DNA from: the human T2T-CHM13v2.0 reference genome, Homo sapiens
Strand: one strand, 5' to 3'
Assembly: GCF_009914755.1 (NCBI RefSeq)
Contig: NC_060927.1
Length of the DNA stretch: 64,000 nucleotides
The translations under genes and the position numbers were made by a program. How positions within the stretch are numbered: position 1 is the first letter of the stretch; the number at the start of each line of letters is the position of its first letter. Under the pieces are notes generated by a model, which saw nothing but the letters and a program-made list of their open reading frames with translations, was not told the DNA's origin and made no database searches. Below are positions 1-64,000 of this stretch, one piece after another.

Positions 1-331
1 TCTGCTGCTGCTCTGGATCTGAACTGTTCCCTCTGGGACGGTTTCCATGGGAAGGGAGGCTGGAGTGGCTAGGATCTCTAGGCTCTTTACCACTAAGGGA
101 CCAGCAGGGAAAACATACTGCAGGCACTCAGGGCACGAGAAGACAGTGGCTAATGGCTCAGAAGAGTTTCTGAGACCAGGCCTGGGGTCTGCCTTACATC
201 GCTTAGTTGAGTGAATTGTTTGTAAGTGGCTGTTGATGGCTCTGGGTTTAAACCCCATGCAAGCCCAAGAACAGCTGCCCCCAACTGACTTAACCTCAGT
301 TTCCCTGAGGCTGGAGCAGCCACAGACCTCC

Positions 332-514
332 CAACGCCAAACCTGCTGAGACCCTGAAGCCCATGGGCAGCGCCAAGCCTGATGAGAACCTGAAATCCAC
401 TAGCAAAGAAGAACTCAAGAAAGATATTAAGAATGATGCGAACTGCAAGAGAGGCCATGCAGGGACCACAGATAATGAAAAGAGATCAGAGAGCCAGGGG
501 ACAGCCCCAACCTT
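332..514 (+). pseudogene. Inverted partial duplicate of MYLK exon 18 (copy of 2307-2489) in intron 18
   Basis: Manual alignment to the reverse complement of 2307-2489: 174/183 identical, no gaps. Confidence 0.95.
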
Positions 515-1524
515 GTCCTGAGGATGGTGGATGCCACCCTGCATCCTGCCTGGAGAGATCACCGTAGGGTGACCTGGGAAATGTTCCCAGTCAGGGTTTC
601 CAATCAGTTTTACCAAGGACTTTCCAAGTGGGAGAGCCCCACAGGGGCGGCAGGACAGGTTGTGGCGTCTGCTCCTCTGAAGTCTCACCCCAGCCCAATA
701 ATCCCCCATGCCTCAGGGGAGGGGGGCTGAGCCAGCAGAGGTGGGGGATGGAGGAGACGACTTCTGGAGGACCCTGCCAATCTGAGGACATCCACATGGA
801 AAAGTTACTGCGTCAACACATTAGCAGAAAATAACATGTTTCTCTCTGCCAGCCAGTGTCCCCTTCACTCTTTCAGCACTGAGATTCAATATACTCAGCT
901 GCTCCAGGTGTGCTGTCCCAGATGTAGAGGGAAGACAGACCCTTACCGGGGGCTGAGAGGGATTCTGTGATCTTCAAATGCTCCATTCTGCTTGTGAGGG
1001 GAAGGCAGGCACGATAAAAGGTGAGGGAGGGAGTGGGGAGGGTGCTGCCAGGGGCCAGGGAGGGGAGCAGCCCACAGGAAGAGCACTCTGACACCTCAGC
1101 TGACTCAGATTTGACAGGACCTGTCCACTCCGGCTTCTTCTGTGGCTGCCCTCTGCCCCTCAAGGGTGAAATGTCACTTCCTGGGAGCTTCTTTGTACCC
1201 TACCCTGTCTGGAGCCACCAGCATCAGCTCAGGCAGGACTCTGTTCTGTGCTGGCAACCTATCCCTCCGCTGGCTGCCAGAATGGGGTGTGGAGGTCGGC
1301 CGGCCTCAGAGCTCCCACCCAGACTTGGGATTTACAAAAGCACTTCAAACCAAATTGAGGGTCCAGAGAAAATACTCCTGTGTCACCCCCATCTCTTCTC
1401 CAAGTATAAACTGGCTCCTCTGAAAACTCCAGACCCCAAAAGTCCACACAGATGGAAGGATTTGGGGCCCCCCTCCTCTCCCCACCATCCAAGAATGTGA
1501 AATACCAGCAAACAAAAGTCTCAT

Positions 1525-1534
1525 CCAAATTAGG
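1525..1534. promoter_or_regulatory. Intronic CArG box CCAAATTAGG (candidate SRF site)
   Basis: Exact CC(A/T)6GG match in the first intron of the smMLCK transcript. Confidence 0.5.
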
Positions 1535-2157
1535 AAGCGAGTAGCTCTGTCTGCCCGTGAGTGTGTGCTGTAGGGGCTGTTTTGGGATTTTGGGTTTCCC
1601 GACAGATCCCTTCAAACCCACAGTGCTATCAAGACTGAAGTTATTGTTGACCCCAACTCAGAGCTCCGTGCCATCTGGTCACTGCACACCGTTCCCCAAA
1701 CCTAAGATGCTTCTCTAAACAGCTCTTTACTCAGAGCTTCTCCCTGGCTCCAGCCTCTGTGTCCCCCACCTCCAAGCCTGTAGACAGAGCCCTCTCCATG
1801 CCGGAGCTTGGAATTAACTCAGGCTCAGGTCTCCTCTGGGGAGCCACAGGTGGCGGTGCCATGAGAGGGCTCTGCCAGATGGGTGCCGAGATGTGGGCAT
1901 GTGCCACAAGGACCAGGATCCCAGCCCTTAGCCCCAGCCTTGGTGCATGTACCCAAGGCCCCTGAGCCGGGACCTATCCTTGAGTTAGCAGGAAACAGGG
2001 ACGCGGCCCTCCTACCCAGCAGGCCCTCCTACCTGCTAAACCAGGTTAGCAGCCTACCTATGGGCTGCTAACAGGGGTCAGCGAGACCAACGCTCCATGA
2101 GCTAGGAGTGGCCCTGGTACAGAGGCCCCTTCTTCCCCAACCCCCATGCTCATTTAC

Positions 2158-3143
2158 CTTCCTGGGAGAGGATGATGAACTTGGTGGTCTTGAGGGTCTT
2201 TCCATTCAGCGTCCAGATGATGGTGGCTGGGGGGTCAGAAGACACCTGGCACTGGAGCAGCAGCTTCTTGCCCTCTGCCACATGAACATCTTGCAGCTTC
2301 TGCTTGAAGGCTGGGGCTGTCCCCTGGCTCTCTGATCTCTTTTCATTATCTGTGGTCCCTGCATGGCCTCTCTTGCAGTTCACATCATTCTTAACGTCTT
2401 TCTTGAGTTCTTCTTTGCTAGCGGATTTCAGGTTCTCATCAGGCTTGGCATTGCCCATGGGCTTCAGGGTCTCGGCAGGCTTGGCGTTGCCCATTGGCTT
2501 CAGGGTCTCAGCAGGCTTGGCGTTGCCCACGGGTTTCAAGGGCCCTGAAGGCTGTGCATTGCTCAGGGGCTTGGAACTCTCCACTGCCTTGGCATTCAGG
2601 GTCTCGGCACTGCTGCTGCCATTCTCTGCTGGTAATTTCTTCTTGCCACCCAGCACTGAGCGAAAATCCGGGGTGGCAGGTTTTGGCGGTGGCACCTTCT
2701 CAGGCACGGGGGTCTTGGAAGTCCCCTTCTTGGCCAGGACAGAGCGAAAATCGACCTGCTGGGGGCTGTGCACCTTCCTCTCTTCCTCAGACACAGTCTT
2801 TGGCTTCACTTGCCGCTGCAGGTTGGCACGGAAATCCATCTGCTCGGCTGGGATCTCCTTCAGGTCGTCTTCCGATAGGGTCTTTGTACTCACCTTCTTC
2901 CCCAGGAGGTCTCGGAAGTCCAGCTGCTCCACCTCCTGCTGGCGGATCGCCTCCTCAGTGTGCTGCCTCGTCTCCACGCGCCTCTTCAGCACCCCTCGCA
3001 CGTCCTCGCCGTCTTCCTCCTCTAGCCAACCCTGCCCTCTTGCTGGCCAGCCAGGCCTCAGGGACCCATAGCGGTCACTACCACCACCATCAGCACCAAC
3101 TCCTCCACCACAGAGGTCCTCGCAGCTGGCAGGCTCCCTCCCC
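2158..3143 (-). CDS. MYLK: MYLK exon 18 (986 bp): DFRxxL actin-binding motifs, 12-aa repeats, start of an Ig domain; contains the smMLCK ATG (Met923, 2837-2839)
   Basis: Translates GREPASCEDL...DFRDLL...MDFRANLQ...KFIILSQE; ttgcag acceptor and gtaaat donor; phase matches exon 17. Confidence 0.98.
2423..2605 (-). repeat. MYLK: Coding 36-bp (12-aa) tandem repeats, e.g. GNAKPAETLKPM
   Basis: Three near-identical and two degenerate units visible in DNA and protein. Confidence 0.9.
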
Positions 3144-3283
3144 CTGCAACCAGTGTAGGGAAAAAGGAAAGTAGCAGGAGGAAAAGGGGCTGGGTAAGAA
3201 AGAAACTTCAGGGGAGAGCAAATCCCTGAGGGTGGGAGGGTAGAGGGGAGCGGGAGGGGATGGGGGAGGCCGGCCAGGCTGTG

Positions 3284-3289
3284 TTTATA
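3284..3289 (-). promoter_or_regulatory. TATA box (TATAAA) of the smMLCK internal promoter
   Basis: TATAAA on the minus strand, about 70 bp downstream of the CArG box and upstream of exon 18. Confidence 0.6.
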
Positions 3290-3357
3290 GATGGGAACAT
3301 TGGTGAGAGGCGCTCGCTTGCTTAGTTGGTTTATTACATCGGTAATGACTTCAGTAG

Positions 3358-3367
3358 CCTTATAAGG
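3358..3367. promoter_or_regulatory. CArG box CCTTATAAGG of the smMLCK promoter
   Basis: Perfect palindromic CC(A/T)6GG; smMLCK is known to use an SRF-dependent internal promoter upstream of the Met923 exon. Confidence 0.8.
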
Positions 3368-3375
3368 GTGTGTGC

Positions 3376-3397
3376 AAAAAAAAAAAAAAAAAAAAAA
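3376..3397. repeat. A22 homopolymer next to the CArG box
   Basis: 22 consecutive A with no adjacent Alu body. Confidence 0.95.
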
Positions 3398-3577
3398 TCA
3401 CCCCCTCCTTCCCCTGCTCTCCCTCCCTCATTCCCCTTCCAGGCTCTCCCTTCTGGCTTTGGCAGCCTCAGCTGCAGGACACAAACAATCTAGGGCTGCT
3501 GGGCTGGAGCTGCCGGGGCCAGGAGGAAGGTGGGGATGGGGGCATGGCCTGGAGGGGCAGCTCCTGGGGGCACTCAC

Positions 3578-3649
3578 CGTGGAAGGGCTCTGGCAGAGCT
3601 GTTCTGTAGCATCAGTGACACCTGGCAACTGCATTCGCCAACCCGGTTC
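3578..3649 (-). CDS. MYLK: MYLK exon 17 (72 bp)
   Basis: Translates NRVGECSCQVSLMLQNSSARALP; ttcag acceptor and gtgagt donor. Confidence 0.96.
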
Positions 3650-4847
3650 CTGAAGAATTCCAAAGATCAATAAAGATCAAGAGGCCCTCTGGGCAAAGGG
3701 CCTGTTCAGTGTGGACTTGATCACAGGCTGCTGGCCAGCGGGGAAGATGGAAGTCGCCGGCTTGACTGAGACATTCACCCCAGCCTTAGATTTAGGGCAG
3801 GACCCTCTCACTGTGTGGTCACCCTTTATTTTCTCAGCTCTTATTTAAAAAGAAGAAGAAAAAAAGAATGTCTGGACAACAGCTAAGGCAGGCATCCAGA
3901 AATAGGAACACTTTTCTGTAAGTATATAATATAATCATTCAATCAATCACTCACTCACTCAACCAATAAAAGGGGAAGGAGAAAGGCTAACCCTGCTGGG
4001 AACTGTGATGTAGCAGGTTGGTCTAGACAGATAGGCCCTGGTGGTGGGCCTGCCCAGTGACCTTGACTCTGACTCCATGATCCCTTAACACAGAAGTAGT
4101 TCCTTTCCCTCTCTTGCTCGGGAATGGAAGCACCCTTAACCCCCACTCATTGATAATGCTCTCAGATCAGAACTTTTTGTGTTAAAAACCCAACAAGTGT
4201 TTTCCTACATGAGTGGCCCTTTCTCTTCTTCCTTCAGGTGGGGAGGGCTCTGGATTCTTCATGTCCATAAACCTGGTCAGTCTCCTGCTGGTGCACAGAG
4301 GCTCAGGCCCTCTGCTCAGGGGAGGGGCTGTACCCTGTCTGGCTACAGTGCAGTGGATTTGCAGCAGATTGTCCCTCCAACCCCATAAGGCTGCCACCTG
4401 CTGGCATTTCTGAGCTCTGACCAGACAAGAAGGTTCTGCTCAGGCTAGGGGAAGGGGTGGGGGCAGGTCTGCGAGCCAGAGGTGACTAGTGATGGTTGTA
4501 ACAACTGCATTTCATACAGCACCCTCCAGCTTTCATGACACCCACACGCAGTTCTTTCTTGATATCCACAGCATGCCAGAGAGGTATAGAGTACTGCCAT
4601 GCCCAATTTAAAGATAAGGAAAGGGGGCTCTGGGGTGGGACCCTCAGGGTCTCTGACAACAGTGCTCCCACTCATGCCCCTGGATGTGGCCGTCTCACTA
4701 GCACTCAGACCCAATAGCAGATGTGCCAAGCTCTGTGACAGATTCTTTACATGAGCCATCTCATTTAATCTTAGAACAGCTCTGTGAGATTAGAGTCACC
4801 ACTGTTTTTATAAGGTAAGAAATATGAGGCTTATAAAGGTAAAGTAG

Positions 4848-4975
4848 TCCAGGCACAGTGGTTCATGCCTGTAATCCCAGCACTTTGGGAGGCTGAAGTG
4901 GGAGGATTGCTTGAGCTCGCACGTTTGACACCAGCTTGGGCAACATAGCAAGACCTTACCTCTATTAAAAAATAT
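4848..4975 (+). mobile_element. Alu left monomer (FLAM-like) inserted in a MIR
   Basis: GCCTGTAATCCCAGCACTTTGGGAGG...GGGCAACATAGCAAGACC, monomer length. Confidence 0.8.
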
Positions 4976-6761
4976 AATACTGAAGGTCAAGGTTAAGTAA
5001 TTTGCCTAAACACACAGAGCTTGCTAGTGGAGGGAGGGGTTGGGACCTGTGACCCTATGACCTTTGCACTCTACCCTACTGTGCTTATCAGTACAAATCT
5101 GGTCTGGGACATGTGTGTGTTCATGCACATATGTAGTTATCAACCATACACATGATGTACACATATACTGGTCTAGCTGGCAGGCACCTGCACCTGGAGG
5201 TCTGTGTTTGGGAATATGTGCACATATGAGTTACATCCACCTGGACAGGCATCTGAGCATGCGTTCTTGTGTATTCTGCTGGCGTGTGTGGGTCTCCACC
5301 TCACTCTGCCTGGCCTCCCTCCCAGTGGACAGACACTGGTAGCCCATGGCCTGGCCCAGGATTCTCAGGGGCTCTGGGGCGCTGCTCACCCTTGGGTGCT
5401 GGCACCCATTTGAAGCAAGGAGAAGCCAATCGTTGCTATCCTCCAGCCCTCCTCCCGCCTGCTGGGCTCCTCTCCTTTGTCCTTCTCTCCAGTGCCCTCG
5501 TGCTGTCCCAGGCTGTGCTGGTGCAGGTGCCTTCCTGACTGCCTTAGCTCTTTCACTCCTCTCTCCTCCCTGGCCATGTATCCCATAGCCTGTCCCCTCC
5601 CAGCCACCCTCCTCAATGCTCAGACTGTCAGAGGGCACAGATTCAAGGTGCAGGGAGTCTCAAGTCTGGAGAATTTTGAGTTCAGGTTGTTCCTTTGCTC
5701 AACAAACAGCAATTAGAAACCTCATGGGTGCCAGGCCCTGGGAGAACGAAGAGGTCCTCAGCGTGCCCCGAGTTCTCAACACTTAAAAAGGCTTATGGAC
5801 TTTGGGTGAGCTTGTAGAATAACTGTGTGAGGTCACCCTGCTTCTGCCAGGCTGCTGGCCAGTGTCAGGCCACTCTTTTCCTACCTTTAAGCACAGCCTT
5901 GTGGTGCCTGGGTTGACATGGAGCAGGAAGATGAGATGCCCAAGGGCTGTGTTTGCCTGGCAGCCCTTTCAGCATCTCCTCAGCAGAGTTTCCTCCTGTC
6001 ACCAGTAGAACACAGCCCAGATGCAAACATCAGGAGCAGACACTGCCCAGATGGCGGCTTTACCCCAGCTGGACTCCTCTGAGGCTTTGGTGGTGGACAG
6101 CCCTGTGCCGCAAGCTGGAGTAAGCCGATTCTCCCCATGGGGGAAGCAGGTAAGGGCTTCTGTCACTTTCCATGACCTGTGCTCAAGGTGGGGAGCACAG
6201 ACTCAGACAAGCCTCTCAAGGGCTCCTGTCCAATCCAGCCCCAGGCCTTACCCTGTGGCCCCCAGCAGTCTAAGGGGTCAGAGAAAGGTGGAGGACTTGG
6301 GATACAAAGGCTGACGCATTAAGTGGATCACCTGGTGGCAGGGCAATAGCAGTAACTATTCCTACAGCCATACCCTTAAATCTCTGCTGGGCCTTTAAAG
6401 CAAACCATGGGTTCATTTGCAGCCTATAAAGTTCATAGTGGCCTCCTGCCTGGGACCCACATGTCAGATCACCTAAGCTGCTGGAACAGGGTCTTGGGGC
6501 CATCTTTGACATCTGCACATAACCAGTTACAAAATCAGGGCCGGGGCTGAAGATGAGGCCCCATCCCAGGAGCTGCCACAGAGCATATGGGGCTATCATC
6601 CTATAAACTGAACCTTTCACAAAGAGTCCTTTTGCCTTGGCTTACTAAGCTCTGAATAAGAGTTCCACTCTGGTTACAAAGCCTTGGATCCTGTCCCACC
6701 CTGAATCATCTACCTCTTGGATGGGTTCTATATGGAAAAATTACTTTAAAGAACTAATTTC

Positions 6762-7178
<417 letters not shown>

Positions 7179-8862
7179 CTAGGAAGGGAAGAGAGGCAGA
7201 AACTACCCACCCATACCTGCCTCACAATCCTAGCAGGGACAGGCAGGATCTGCCCACCCCTCTACCCCCTGCACACCGGACCCCCGGCTTCCTCCCAGCC
7301 ATCCAGTCATTCCCCTCGAAAGGCACCCTGCTCTACGTCTAGGTTGCTGGAGGAGTGAGGTCTCTGGCAGGCCTGCCACGTACCCTCAGGAAACTCTCCA
7401 CTGACTTGCTTCTTCTCAGGTGGGGAAAAAGCCAAGGCCAGGGCAGTGGCCTCCGAAAGGAATGAAGAGGCTGGACTTTGGGGAAGAAAAAGAGGCAAAG
7501 GCTGCAGGCTGGAGGCTCCAGTGTGGTTTCCCAGGTCCTTCCAGTTCCCTGTGCACTTGGGAGAAACTCCCCAAGCAGAGCCATAAGGAATGGAAGAGCA
7601 TCTGATTTAAGTCAAAAGATGAGGGCTTGAACTTGGGCTCTGTTACTTGCCTTTGGATGGCCACAAGCAAGTCCACGACCCTGAGACCTCAGTGTCCCCC
7701 GTTATTAAATGACGATGAGGCTGGATAACTTCTGAAGCCCCTTCCTGCTGGGACAGTCTAAATTTTATGACTGTCCCCAGCTGGCCCCAGACAGTCTGCC
7801 TGCCGACCTCCTGGTGCACGCCTCCTCTCTGGCCTGGCAAACTTCCCACAGCCCTTTGCTTGGCTCTGCCCCCACCCCACCCTTTCTTGCTCGGCCTACT
7901 CAACAGCTAAGCCTTATCACATTTGCCAAGACTCAGCCTTCCTTTTCCATCAAAATCCCCAAACAAGCTCATCTCCTCTAGGATGTCTGGCTTGAGTAAT
8001 GTAAGTATTATCTCAAAGTGCTACTCCTTCTATACTGACGAGATCATCAGCAGGTATTTTTACACATCATCGGTTTCCATTCTTTGTACTGACCTAGGGG
8101 GTAAGCGTGTACCTTCTCCCCATTTTGGAGGCAGAGTGGCCTTCCTGGTAATAACTAGTTCAAGCATAATGCAAAGGCAGTTGATGCATTCTGAGTGTAC
8201 CGCTAATAATAGTAGGGGGACCAGCAGCTCACAAGCATCCCATCACTTGACCACAACAGACATGTCATTGAGCTCAGCTGAGATTAGCCTTGCCTAAATC
8301 AGCAGAACTTTATAGGAGACCCAAAGACTCCTAAGAAATAATGAAACTGCTTTAAAAATAAACGAGCTATTTTTAATAGTTATTAAGTATTGGGGTGGTT
8401 CGTTATGCAGCAAAAGATAACTGATTCAGGTATAAAGCACATGGTCACAAAGGACCTAAGGGGATGGGGTACATATTGGGTTTTGCAGTAGCCTTGGCAT
8501 TTAGCTCTAGAGCTTATTTGTAGCTCAGAGCTGTGAACATGATGGGCTCAGCATGGGGAGATGATAAAGTACAGGCGAGAAAGCCCCTTGCAAAGTGGTC
8601 AGGCACCCGGGCCAGGACAGGTCTAACCATCCTCAGGATGTGGCACGACCTCCTATTTGTAGGTTAGGTGCAAACAAATGCTCTTCTTCGATGCTTACAC
8701 CAACCCCAGGACCCACAGAAGGCATTCTGTCTCCATCAATCCAGGGCTGGCATAGGATTTTAAGAGACAGGGCATTTTCAAGGTAAAAGAGCATTTCTGA
8801 ATCACATTCATCTAATAAATAGCTACCCAATGTCGACTATGGGCTCTCCACTGTTCCAGGCC

Positions 8863-8958
8863 TGGAAATGTAGCAGTGTGCCTCATGGAAATGTAGCAGT
8901 GTGCCTCATGGAAATGTAGCAGTGTGCCTCATGGAAATGTAGCAGTGTGCCTCATGGA
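8863..8958. repeat. 23-bp minisatellite TGGAAATGTAGCAGTGTGCCTCA x4.2
   Basis: Four identical copies. Confidence 0.97.
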
Positions 8959-9030
8959 GCTGACCTTCCCATGTAACCTAGCAAGCCCTTGAAAAGGAGA
9001 GAAAAAAGTAATGGGGAAAGGTAACCTCCC

Positions 9031-9569
9031 TGTGGTAGTTTTAAAATGTCTGCAAATTCTTCTCTCCAAGAGGTGGAACTGAATTTACCTCCCCTTGAGT
9101 ACGGGCTGTACTTAGTGACTCACTTCTAACAAAGTCGGAAGTGATGGCGTGTGGCTTCCAAGGGTAGGTCTTAAAAGACACTGCAAGCTCTGACCTGGGC
9201 TCCCTCTTCGATCACTAGCTCTGGGGAAGCCAGCTGCCATGCTAAAAAAGACACTCAAGCAGCCCCACGGAGAGGTCCACAACGCAAGGAGCTGAGTCCT
9301 CCCACCAACAGCCAGTGAGGAGCCGAGGCCTCCCACCTACAACCAGTGAGGAGCTGAGGCCTCCTGCCACAGTCACGGGAGTGAGCCTTGGAAGCAGATC
9401 CTCCAGTGTCAGTCAGGCCTTCAGAAACTGCAGCCCCTGCTGACATCTTGACTGAAACTTCAAAATCATCCAGCTAAGCTGCTTCCAAATTCCCAGCTGG
9501 GAGATGATAAATGTTTCAAGCTGCTAAGTTTCAGGGTAATTTGTTACACAGCAACAGATAACAAATGCA
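9031..9569 (+). mobile_element. MaLR solo LTR (MLT1F-like)
   Basis: TGTGGTAG start and GGTAATTTGTTACACAGCAACAGATAAC end typical of MLT1. Confidence 0.75.
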
Positions 9570-9892
9570 TTCCCCCTATCCCCCTGCTTTTCCAACTTTG
9601 ATCCATTCCTCCTTCCTTCATACTCACCATACACCACATAATGGGGGAACAAGGATGTAACAAGACAGGATTCTGGGGAACTGAGCTCAAAAGGGAAAGT
9701 TCTAATGAACATTTGCTATACTGAAGTGGAAGAAGCAAAAGCTTGTGAGCAGCACTGAGCCCGCACTTGCTTTACCTGGAAGTCCAAGCCCCACATCAGT
9801 TTGTGCTTCTTCTGGCTGCCCAGACCCAGGTTAGGGGAGCTAGGAATTTGGAGGGAAGGGTTAAGGGAGGCTGGCTGGACATGCAGACTCAC

Positions 9893-10142
9893 TTGAGCAG
9901 GATCTCATACTGGCCGGCATGCCAGGGCTGCACCTTCTTTAGAACCAGGGTGAACACGTCCTCATTCTGAAGCACCTCGAAGTGGCCAGTGTCTTTGCAG
10001 AGGGCTTTGCCATCTCTGAGCCAGTGCACGGTAGGAAAGGGGTCACCAGCTATGGCGCAGGAGATGAGGACACTCTGGCCCAGGGAGGCTGTCACTGAGC
10101 GAGGCTTACTGATGAACCAGGGCTGGGTGCCATCGTGAGGCT
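9893..10142 (-). CDS. MYLK: MYLK exon 16 (250 bp), Ig domain
   Basis: Translates EPHDGTQPWFISKPRSVTASLGQ...GQYEILL; AG/GT boundaries. Confidence 0.97.
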
Positions 10143-10836
10143 CTGGAAATTGGCAAAGGGCAGAGCTAAACAGGGATGTCCCTCAGCAGGCAGTGTCCAC
10201 TCAATTCTCCATGGAGGTGAAGGATGGGAAGATAGCATGTCACCCAAGTAACAGATTGTCCAGAAATCACTGTGATTGGATACACAAATGCAGCACACCC
10301 TTCTCATTGCACATCCATCTCGGATACATTCTCAGAGGATAATATTAACATGACTGTATATCCAATGTAAGGGGAGGTAGCCCAGAAGGCACGGGGCACC
10401 GAGCCAGGTGCTAATGATCTGTATCCAATGCGTGTGATTAAGAGTTGTCACTCACTTTATGTGTGCTTAACTTGCCTCTCCTCTTAAATATGTTATCTAA
10501 TGGCAAGGACCCTGTTAAGCCTATAACTCACCTCAAAATCTATCGCTGCCAAATTGTTAAGTGTATTACAGATTTCCCTCTTAGTACTCTATGCACCTTG
10601 GCACCAGTAACCCAGAGAGGGCAGGGACTTCAGAAAGCTGGGAAAGGCAGCCCCACTCAGTCAGAGCTTGTGATGTTGGACAGGGAGCTGGCCTCTGGGG
10701 CTGGGGTGGGACTGAGGGACGAGAGGGCCCTCAGTGGGAACAAAGTAGCCTCATGTGGTTTCCTTGCCTCCAAATCACTTTTGGAGGGGCTGCAGCAGCA
10801 TCTCCTTCCCACTCGCTCTGAGTGGGTCAGCCTCAC

Positions 10837-11034
10837 CTTGTACCGTGAGCACGGCCTGGGTGCGGACCTCTCCAGCGCTGTTCCAGGCCTCGCAGGTGTA
10901 CGTGCCCGTGTCCTCCGGGAACACTTCCTGGATACAAAGGCTGTGCTGAGTTCCTCTCTGTTCAAAGTGGAAGTCCTCTGACTCTTGGATCTCATTCCCA
11001 TTGTGCAGCCAGATGACTTCAGGGGGTGGATTCC
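10837..11034 (-). CDS. MYLK: MYLK exon 15 (198 bp), Ig domain
   Basis: Translates NPPPEVIWLHNG...DTGTYTCEAWN...LTVQ; AG/GT boundaries. Confidence 0.97.
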
Positions 11035-11273
11035 CTGAACCAGGAGGAGGGGAAGGGGGATTGGTTAGGGAGGTCCTCCCCGGCCATGCAGCAACTCTGC
11101 GCTGAATGCAGTGATATTGGATGAAACACTCCAACAACTCTCTATGCTTTCACTTCCCCATCAGTAAAATAGGAATTCAAACAGGATCTACCTCATGGGT
11201 TTGTTGGGAGGACCTTAAAATTTGAATAGTGCAACTGAGAACATCTTCTGAGATTTGGGAAGTTCTCACATAA

Positions 11274-11578
<305 letters not shown>

Positions 11579-11894
11579 CATAATCTGGTTTTGTACCAGT
11601 CTTCAAAACCTTCCAGCTACACTGGCCACACTATATTTTCAAATTAATCTTTCACTGCTCTAGCTCTATGGCCATCTTCTTCCTCTGGACCATTTAATCA
11701 TGAATCCAGAAAATCCTACCCAGAGAAGGCAGAAAAGAGAGGACAAGAGTCTCCATTTCTTTGGGTCCATCACCTGATGGTCCCATCTGATTTTCTGGTG
11801 GATCAAGGATCTGAGCGGGTCCTCGGAGAGCAATACCCATTGCAACCAAGACCATTTTCATGTTAATCCCCAAGAGAGAGCTGCAGAGACAGAC

Positions 11895-12032
11895 CTGACA
11901 CTTGGACAGTCATAGTGACCTGGCTTCCATCCATGACTTTGAGATCAGAGAGGCCCTGCAGGAAGATGGGTGCAGTGGGCTTGCTGGGAGCCACAGGCAG
12001 AAGGTACTCACTCTTCCTGCTACTCTTCTTTT
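11895..12032 (-). CDS. MYLK: MYLK exon 14 (138 bp)
   Basis: Translates KKSSRKSEYLLPVAPSKP...VTMTVQVS; cacag acceptor and gtctgt donor. Confidence 0.96.
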
Positions 12033-12649
12033 CTGTGTGGTAGAAAACAGAACGTGGGGTGAACATTCATGCATTCATTCAACAAACACAGACTAAATGA
12101 CCACTTGGTACATGACTGTGTTGATGCTCAGTTCCCACCAGAAACTGGCAGCTAACAGATAAAGAGTGTTTGGAGTTTCTAGAGATCATTAGGAACAAGA
12201 TGCCTCCCATTTCTCTGCTTGGCAATGACGATGTTCTTGCCTGATAGCCAGGAATGAACAATGAGTTCTTATAAGTTTGTGAGTTTTAAAAAATATTTTA
12301 TTTATTTTTCAGATAAATGATACACTCACATGGCACAAAATTCAAAAGGTACCAAAGAGTATGGCAAGTCTCCCTCCCACCCCATCCCCCAGCCACCAGT
12401 GATCTCTCCTCAGAGGCAACGAGTTTTCAGTTTCTTGTTCATCTTGCCAGAAATGATCTACGTGTGTAACATACAGAAGCAAACAGGCATTTATTTTCTT
12501 CTTAAAAAAGTAAATGAAAGCACGTTACACAAAATGCTTGGCATCCCTTTAACAATACATCTTGGTGTCTCTCATAAGACAGAACTGAAGAGCTTCTTTG
12601 TCATTTTCGATAATTATATGGTGCTCCATTCCCATCCTAGGAGGTTTTA

Positions 12650-13520
<871 letters not shown>

Positions 13521-15717
13521 GGGAGAAAAAATCAATTTCTCTGAGACAGGGAGTGTATCGGCAAGTCAAGGAGGAGGGTGAGAGGCCTGGCGCCTCACTC
13601 ACATTCAGTTTCTTGTGGAGGTGGGTGAACAGCCTTTCCTCATGCTTAGAATCCCTGCCTCACAGGAGCTGAAGGGGAGGGGACTGCAGAGTGGCTGGCC
13701 CTGCCATCCACGTCTCACAGGGAACAATCCTGGTGCAGGACAAGCCATGGCTGCCCAGCCTCTGGTATCTCCCTTGGTTCTGTGAGCCAGGCAGCTTGAC
13801 TTTCAGTAATGCCATTTTAGCAATTTTTGTTTTTGTTTTTGGCAGGTTCAACTGTTGAGAAAGGGAGGGTTAGGATATCTCTAACTTAAACCCTAAGTTT
13901 CTGGGGAAAGGGCCACAGGCATTTTGGGTTCTTCTCAACACAGGACCACAAATACTAGACCTTCTTCAGGAAGTGGAGCCATGGGGAGGTTTCCAGGGTA
14001 TGTAATGTATCTGGGCAGGTGTCACCTCCAAAGTTGCCACCGAATTTTTATCCACTGCCACTGAAAATGAAAGCAGGCCTACTGTAGAACTCTCCTAGCC
14101 CAGCCTCTGGGAACCTGGATGGGGAGAGGCTGGGAAGGTCCAGGAGGCTGGAGGAAAACTTCCCCCAAAGCAGGTGCAGTTGAAGGGCATGGAGCCTGAG
14201 TGTGAGAGCAGGTAACCCCCCACGGTCCCCTTGGAAGATGGGGCTCTCAGGCCCCTGCTGCTCTCTGGTGCTGCTGACTCAGCACCGCAGCCTTCGACGG
14301 AGGGCCGCCAGGGGCCTTGGCAGAAGCTCTGGGAGTGGGCTTGGGGGCACAGGATTGGAAATGCATTGATCTATCTCGTTTCTCTCACTAGGCTGCAGCA
14401 GTCAGGAGAGCTGGCTGCCTCGGGAGAGTTGAGGAATTTCCTGTCTTGCACAGACTGAGAAGGCTCAAGGACAAAATGTTTTTGTCTTTCTATAGCATTC
14501 CCTGTTCCTGCCTCTCTGCAATCTCAGCGAGTCCCCAGCCTTACAGAGCTTCATGCAGATGGGCTCAAATTCCTAGATGCTACGGGAACGTCACCAACTC
14601 CAGCGCACTCCCCTTTAAGCCTGTGGCAGTCTCCTCTTCAACCCCACCTTCTCTGGGTTCTTCCCACAGCCCCTGTTTCCTGGGGGTTTGGCAAAGCCAA
14701 GTCACCCTGTGGGTCTCAGCCATTGGGGACTAAAAGCCTATCTGCCTCTCCCTCCCCTGGGAGCTCAGAAGTATGCATGAAAGGGTGGCCTGGGAGCTGC
14801 CTCCCACCTGGCAGCTCACTGGTTCCACCTGCAGCTGTGGAGGGGATCCTGGCCTCAGGCAAGTCTGCCTCCGTCTGAAGCCCCACTTCCTCATCGGTCT
14901 CTACGGGGAGTCGTGGTATCATCACAGGACTTTGGGTAGTTTTAAAGAGATAATAGGTAAAAATACTTTGTACAACCATTCATTATCAATGAGAACATTT
15001 GTACGAGCCTAGCATGAGAACTGACTCACATCTATCCACTTGGGCTCAATTACTCAATGGGTTTATCAGCAGTCAAAGAACCAATGGAGTCTGGGCTTCA
15101 CCCAAGGATTATGGACTCATTTTTATAGGACCTGAGGCAAATACTATTAGGAATACAAATGCGTTGCTTAAAAATATCATGGGATATATCTCAAAGTAAA
15201 TTGAGGACAAGCTTTCATTGCACCCCCTCCAGGAGATGAGTGAGTGAACTTGGGGGAAACCGGCCGATCGGCAGACATTTAGTTCGGTGTCACTCATTGC
15301 CCCCGGTCCTGTGTTTTGTTCCCCAAAGCCCTACAGCAAGAAAGAAGGGAAGATGGAAATGATTGGGAGTGAATGTTCAGAACGAGCCTGTTCTCAGACC
15401 GGCAAGGTGGGACCCAGTCCCAACTCACCATTCCACTGTACTGGTGTAGAGACCAGGAGAGACTTAACTAACGGGAAGTGACTTGGCTAACATCATGGGG
15501 CCAGTGTGGGCAGACCCAGAGCTCATGCCCAGGCCTTCTGATGACAAGGCCGGGATGTTACGTAGGCGTCCCTTCAAAGGGAACCAGTCTCCTCCAACGG
15601 TGCCCATGGTGACCGCTCCAGGACAAACACACTGTCAGCTGACCCACATCCTAGATCCTTGACAACCGAGAAAAACTAAAGCAGAACAGAGACAAGCCAG
15701 GTGAAAAGAGCAACACA

Positions 15718-15718
<1 letters not shown>

Positions 15719-15755
<37 letters not shown>
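15719..15755. repeat. (TG)18 microsatellite
   Basis: Uninterrupted TG run. Confidence 0.97.
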
Positions 15756-15757
<2 letters not shown>

Positions 15758-18700
15758 TGCAATTCATTCCAAAGCCAAACAAATTATTCCGGCTCATCTC
15801 TGGCCTCTAGCCTCTATCAGTTTCTGCTCACTCTTCTGTGGACTTAAGTAAAATACGAAAGGACAGATGGAAACTGGCATTCTTAACTCGTGGCCCTGGC
15901 TGTGTGATCTGAAGCAACCTTCCCAAAGCAAGCCTCGGTGTTCTCTCCTCCAAACTTATGGCAACATAATACTGAGAAGTATGATGTCTGCATCATCAGT
16001 CTAATGCATGGTAATATTGCAGGGTTTTAGATGATTAGAAAGTAACATATAAAACAGCTAGAACAATACATGGCACACAAGCAGTATAAAAATCAATGTT
16101 TTCTGACTTTCCCAACCCAACTAACTCCTTTGGTTGTGGAAATTCAACCTGATAATAACTCCAATGAGAAAAACCCCCCAAACCAGAACTTTCATGTAAC
16201 GATGATTCCTTATAAAGCCCAGCGCTCCAGGATTCCAAAAGATGTTCATAGCTAATTCAGTGTTACCCTCAACATCTCGGAAGTATTGGGCAGATTGTGT
16301 CCGTTTTACAGTGGAGGGAGCTGAGACTCAGAGAAAGAAGCTCGCCTGTCCTAAGGTCCTGGGGCTGCGATGCCCCATGAGGAGGGAGATGCTGCTGGTG
16401 GGGTCCTGGTCTGGGTGCTTTCCCTTGACTGTCCTGGGAGCAGAGGCAGGTCTCAATTCTGTGAGGAGCTTTCTGTCATCATCCATATTCATGTCCAGAG
16501 CTACCCATTACCCTGGGAGTCACTCCTCTCTGCTTGTCCTTGGCCTCCTTCTAGCATCATCCTGGTTTAAGGACCAGGGTCTGAGGCAAGAGGCCCCCAG
16601 TGACAAGGTTGTCTCAGAGAGCCCAAGACTTCTTCGTCTTGGGAGGACACCCACTGGCCATGGCACACAAATAGCAAGGGATGCTTTGCTGGGACCCAGT
16701 GACAGACTTGCCCAGCTCAAATGGGGCCAAACTAAATATACCCCGGGTTTCCCCACAGCTGTGCTTCCTGCTGCTCTGCTGAGACTGAGCCCAGAGAGGG
16801 CCTTCTTTCTGGAGTGCAGAAAGGGCTGAGTCTCCTTGCTTTCCTTGCCTAGGATTAAGGATCTAAAGTGCATTTATCTGTTGCTCTGTTACTTGGTATT
16901 AGCCAATTCACTCCTGGACTCAGTCATTAAACTGCCACTGTCCCATTTTGACAGAATGGAAAAGGATTGATCGGGCTGTCGTCCAATGGGAAAGACAAGC
17001 ACAATGACTACGAATAAGCCCAAGCAGACTGCTGACAAGTAAAAACGATGCCATGTAGACGAAGCTGTTAATAGGACTTAAGAAAGAGCAAGAATGGAGA
17101 AAGGGAAGAACAGAGAGAAGAGAAAGAAAAAGAGGCAATGTGAAGAAGAGAGAGGGGGAAAAGGGAAGCAAAGGAAGGGGGAGAGAATGAGAGACAGACA
17201 GATATACGCACTCTCCCCTTTATGATTCTACTGACCCATGGAGTTTTTCCGTCCTTGCCATTTTGGCTGTTTTTGACTCACTAGAAGTTGTTTTTGAAGC
17301 CAGTTCCTAGTCATGAAACTAAACATGAAATGATCGCTCTGGTGAAGCAAAAGCATCAAACAAATGACCTATCAGGATCCAAGAGCAGCCATGCAGAAAG
17401 CCCATGGGCTGAAGCAGGTGGTGGCCTGGTGCTGCTGCTGATCACCTGGACTACTGTGGGCAGCTGACATCACCTCCTGAGCATCACTTTCTTCATCTGT
17501 AAAGTGAATTCGGAAGTGTCAAGTGGAGTTGTTGTGAGAATTAAATAAAACAAGCCAGCTTTTCTAGCCAATTAGACTTTCCTATCAAACAATTCCTTCT
17601 TAAAAACAAATTGATAGTGGTTTTACTTTAAAAACCTAATATAAATTGATACCCAACATGGCGTTTTGGAAAGCTTTTATTTAGAGGAAGAGTTAGGAGC
17701 AGTTTGCTACCTCTTGCACTAATTCTTCTTATAAAATAACCAGTAAAGCCTCTTCTTCAAACCCAGCACCAGGAGTGAGGCCTTTACCTCCTCTAGGACC
17801 TGACACTAGGAACCCACTGTTGCCTTTGTCCTGGTGGCTGACCAGGATCTGCCATCTCCTTCTGCACTACAATAATTCTCCTGTCTTCCCTTCACAGCCC
17901 TTCCTTTTCTTTCCGTTGTTTTAGTAGGAAAAACAACTAAATTCTGAATTTCTCCTTATAAGTGTGTTTTTCTACCTGCCAACATTTGCTGGTCAACTTG
18001 CTACTTTCTGAAGCCCCAAGGTCCTGGATCCAAATTTGCATTCAACGCATGTTTGCCTTAATCTTGGATCTACCAAATATTTTCCTTAGGCTTTGAACAT
18101 GAGCTGTATTCCTTAGTTATTACAATGCAAAATGCCATTCCAACAGCAATTCTGATTCACTCCAAACCCTGTTATACTATGGAAATTCAACAGATCACCA
18201 ATTGAGGGGGCACCATGGAAGCACAGTGCCCCCATCTTTCTTTATTTGGAGTTCAAAATCCAGCATGGTCCAGGGATCACCACCAGCCTCCTCCTTTCCC
18301 TAAATTCCAGGATTGTTAACTCTGGAGGATTCATCAAAGAAGAGTTACATTCTCCCTGCTGACACGCCACACAGCCCCTTCCCATTTCCAGGGGGTTTGT
18401 GCAAGCTGTAAATCCCCGGGGCATCTGAATTCCCCTTAAACAAAAGTCTGTCTCCTAACCAAACAGAACCTTCTTGAAGTCAGCAAAATGGCTACTTTGT
18501 GGCATTAAAAGGATTTTTCCTCCCATAGCCTTGTTTTCTTTTGGCCTCCCTTCCTCCCAGAACTTAAGAAGCAAATGGGAAGAGAAGTGTGCGAGGAAAA
18601 GAATGAAAGGAACAATGACGTATAATATCCCAAAAAAGATCTCTGACCAGTAATGATAGGGTTGCTAGCTGGGAAGCAAGGATCACTGAAACCACAGCCT

Positions 18701-19965
18701 TTCCACTGTCTTAGAAGCTATAATCACACTCTAAACATAAAGGTATGGCATCCAAACCACCCACTGTTCCCTCCCAGTGCGGGCCTGGAAGCCACACTCT
18801 CAGTTACACTGTCATCACATGGGTCACATTTTGCCACTAGGAGCTCAATGCTGCGATTCTGGATAGCATTCTTGATCTGGGTCTCTATGTAATTATGACT
18901 GACTATGGGCTGTAGAGGTGGAGAGTTATAAAGCTCTATAATGGCCCTATTAGTAAAATGAGGCTCAAATTCTATGGCATGGGCACAAACGTACACGTAT
19001 ATGCTCAGAAGTCTTTCTGTAACACAAAGAACCCATGTGGTACACAAACCCAATTCTGTACTCAACCTACATAAAATGAAAATATTGGTTATAAATTTTA
19101 ACATGTAATTAATTGCTTGCCTTCTTACAGTTTAAAGGCTTGTGGACAGATGTTTTGAATAAACTAAGCTTCTTAATATATATAAAAAAGGCAAGTTAAA
19201 ACTGGTATTTATTCTTCTTCAATATATTTTTCTGTAGCCAATGTAAGTATTTAAGAAGTTGTCAGTGTTTTTAAGCTTGAGGAGGTCAGGATCCATACGT
19301 TATGTTAACTGGATAGATTGTATAGTGTCCAAAGTACCTGTGCATAACCAGGGAAGACAAAGGAGGTGGCTCCAGGCTGCCCCGCAGAGTGTCTGGTATT
19401 AATCTGAAAACAAACTGTGCCTCTACTCATTGCCAAGCAAACGCTGACTTCACTGATGCCTGTTGTCTTCATTAGAAGCTCTGCATCAAAACAAATACTC
19501 TAATAAATATGCTTGTTATATTTTATTATCTATTCTAGAGATGATCTTTTCATCTTTTTAACTTACCCACATTTTATGTCCTTAGATGCCTTAAACAGGC
19601 CCACTAGGCCTTCAGTTAAATAAACAAACCGTTAGGCTGAGAAACTATGTCAAATGGGCACAACTGGCAGGCTATTAATAAATCTAGACACTTAAGAATT
19701 TTAGCCTTGATGGAGATACTCCAGGGGGAAAAAAATTTTAAATATTCTAGCCCAAGGAAGCCCCCAGCAATGACTCAGTCCAAACGCTGTGAAATATATA
19801 CTGTATTTCAGATATTCCTGGGCTCTGCAGGAATTTGAATTAATCATCCTGGATCAGGACTCATCCTGGGTCAGGAGGAAAGACATTCATTGCTTGGTTA
19901 ACTATTGGGGAATTTTTTTTCCCTAGCCTGTGTTGGGGAAAGAAGGAATATTTGTTGAGGGACTC

Positions 19966-20273
<308 letters not shown>

Positions 20274-22169
20274 CTGTTGAGGGACTCTTGAAGGTAATTT
20301 GCAGATTTCCTGCACACCCTAATGGGCACTGAGCCCCCAGAAAAGCGAGGAATTCTAGGGAATGCCTCCCTGCACTGCAGGGGAGGTTCGGCAACCTCTG
20401 TGCTCTCATCCATTCAGGGAATGCATGCTCCCATGGCAGGCCTGGCTCTACACACAGTATGACGTGATCCCTCCCTGCAGGGAGCTTACAGTGTGGAGAG
20501 GAAGATAATTAAGCAAGTAGAGTAAAATGAAAGTGAATTTTCACGGAGTAAATTGTTTTCTCCTCTCCTCCAGAGGCCTGGAATGGTGAGCCCCCGCATT
20601 CTGAACTCACTTTCTATCACACTGCCCCGTCTACTTTGCTGCAGCCACAGAGGCTGCTGTCTTGCTACTCCTCGAATGGGTCAACCTTGCTCCTGACTCA
20701 GGGCCTTGCACTTGCTGTGCTGCCCACCTAGAGCTCTCTTTCCCCAGGCCATGGACACCTCTGAGGCTTCCTCCCAGCACTAAAGATACACCCTCTCACC
20801 CTCCTCGATTCACACACCCCACTCACTGGCTTTTTCTCTTTATAATTATTCCTTTGTGACCTGCTCATGTTCTTAACAGCACGTGCCAGCATTTGAAATG
20901 AGGCCAGGTGCTGATTGCTGCTGGCATCCTCATCAGAACGTAAGCACCCTGCAGGCAGGGCCCTCAGCTGTCCTGTCTACTGCAGTTTCCCCAGAACAAT
21001 GCCTGGCACTGATCAATATAGGCGCGCAGTAAAGACTTGTTGATAAGTAAGTGTAATACTAGAAGCACACGGTGTTCAGGGAACGCATTCTGGGGTGATT
21101 AGGGTAGGCTTCCCAGAGAAAGTGACATTTGTGGGAGTTTCCAGGATTTGGAGAAGAAGAGAGTCACTGAGGAGGGAAGGCAGAGAAAGCATGAAGGGCT
21201 GGCTGCAGAAATCGCGTCTGAGGGCTGCACCAGCAATCTCGATGATTGCAAAATCTCGGCAAAAGGCGAGAGGTGAGAAAGAGCCCCTGCATCTGGCCTT
21301 TGGCACAGTATCTGCTGAGCTCTCAGAATAAGCTTGCTTGCAGCAGAGCTGCCCCTCAACCACCCCCGAGAGAAGACAACTGGAGGGACACGCGTTGCTG
21401 CATGGTGCCACCTTGTGGCCAGAGCCCTTGGAAGCAGGCACGAGTGTTCATGGCTTGTGTCTGGCTGGACACCTCCCTCCTCTGATTCTCTGATGGCCAA
21501 ACAAACACACAATACTGTAGCAAAGTGGATCCTTTGGGAAAACCCCTCCTCAGTCTTGGCATTTGTAAGGATTGTATCTTGTTTAAAGGTGGGCTCTGCT
21601 GGACAATCATAATCACAGCACATACCTATGGAGGGTGTGTGCTATCCTATGCTCTGGGGATACTTTGCACATTCATTCACTTAATCCTCACAGTACCGCG
21701 ACTGTCAGCATCTCCATTTCACACAAGAGGAAGCTGAGGTCTGGAATGCTAAAACGCCAGGGTGCAGGGCTAGTAAGTGGCAGAGCAGGACTCACACCCA
21801 GGCCGCTGGCTCCACATCCATGCTCCCCACCGTGGCCTGGTGCCACACTAAGGGCAAGAGAGGGCTGGACCTGGACAGCTAAGGGAGGGGTGAAGCAGCC
21901 ATCAGTGCAGTAGGGAACAAACACCTCCACTGTGATCATCTCCCCCAGCCCAGGCTTGTCCCGAGGATCCAGAGCCAACGGGGCTGCCAATCAAGTCAGA
22001 AAAACTCCACAGCAGAGGACAGCGCAGGGAGCAGCCCCGAGCCTCCTGAGTGTCTCAGGGCACCGTGCCAGGGGGTGTCGCTGTGCCAGGCTCACCCTGC
22101 TCCAATCCTATGCCAAGAGCCCAAATGCTGCCGGGCCTGAGCGTGCGGCTGCGTCTTCAGCCTTGTTCA

Positions 22170-22179
22170 CCATTTATGG
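22170..22179. promoter_or_regulatory. CArG box CCATTTATGG in intron 13
   Basis: Exact CC(A/T)6GG match; function unproven. Confidence 0.35.
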
Positions 22180-24239
22180 TATCTGAGCCTGTCTGGTCTT
22201 TATAGCCCAGTACATCCCCCACACTGGGAGGGGGTTCTCTCATGCAGGCCTCTTCTCCGAGCAAATCCAAACTTCCTTGGCAGAGTTTTTGCCTGGGACC
22301 TCTCTGTGCTTTTTGTTTTCCTTTGGATGGGTGGTGATCCTTCAGGTCCCAGCCCCCACAGGCCCGGGAGTCAGGAGGATGGCCCTAAAGAATTCTTGAT
22401 CCTTTGCCTGGGACTCCCACCTCCAGGGGACTCTTAGCTCAGCTGGGTCACTCTAATCCAATCTAAACACAGGCAAGCCAGGACAGACATTGGATTAGTC
22501 CTTGGCTGTGGCTGTGGAGGGAGTATCAGAAAACAGAGGGCTGAGCCACGGCGGCTCTACGTGTAGCATTCTGACTCTTGCTGCCCCTTACTCGACTCTG
22601 GGGTTGGCCACGCTGGCCTCCAAGAAGAGCCCCCAGGTGAGTCCTGCTTCCTGGACCTCAGAGACAAGGTTCTCAGCAGTTCAGGTTTCCTCTGAAATCT
22701 CATTATCACAATTTCCTGAGCTCCCCACCTGGCTCCCAGGGAGTCATGAAGTTAGAACTATGAGGATAAATGAGTAAGTTTGTAAACCAGAATCTGGCTG
22801 CAAATTCCCAGAGGCCAGAGCTGGGCTCTGAACCCAGTGTGGTGGGTTTCCTGGAAGGAAGGGGTGGACCAGTTTCTCGTGCTCACTCCCGGCAGAGAGC
22901 TTCACAGAGCCAGCGTCAGTCACATTCTCCATCAGTGCCAGTTCCTTCATCCCTAAGGGACTGACACTGCCCAGCCCACAGTGGCCAGTCTTCCCCTTTG
23001 AGCCAGGGGATGTGTCCTCTGAAAAAGGTCAGGGCATAGGAATGAGCACAGACTTGAAAGTCACAGGCTGTGGGCTCCAGGGTGCAGCTTTGCAGACTAA
23101 CGTGATGCGCTTAGGCAAGTTACATTCAATTCCCGAGACTTCCAGAGCCTTCTGTCTGAAATCAGGACAGCATCCTTGTCCCCTAGGCTACTGAGGTCTC
23201 AGTGAGAGAATACGGGTGAGGTGAAAGTATTTAACACAGTAAGCCACAAATGTTTCTTCCCCTTTCCTTTTCTGCGAAACTTCCTCCTGCAGCCTCCCAG
23301 ACAGTGGCTACTCATACAACACGGAGATGTTCCTGACAGGCCTGAGCCCCGGGGAATGGAGAGATGTATCCTCCTGCTTGTCTGATGGGAGACCAGTCAC
23401 GCTGCACTCAGTGCTAGCACCAGAGGACCCAGTCACGCACAGGAGCCGGGGGCATAGGCTCAGGGTGATGGTGGGATCAGGCTTACCTGAAAGCCCTGGA
23501 CCCAAGAAGCACTTCCGCGGGAACTGTCACCAGGCCTGCTGATACCACAGCCCAGACAGATCTGTCTTGAGTCTGAGGCTCCCTGCAGTTCCCGGGGACT
23601 AAGTGCTTGGCTGATGAATGGATGACCATGATAATCAGATTACTGGAGACCAGGCTGCTGATGTGTAAAAACAAGCCTGGGCCCGTGAGTAGAAGGGGGG
23701 CAGAAAGGGGACAACCTGTGACCCTCTGGAAGCCTCAGTGTGCACACTGTGACCCAGGGTCCCCCAGCATGTAAGGGGTCACTGGGAGGCCACTGACTGT
23801 TCAGGGAATACGTGAGTGCTCTCCCAAGTCCTTTTGTAGTGTGCGAGGTTTTCTTCTGACCAGACCTGGAGCTTCTGGAGCTAAGGGAGCCCTATCTCTT
23901 TCCCCCATACCTTTCCATGGCCCCAGTGGAGAGAGGGGGTGAGGAAAAGGCCACCTCTGATGACTCCCTTGTGGCTGTGAACTCCTGGAGGTCATCTCCC
24001 TCACTTCCTACCTGCAGGTGCAGCACTTTTTAAGGACCCTCTCCTCTGTCCCTAAGAGGTTGCAGCAGCCACTCCTCTGTCACGGCACCTGCCGCTGCCA
24101 GTGGTGTGGAGTAGTGCCATGTGCACCTCTGCTCCCTGGATTTGAGCTCATGATACCATTTTCTACAAATGTGCCCTTCCTCCAAAGCAGAAGTGCCTGC
24201 AGGAAAGGTGCTTCTACCCAGGTGCCCAGAGACTCCTAC

Positions 24240-24392
24240 CATGGACGGTGACCCAGGCGCTGCAGGACACCTGCCCCAAGGCATTCTCAGCTAGGCAGGT
24301 GTAGGTGCCATGGTCCTCCGGCAGGGCATCCTGGATGTGGAGCTCAGCCACGCCGGCCTCGCAGGTGGAGCGAGCGTACTGGATGGGCTGCC
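24240..24392 (-). CDS. MYLK: MYLK exon 13 (153 bp), Ig domain
   Basis: Translates QPIQYARSTCEAGVAELHIQD...SAWVTVH; AG/GT boundaries. Confidence 0.97.
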
Positions 24393-25924
24393 CTGTGGAG
24401 GAAGCACAGGAAGGCTCAGGCCAGGCAGCACTGGCAGTAGGGATGGGAGCCCTGTCCTCAGCAGGGCTGCTGCTGTCATGACGCTGAGACTTGTCATGCT
24501 TGTCAGATCCATTGAGGGCTAATGATGTACCATGCACATCTCCAGCCAGCTGGACAGAGGCTTATGGGCTGGAGAAAGAGCCAGGGGCTAAGGAGATGAA
24601 GGAAAGGGAGTAATTGTGTGGTGGAGGAGGAAGACGGGGCCTAGAGGGATGGGGGAGGGAGAATCTGGAGGAATTAAAAATGCAGGAGGGAAAGGGACAG
24701 AGTTTTGGGCATTCTGTGTTAAACAGTCTCCAAATCCACATCCTCAACTTCACAGAATTCTGAGCCTGGAGAGACTTTTACACGGTCATCTGGCCCATAG
24801 CCCAGCCTCAGGCAAAACGGAGCTTTCCCAGGCTGAACATGGGGTGCCCAGCTCCACTTAGATGTCTCCAGAAACAACGATTCAATTTTCCACTGTAGAT
24901 ATTTATCAAAAAGCAATTCTGCATCCCCCACCCACTGTTGCAGTTAGGTGCATTTCTTCTATGCAATTAGGTGTATTTTAGGGTTCACAGAAAAGATAAA
25001 TATAGGGAACTAAAAATGACTCGGCTCCTTTTTTCCAGAGTCCCTTACATGTGACATGTTCCAGGTAACATAAAGTCCTGCATGGAGACAGGAGTGCATG
25101 CAATGAGCTTCAGTGGTTTCCTTAATGCTCTATGTTCCTGGGAGTTTATCATTCTGGGATGTGACTTTTCATTTCCAGGAAAAAAAAAATCTCATTACTG
25201 AAGAGTCTGTCCTCGGAGCAGGAATGTGTCCAGCTGCCATATAGGAAGCAACTGTCAGTTTCTTCCCTTGCCAGGCCCCAGGGTCCTGGTTTGCACTTCA
25301 TAAAATTGGGGTCGGCCAGTGGGGAAGGGAGACAGTACAGAAAGAAGTCGTCTCCCTGCAATGCAGTGTTTTCTTCTGCACATAGCAACACTTCATGTCT
25401 CCATGACAGTTTGGCAAAGAGACCAGCAAGCACATCATAGGACTAGAGGGGAAGATTCCTCTCAACCTATTGCATTTCATAAAAGTGGGGCCGAGGGCTG
25501 GGAAAGGCAGGGGCCTGGATCCTGCCACTGAGAGAAGTGAGCACTGCTCTTTGTTTTTACTTTTTGTCACAATGGTACCCTCCAAACCTCTCTTCCTTGA
25601 CAATACCAGTGTATTCCCTGACTGCCGCCAATGTGTCTCTTCTGTCCAAACATGTGCTGACAAGCCTTTTGAGAGCTCTCCTTTAACTGGAACGTAACTC
25701 ACTGTGGCCCCACAAACATGGGATGGGATGGAGGCCCCAGAAAGGAGCTGTTGGCTCAGGGCACATCAGAATTGGGAGACATTAGGCTCTCCCAGCTCGG
25801 AGGCTGGGTTAAACTAAAGTTAGCAGCCAAGGAAACCCAACTTGAGCATGATCGCCCTCTAGTGGAATGGGTGTGGAAACGCTAAGAGTCGCTGAGAAAA
25901 CACCGTCTTGAGTGATGTATAAAC

Positions 25925-26505
25925 TAGGAGACAGCAAGCTATGGCTCCTGGGCAGAATGCTAATTGCAGCTTGTTTTTGTAGCGCCTGCAAGCTAAGAAT
26001 AGTTTTTACATATTTTAAATGGCCGAAAAATATAAAGGTAATATATCTCATGATATGTAAAAATTATGTGAAACTCACATTTCAGTATTCATAAAGTTTT
26101 ACTGCAACATAGCCACACTCGTTCTTTCACTTATTGTCTATGGCTTATGTATTGTCTATTCTTTTACTTTTTGAGACAGGGTCTCACTCTTATTACCCAG
26201 GTTGGAGTGCAGTGGCTAAGTTTTGCTAAGCCTGGCTAAGTTTTGCTTTTTTTTTTTTTTTTTTTTTTTGTAGAGACAGGTTCACTGTGTTGGCCAGGCT
26301 GGTCTTGAACTCCTGAGCTCAGGCAATCCACCTGCCTTGGCCTCCCAGAGTGCTGGGATTACAGGAGTGGGCCACTGCGCCCAGCCTCCTATGGCTGCTT
26401 TTATACCACAACAGCAGAGTTGAGAGTTGTTAAAGAGGCTGTATGGCCTGAAAAGCTGAAAATAGCTACTACCTGGCCCTTTATAGAAAATGTTTGTTGA
26501 TACTT
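25925..26505 (+). mobile_element. MER58-type hAT remnant containing an internally deleted antisense Alu (26162-26386)
   Basis: GCTAAGAATAGTTTTTACAT and TGGCCCTTTATAGAAAA MER58 motifs flank the Alu. Confidence 0.7.
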
Positions 26506-26708
26506 AGTCTAGACTCCGTTATTAGTCCTTAACGCCCATATTGCATTCCAGCCACAAGGAGGCTGCCTCCTTGAAGTCAATCACTGGATCCAATAGGACT
26601 TCTGTCCTTTGCTAAGGGCTGGGAGGGAAGGCAGACCTCAATTCTCACTTACCTACCCAAGAACACTACATGTAGGAAGACTAGATGGCACTTCCTCTTA
26701 CTCACTAA

Positions 26709-27143
<435 letters not shown>

Positions 27144-28044
27144 CACTGCTGTCTTAAGGAGTGTATTCTATTAGGTATGAGAGTGAGCTGAGATCCCAAA
27201 CCTTCTTTTCCACCCTATCTTCTCATAGATAAAGAAGCTGGTACCCCGAGGGGTGAAGTGTCCAAGGTCACCCGACCACTCAGTGGTGGAGAAGGACAAG
27301 TGCCTGTGTCTCCTGACTCTCAGCAGGGGCTCTTTCACCCTCCCTGGGGATCCCCACAGTAGTCCCTGCTCCATCTTATCAGTTTAATGGACAGTTCTCA
27401 GTCTTCTAAAGTCAGAGTTCTCCCACACTGTTGAAATTAAATGGTCCTTTAAAAAGAAAAGGGTGATAATATACGGCAAATAATTTTTTAAAGGACCTTA
27501 CTTGACAAAAAAAAGAGTTGGCGAGTCTCTATAGGACTATCAGTTTAAAAAGAATAACTGGTCTGTGAGTCCCAGAACCACCTGCCACTAAATAAAAGGT
27601 AAGATCCCTCATGCGACTTTGAGAGTGGTTCATTAGTTTATTCATTTATTTGTTCATTTATTGACTCAATAAATATTAATTGAGGGCCTACTATGAGTTT
27701 GGCCATAAGAAAAGAAATCCAACTGCTCATGCCCCTATGTGTCAGGCATCTCATTAACCACTTTATAGAAATAATCTAATTTAATTTCACAACCACCACC
27801 CTGCACATAGGCAGCATGATTCCTGCCATGTAGATGGAGAACTCAAGGCTCAGACAGGAGTAGTAACTTGCTCAGCCAGTCGGGAGCAGGATCCCAGTGC
27901 CCGTGCTCTCTTTGTGCCCTGTGCTTCCTTCTCATACCACCAGGATGTCCAAGGCATAAATGGCTCAGAGGGATAAGTGAGAATTCAGGCAGCGCCAAAG
28001 GGCCCAGGGGATGGGAGCAGAGAGCTGGGGCAGGGGGATCTCAC

Positions 28045-28179
28045 CATTCAGCAGCCAAGTGATCCGGGGCACTGGGGTCCCCCGTACGGAGCACTGCAGC
28101 ACAAAATCCTGGCCCTCAATAACAGCGCAGTCCTTCAGGACACTGGAGAAGGAGGGGGCCACCTCCATCACGGCAAGCC
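28045..28179 (-). CDS. MYLK: MYLK exon 12 (135 bp)
   Basis: Translates LAVMEVAPSFSSVLKDC...RITWLLN; AG/GT boundaries. Confidence 0.97.
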
Positions 28180-30323
28180 CTGTGAGGGAAAAGGACAGGT
28201 CAGCTCAGATCACAGCTTGCCCACTCTGGTGATGCCTGCAGTCACCCCAGCCTCCCAGGCACGCCTCACTGTCCTGGACACCTGGGTACCCTCGGCAGCC
28301 TGCCTTTGGCTTCTCTCTCTTCACGCTTAAGAAACAGGCAGCACCAGTGATGTAGGGACATGGAGCCTGAAGCAGAGTCACCCGCAGGGGCTTTTTCACA
28401 GTCACAAAACACCCTAGCCCTGGGGTGCTTAGAACCTGGGCCTGCCTTCTCTCCTCTGTGACTCAGGTGCCTCCTGCTTTGCCTTGGCTTTTGCTGCCCT
28501 CGAGCCTCTGGAGAGCTCCTTCCTGCTTGTTGGTCCTACTCTATTTTCTAGTGTCTCTTATCTTCTTTAATATGTCCCATCAGTGATTACACAATCTTGT
28601 GAGTATCTCTTTACTTGTATAAGCCACAGGCTCACAGGTGAGGACATTTCAATTTTAAATTATTACAATGATTTTTTTCCAATTCCAGAACTGAATCATA
28701 GGACTCACATGTGCTCCAGTTTTCTAAGCACAGCTTGCACCCCATTCTAGGTCAAGGGCTCAGAGCTGCCGGGGACCTGGGAATATGCAGTAATGATGCC
28801 CTTGTGTGGTTTGAATGCACATTCTGGTTGAGAACTGCTGAGCTGAACTTTCCAAAAGCCTTCTACATCAGTGAATTAGGGGACATTTTCTAGTTTGGGG
28901 ACCTTAATTAAGAGCAATAGGGATAATCTCTTCTATGACAACCAGAACATGCTGTACATGTGTCAAGGTGGCTGATAGCTGAGAAAAGGTGGAACTGGAT
29001 TTGGTGCTTAGAAGATATATCACTGGTGCTTTTCAAGAGAGCCTATTCAATACAGAAATGAGAAGAAATGTCATATTATACTGCAGGGGTTTATGGGCAA
29101 GAAAGCTAATAAGATGTGAGGGCCTACTATGTGCCAGGTACTTTTCCAGATGTGATTACGACAATGTTATGAGGTTGTTCTCTTGAGTTCATTTTACAGA
29201 CAAGGTTACTAATTTCCCATAGTTGAACTCGATGCTGAAGCCAAGTTTTACAGCCAGCTCTGACTGTACAGCTGCACTTTCTCCTCCAGATCCTAGGGGA
29301 GGATAGGCGATGGGAGGGCAGCGACAAGACAGAGTGATGGTGTACCTGGACAGGCCTGGCACTGAGGGAGGGTCAGACAGACCACCCAGAAGGTGTGGGG
29401 AGGCACCCTCTCCATCCCTCCCCTTGGCCAGTGTTGAACTCCCTCATTAGAGAAATGCCTTTGGGAGTTATCAAAAAAGGATATAGGCTTTCATGCCAGG
29501 TCAGTTTGGGTTAGAAATATGCTCTCTTTTACAAGGCATGTGAACTTGGACAAGTCATTTAACCTTACTAAAGATCAGTATTCTTATCTAGGAAATGGGT
29601 ATGATTTTCTTGTAAGATTGTTGGGATAACTAAATGAAACAATTCAGGTAGAGCATTTAGCACAAAACCCAGCATAGCACATCCTCAGTGAGTGTTAGCT
29701 GTTATTATCAAGTAGAAGCTGTGCATAGAGACTCTACTTGAGGCAAATATAGTCTAGGGATGAAAGAGAGTGGAGGGATAGAGTAGGAGCTGCAGGGGCT
29801 CTCAAGTGGAAGGAAGATTTTCTTTCCTTTTTCAGCATAGGGACAACTACAGCATGCTTGTAGGGAGAAAAAAGAGGTCTCTCAATAAGGGAAGGGGAAA
29901 GATTGAAGAAGTGGTGAGAGAGTAAATCATTGTTAGATCAGATCCTTGTGAAGATGGGAAGGGACAGAAAGAGAAGTCTTGGGAAGGGAAACAGACAGGT
30001 ATTCTGTAGTATAGGAAAACAGAAAGAGAGAAGTATGTAGGAGGAGCTAAAAGAACACCCATCAGATGACCTGCTTCATGGTAAACTCATCTGCCAAGAA
30101 TTAGCTAGGATGTTTAGGAACTGGAGAAGTTTTAGAAAAGCGAGTGTCTTCATCAAGAAGATAGGATGTGGAATGGCAAAGTAAAGACCTCTGAAGATCT
30201 ACTCCTCCATAAAAGCAACAACAATACTGGCAAAAAGAGTCAAAAGCAACGGTTTCAGAATGCCAGAAATTAACCACAGGCTTGCAACATTCTGAGGAGC
30301 ATTCAATAAAAACAAACAAACAT

Positions 30324-30615
30324 CCAGGAGTGGTGGCTCAAGTCTTTAATCTCAGCACTTTGGTAGGCCAAGGCAGAAGGACTGCTTGAGCCAGAAGTTT
30401 GAAACCAGCCTGGGAAACATAGCAAGACTCTTGTCTCTACCAAAAAAAATAAAATTAAAATATTAGCCAGGCATGATGGCATGTGCCTGTAGTCTCACTT
30501 AGTAGGCTGAGGCAGGAGGATTGCTTGAGCCCAAGAGTTTGAGGCTGTAGCAAGCTATGATCACGCCATTGCACTCCAGTCTGGGTGACAGAGCGAGACT
30601 CTGTCTCTAAAAAGT
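30324..30615 (+). mobile_element. AluJ-like element followed by (CAA)n-rich sequence
   Basis: Diverged dimer with GGATTGCTTGAGCCC. Confidence 0.85.
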
Positions 30616-31700
30616 AAAAACAATAAACAACAACAAAAAACCCCAAACAACAATACCCTGCCCCTCCACCCTCCCAAACAACAAACAACAACAACAACAA
30701 CAACAACAACAATAAAACATAGCTGAATCTTGGTAAGAACAGCAAGCTATGTGCTTTTTCACTCTTGTGCCCCTTGCCCCAGCTCTGGGGTAACTCTGAA
30801 AACCGACAGTACCTATGGTACTTGTGAAAATCAGCCACTTAGCAAGGGGCAGGATGGGTTCAGAGCTCCTGAAAAACCCCATGCGTAAGAGAATGGTCAC
30901 TATTTGCCCTGTCTGGCAGCTCCTTCAACGACTCCATTTTCCGGGTTGTCTTTGTTTAATCCGACTCAAAGTTTACTCTGTGTGGATGGCCCTGTCTCCA
31001 GGATGTTTGTTAAAATCAATCAGTAGCAATTGTTTAACGTTATAGCTACTTGAGACAGCAATATCATTCGGAGCTAACAAGAGCCTGACCAAAAAACTTC
31101 AAAGGAAAAACTGGGGAATGAGATGTCCAGGACTTTGAAAAGCTCTGACAGATTCCTGAGAACTGAGGAGCCCAAATGGATGTGCAGGGCTGTGAGCCTG
31201 CCCAGGAAAGATGTAAGAAGGCCCTCCTGTCTCACCTCTGGCTGACTTGGAGCTTTGGTGCAAGCAGAAAGTAAAGGCTAAAGCAGAGCTGTAAACTGCT
31301 GGCCGGAGCACTGAAGATGGGCGTAACACACACACAGAGCCCCTTGGCAAAGGCTGGGAAAAGTATTAGTTCAAGGCATTTAAGGAACTCTCCATCCAAT
31401 CAATTAGGTGATCACTAAACTAACTAAGCAGGGACTTCTGTGGCCGCACATGACAAATAATCCAGCCTTTACAGAATGGGAGAGGATTATTGTAAATCAT
31501 GTCTGGTAAATGACTTGTATCCAGAATACATAAAGAACTCTTGCAACTCAACAATAAAAAAGTAAATGATGCAATTAAAACATGGGTAAAGTATTTGAAT
31601 AGGCATTTCTCTGAAGGAGATATACAAATGTCCAATAAGTATATGAAATGATGCTCAAAATCACTAGTCATCAGAGAAATGCAAATCAAAATTGCAGTCA

Positions 31701-32338
<638 letters not shown>

Positions 32339-34996
32339 CAAGAAACCAAGCAAGCAAGCAAGAAAATAACAAGTATTGGTGAGAATGTGGAAAAACTGCA
32401 ACACTTGTACATTGCTAGAAGAATGTAAAATGGTGAAAAACAGTTTGTTAGTTCCTCAGAGGGTTAAATCCAGAATTACCTTATGACCCAACAATATATG
32501 TGGTCTAAACATCAAAATTGAAAACAGGTATTGAAAACAACTCATACATAAATGTGCATAGCAACACTTTTCACCATAGCTAAAAAGTAGAAACAACCAC
32601 ATGGACCTTAAGTGATGCGTGGATAAACAAAACACTGTATGCTATACCCATACAATGCAATATGATTCAGCCACATGGATGAATGAAGTACTAACACCTG
32701 CTACAACACAGATGAACCCTGAAAACATTAAGCTAAGAGAAAGAAGCCAGACACAAAAGGCCACATATTGAATGATTCCATTTAACATCAAATGTTCAGA
32801 AGAGGAAAACCCATAGAGACAAAAAGTATATTAGTGGCTATCAGGGGTTGTGGGGATGGGAGAACAGGGAGTGACAGCTAATGGGTAGGATTTTTTTGGG
32901 AGGGGTAGTGAAAATGTTCTGAAATCAGATGATGGTGATGGCCACACAACTCTGTGAATATATTAAAAACCACTGAATTGTGTACTTTAAAAGGGTGCTT
33001 TTTATGTTATGTGAATTATATCTCAATAAAGCTGTCACACAAAACACAACAAGATAGGGAATCAACCTGAGATGTATTACCCCATGACGCGAACAGGCTA
33101 AAAATAGTCTTCTGTGAGACTTAGATGAATTCACAGCAGAAGAAGCCACAGGAGAATCTAGGCCCTCTGGATACGCCATTAATCTGTGGTGGACCTGACA
33201 CCATATTTCTGTCCCCTGCGCAGGGATAGAGACCTGGCCTGGATGATGAGGCTTGATCTCCTAGACCTGTGAACTCTGCCTACCAGCACTCCCACCTGCA
33301 AATGGCATGGATAATATTTCTTGTAAAGGAATTCACGAGGATAGTAAAAATCCCAGTTAAACAACAGTTAAAATCCCAGTGAATCAACAGTATACAGTGA
33401 AAAGTAAGATGCCCCATTCCTTCCTGTGAACCCCTAGTTTCCCCTTCCTAGAGGGACTTTTGTGCTCTTCCAGAAATGATTTGTGCACACACAGGCATCT
33501 TTTGCATGTGTGTACACAGATCTTTTCTTCCATTTACACATGAGCCTGTACTTTGCTCCTCTCCCTTCCTAGTGCATCTTGAACATGTTTTAGCATCAGT
33601 CTACAGGATGTTGTCTGGCATTCTACTATATGGATACATCACTAAGTCTTTTTTTCTTTTGGAAATGTGCATTTTGAAAATTTTCAAACACACACAAAAG
33701 TAGACAAAGCAGTGTAGTGAATTCCTATGTACCCATCTCTCAACTTTCATTTATATCAATATTATTTCATTGATATCCCTGCCAGTGCTCCCCAAACATG
33801 AATTATTTCTAAGTCAAATATAAAAAGCCATATCATTTCACCAGTAAATAACTCAGGATATATCTCTCAAACAGATGAACTTATAAAAAAAAAAAAGTAA
33901 CAAGACCACCATCACATCTTAAAACACCACGAATTCCTTTATATTAAATCTTATCAGTGTCCAAATTCTCTTGATGTTCCCATAAAAACTTTTTAAAGAT
34001 TATCTCAGTCAGGATTGGCAGAAGATTATCAAAAATTATTGTAATTGTTGATGTTACTATATACCTTCTAATATAAGTTTTCTATAGGTTGTCTTTTTTT
34101 TTTTTTTTGCTTGCAATTTGTATGTGGAAAAAAAATGGGTGAAAGTTATTTGTTCCACAGTTTCCAGCAGCCTGCAATTTGCAGATTCTACTCTTGTGGT
34201 ATTTGTTAATGCATTTCTCAAGGGTATGGCATGGGCCTGGGGCTTACATATGCATTTAGAGTAAGGGGGAAATTTTATAGAGATAGACAGGTACAAGAAT
34301 ATTTATCATAGGTATGTTATAATAGTGAAAAATGGAAACAATTTAATTATTCAACAAATAACAGCATACCTAAATTAGATACAGCCATTTCATGCAATAT
34401 TATATGGCTACTAAAAGTCATGCTTTCCAAGAATTGTATAAAAAGATGTTAATATCACATGAGCAAATTAGGATAGAAAGCAGTATACAAATACCACAAT
34501 GGTAAGTTTGTATAAAAAACATTAAAATATAATTTATTTCTGAGTCATAAGGTTATATATTGTTTAAATTCCCCACAATGAACATGCATTACTTTTATAA
34601 ACAGACAGTACAATAAACATAAAAGATGTGGGATCCCACATCATCTCACATTACTCTAAACCTGTATATTTAATGAACACTCAGTTCTCTGTGGTTACAA
34701 ACGTGAGTCACGGCACTATTCAAACAGCTGAGGGACCTAGGAAAGGTAGCTGTCAGTTGGGCTGGGTGTGGGGCCATGCATGTTTATTTTGAGGTGATTC
34801 TGATGTGAACTCCTGATTATGAATCACTGGCCTAGAGCAACACACTTGGCCTTGGCATGTGATTGGGGGTGACATTTCTGTCGGGCTGTGCACCAAGGCA
34901 GGGGGCTATAGGAGATGAACCATCTGCAGAAGGTGAAGCACCCCATGAATGGTTGTCCCACAGAGAATGCGGGGTGACCTGGAGAAGTGTACTCAC

Positions 34997-35203
34997 TTTC
35001 CACTTGGAGGGTCCAGCTACAGGACACCTGGCCTTGGGCGTTGGAAGCAGTGCAGCTGTATGTCCCACTGTCCCTGGTCCGGGCTTTCAGCAGGCAGAGG
35101 TAATGGGAGCCAGCATCTTCATAAACCTCAATGCTGCCTTCCTGTCTCCTCACGGGGGTGCCTTCCAGGAACCAGGCCACTTCAGGCTTTGGAATCCCGG
35201 AAA
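34997..35203 (-). CDS. MYLK: MYLK exon 11 (207 bp cassette; included in nmMLCK1, skipped in nmMLCK2; carries Tyr464 and Tyr471)
   Basis: Translates SGIPKPEVAWFLEG...EVYEDAGSHYLCLL...WTLQVE; length divisible by 3. Confidence 0.97.
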
Positions 35204-35787
35204 CTACAGGGCCAGGTAAAGAACGTGAGCTCCCTATGCCCTGGAGAGCACCCTGTGATTGTGAGGTAGGTGGGGAAGGTGTGAGCTGGAGGAAAGGGCT
35301 CAGTTTGGTGTGGAGCTGCCCTCCCACCTCTGAGTCTGCTTCCTCACCCTCAACCACACTCCACAAGACGAAACCTCTTGAGAGAGTCAGGGGCCTTGAG
35401 GAGGATGAATACAGCGTGATGGGCAAGGTCTCCAGGTTGGCCAAAGCCAGGCAAGGGGAAGAAAGGGCGGAGGAGACCATGAGGTTTGCTTTTCGATGTT
35501 GGCGATAATGAGGGTGTTTCTTCTAGGGTGGTAAGAACTAGGGCCAGGGCCAGTACTCTATCCAAGAGCAAACAACAGGCTACTGTTAGGGGTCTCTCCA
35601 GAATAAAGGGCATTTCTACAATGAGTCACTCCTAAGGGGAAGGCCCTTGTAAGGTGGTTTTCTAGGGGAGCTAGTCCAAGAAGATGAGTGGATATAGGTG
35701 ATGCAGACTAGCTGGGTGCTGAAGGAAGGGAGTGGCCACCAAGGGGCTACATTTTGGCAATCGGTGACCCTAATTACCTCTACTCAC

Positions 35788-36323
35788 CTTCACATCTGAA
35801 CTTGACAGTTTGATTTTCCTTGACCTCCTGGCTTTGGGGCTTGCTCTCAAATTTGGGGAATGCTGAATCCCTCTGGCCCTCCATGGGGATTCTCCTGTTA
35901 GCAGCCTTGCTCACAACATCTTGGCTCCCCAGGCCAGGCTGCCTGGTGGGGAAGGTGGCTGGACGGGGAGGAGCTGGCCTCTTCCTCTCTTCTCCAGAAG
36001 GTGATAGGACCCCCAGGCCTGGTGCTCTTGGTTCCGGCTGAACTCTTGCGGCCTGCAGGGTGATGGAGCTGGAAGTCTTCTGAAGGACCGGAGTCTGCGG
36101 GGCCGTTCTGGGCGAGTCCTTGCATGACTCCAGCTTGGACTCCCTTGGGGGCTGAGGCTGGCTGTTTGCAGCCCAGGGTGGGGAGCCACCTCTCTGGGGG
36201 CTGGAGCAGTTCTTGCTTTTGGCTGCAGCCTCCAGACTGTCCAGCTTCGACTCCTTTGAGATTACATTGGTCACCTCTTTCCTGACATCTGAATTGGTGG
36301 CTTTTGTTTCTCTCACAAATGAC
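35788..36323 (-). CDS. MYLK: MYLK exon 10 (536 bp), Pro/Ser-rich linker
   Basis: Translates SFVRETKATNSD...TVKFRCE; AG/GT boundaries. Confidence 0.97.
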
Positions 36324-37498
36324 CTGTGTGGTGGTGAGGGTGGGGGTAGGGTGGGTGAGGAGAGGGGAGAATAGAATGATCATCTGGTTACTCACAAATA
36401 TTACTCATCACAAGCACGGATTCCAGGGATCACAAAAGCCCACAAGTTAAGGGCAAGTAAGAGCATCTTTCTCTGCAGTTTGCCCAGTTTCCCAAGCCAC
36501 AGCACAAGCAGCCATTCCCGACACTTGCCTGTCCCACAACCCTGCCCAGAGCCCTGCTTTCCCTACAGTTCCCTTCTCTACTAGTGCCTCCGTAGTTCAA
36601 CCTCTGCCACCGGTGTCCCGTGTCCACTCTGCCCTCTCTAATCTATTTTCTATACAGCGACCATAGTCGATCTTTTAAAAACATTAATCAAATTATGTCA
36701 TTTCAAGCCCAAGGATTTTCCAACAGCTTTTCCACTACTTTAAGAATGAAACTGAGCCCCACAAGAGGGCCCACAGGAATGCCAGCTCCTGATCGTACAG
36801 ACATTGGCCTGCCATTCACCAGGCTGCGGCCACACTGGCGTCCTTCTGGGTCCCCATGGGCCCATCTCTTGGTTCACAGCTTGTACATGCTATCCCTGCT
36901 GTTTGGAGCACACTCCCTGAGCTTTTCTTCACCAGCTAACATTCCTTTGCACAGGTCTGAGCTCAAATACCAAGTTCCCAAAATGGCTTCCCTGCCCCTC
37001 TATTCTAATCAGTGCCTTCCTGTTGTCCTTCCTCACAGACCCATCCCAGTTGGTAATGTGCGTTCGTGTGGTTTAAGCCCTCCTCTACGCCCACCCCTGC
37101 ACATCCAGCATCTAGCGCCGAGCCTCACACACAGGAAAGAGGCTCCTGCTGGGTCTGGGCTGGATGAGTGAACAGATTCCGCCCTGGAATGAGGAAGGCG
37201 GCCTTCTCAGAGCAGTGTTCTTCCTCAGGATGCTAACCAGAGAAGAGACTGTGTAGATACTGTGAAAGGTGGCAACACTGAGTTTTCCAGTCTCAATACT
37301 GACAGCAACCTGAGATAGAACCCGTGTGTCATATTACAATAGGAGAACAAGACAAAACACCCAAAATAAAACAACATCCTCCAAATGGCCAATTCTTCTG
37401 CCCCATAAGATGATTCAGAAATTCAGGGCATTTCTCGGTAACATCCTTGCAGGGCATTTCAAGAGGGAAAACGTAAAAGTCACAAAGCCTAGACATAC

Positions 37499-37517
37499 CT
37501 ATTGGCACTGTCCAAAC
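37499..37517 (-). CDS. MYLK: MYLK exon 9 (19-bp microexon)
   Basis: ttttccag|GTTTGGACAGTGCCAATAG|gtatgt; encodes GLDSANR and restores the frame between exons 8 and 10. Confidence 0.93.
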
Positions 37518-39051
37518 CTGGAAAAAGGGGGAAGGGTGGAAAGACTGTTAGTAGAATGCTGTATACACCAAAATTTCCCTCCCCAGGCACTTCCTCATCA
37601 CCGTGGTCCCACCCTGCTGGCTCCTTCCAGCTTCCCTGGTGCTGAACGTCTTTGGCCTTTGAACTCCCCCCAGCCCTAGAGTACATTGTCAAAGCTTCAG
37701 GTTCTGTCCTTTGGGCTTCTTAATAGTGGCTGGTGCTACCATACCCTGAGGGCATGGAATCTGTTTCTGTTCACTAAACAGAAGGAAAAAAAACCAATCC
37801 AGGGACAAACAAACATCTACTGAAAATTCCAAACCCAAATGCTGTAACTTAGCAGTGTACAGAAAAGCATACTTTTAATGTTATCCAGTTCTTCAAAGAA
37901 AAAACATAAAATACATATTTTTCCTGCTATATTCTTTCTCAAATTTTATCATGGTAAACTTAAAAATATACAATAGTAGAAAGAGATAACAAACCCTGAA
38001 AGCCATCACCACGATTAAGGAGATACCACATTTTGCCAGTCTTATATATCCATTTTTGTTTTCTTTCGTTTATTTGTTTTTGAGTATTTTAAAACAAATA
38101 TCAGGCAACATATTTTGTCATGAAGTCCATCAGGAGGGAATAGTATTTAACTGAATGTCAGGGCAGGCACACATTGCTCTGGGTGTCTGGTGGCATCTCC
38201 TTATTCAGCAGTGAGCCACCAAGTCAGGTCCTCCGGTCAGGACCAGGATTTCTTGTTTTAGTGATGTCAAGTGAAATAGAGAATACCAGCATGCACTGTA
38301 CACAGTACGGTCAGGATGGTTTCCTGAAACTTGTTTACCTATGTATACATGTTCTGGGTTGCAATGTACTGTGAAATATATTTCTTTCTGTAGATTGTGA
38401 AAAATACCCAGGCCAAAAAAAGTAACAAGAGCAAAGATGAATCGTTTCTAAGAAGAAGGAGATGCAGAACAGAAAAATCAGAAGAAAAGAGAGGGACAAA
38501 GAAGGAGGAAGGACTGAAAGCCACTTCCCTTCCTGACCCCCGAGTTCCTGCTCCAGTAAAGTGACATGCAGCCCCTTCCCCATCCCTGCACTCCCTCCTC
38601 AGCCCGGACTTGAGGAACCAAAGAACTGTAAGGAGGAGACGTGTTCAACAAGACTTACAAGGAAGAACTGACAGGGCTGACGACTCAAGGAGAAAGAGGC
38701 AGGGGTCAAAAGGATGCTGGAAAGTCCAGTCTGGGTGTGAAGGAACATGGGAACCCTGGTAGAGGGGGTCAAGTCGAAGGATCGCCTGACTTGAAAGACA
38801 GAGTAAACTATCAGTAAATTCTGGGCAGGTTAAATTTGGGGTGATGGCAAGACGTTAGCAACATTCATTCTTCCAGTTGGCAACCACAGATACAAAAGGG
38901 AGTCCGGGTGAGAAGAAAGGACTGAAGACATGGTGGGGGAGACTATGGGAACACAAGGGAAGGTGGCAGCCAAGCACAGGGCATCTTCCCTCGTGGCCAG
39001 GTCTGCGCTGCCCTGTTCACCCTTTCTTCTTGTCAAAGACCTGCCCCTTGT

Positions 39052-39339
39052 GGCCGGGCGTGGTGGCTCACACCTGTAATCCCAGCACTTTGGGAGGCCA
39101 AGGCAGGCAGATCACTTGAGGTCAGCCTGGCCAACATGGTAAAACCCTGTCTCTACAAAAAATACAAAAATCAGCCGGGCGTGGTGGTGTGTGCCTGTAG
39201 TCCCAGCCACTCAGGAGGCTGAGGCAGGAGAATCGCTTGAACCTGGGTGGCGGAGGTTGCAGTGAGCTGAGGTCATGTCACTGCACTCCAGCATGGGCGA
39301 CAGAGCAAGACTCTGTCTGAAGAGAAAAAAAAAAAAAAA
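39052..39339 (+). mobile_element. AluS with a small left-arm deletion and TSD AAAGACCTGCCCCT
   Basis: Dimer; direct repeat on both flanks. Confidence 0.9.
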
Positions 39340-39479
39340 GACCTGCCCCTGGGGAGTGCCTGGGTGTGTGAGTGGGCCAGGTGTATACACACACAGGTGC
39401 GCAGTGAACAAGCAGCTCCTCTAGGAGGGTGCGGCACCAGGCAGGGATCGTTCTGCACTAGCCGTCCACTGGTCGATAC

Positions 39480-39645
39480 CTTGGATGGAAAGTTCAGCTG
39501 ACATCGAGGCCTTCCCCGACCCGTTCACCACCAGGCACGTGTACACTCCCACGTCATCTTGGTTGACTCCATGGATTTCCAGAACCTGCATGCCGTTCTT
39601 CTCAGACACAGACACACGGGCACTCGGCTGCAGTGGAACATTTCC
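39480..39645 (-). CDS. MYLK: MYLK exon 8 (166 bp), Ig2
   Basis: Translates GNVPLQPSARV...DVGVYTCLVVN...LSIQ; AG/GT boundaries. Confidence 0.97.
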
Positions 39646-40603
39646 CTGTGGATGGCAATGGGGTAACTTGGTCATACAAATCTGCTTACCTTCTGGCTGT
39701 GTCCTCCTGCCTCCTGCCAATCCTAGTGGGATAGACTCCAGGGCCTGGGCAGCAGCGTCCTCTGCTGTGGGCCCTGTCAATGTGCTCAGAGAGCCAACTT
39801 TAAACAGTTCAGGGGCCCTGACTTGAGGTCTGTGGATGTGGTGTGGTGCTCTGTCCTGCTTAGAGCAGTTGCCTGAAAACTGTTTCAAAGGAGCCTGAGT
39901 TTGAGGTAGGAAATCCCATATTCCTCACTTCAGTTTTTCCTTACCTCCCCATTCCTTTTATTCTTTTCCTAGGGGAGTTCAAGAGAATTAGGAAGCAGGT
40001 AAAAGGTGTCAATACCCACTTTTACCCAGGCATTCCAACTCTGAAAAACCTATTCCCCTGGCCATGACTCTACCTGTTCCCCTAGGATCCTCACTGCCCT
40101 GTTTAACAGCCATCCCCAACCCCATGCCACTGCCTCCCTGCCCGCCCACCTCTCCCCCTTAAGCTTCACTTCCCCCAGCCCTGAATGATTTATAAATCCC
40201 TTCTACATGGAGGCTCCTGACAATATTTTGAGGTAGGTGGTATTATTTCTATCTCACCGATAAGGAAACCAGGATTCCAAGAAGTCAAATGACTTATCCA
40301 GCTTCACAGGCTTTATAAACCAGGGAGCTGTGGCTTAACACCTAGAACCCTAACTTCACAGTCCACTCTTGAGATTGTCAGGCTTGTCTTGACTCAGAAG
40401 TTTTCTGCTATTTTGTGAGTGTGAGAATTGTCAGAACACTGTGGTCTGAGTAACAGAGGGAGAGTTGTAATAGGGACAGGAACATGCATCCCTAACAAAC
40501 ATACAGAGAACCCCTGAGAACCGCCTGAAACAGGAGGAACAGAATGGAAAGACTCCTACTAGTTGAAGGGTCTAACCCTGAATTTTCAGGGTCCCTAGGG
40601 CTA

Positions 40604-40963
40604 TGATATGGTTTGGCTGTGTCCCCACCCAAATCTCATCTTGAAATGTAGCTCCCATAATTCCCACGTGTTGTGGGAGGGACCCAGTGGGAGGTAACTG
40701 AATCATAGGGTGGGTTTTCTCATGCTATTCTCATGACAGTGAATAAGTCTCATGTGATCTGATGGTTTTATAAAGAGGAGTTCCCCTGCACATGCTCTCT
40801 TGCCTGCCGCCATATAAGGCATGACTTGGCTCCTCATTCACCTTCTGTCATGATTGTGAGGCCTCCCCAGCCATGTGGAACGGTGAGTCCATTAAACCTC
40901 TTTCCTTCATAAATTACCCAGTCTCGGGTATGTCTATTAGCAGCATGAGAACAGACTAATACA
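40604..40963 (+). mobile_element. THE1 (THE1B-like) solo LTR
   Basis: TGATATGGTTTGGCTGTGTCCCCACCCAAATCTC...ACAGACTAATACA, 360 bp. Confidence 0.92.
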
Positions 40964-40998
40964 GGATGGATCAGGGTCAGGGCAGACAGAAACCTCAC

Positions 40999-41164
40999 CT
41001 TGAGCCAGGTGACCTGCGGTTGGGGCCGGCCAGTGATCTTGCAGGAGAATCGTCCCATCTGTCCTTCTTTGACCACAACTCGGCCCAGCTTGGTAGCAAA
41101 CTTTGGTGGGCACTCCCCCCAGATGCTAGGACGGGTCTCCACTGCTGAAGCTGAAAATCTATCC
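40999..41164 (-). CDS. MYLK: MYLK exon 7 (166 bp)
   Basis: Translates DRFSASAVETRPSIWGECPPKF...QVTWLK; AG/GT boundaries. Confidence 0.97.
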
Positions 41165-41269
41165 CTGTAAGGAAATTGGCAGAGAATCCAGTCCCAGACA
41201 AGGCAGCAATTCAACCATCCTCTCTCCACCTCACTCAAAGGCACTAAGTTAAGGTCAGAAGCCATCAAA

Positions 41270-41745
41270 GTGTAGCCTTCCCAATTTTATGCCTCAGAAA
41301 CTTTCTCATGCTCTCTCTAGAAAAATGTGTGGCACCAAAACCTATTTCCTCTACCTCTTGGGCATGCAGCTAGACTTCATTTACTAGCCTTCCTTGCAGT
41401 TAGGCATGCCTGAATTCCACTGAGCCCTGGCTGAAAGCCTGGGTTTTAGCCAGGAGACCATGAGCAGAAGAGCTGTATGCCACTTCCAGGGCCGACTCAT
41501 AAGAACCTCCTATGAGGCTCTGCAGTCTCTCGTCCACTCTGCTGGTGAGATGCAGAAGGCCCAGTGGGGGCTCAAGGGCCTAGGAGATGAAACTATAAAA
41601 TGGAAGAAGCCTGGGCTCCTGGAAGATAATGTGGAAGGCTCTCCCCATGTTCCAGGATATCTGAACTGAACTTTCCCTGAGTAAGAAACAAACTTTCCCT
41701 GGGTTGAGCCACTGTGATTTGAGGCTTGTCTGTTACAGCAGCTAC
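41270..41745 (+). mobile_element. Old MLT1-type LTR
   Basis: 3' end GCCACTGTGATTTGAGGCTTGTCTGTTACAGCAGC resembles MLT1. Confidence 0.55.
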
Positions 41746-42054
41746 TGTTACCCGCCTCTTCTAGGCTTGCTTATTTCAATCTTCTGACTATTGCCTTGAT
41801 TGTTAGAGTCCACTGCAGACTCTGGCCACCTCTCCCACTTCCTTACATTTAGCAGCTGGGCCAGTCAAAGGAGCCAATCACAGAGGCAGCCAGGTCAGGA
41901 GGTGCTGTGTAAATGACACATCTCATTGTACTAGGCTCCCGCCCTTTGGTTATTATAACCTAGGAGAGCCAAGACTTACTCCCCAGACCTATCCTGCTCA
42001 AGTCAGCAGGAAAGCAATCCAACCCTTACTCTGTCTTGAACATCCAGGACTTAC

Positions 42055-42103
42055 CCTAAGGTTTTGGAAACAACAGGCTGACCAAGCTGCTTCGCAAAAC
42101 TTC
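42055..42103 (-). CDS. MYLK: MYLK exon 6 (49 bp)
   Basis: Translates SFAKQLGQPVVSKTL; ttgcag acceptor and gtaagt donor. Confidence 0.95.
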
Positions 42104-42716
42104 CTGCAAGAAAAAGAGTTGATGAGTCAGGTCTGAGCCACCAACTTGGAGCAATGAAAGTAAAAAGATTCAACAGCAGGGGTGGGTGGGATAGTGATGG
42201 TGATCATTAATCTTGACTGAGCATGGGCTGTGTCACTATGGATACTATGGTAGGTGTTTACATACATTATCATGTGAATTTCTTGCAATAATTTTATGAA
42301 GCTGATACTACATTATCCTATTTTTTAAACAGATGAGAGAAATAAGATTCAGAGAAGTCATCCATACAAGGTCACAAAGTCAGTAACAGTGCAGAAATTC
42401 ACCCAGGTCTGCCAGATTCTAAAACTCTCAACCACCCTGCTGAGTTGTTAGGGTAGTACGCTCTACCTTCCATTTTGGGGATTATTTGGGGGTGATTCAG
42501 GACCTCTCCAGAACATTTTCTCAGTTAAAGGGAGGGAGGGAAAGGCCCATGCCTATCTCTTACCACACCTACTCTTGACTGACACAATCAACACTCCATT
42601 CTTCCACTTAAGGCCTGGCAAGTAGCAGCAAGCTGAAAGAGAGCAGGACAGGTCACTGCAGATGAGCTACAGCGGAGCCAGCAGCTCCTGCAGAATCTGC
42701 AGTGCTGCCACACTGA

Positions 42717-42872
42717 ACACTGCCAGTCCTGGGCAAGGTGCTGCTATGCTGGACACTGCCAGTCCTGGGCAAGGCGCTGCTATGCTGGACACTGCCAGTC
42801 CTGGGCAAGGCGCTGCTATGCTAGACACTGCCAGTCCTGGGCAAGGCGCTGCTATGCTGGGCACTGCCAGTC
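42717..42872. repeat. 36-bp minisatellite ACACTGCCAGTCCTGGGCAAGGCGCTGCTATGCTGG x4.3
   Basis: Four near-identical copies, with degenerate sequence continuing to about 42957. Confidence 0.96.
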
Positions 42873-44824
42873 GGTCCTAGGTGAGATGATGAGGCCATAG
42901 TAGGCGCTATCCTACTGGGCGCTGCTGATCCTGGGTGAGCTGTTGCCGTGCTAGGCAGGAGGCCATTAAATAGCAAAGCCAGCAAGGCAGCTGGGGTTAG
43001 CTCCTTTCATCCAGCTCCTGCAGCTGGGAGGGACAATTCACAATGTCACCATGAAATAACTCTAAAGTAGTGGGAGTTTTATTTTGAGGGGTGGGGTGGG
43101 AGGAAGAGGTCATTTTTGAGATGATGATCACCCTGAAAGTTGTTCTTCTTTTGCCGCAAGCTGGGGATGTTTATAAAACCCTATCCCAGGGAGGGTAGAG
43201 TCATCCTCTGATATCAGCAGACAGTTGCTGTGGGGAATTTGCAGGGAGTTTACTGCAAAAGAGTAAACTTCCTTAACTTTGACTCTGATCACATTTATAT
43301 GACTGTGTAAGAACATAGGTGTGGAGGAGAAAAATCATGGCTATTTTCATCAGCCACACCCGGTTTAAGATTCCACCAGAACTTTAGTGAAAAGGGATTA
43401 ATAACAAACACTGGCATCACATTTAAGCTGTGGCTCCATATAATTGGTGATTACGATACAGGCATTTCTGTTTAACATTACTTAGTGAGCTGTGTCTAGT
43501 TTTCATTCCTGAAAGTGTTTTGGTTTTTGTCATTCCATTCTCTATTCAAAAGTAAAAGAACTTCTAAATTGATAAAAGGAGAGACTTGTTTTGAAAGGAC
43601 CCAACTGACAGTCAAGATGCTGGGCCCTCAGATGCTGCTGGAGGCAGAGCCAACTGTCCAGTCCTCCTGGAAATACTTGAGTGAGGAAAAATCATAAGCT
43701 TTAAAGATGCTCTGCTCTTGGGCCAGCACCTCCGTTTCTGTGACTCCATTCAAAGGAAACGATGCTAAAGTTAGAAGAGAAAGTTTACACAGCTATTCAC
43801 TTTTATCTTATTTGTAATAGTGAAAGTTAGAAGCAACATAAATGTCACTCAGTAGGAAGAAAATAAGTAGTCAGGTAAAATGTACAATTAGACATCTTAT
43901 TCTGCCATTAAATTATGTTTAAGAATATCTGAAACGTGCAGGTACATGTTAGGATATTATCTCATTCGTTCCTCAGCACACTCCAAATGGGCTATGATCC
44001 TCTCCGCTCCACTGGGCTCCATCCCAGCCACAATCTTGTCAAACCCAATGGTTGACACTCTGTCTCCATCTCACTCAGATGCTCAGTAGTATCTGACACA
44101 AGGTCCCACTCCCCTTCAAAGCACTTTCTCTTCTAGACTTTCCTGCTTTTACCAGGTTATTCATCTTCTCTCAACCTCCTTCTCTGCTCAACCTTTGCAT
44201 GCTGGGGCACCCTAGGGCTGAGTCCTGGGCCTCTCCCCAGCTCCATCTAATTTCTCCCAGGAGGTCTTAGTCCCATAGCTTTAAATATCATCTATATGCT
44301 AAAGACCCAACCCATATCCCCACTAGAACTTCTTATTCACTCATCAGATGTATCCGGAACAAATCCCAGCACATTGTAGGTATTTAAATATTTGTTAAAT
44401 ACATTTTGTGCAGCATACAAAATTACCTATTTAATGTGATCATAATTAGGTAAAACTAAAATACCCAAAGACAGGAAAATGACAAGAAAAGGTATCATGT
44501 TATTAATACTGATTATTTTGGGGGTTGTGGTACTCTGAGTAATTTTATTCAGCTGTATTTTCTAAAACCTATAAATACAATGGTAAAGAAGAAATAAAAC
44601 ATGAAAAACATAATCTAGTTGCAAAAAAAGGGGCAGGGAGGAAGAAAGTAAAATCTGGCATCCAAATAGAGGATGGATAGGGCCTTCTAAACACGCTCCA
44701 TACAACAGCATTATCCAGTCTCTAACATTTCATCACAAAATATCCGTGTACCATCCATTGTACTACCCACACTACTGTATCACTCATTTCATCTGGGAAT
44801 AAAGATTTTATAAAAATTAGACTG

Positions 44825-45252
44825 ATTAACTGATGAATGGATAAAGAAAATGTGGTGCATCCATACAATGAAGTATTATTCAGCTGTAAAAGGAATGAAG
44901 TACTAACACGTGGTACAACATGGATGGACATTGAAAAAGTGCATTAAGTGAAGGAGCTCAGACCCAAAAGGCCATGTATGATAGGATTCCGTTCATATGA
45001 AATGTCCAGGAGAGGCAAATCCATAGAGAAAGATGGTGGTTAGTAGTTGCCAGGAGCTGGGGGAGGAGGGGATGGGGAATTAATGCTCAATAGGTATGGG
45101 GTTTCCATTTGGGGTAATAAACAAGTCCTGGAATGAGATAGCAGTGATGGCTGCACAACACTGTGAATGTACTTAATGACAATTGTACACTTTAAAATGG
45201 TTAAAATGGTAAATTTTATGTTAGGTATGTATATTTTACCACAATAAAAAAA
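44825..45252 (+). mobile_element. L1M (L1MB-like) 3' end
   Basis: GATGAATGGATAAAGAAAATGTGG...TTTTACCACAATAAAA. Confidence 0.8.
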
Positions 45253-47937
45253 ATTAGACTGAGCATTTTAAAAAGTCTTGGGAGCTAAATATCTTAATCC
45301 AAAAGGCTTAAATTCCTTTCTTCCTTAAAAAATAAATAAAAGCAAAAACATGGCACTTTCCCAAAGAATAGCAAAAGAATGCTGGGGAGAGATACTTCTA
45401 TGTCAGGGTAAGAGGGTATGATGAAAACATATCACATAAAGCAGTCAGCTAAAAATGGAATTGATGGATGCTTATTTTAATATGAGTTAACAGAGAGTTC
45501 ACATCAAGACAAAAAGAATTTAGGCTAAAATTACTAACAGGGTCTATTTATAGGAAAAATTTGAAGTTGCAAATTGTTAGATAAGGCAAAATTAATTTTG
45601 TAAAAGTATGAAAATCTGGCAGAACAGTAAGGTTATGTAGAAAAATAAGTGGAAAGGGGATTAAAGTAGAAATGCAAAAAATAGAAGAATGAGTTAAGAG
45701 AACTGGTGAGGACAGAAGCAAGTTGCTGAGAAAAAGGAGAGGCCAAGACACTGACGGTATTTGATCTTAGATTTTTCAAAGACAAGTAAAAGAGAATGCT
45801 GGCAGGTCTTAGGATTGGAAAGTTCAGTGGTGGAAGGGATAAGGTAGACCTAGCTCTGTTTGTCAGGTGATACAGAAAGACTGAATCGGGTCAGAACATA
45901 CTGCTCAAAAAGTGAATAATGTGATCAAAATTGAAAGGAGCCGAAATGCTTCTAAAAATGTGCGGTGATATAATTTATCATCCAAACAGAGACTCTCAAC
46001 ACTGAGAGAGATGCAATTAATAATCATGCCAGGATAGCAGGAGAAAGCTAGGACTGTTCCAGGAAAAGTGGGGAGCAGTCACCCTACTTGTAGCCAACTT
46101 CAAAGTGTTTTTTGAGGATTACTTAAAATAGTGGTTCTCCACTCTATCAGAACAAATATCCGCTTTTTATAACACGTATTAACGATATCCCCATGCGACC
46201 CTGATCAAAATTCCCTTCTAATCACACATACACGTATGTGATAATTTCAAAAAGAAAATAAATGTAAAGCCTTAACTAAAGCATTACGGTGATATAGAGC
46301 GAAAGTGAATTATAAAAATATGGATTTCAATATGCAACTGTTCAAGCATGACCATTTCAATTTACATAAGTGCTCAGGCACATTAGATGACAATGAAATG
46401 GCAGATTCTTGCATTAACTCCTAATGCATGTTTAGATTTAAAAGTGAATGATGAAAAATCATGCTGTACAAGTAGCACAGCAAAGTGAAAGAGCACAGGT
46501 CTACAGTGGACACTAGAATATTCAAATAAAAAGATGTATTATATAAAAAAGAAAGAAGAAAATAACTTTAAAAGAAGATAACATAGCAAGACAAGTTACA
46601 GACCACTGAAGTAGAGAACATTTTTAGAAAGATGATTAATGTATTAATGTGGTGTTAAAACAATTCTCCGTTTTATGATACGGGGTTGAGTAGTAAGAAA
46701 ATTATCACAGTAAAATTTATCACAGGACTTCAAGGTAAAATCTCACCTTACCTTGAAATACACATTCAGTGAATGGTTTTGACAAAGGAACAGTGATAAT
46801 AACAAGAGACTATAGAGAAGACATGTGCTAGGATGAAAACAGCAGTCATCTCCAAAAAATAATGGAAATACATAATTTTTTTACAATATAGATTTATTAC
46901 TGTTCCCCAAAGTTTTAAAAAATGTGAGATGGCAATAAAACTCAATAAGATGCCTATATTTTATGCATCTCCATTAACTTAATACTATTTGCTTCTAATA
47001 TTAAGAGTTTTAAGTCTCCTCTGATCCACATTTTCAGAGCAATAGTGTAGTAACAGCACTATCTATATATACAATTATATGAGGTAATTATATATAGATA
47101 GAAATGTTATATTTCATTTAGTAGAAAATTTGTGCAGAGTAAATTTTTCAAAAATTTTGGAGGATAGCTTCATTCCTTTTAATCTTCCCTCTAAATGATG
47201 ACCATTTCTTCAATTACTGGGCTCTTTTTTTTTGTATTATTGAAGACTAAGGAACCACCGATTTATATATTTGTGGTGTCTGTTCTGGTAGGACTGTGAG
47301 GAACTGGGAAAAGATTCTTGCTGTGAAGCCCATCCTGTACCCCTAGTGCTTGCCCCCTAAATCCAGCAACACTCCCAATCACTGGGAAACCAAAAGGGCC
47401 CCCATGAATCTCCTAAGTGCCCCCTAGAGGGTGGTACTGTCTCTGTTTAGGGCCAGTGGCTTAAGAAAACCTCTGGAGAAGTGCCTAGAACCAGAATTTC
47501 TGGTTGAATATTAAACTTGGTATTGAAGAAAAAAGGAATGAAAAAAGTCAAAACTAAAGGTCACTGAAATTGCTCAATGTGAATAACATTTTTGCCAAAA
47601 TTCTCCTCTTTGAAGCACTCTTTCTTTTAAGGCTCAGATATTATTCTAGATTTTGTTGTACATGTTAGTCTACTTGTTGAAGCTCTGACCAGTGCTTATA
47701 TATACTAGGAACGGAATCCCTTTCTTAGTACAGGGGATGAAGTACCAAAGGCAGCTACAGAGGCAGTCAACAAATATTTACTGAGCTCTTTCTACAGGCC
47801 AGACCTATCATGGCTCAGGCCCTGTGCTAGGTTCCTTACACTGGGGATTCAGTAACTGATAAAAAGAGACATGTCTTGCCTTCATGGAGCTTACAGTTCT
47901 AGTGGAGAAGAAAAACATTTAAAATACTTATTTATAA

Positions 47938-48273
<336 letters not shown>

Positions 48274-50079
48274 TAAGTTCAAGTATAAAGAATTGTGAAG
48301 CCAGGCATGGTGGTACATGCCTGTAGCCACAGCTTCTCAGGAGGCTGAGGCAGGAGGATTGCTTGAGGCTAGGAGTTTGAGCTTTATTGTTCTTTATATC
48401 CTAGCACAAAGTTACTAAAATCTGAGGAATGAAGAAGAGGCTAGAACTAACAGCAACTGGGAAAAGCCTAAATCTACCAAAGGCCAGGGGTGGAGATGGG
48501 AGAAGGAGGTGGAGGAATACGAGATGGAAAAAGGAGGGAGCATCAGTAGCAAAAATCTAAGTTAGGCCAGCAAGGGCAACCTGTGTGTATTTTGGAGGGA
48601 AAAAGAGGCAAAGGCAAAGTGGATGGTGAAGATAAAGGAGGGAAGAGATTCCAGCTAAAGGAAATTTGGAAGTCATCCTTCAAGAACAGAATGGGACCAA
48701 GTAACTTTCCAGCTAACTCTTTTGTATACTAAATGAGTAAGGCTGCTTCTGCAAAGGCAGTCTTGAACACACAACTATTTTACAGCAAAGAGTCTGGTGG
48801 GGCAAAAAGAATAATTTCCCTTTCTATCACATTTGTATTGTTAACCTTAATGAGACAGAAAAGGACAAAAACTCAGAGCATTTTAAGATTCTGCCTAGAT
48901 TTTAAAAAAATAGGGTATATACCCCTAGAAAATGAAGTCATTGGGGAGTTTTAGAGGTTGAAAAGCATTTATAAAGAACATAAATGGGAAATATAATTAT
49001 AGGTCCTTCAGATGGGTAGAAAAGTTAGATAAAGGAAGACAGTCCGAAAGAAATAAGAGCAAAAAGAACCAAAAGAAGAACCATGACAAACATCCAGGAG
49101 GAACACAGTAATTTAAAACTCAGCCAGTATAAATAGACACGGCCTAAAAATGTATAATGTCATCAATCCAACCCAACATGAAGATAAAAGGAGTCTAAGA
49201 GATCTGCCCCTGACAAACGGCAGTGGCAACAAAAGATGGCACAGGAGCATTTCCTACGAATTCAAGGTGGCCCGAGAATCCTGGTGTCAGTGGCACCACC
49301 AGAGCTGCCTTAGTGGTCACCAGGGCTACTCTTCTCCCTTAAATCTTGTGACAGGGGGTCATTCTCCCTTCTGCTGTCACAGTCTAGGTGACCTGCTGGC
49401 TGGCCCTCTCTCTCTCACATAGTCAGAGCCTCGGTCTGCACTGCAGTAGTTTCATGCGGGTGTGGATAGCAGGAGCTGCGGCACTGAGGGGTGGCTGGGG
49501 GTAGGGAGGAGGTGTGCTTGGACCATCTGGGAGGGGAGAGCCAGGCAGACGGCTCCAGCCCAGTCAGTGTTTTCAGCAGCCCTCCGGGTGATTCTGATGC
49601 ATGCTCAAGTTTGAGAATCACTGTACTAGGTGGAATATATCACACATGTAATTAAATCCCTCCTTGCTACTCCAAGAGTGGTCTGTGGACCAGCAGCATG
49701 GCATCAACTGGCGGCTGGAAATGCAGACTCCCAGGCTCTGCTCCAGACCTATGGAATCAGCATCTGCATTTCAACCAGATTCGCCAGGTGATTTCTGTGC
49801 ACATGCATTTGCACTAACCAATCCTGTAAGGTGGGTGATCCATCTGAGGTCTGGATCTCCTCTGGGGGCTGCCAGTTTGGCTTTCCCTGGGCTCCTGAGC
49901 TTATGTCCTTAAAGTTAACCCTTTATTACCTGAAGTGACTCTCTGGTCCTTGAAAAGTCAAAGGCCTTCTCAGACTGAGACCACTGGGGCTGGGGCACAC
50001 CCACCGTTTGGGCACTCACTCCACCTCATGTCCGATGCTCACTGTGTGGATGTGTGATGACCCAGGACTACTCACCACC

Positions 50080-50493
50080 TGTTAGTCTGTTCTCGCATTG
50101 TTATAAATACCTGAGGCTTGGTAATTTACATAGAAAAGAGGTTTATTTGGCTTGTGGTTCTGCAGGCTGTACAAGAAGCATGGCACCAGTATCTGCTCCT
50201 GGTGAGGGCCTCGGGAAGCTTACAATCATGGAGGAAGGTGAAGCAGGAGCAGAAATGTCAGATGACGAGAGGGAGAAAGAGAGAGAAGGGAGAGGTCCCA
50301 GACTCTTTTAAACAACCAGATCTCATGTGAACTAACTGAGCAAGAATTCACACATCACCAAGGGGATGGTATTAAGCCATTCATGAGGGATCCATCCCCA
50401 TGATCTAATCACCTCCCACCAGGCCCTACCTCCAACCTTGGAAATCACGTTTCAACATGAGACTTGGAAGGAACAAACATCCAAACCATATCA
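50080..50493 (-). mobile_element. MST-type MaLR solo LTR
   Basis: TGTTAGTCTGTTCTCGCATTG...CCAAACCATATCA is the reverse complement of the MST LTR ends. Confidence 0.85.
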
Positions 50494-50569
50494 ACACCTG
50501 TTCATCCATGTGGCTTTCTCTTTTTGTTCTGTGTAAACCTTGTTTATTCCTATTCAGGTGGCAGCTTCT

Positions 50570-51420
<851 letters not shown>

Positions 51421-53516
51421 AATCTCTACAGGACAGGTCTGTGGTCCTCCACGGGAGAGGAAGTTCTCAGAGGGCAGGTACCACGTCTCTTCCTTGCTCT
51501 GCACCAAGCCTCATGACCTGACCTCTGGAGGTGGGCAAGTGTCAGAGCTGTCTTCAGATAGCCTTCCAGGGGCTCAGACCAAGGCTGATTTCCATCATGT
51601 AAGGCCCTGAATAACTGCATGGCCCTCATTAAGGCACTGGTTCTCTTGGGGGATTCTGAATGTTTCTTGGGCCTGATCACTACATTAAACGTCAGATGAG
51701 GAATCTTTCTCTCTTGCAGATTTCCCTTTTTAAGTAGCTCTAAGGATGCTAATGCCAGTTCAAACAATGATGAAGCTACCACTTTCTGGGTGCTACTTCC
51801 TACTAGCTGTGCTTATCCTTGTACCACACTGTGGGGCAGCCATGAACTCCAAGTCACAGAAAAGGAAGTAAGGCTTAGGAAGGTTAATTTCTCCATAGTT
51901 AGAAATTAGTAGAGCTAAAATTCAATCCAAGACCATTTGACTTTCTTTCCATTGCACAACACTGCCTCCTAAACTTGACCACTAAAGGATTACAAAACTC
52001 CACATATGAATTACACTCTGAATTCCTGGACCTCTGCTCACTCCAAGTAAGAAGCATAGCACAGAGAGCTGGAGGGAAGGCAGTTGGGCTGCTAGGTTTC
52101 CTTTGTAAAGGGTTGGGCTAGCCTGGCACAGCCAGCAACTCATCCATGGCAGAAGGGCCCAGAGTGGACTCTTTCAGGCCTAGGTCTGTGGGGTGGCCCC
52201 AAACCACACATTAGCTTAAAATCGGTCTTGCTGCAGAAGCAGAATGTGCATAGGACTCACACACATTTAAAGAGCTGCATCCTTTAGGCTGTTCTCTATC
52301 TCCTAGAGTTAGAAGACAGAAAGTATCTTACATTTTATGTCTTAATTTTATTTTAATTAACTGTATTTTAATTTTAATTTGAGGGCCTGAGTCTCCCCAA
52401 ATGAAAACCAAAGGGGAGGGGTGGGGTTGAGAGCCTTAGCCTGCTCTCCTTCCTCTACAGCCCTCAGCCTGATTTCCTTTCCCCTGCCCTGAGTACCATG
52501 AGCTACTAAAAATTTTCCTGCTTGGTCATGACATCAGATCTCACTTCCTGAACAGTAGGGATTGAAGAAAACGTTTTCATATTATCTAGGTTTTATATGC
52601 CTCCCCTGTATTCCTAACAGACTCCAGTCTTCCCTTAATGTGGATCATAGAAAACAAGGGCTAGTCCAGGTTGTAGAGACCACCAAAGTCAAACCCTTTA
52701 TCCTGCAGAAAGACAGGTGCAGAGGTTTAGAGTCACACATCTCATTGGCACAAACTCATAACTCAGTGCTTTCTCAATTTCCCCAGCTGTAAACAGAACT
52801 CAGAAGAGGGAACAGGGTAATTTTTATTTGTAGGCATCAACACAAAGTTCAGGCATTGAAAGGGGGTTCATGTAGGGGAAAGCACAGCACCAGGATGGCA
52901 GAGCTGAGGTCCATCCCGAGGTTCTGAGCAGGGGCCACTTTCCATCTGGAATGCCCCAGCCACAAGCACTCAAAGGTCATTAGAGTAAGTGAGTCACTCG
53001 GTTAAAGAATTTAAGGAAAGCATCCAAACTATGCATGCTCCACTCTGTGAAACAGCCTGTTGGCCCTTCTGTGGTGTGGGGAGACAGGGAAAACAGGGCA
53101 AAGGGCGGCCATTGGCCCAGGTGCACCTCGCCCCCTTCTGGAACCTTCCCTGACTACCTTAATTCTCCATCTAGTGTCCCCTGAAAACCAGATTGGGAGG
53201 ACAGTCTTCTGAAAGAGGAGAAGTGAGTCTGAGCCTTGGTTTATAAACTTCCAGTCTTAGAAAGACCGGGAAGGGTCAAGGGAACCTTGTGTTACTTCTG
53301 AGGGGCTGACAGACCCCATGTCCTTCCTGATATCAAGGCTTTAAGTGTCAGCCAGGGACCTGAACTAGAGATACTCTTTCCAGTGGAGTGGCTTCAGCAT
53401 GGCAGAAGGACACACTAGTAGCAAAAAATATTTTACTTATGGTCCAATGTTTCTCCTAGAAGTTTTAAAGTTAACAGAATTTTTTAAAGTACAGAGTGGG
53501 GAAAAAGACAAAAATA

Positions 53517-53560
53517 TTAGGTTGGTGCAAAAGTCATGTGGTTTTTGCAATTACTTTTAA
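53517..53560 (+). mobile_element. MADE1 (Hsmar1 MITE) fragment
   Basis: TTAGGTTGGTGCAAAAGT...GGTTTTTGCAATTACTTTTAA matches the mariner TIR. Confidence 0.75.
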
Positions 53561-54434
53561 CTAATATGTTAACACATTGATGTGTTTACTTCCTACATAT
53601 TTTTCTGAGTTACGTAATTTTTAATAATGAGCATGTATTATTTCATAATGACGCTAAAGATGATGTTAATGAGGATAAAAACATTGTTCATTCATTCCTC
53701 AAATATTTCAGTATCTACCATGTGCCAGGAAGCTTTCTAGATGTTGGAGATAAGGCAATGAGCAGAGAAAGTCCATCTCCTCCTAAATCTTCCATTTAGT
53801 GGTGGGGGATGGAGAAGACACTGCAATGTGAGATGGTAATACGTCCTAAAAGAAAAACCTCGAGTGGGGTGAGAAGATGGAGAGTCATAGGGCTGGGATG
53901 GTTGGGAAAGGGCCTCTAAGGAGCAGACATCTGAGAACAGACTTGAAGGATGTGAAAGGAGCGTCAGGTGAGAGGCTGAGGGAAGGGCTCTTCTTTTACA
54001 GAAGGAACAGCAAGGGTGAAGGCCCTGTAGCCTTGCTCAAAGAAGGGCCAGAGGTGGGTGTGACCACGGTGGGCTGAACAGGTGCAGAGTGGCAGAAGAT
54101 GGGTCTGAGAGCTAGGGAGGGGCCAGATTGGGTGGGGCTCTGTAAGACCATCCTAAGGAGTCTGATTTCAGCTGCAGTGTGAGGGGAAGCCATGGGAGGG
54201 CTCAAGCAGGAGACAGGTGATACCTAGTTTGACAAACATCATCTCCTTGATGCCTCCCTTGTTCGCAGGGACCACATCTCTCCCATTAGATTGGAAGGTC
54301 CGGGGTTCAAGGATGGGGTGTGTTTTCTCTTGTCAGTTCCTCCATCCTTCAAGAGAGGGCTAAGGCAGGAGCTGCAGGCCTTGGGGTAACTGAGAGCTCA
54401 GCTCCCTCCTGGACTCGGGCCTCCTGGGACTCAC

Positions 54435-54642
54435 CTTCTACTGTCAACTCCACTGTCACCTGGCGAGCACCACTGCCATTGGTGGCTTCACAGGTATACT
54501 TTCCCCTGTCCTCCTCATGGACAGCATGAATCACAAGGCTGAAAGTCCCCCGGATGCCGCAATCCAGCAGGAAGCGGCCCCCGCTGGTGATGGGTTGCCC
54601 GTTTCTGTGCCATGTCACCTGGGGCTCTGGGTAACCCCGGAC
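54435..54642 (-). CDS. MYLK: MYLK exon 5 (208 bp), Ig1
   Basis: Translates VRGYPEPQVTWHRNG...DRGKYTCEATN...ELTVE; ttgaag acceptor and gtgagt donor. Confidence 0.97.
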
Positions 54643-54879
54643 CTTCAAGAAAAAGAAGAAAGGGTAAGAGCCTGTATTTCATGAGTACTCTCTCTGTGTC
54701 AGGTATTGTTTGGAGTGCTTTACATGTGTTAACTCATTTAATCCTCATAACGCCCCCATTTCATCCTCATTTTACAGATAAGGAAATCAAGGTACAGAGA
54801 GTTTTGGCAATTTCCCAAGGTCTCAAAGGTAGAAGGTGGCAAAGTCAGGCATCCTGGGTCCAGAATCCACTATGCAAAT

Positions 54880-55490
54880 GACTCTCAAGCCCGGCTGCAT
54901 TTTAGAATCATCCAGGGGAGCTTTAAAAAAACACTAGTGCCCAGGTCCCACCTTAGACCAATTAGATTAGAATCCCAGGGGGCCAGGACTGAGTACGGGG
55001 ATTCTAGACCAGTGCTTCTCACTCCAACATGCTAATAAATCACTTGGTGATCCTGTTAAAATGCATATCCTGCTTCTACAGGTCCGGGCTGGGGCCTGAG
55101 ATTCTGCAGTTGGGACAAGCTCACAGATGCTACTGATGCTGCTGGTCCCTGGAACTCACCTTGAGTAGCAAGGTTCAGGACCTACACTGCCCAGCACGGT
55201 AGCCACTGGCCACAGGTAGCGATGGAGCACTCAAAATGTGGCCAGTGAGACTGAGTTGCACTGTAAGTGTGCATTACACACTGGGTTTCGAAGACAATAC
55301 AGAAAAGGGCAAAATATCTCAATAATTAAAAATATGGATTAGATGTTGAAAAGTAGTATTTTTGATATGTTGAATTAAATGTATTCAGATTAATTTCAGT
55401 TGTTTCTACTTTTTAATGTGGCTACTAGAAAAGTTACAATTACATCCAGGCCTTGTGACAGTCCTATGGGGTAGTGCTGCTCTAGACCAC
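54880..55490. mobile_element. Cluster of MER5 and MER3/33-type hAT remnants
   Basis: CAGTGCTTCTCA, GGGGCCTGAGATTCTGCA and GTAGCCACTGGCCACA motifs. Confidence 0.6.
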
Positions 55491-58400
55491 TTGCCTTTCT
55501 CTAACTGTAGTTAGCAGCTGACATTTGCTGAGTGCTAAGGGTTCAGCACTTCTCTAAGTACTTGGCTCATCTGAGTTTCCTTTTTTTTTTTTTTTTGAGA
55601 TGGAGTCTTGCTCTGTTGCCCAGGCTGGAGTACAGTGGTGCAATCATCTGAGTTTCATAGCAACCCAGTCAGAGAGAAAACATCTCTCAAAAGAGGGGAA
55701 AATGCAGAGATAAATTCAAAGAAAAGAATTCACTTTGAGTTTTAAAGAAAGGAAGTCCCCCAAGGGCCTTCAAACACTTGAAACTCAGTAGGCTCTTCAG
55801 AATTAACTCATCTTTGGAGGATTAGGGTTCAGAATGGCTCACTAATGCACAGCCAAGGACCCAGAATTGGGGATTTTAGCACTGGAAAGTAGAAGGCATC
55901 ATAGGAGCTTCCTGAGAACAAAGTTGTTTGCATTACAAAACAGTGGTAGCAATAGTTTTATCCATGTATTCACTTCAAGAAAAGAGAGAATGGATACGGA
56001 TGAAGCAAAATCAAAATTCACTGAATGACCCCCAAATTGCATTTACAAAGAAAGGCTTCACTGATCTGTAGCAATAATCCTACTCACACCCCCTGCAAGG
56101 TCACAGAGTGATGCTATATTGGCGCATGTGCACACAGGCCTGGGCATCCAAATACAGTCTCTTCCCTAAGCATACTAAGCGAGGAAAGAGCTATGCTAAA
56201 AAGCGCCGGTCGTTGTCTTTGGACTGTGCTCAGTTTTCTTCCCAGGTGCTCAGCCCCTAGCCCACCCTTAGACCAGAGTCTCTGTAACCAGGATGCAGAT
56301 TTCTTCCTAAGGAAGGAAGCCTTGAATAACAGGGAAAACTCCCAAAGTGAACAATCCCTCTTTGATTATTCCATATAGTCACCCCTCAGTGCCAGTTTGT
56401 GAATCTCACAAGACTGCCTTTCTGTCCCCACTAATTTGTGGTCAAGCTTCAGTGAAAAAGAAACAACAATAAAACTCCAAATCAATATGGTCCATCTTAT
56501 TTACAATGTCTGGAAACAAAAATATATCCCTTTCCTATCAAAATCTAAACTATACTCATGACAGAGATTGAGTACTTTGGAGGAAATGCTGAGACTCTGG
56601 AGTGGATTCCCCAAAAGCCATGGGAACAATGCCTGAAGCCATTGTAGCCTCACCAAAACAAGTGTTCCAGAACTTAGGCTGACAGTGTTGAAGGAGACCG
56701 CATCCATTGGGATGCACAGGGTCTCACAGCCACTGTAATATAAAATGGTGTGTTAACAGCTGTTGTCTCTGGGTGGTTAGGATTGTGAGTCTCCTCCTTT
56801 CTTTTTAGTTAACTATTAGTTTCTGAGAGTTCTGCAATAGTACACCTGGCCTTTGCAAAACAGAAAAAAGAATTTTACTTAAAAAATGCATTTCTTTTAT
56901 ATTAGTGTGCTGTATAATGAATGTATATAGCACATTCATTAATTTGTTGAGGGCCTCAAGGAATTTAAATCTAGTAGCGGAAATAAAAGAGCCATGCAAA
57001 TAAATGTTATGCATGTTTAAAGGTGACAGAGGTCATGCGCCCATATAAAATCATGTCATCTTGTGGCCCTAAAGGCAGAAACGTTCATGCATGGGAACAT
57101 CAGACAACAATTACACTGTTAAAGTATTCTTCTCGTGTGAAACCCTTTCCTACAGAAGGTGGCCCCTCAGGACTCTGCTCATACAGTGAATCTGCAAACC
57201 ATCATTGTCTTCTCCTGCACTCCATTAGGCAGGGCTGGTCTACCCAGGCTTCTATCAGCTTCAGAGAATGGGAGTGCCAAGCACTGCAACTAGGAGGAGG
57301 TAAATCATTAACTGCGCCAGAGGCGTCCTGGCATTCCATTAGCAAGCATACAGGCCCCCTGCAGCAGGGCCAGCTCTGGTGGCTCACTGGGCTCTGGGGC
57401 ATCAATGATTAACTGGGGACATTGCAAACGTTCCAGACCTCAGGGACACGATCCTTCTGTCTCTTTCTCTTTTCCTCTCACTTTCTACACATACCCCAAG
57501 CTTACCTCTGAAATGCCCTCTTAAAATAAATATTTAGGGATTTGAAAATATGCTGAAACTGGCATCACTTAAGAAAGTTGCAGTTCACTATGATACTTTT
57601 ATAGCACATTGGACCTGAAGCAAAGGCAGGAATTTTTGTGACCTTGTTCAGTTCCAAGGTCTGAATGATTTGAAACTTTAATACTTGCCCTCCCAATATG
57701 GAAAATCAATCCGTTTTTACTGTCTGCCACTACCCTGGACCTCTGGGTGGTGAAGGAATAAGCCTGGGTTCACATCCTTGGGATGCATGACAACAGCCCT
57801 GCCCTGCCAGGTTGCCTTATCTGCTGTCATCACTGGCCTTCCACCAAGAAGTCATAGCTGGGATTTTTACAGTCAGGATCTTCATCAAGAGCCAGTAAAA
57901 ACTCTTTGGTCCTGTAGTTTTCAGAGGGCTGCCATGTATAGACTCTTACTTGACTCTTGCAGCTATGACGGAGATGTCTTTGGTTTGGATACCCAGAAGC
58001 AGAACCTCAGATAGGGCTTCAGAGACCCCTGCCTGCAAGTCCTCACCAACACTCACAGCAGCTGGGAATGGGCCTAATGAAGGTATACGGGTAGGGCACC
58101 AACAATGTCCACAACAGCTCACAAAGCCAGTCGTTTTACTGGGCCCATGTAGCCTAGAAAAGAGGCCTGGAGAAGTAGATGGTTTGCCATGATCTCACAT
58201 GGCAGCTTAAATGGCAGATTGGAGACCATAATTTTGGTTTCCAGGTTGAGTGGTTGTCTCCATGCCTCATCGTAAATTCATGTTTTTGGTGAGGTAAGTT
58301 CTGTAGAACCAAAAGTATTCATAAGCGTCTATCTCCAAGAGACCCTAAATCCCTTATAGGTTAAAGCAATATCTGCTCCCCACTTTTGGAAAGTGTCAAA

Positions 58401-60868
58401 TGGTTCACCAAGGTTATAATCACACCATAAGCAAGTCTTGGGCTATTCCCTTGTTTTCGTAATAGGACAGGATTGGTGCCTGCCAGGTGTGTACCTAAGA
58501 CACCCCTAGGAGAGTCAGTGTGGTACAGAGAGGCTAGTATGCAAGCCAAGGCCTGCACACTCTGGGCCTGGCTTGGTGTCCTAGCTTTCTTGGGTTGTAA
58601 TTCCTTCCTTGTATTAAGGAGGAAATTGCTTTTGGTATCTAAGGTTCCTCCCATCTCTGAAGTATTATGGTTTTAAATGGTGACCCACTTAGCTTCTTAG
58701 GGAAGATTCTTTCCTTTCCCCTGCATTCTCCTCTGGGTCCAACCCACAGCCTTAGTACCCTCTAATCCTCCATATGAGAAAACCAAGTAACCACAGAAGA
58801 AATGCTCACAAACATGAATAGACAGCCCTGAGTTTTCACCACAATGAGTTTTGGAAATGGCACCAAAGAGGGTCACTCTAAGGAGAGAATCGCATTCTTG
58901 ACACAGTAACCACATTTAATTGGAGGTTGTATTCTCGAACAAAAGCCCGGTATCAAATAAATCAAGGGTATAACCAACAACTTGTCATAAAAATAAAGAT
59001 ATAGTCACCATAACCCCTATAATAATTTTAAATAGTAAAACTGTGCTCCAGCTTCATAAAATGTCCTCAAAAACCTTTATGGCCTCAAAAGGCCTTTAAA
59101 AGGAATGAGGGCTCATTCTGTGCTTGCTGAAGGTTGAGGAGAAAGCTGAGCTGCAGGCAGGCAGTCGCTTGGCCACTGCATTCTACCTGCCTGTCTCACT
59201 TGAGAGGCAGTTTCCAGAACCTGGTGCTGCCTTGAGATTTACTTAATGACTAAAAGCAAAACATCTGTTAGAGCACTAAGCATTTTGGTTTTTCTCTAAC
59301 ATATATCAAGGGCTTTCAACTTATCCTCAGTTGCTTAGGACGGGCTACCATAGCCTGTGCTCAGAGCAGGGGCAAATTCTTTGTCCCTATAGGTCCTCCA
59401 AGACTCAAAGCAACATATCCATCTTCTCCAAGCTTGGTGAGTAGCAGAAAGGGGGTGATTGTGCTGATTCTGCAGATCTGCCGCATGTCTTTTTTGTCTG
59501 GCAGGGCCTGGCGCAATGCACACACTACAAACCCACACAGCTGCAGGGCACAGCTGCGGTGGCCCAACCGCAGATAGGTCACATGAGCAGGAAGAAGGAA
59601 CTGAGGCTCTGCCCACATCAGGGACGGAGGAAGACCAGGAAGGAGAGAAAGCAGGACTGAGCTGAGGCCAGGGAGAAAACAGACTGCCCAGCAGGACACT
59701 GGGGATTGGGAAGATGCACCAAGAAGATATGAGCAGTGAGCTGAAGAATCTTTAGGGCTGGGAACAACAGACCCGAGGGGTTGCCACTGAGTATTTACTT
59801 GATTGTTAAGTAACTGAAGGGATGCTGGGAAAGGCTGGGCCTGGAGGAGGGGACATTAAGGAATTCTTCTAGATGGACATCTCCCCTAAGCTGACAAAGC
59901 CTCATTCTGCAACACTGTCTATGTATTCATGATTGTTGCCTGCCTGCCTGTAACACATTACTGTGAACTTCTTACCCTGTTACAAGTGTTGTTTCTCCTA
60001 TGATAAAAGACTAGAAGAGGACTGGTGATTAAAAACTGAAAAATAGTAGGAAATAAAACCAATGGTGCTGAGGGATTAGCTGAAGAAGAATCAATCTTCT
60101 TCTGCCCCATCTCCAAGTATAAGCTCACTCAGATAATAAATGGACGTGGTTGCACAAAAAAAAAAAAGAAGGAAAACATTAACACCCCAAACAAATCAGA
60201 CCACAGAAAATGTCTATAAAACTTACCTCATGGGTATGTTATGAGGGTGAAGAGTGAAGGGTGAGCCAGGGGCATGGCATGACCAAGCTTCAGAGCCTGC
60301 ATCTGTGTCAGCAACTGGCACTCAGCCCCATAAGCAGGCAGGCACTTAATTAAGGCTTTGAATAATCCCATTGCCAACAGTCAAAAGCCTTAACTGAACC
60401 CACAGAACCCATCAGGAAGAGATCATACCAACTAAAAACAGCAATTAGTGAGAGGCTTAAACTGCTGGATGCTCCCCACCCCCATGTCCAACTTGTAAAC
60501 CAATGAGGACAAAAGTGCTTCCGTGTAAATAAAACCAGAATGCAGAGAATTGTTCCTCTCAATGGCTCAGCAAATGCCATGTGGGTCTCCAGGGACAGAT
60601 GCTCAAAGTCTCTTTCTCTGTGATCAGCCACTCTCACTTCCTATGGCATGCTTTCTTTTCCTATGACCCGAGACATAGGAATCACTGCACCTCGACATCT
60701 GCAAGGCTGAGGACTTGTTTCTGTCACTGAAAACACAAGGCAAGTTATAGCTCCGTAGCTGGGGGTTACAATTCAAGCCCTTCTGGACCGCTTAATCAAA
60801 AAGATCTATTTCCTTTTATCTAGACCAACCTTATCAACACATGCAACTTTTTGATTCCCTTTTAATGA

Positions 60869-61234
<366 letters not shown>

Positions 61235-62267
61235 TAGAATTTTAAGTGTGATGGGCAACTTCTCACGTTGATACCTTCCTTGTTCCCCCAAATGCATTGT
61301 TTTCATAGCAAAACAGATGTCCTTCTGGTTTAACTCCCAGCCCTTCTGGGATAGTTGTGGGGCTCCAGGCTTTCCAGAACCTCTACACAAAACTTTGGGG
61401 TTCTGGCTGTACTCTCACCATGGGTCTCCACGGATACTGTGTCTTCAGCTGGAGGAGCAAGCCCAGGAGATCACTCTTCTGTGGCAGCTCTCCAGTTTCT
61501 GCTACCAAATAGAGATGCACTCTCAGACATATTAAGTATTAATGAGAGGCATGTGGCATTGCAGAGGTTTAACAAATTAATGCTGTGGTTTGACGTGGTT
61601 TTGATTTGCTAGGCTCTCCTGCCTGCCAGTGTAAGCAGCATTCCTCTCCTTTGGAGGAAGTGCCTCCTCCCTTTCCACCCATTATGTGTTAGACCCGGTG
61701 GGGATGCCAATTGGTAAAATGCCTCCTGGCCAAAGCACTTGGTCTCAAACAATAGGCATATGTTCCAAGCCAGCCAATGAGAGATCTTCCCTGCAACTTT
61801 ATCTTTGAATATTGAGAGACCAAAGCTGTCTCTTTTCACAGAGACCCAAAACTGAGAAGATGTAAGACTTAGCCTATCTGCAGCCGTTCTCTCCCAAGCC
61901 CCATTATCTATTTTCTTGCCTCCTCCCAGAAGGAAGAAGCCATCTGGAGAATAAGAGCTGATATATACAGTGAAGAGAAGAAATGGAGACAGAGTTGACA
62001 GAGCTGTGGTAGACTCTGGACCCGCTCAGGTATATGAGACAATACATATCTTTTGCTTAACCTAGCTGGAGTTTCTGTCACCTGCAAAAAAAAGTCCCAC
62101 CTACTTACTTCAGGAAGGTATATGGCCTTTGGAGTCAGACAGATCTATGTGTGGATGTGGGCTGCATCAATCATCAGCTGCCTGACATTGAGCAAGTTAC
62201 TTATTTGGCTCTGAGTTTACGTAACTGCAAAGTGCAGATGATATCAGAATCTACTTCCATGGAGAAG

Positions 62268-62580
<313 letters not shown>

Positions 62581-63830
62581 GAGAAGTTTATAATTAAATG
62601 AGATAGCACATGTACAATACCACATTAATAGATTCTAAAGGTTAGACTTTTCCTCTCTTCTTTTCTTCAAAGTCAACAATTTTTTTTTTATAATGAGGTA
62701 CCCGAAACTCCATTTCACTCCCAGCTCTGTTAATGGCATGAAACTACTTCTGCCCTAAGAAATATCAGAACATATAAACTTATGGGCTTGGTATGCCTCA
62801 TCTTACACAACTTTCATTCTTATAGACAACTTCAAGGCATCACACTCTTAACTAGGTAAAAATCTAACCCTTTAACTGAGAACATTCTGCTCTGGTTGAA
62901 TTGGCTTATTATTTTTATTTAAAGACCGAAACCCAATTTGAAAAGTGATCCTTGTTTTTATGTATTATTAAAAAACACATTTTAAAACAAATATCCAGTC
63001 TGCAGTTTTACTGTGCCATTATTCCACTCCCAAAATACCATTTGAGCCTTGGAGACAGAGACCATCCCCTGGATTTCTGCCTCACTGACTAATGCAGCCC
63101 TGGAATTTCAAGAAGGATGGGTGAGTGTCAGGAAATAAATCTGGATAATAAATCTGGAGTTTTTAGCCAGTCATGATTGGACCTGGAGAGAGGGAGAGAC
63201 ATACTTCACTGGCAGTAGGAATGGAGTGGAGGGCTGCTCCCCAAACAACACAGAGACTATAACCCCTCCATCAGCAGAGCCTGCTGCCCAAGACTCAGAC
63301 ACTGGCCACAGATTGTTCTGTCTTATTCTCTGACAATTTCTGTTTAAAAGCAAGGGTGGGCAAAAGTGACCTGAGGGTCTCAACACCCTGAGAACATCAT
63401 GACTTGGCTTCCTTGGCTTTGTTTCAGAATTTCTGATCTCTGCAGCCTGTCTCTGTGACCCAACACCTGCTCCACGTTGGGTCAGAATCCACCACACAAA
63501 GCATGCATTCTGCTCACTCTCCCAGGTGGCGGCTCTGAGGGACGGAGTGGAGCAGGTGGGGCTATGAAAGCAGGATCTTTTATGCCACCTGTATCCATGT
63601 GGCCAGGAGAGCATCTCTTTGACTCTGCTGGAAAATACCTGGCACAAGTGGCAGACAGCAGCCTCATGAAAATGTCCCTTTATGCTTGAATGTCTGCCCC
63701 ATGTCCCAAGCTGCCCAAAGGCATCATGATTTGCATAGAGAATCATGTCAGAGAAGGAATCAAAGGTTGTTTCTCATGCAATGTCAGTGTCTGACTGGCC
63801 ATTAGGCTAAAAAAACCCAGATCTTTATTA

Positions 63831-64000
<170 letters not shown>

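What the first reader, a model, noticed from the sequence alone, without database searches (positions are those of the whole stretch)
332..2489. Inverted intronic copy of exon 18: a built-in 183-bp exon-intron RNA duplex
Seen: 332-514 is the reverse complement of coding 2307-2489 (174/183, no gaps). All 9 differences are transitions (341, 347, 370, 371, 399, 425, 426, 439, 510). In the minus-strand pre-mRNA these give 6 G-U wobbles and 3 A-C mismatches, so 180/183 positions can pair. The roughly 1.8-kb loop contains the exon 18 donor (2157) and an intronic CArG. There is no poly-A tail or clear TSD, and one junction falls inside a 36-bp repeat unit. Inference: a template-switch duplication created a non-Alu editing-complementary sequence against coding sequence shared by nmMLCK and smMLCK. 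It could affect ADAR editing, donor choice or dsRNA sensing, and could also cause read mis-mapping or gene conversion.
Basis: partly seen in the sequence, partly recalled or inferred. Interest (0 to 1): 0.82.

Follow-up and report, generated by a model that had tools for sequence, protein, structure and literature searches.

The report
Inverted MYLK exon copy in intron
A 183-base piece of MYLK exon 18 was copied backwards into the next intron millions of years ago, probably by a DNA replication slip, so the gene's raw transcript can fold into a long double-stranded stem, but nothing yet shows that this stem does anything.

Summary
Window 332-514 is the reverse complement of exon-18 coding 2307-2489: 174/183, no gaps, 9 transitions. 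It is the strongest of 57 inverted-repeat pairs in the window.

The MYLKP1 paralogue (chr3:75.37 Mb) is colinear with window -755..19103. It lacks exactly the intronic arm and has 25 unrelated bases there. The junctions carry 2-nt and 1-nt microhomology, with no poly-A and no target-site duplication. This fits a templated inverted insertion of about 180 nt that replaced about 25 nt (template switch / MMBIR type).

A clock against MYLK-MYLKP1 intron divergence makes it about as old as that duplication (ratio 1.2-1.6, CI 0.5-3.0). It is therefore old and probably fixed.

The arms are predicted to pair in the pre-mRNA (-371 kcal/mol; 180/183 pairs kept in the fold of the whole 2158-nt segment).

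Function is unsupported. The substitutions look neutral. A GTEx-wide table of coding-sequence editing sites has no MYLK entry. I found nothing in print on this repeat.

Verdict: a real feature and a new example of a known kind of mutation. A functional role is possible but unshown.

The parts
332..514 (+). Intronic arm. It reads as MYLK coding sense on the + strand, so it is antisense to exon 18 within the minus-strand MYLK pre-mRNA. The net inserted DNA is 334-513 (180 nt).
   Evidence: 174/183 to the reverse complement of 2307-2489; absent from MYLKP1, alignment breaks at 333/514
2307..2489 (-). Exonic arm, the source of the copy, within MYLK exon 18. It encodes NAKPAETLKPMGNAKPDENLKSASKEELKKDVKNDVNCKRGHAGTTDNEKRSESQGTAPA: the last two 12-residue repeats and the linker before the Ig domain.
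515..2306 (-). 1792-nt spacer, the loop of the predicted RNA stem-loop. It holds the last 149 nt of exon 18, the donor (GT at 2157-2156) and 1643 nt of intron 18. Its orientation in this assembly is the same as in MYLKP1.
332..333 (.). Left junction microhomology CA, shared by the pre-insertion flank (as kept in MYLKP1) and by the exon source.
514..514 (.). Right junction microhomology T, shared by the flank (MYLKP1 ...CA|TGTCCTG) and the exon source.
2158..3143 (-). MYLK exon 18 (986 nt), open in one frame.
   Evidence: hub annotation
2391..2570 (-). 36-nt tandem repeat array in exon 18 (12-residue KPxGNAKPxExL units). The left end of the copy falls inside it, which gives the arm weaker alternative pairing registers (85% and 78%).
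   Evidence: D1, I2, I3
2451..2451 (-). The only exonic adenosine that faces a C in the duplex (codon AAT; A-to-I here would read Asn to Ser). It is the a priori best candidate editing site.
   Evidence: the ADAR preference for A:C mismatches is stated in passages of PMC8897444
1525..1534 (.). CArG-like motif CCAAATTAGG in the loop. Such motifs are not enriched in the window, and this one is not kept in MYLKP1 (GCAAATTAGG there).

Best explanation
The feature is a fixed, old structural mutation. During DNA replication or replicative break repair, a nascent strand left intron 18 and annealed through 1-2 nt of microhomology to the opposite-sense strand about 1.8 kb away in exon 18. It copied about 180 nt and returned about 25 nt beyond where it had left. 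This is a long-range version of the '1-4-3-2' template-switch event, or a two-switch MMBIR event.

The result is an inverted copy of coding sequence in the intron. About 25 nt of a small palindromic intron stretch was lost. The event happened on the MYLK lineage at about the time of, or soon after, the segmental duplication that made MYLKP1. Since then the copy has drifted neutrally.

Consequence: every MYLK pre-mRNA that includes exon 18 (inferred to cover both the nmMLCK and smMLCK forms), and the antisense lncRNA precursor that spans the region, can form a 183-bp, 180-pair stem with a 1.8-kb loop. Formation is possible for the roughly 5.3 kb of transcription before the intron 18 acceptor exists.

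I expect some promiscuous ADAR editing of nascent RNA there. I expect no designed function and little or no recoding of mature mRNA.

Shown: the repeat, the empty site, the junctions, the predicted pairing and the approximate relative age. Inferred: the mechanism of origin, RNA pairing in vivo, and neutrality.
For: (1) Repeat: 174/183, no gaps, sharp ends.

(2) Copy number: only three genomic places hold the sequence, namely the two arms and the MYLKP1 exon copy. The flank 515-1400 has only two places. It is therefore not a dispersed repeat.

(3) Empty site: MYLKP1 is colinear with window -755..333 (94.4%) and 514..2018 (93.8%), with 25 unrelated bases between them. No other template of 13 nt or more for those 25 bases was found in 134 kb of the two loci; one 12-mer match was seen. 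They contain a 7-bp-stem hairpin.

(4) Junctions: microhomology CA and T, no poly-A, no target-site duplication. MMBIR junctions typically show 2-5 bp of microhomology (PMC2621351 abstract). The 1-4-3-2 switch type creates inverted repeats and made up 31% of high-confidence human-chimp events (PMC5453318 passages).

(5) Age: MYLK against MYLKP1 non-exonic divergence is 5.11% over 16,952 sites. Non-CpG sites are at 3.97% and CpG sites at 39.7%. The 7-9 changes in the arm give T(IR)/T(duplication) of 1.2-1.6, with a 95% CI of 0.5-3.0.

(6) Neutral look. Four of the differences are synonymous and five nonsynonymous in the old reading frame. Six of the nine lie at CpG sites. P(all nine are transitions) is 0.035-0.055. 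P(at least 6 of 9 are wobbles) is 0.25.

(7) RNA: cofold energy is -371.1 kcal/mol against -32.9 and -49.6 for the arms alone. The MFE fold of the whole 2158-nt segment keeps 180 in-register pairs. Intron 18 is about 7.2 kb, with the arm 1643 nt after the donor and about 5350 nt before the acceptor.

(8) No MYLK entry appears in the coding-sequence editing tables of PMC8897444, whereas ASNS gives 30 and AZIN1 320 occurrences.
Against: No outgroup species could be examined, so the polarity (insertion in MYLK rather than loss in MYLKP1) rests on parsimony. The point estimate of the clock ratio is above 1. Taken alone, that would place the repeat before the duplication.

Microhomologies of 2 nt and 1 nt are weak evidence, because matches that short arise often by chance.

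The source lies within a single exon, so an RNA (cDNA) template cannot be excluded.

The run of nine transitions is of borderline rarity (P about 0.04-0.05). It keeps 6 of 9 changed positions pairable, so a weak constraint on pairing is not excluded.

The absence of MYLK from the editing catalogue may reflect masking of loci with paralogues, or the loss of hyper-edited reads. That pipeline masks loci with clustered mixed mismatches (passages). One supplementary archive was stored cut, and two PDFs could not be read.

No RNA data of any kind were available here.
Confidence: 0.68

Rival explanations
1. The intronic arm is a working editing-complementary or regulatory sequence. The exon-intron duplex recruits ADAR and recodes the repeat/linker region of MLCK. 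Alternatively it sequesters exon 18 enhancer sequences, or slows use of the donor, and so tunes splicing or nuclear retention.
For: The predicted duplex is very strong and survives in the global fold. It has time to form before the acceptor is transcribed. One exonic A faces a C (2451), a configuration favoured by ADAR (passages of PMC8897444). The arm has 66 adenosines in 183 nt. There is a precedent in ASNS, where an exon-intron 50-bp perfect duplex became edited only once an A:C mismatch arose. All 9 substitutions are transitions, and 6 of them keep pairing.
Against: The GTEx-wide coding-sequence editing tables have no MYLK site. No paper links MYLK to editing in two searches. The transition and wobble counts are not significant once CpG sites are allowed for (P = 0.055 and 0.25). 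The divergence of the arm is no lower than neutral expectation. Rfam gives no match in 1-4000.
Confidence: 0.12
2. The copy was made from RNA. A fragment of MYLK (pre-)mRNA was reverse-transcribed, or used directly as a repair template, and captured at a double-strand break in the gene's own intron. No DNA-to-DNA template switch was involved.
For: The source is purely exonic and transcribed. Nascent RNA of the same gene is physically close. The break-repair signature (a small deletion, 1-2 nt of microhomology, no target-site duplication) would look the same.
Against: There is no poly-A tail, no exon-exon junction and no L1-type target site. One end lies in the middle of a repeat unit and the other in the middle of the exon. 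A source only 1.8 kb away is what a DNA template switch in cis predicts. The available data cannot separate the two.
Confidence: 0.1
3. The inverted copy predates the MYLKP1 duplication, and MYLKP1 later lost it (deletion of the arm with a 25-nt filler).
For: The clock ratio T(IR)/T(duplication) has a point estimate of 1.2-1.6. In the 120 unique columns the arm has 4-5 private changes against 2-3 substitutions for the MYLKP1 exon copy. Part of the 25-nt filler (TGTGGCTGC) is the reverse complement of GCAGCCACA, which lies 14 nt upstream of the filler (window 316-324). It could therefore be snap-back filler.
Against: The deletion would have to coincide with both ends of the homology to within 2 nt, which a random deletion would rarely do. 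The confidence interval of the clock includes ratios below 1. The arm is CpG-rich, so its apparent rate is inflated (6 of 9 differences at CpG sites).
Confidence: 0.1
4. Assembly artefact or private allele of the sequenced genome.
For: Only one assembly could be examined.
Against: The arms differ at 9 positions, as expected of old paralogous DNA and not of a mis-join. Both flanks are unique and colinear with MYLKP1. The estimated age is comparable to a duplication that has diverged by 5%.
Confidence: 0.02

Closest known systems
ASNS exon-intron duplex (Gabay et al. 2022, PMC8897444; passages read)
   Same: A coding exon pairs with a sequence in its own intron to form a long, almost perfect dsRNA. 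It is conserved among primates. It is not Alu-derived, and editing depends on details such as an A:C mismatch.
   Different: ASNS has 50 bp and MYLK has 183 bp with a 1.8-kb loop. ASNS editing is documented (30 table occurrences) and MYLK has none. The paper's passages give no origin for the ASNS complement, whereas here the empty site shows an inverted templated insertion.
Short template-switch mutations, four-point model type 1-4-3-2 (Loytynoja and Goldman 2017, PMC5453318, passages); hairpins and new miRNAs from template switching (PMC8794818 and PMC10710096, search listing only)
   Same: A reverse-complement copy of nearby sequence replaces a short stretch and creates a new inverted repeat that can fold as RNA. 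[quoted passage not shown]
   Different: Those events are short and lie within one replication fork. The authors say their model is not meant for long-range switches. Here the copied tract is about 180 nt and lies 1.8 kb away, closer to the FoSTeS/MMBIR scale.
MMBIR / FoSTeS rearrangements (Hastings et al. 2009, PMC2621351; abstract and passages)
   Same: Microhomology junctions, an inverted templated segment and a small accompanying deletion. The reported proximity to low-copy repeats has a counterpart here: the site is 1.1 kb from the edge of the MYLK/MYLKP1 duplicated segment.
   Different: Typical MMBIR events span tens to hundreds of kb. The microhomology here is 2 nt and 1 nt, at or just under the low end of 2-5 bp.
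Classical editing-complementary sequences such as GRIA2 Q/R (recalled, not checked here), and inverted Alu pairs
   Same: An intronic complement of exon sequence (GRIA2), or a long intramolecular dsRNA in pre-mRNA (Alu pairs). Alu pairs in this window are 72-91% complementary among the 25 pairs shown.
   Different: GRIA2-type duplexes are short, imperfect, deeply conserved and demonstrably edited. Alu pairs are repeat-derived and non-coding. The MYLK duplex is long, 95% matched, young, involves coding sequence and has no documented editing.
Plant MIRNA genes born by inverted duplication of their target genes (bioRxiv 10.1101/682591, search listing only; general idea recalled)
   Same: An inverted partial copy of a gene's own coding sequence creates a hairpin that is complementary to that gene.
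   Different: The plant cases are separate transcription units processed by Dicer-like enzymes. Here the copy sits in the gene's own intron, and small RNAs have not been looked for.

Membership tests
Templated inverted insertion by template switching (four-point 1-4-3-2 / MMBIR) | The inserted tract is the reverse complement of nearby sequence on the same chromosome. | tested here: met
   174/183 identity to the reverse complement of a tract 1792 nt away.
Templated inverted insertion by template switching (four-point 1-4-3-2 / MMBIR) | A pre-insertion (empty) site exists in a related sequence, with breakpoints at the ends of the homology. | tested here: met
   The MYLKP1 alignment breaks at 333/514 with 25 other bases between. 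This rests on a paralogue only; no outgroup species was available.
Templated inverted insertion by template switching (four-point 1-4-3-2 / MMBIR) | Microhomology at the switch points. | tested here: inconclusive
   CA on the left and T on the right. They are present but short enough to arise by chance.
Templated inverted insertion by template switching (four-point 1-4-3-2 / MMBIR) | A DNA template rather than an RNA template. | not testable with these tools
   The source lies inside one exon, so no intron or splice junction is included.
ADAR editing-complementary sequence (ECS) | An intronic sequence complementary to an exon, predicted to pair in the pre-mRNA. | tested here: met
   Cofold -371.1 kcal/mol; 180 in-register pairs in the 2158-nt MFE fold.
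ADAR editing-complementary sequence (ECS) | Observed A-to-I editing of the paired exon. | tested here: not met
   Zero MYLK entries in the coding-sequence editing tables of PMC8897444, against ASNS 30 and AZIN1 320. Nothing was found in two literature searches. This is one catalogue only.
ADAR editing-complementary sequence (ECS) | Evolutionary constraint on the pairing. | tested here: inconclusive
   The arm's divergence is at least the neutral expectation. P(all transitions) is 0.035-0.055 and P(wobble excess) is 0.25. No cross-species data.
Retrocopy / L1-mediated processed fragment | Poly-A tail, target-site duplication, exon-exon junctions. | tested here: not met
   None is present. The empty site shows a 25-nt replacement and no duplication.
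Dispersed repeat (Alu or other transposable element) | Many copies in the genome. | tested here: not met
   Three places genome-wide, plus one register-shifted match inside the exon's own repeat array.

The most novel reading that the evidence does not exclude
The intronic arm is a lineage-specific antisense 'landing pad' inside MYLK pre-mRNA, probably restricted to apes. In cis it folds onto exon 18, so that a fraction of transcripts is hyper-edited, retained or degraded.

In trans it is the only stretch of MYLK RNA that is complementary to the sense-oriented MYLKP1 non-coding RNA. The predicted duplex is -299.8 kcal/mol, with 91-93% identity over about 160 nt. That pairing could be the missing mechanism behind the reported lowering of MYLK mRNA stability by MYLKP1 (passages of PMC6116948 and PMC3491395).

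At the DNA level, the two arms (longest perfect run 70 nt) could mediate a cryptic 1.8-kb inversion that removes the end of exon 18 and its donor. That would be a loss-of-function allele hidden from short-read sequencing.
Probability: 0.06. Interest if true: 0.75.

Novelty: new member of a known kind. Interest (0 to 1): 0.42.

Why it matters
The locus gives an unusually clean, datable example of how a long exon-intron RNA duplex is born. Both junctions are visible because a paralogue preserves the empty site. That bears on how editing-complementary sequences and hairpin genes arise.

MYLK is a disease gene. From my own knowledge, not checked here, the associated conditions are thoracic aortic disease and a visceral smooth-muscle syndrome. 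Its exon 18 therefore has two look-alikes, the intron arm and MYLKP1. Either can attract mis-mapped reads. Five of the nine arm differences would read as missense changes. In principle the arms could also drive gene conversion or a cryptic inversion.

If the duplex forms in cells, it is one of the longest near-perfect non-repeat dsRNAs that involve coding sequence. That would make it a natural test case for how ADAR, helicases and splicing deal with such a structure. If the duplex is inert, that result is also informative: it would show that a 183-bp, 95% duplex with a 1.8-kb loop is tolerated in a highly expressed gene.

Tried and rejected

(2) Outgroup species: no tool here holds primate or other vertebrate genomes. 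Within the genome only one paralogue exists, so polarity could not be tested phylogenetically.

(3) A nearby template for the 25 MYLKP1 bases, which would have favoured 'loss with filler' in MYLKP1. No match of 13 nt or more beyond the site itself was found in 134 kb. One 12-mer match lies at window 56131.

(4) Rfam scan of 1-4000 at E up to 0.1: no match.

(5) CArG motif: present at 1525-1534, but there are 4 in the window against 6.9 expected, and it is altered in MYLKP1. I give it no weight.

(6) Selection on pairing: the transition and wobble counts are not significant.

(7) Literature:
- (MYLK / A-to-I / editing / exon / inverted repeat, at least 4 of 5 terms): 373 papers, 15 listed. The four listed that mention MYLK are circular-RNA reviews by title.
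- (MYLK / RNA editing / ADAR1 / editing sites): 2 papers, neither on MYLK editing by title or by the listed opening of the abstract.
- (origin of editing-complementary sequences by inverted duplication): nothing specific.
- Supplements of PMC7006430 (long dsRNA catalogue): 0 MYLK in the 3 files held.

(8) Han et al. 2011, the MYLKP1 paper, is not held. Whether the MYLKP1 transcript contains the exon-18 copy, and the age of the duplication in primates, could therefore not be read. The Genomics 1999 paper on the duplication was seen only as a reference entry.

(9) circMYLK: from recalled coordinates it derives from upstream exons and not from exon 18. I did not pursue it.
Full report
**1.

The repeat finder on window 1-4000 reports an inverted repeat with arms 332-514 and 2307-2489. 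It is 183 nt long, 95% complementary, with 1792 nt between the arms. A base-by-base comparison gives 174/183 with no gaps. The nine differences are at 341, 347, 370, 371, 399, 425, 426, 439 and 510, and all are transitions. Beyond both ends the match falls at once to chance level.

MYLK is on the minus strand. In the pre-mRNA the nine sites become six G-U wobbles and three A-C mismatches, read from the bases. So 180 of 183 positions can pair.

A search of the whole genome finds the sequence in only three loci. These are the intron arm, the exon arm (E = 2.9e-76) and chr3:75370748-75370917, plus one register-shifted match inside the exon's own 36-nt repeats. Among 57 inverted-repeat pairs of at least 80 nt in the 64-kb window this one ranks first. 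The other 24 shown are 72-91% complementary and lie in the stretches masked as repeats.

- The exon ends at 2158 before GTAAAT.
- One end of the copy lies inside the 36-nt tandem array 2391-2570.
- A CArG-like CCAAATTAGG sits at 1525-1534. That motif is not enriched: 4 in the window against 6.9 expected.

**2. What the exon arm encodes**

Exon 18 (2158-3143) is open in one frame. The arm covers the last two 12-residue KPxGNAKPxExL repeats and the linker that precedes the Ig domain begun at the end of the exon.

In that frame the nine differences are four synonymous and five nonsynonymous, as expected for a copy that is no longer read.

**3. The paralogue preserves the empty site**

The third genomic match belongs to the MYLKP1 segmental duplicate. 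According to passages of PMC6116948 it duplicates MYLK exons 13-17 (older numbering) at about 93% similarity.

I fetched 50 kb around it and 20 kb upstream of the window and aligned them. MYLKP1 (chr3:75367877-75388204) is colinear with window -755..19103 in blocks of 92-96% identity. The alignment runs to window 333 and resumes at 514. Between those points MYLKP1 has 25 bases (TTGTGCAGGCCTGTGTGGCTGCACA), where MYLK has the inverted copy.

Three bases are shared by the flank as kept in MYLKP1 and by the exon source: CA at 332-333 and T at 514. The net insertion is therefore 334-513 (180 nt), with 2-nt and 1-nt junction microhomology.

There is no poly-A and no target-site duplication. The CCTGAGG found on both sides is present on both sides in MYLKP1 too, so it predates the event.

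The 25 bases contain a 7-bp-stem hairpin. No other source of 13 nt or more for them was found in the 134 kb examined; one 12-mer match was seen.

The flanking intron has only these two copies in the genome, and exon 18 only the three places already named. No further internal outgroup exists.

**4. Mechanism of origin (inferred)**

Read along the + strand, the product is: left flank up to point 1 (333); then the reverse complement of 2488 down to 2308 (points 2 to 3); then the right flank from point 4, which lay about 25 nt beyond point 1. The order of the points along the reference is 1-4-3-2.

In the four-point template-switch model this type creates an inverted repeat. It made up 31% of high-confidence human-chimpanzee events (passages of PMC5453318). 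Those events are short and within one fork, and the authors exclude long-range switches from their model. The present case has a 180-nt tract copied from 1.8 kb away. That is closer in scale to FoSTeS/MMBIR, whose hallmarks are microhomology of 2-5 bp, inverted segments, small deletions and proximity to low-copy repeats (PMC2621351 abstract and passages).

The insertion site lies 1.1 kb inside the edge of the duplicated segment. An RNA template cannot be excluded, because the source lies within one exon.

**5. Age**

Over 16,952 aligned non-exonic sites MYLK and MYLKP1 differ by 5.11%. Non-CpG sites differ by 3.97% and CpG sites by 39.7%. The transition fraction is 0.69.

I took half of those values as per-lineage neutral change and treated the exon arm as nearly frozen. 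On that basis an arm as old as the duplication should carry about 5.7 changes. The observed 7-9 give a ratio T(IR)/T(duplication) of 1.2-1.6, with a 95% interval of 0.5-3.0.

The three-way alignment of intron arm, exon arm and MYLKP1 exon copy covers 120 unique columns:
- Three differences are private to the intron arm (425, 439, 510).
- At one column all three sequences differ (426).
- One difference is shared by the arm and MYLKP1 at a CpG (399).
- MYLKP1 has one private substitution and a 4-nt insertion.

MYLKP1 also has 72 nt (two repeat units) fewer than MYLK exon 18.

The clock therefore says 'about as old as the duplication, and not much younger than half its age'. The exact coincidence of the MYLKP1 gap with the ends of the homology says 'not older'. 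I conclude the insertion arose on the MYLK lineage at about the time of, or soon after, the duplication.

An absolute date of roughly 15-25 million years, and the prediction 'shared by great apes', rest on recalled primate divergence figures and were not tested here.

**6. RNA consequences**

The two arms cofold at -371.1 kcal/mol, against -32.9 and -49.6 kcal/mol alone. The minimum-energy fold of the whole 2158-nt pre-mRNA segment keeps all 180 in-register pairs.

Exon 19 begins near window -5019, so intron 18 is about 7.2 kb. The arm is transcribed 1643 nt after the donor and about 5350 nt before the acceptor. The duplex can therefore form before the intron can be removed (inference).

Only one exonic adenosine faces a C (2451, codon AAT, Asn to Ser if edited). 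ADARs favour such mismatches inside long duplexes (passages of PMC8897444).

The + strand lncRNA locus that spans the region (hub table) would carry the complementary hairpin.

**7. Evidence on function**

None of the evidence supports a function, and some is against it.
- The substitution pattern shows no clear constraint. Six of the nine differences are at CpG sites. P(all transitions) is 0.035-0.055 and P(at least 6 of 9 wobbles) is 0.25. The longest perfect run is 70 nt.
- The GTEx-wide catalogue of coding-sequence editing (PMC8897444) has no MYLK entry in the three supplementary files held. The same search finds ASNS 30 times and AZIN1 320 times. One archive was stored cut and two PDFs were unreadable. 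The pipeline also masks loci with clustered mixed mismatches. The negative is therefore meaningful but not final.
- The long-dsRNA study PMC7006430 has no MYLK in its three held supplementary files.
- Two literature searches found no paper on MYLK editing or on this repeat.
- Rfam has no match in 1-4000.

**8. Comparison with known cases**

The nearest described case is the ASNS exon-intron 50-bp perfect duplex. It is conserved in primates and became edited only after an A:C mismatch arose. Mechanistically the feature belongs with template-switch mutations that create hairpins and with MMBIR.

It fails one defining test of an editing-complementary sequence, namely observed editing in the one catalogue available. 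I therefore do not file it as one. It may still behave like one in nascent RNA.

**9. A speculative extension**

MYLKP1 RNA is described as sense-oriented and as lowering MYLK mRNA stability (passages). The intron arm is the one place where MYLK RNA is antisense to it. The predicted trans duplex is -299.8 kcal/mol, with identity of 91-93%.

I could not read the original MYLKP1 paper, so I do not know whether its transcript contains that segment. I rate this reading, together with a cryptic inversion allele, at about 6%.

**10. Verdict**

Function is unproven, with mild evidence against it. The feature is a new member of a known kind of mutation and of moderate interest.

Noticed in passing
window 2019-2054 (intron 18, about 100 nt from the exon 18 donor): MYLK has 36 extra bases relative to MYLKP1. 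They repeat the preceding GGCCCTCCTACC and contain a near-palindrome. One part of it is the reverse complement of GGCTGCTAAC, which lies just downstream (the small inverted repeat 2035-2054 / 2063-2082). This may be a second, short template-switch-like event in the same intron, or a deletion in MYLKP1.
   Followed up: partly
L008 / chr3:75370700-75371000 (MYLKP1 copy of exon 18): The pseudogene copy lacks 72 nt (two of the 36-nt repeat units) and has a 4-nt insertion (GACA) that breaks the reading frame. The number of 12-residue repeats therefore differs between gene and pseudogene.
   Followed up: partly
window 3358-3367 (intron 17): A second perfect CArG-type motif, CCTTATAAGG, lies next to a run of about 24 A at 3377-3398. 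It is about 50 nt downstream of 3308, where an exon of an alternative LOC105369194 transcript begins (hub table). Significance unknown.
   Followed up: no
window -755 and 19103 (chr3:126417245 and 126437103): These are the ends of colinearity between MYLK and MYLKP1 in the 50 kb examined. The duplicated segment is about 20 kb. Its distal edge lies only 1.1 kb from the inverted insertion.
   Followed up: partly
window 316-324 and L008 3966-3990: The pre-insertion site as kept in MYLKP1 is locally palindromic. GCAGCCACA, which is still present in MYLK at 316-324, is complementary to TGTGGCTGC inside the 25 lost bases. Those bases also hold a 7-bp hairpin stem of their own. This may have been a fork-stalling site.
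   Followed up: partly
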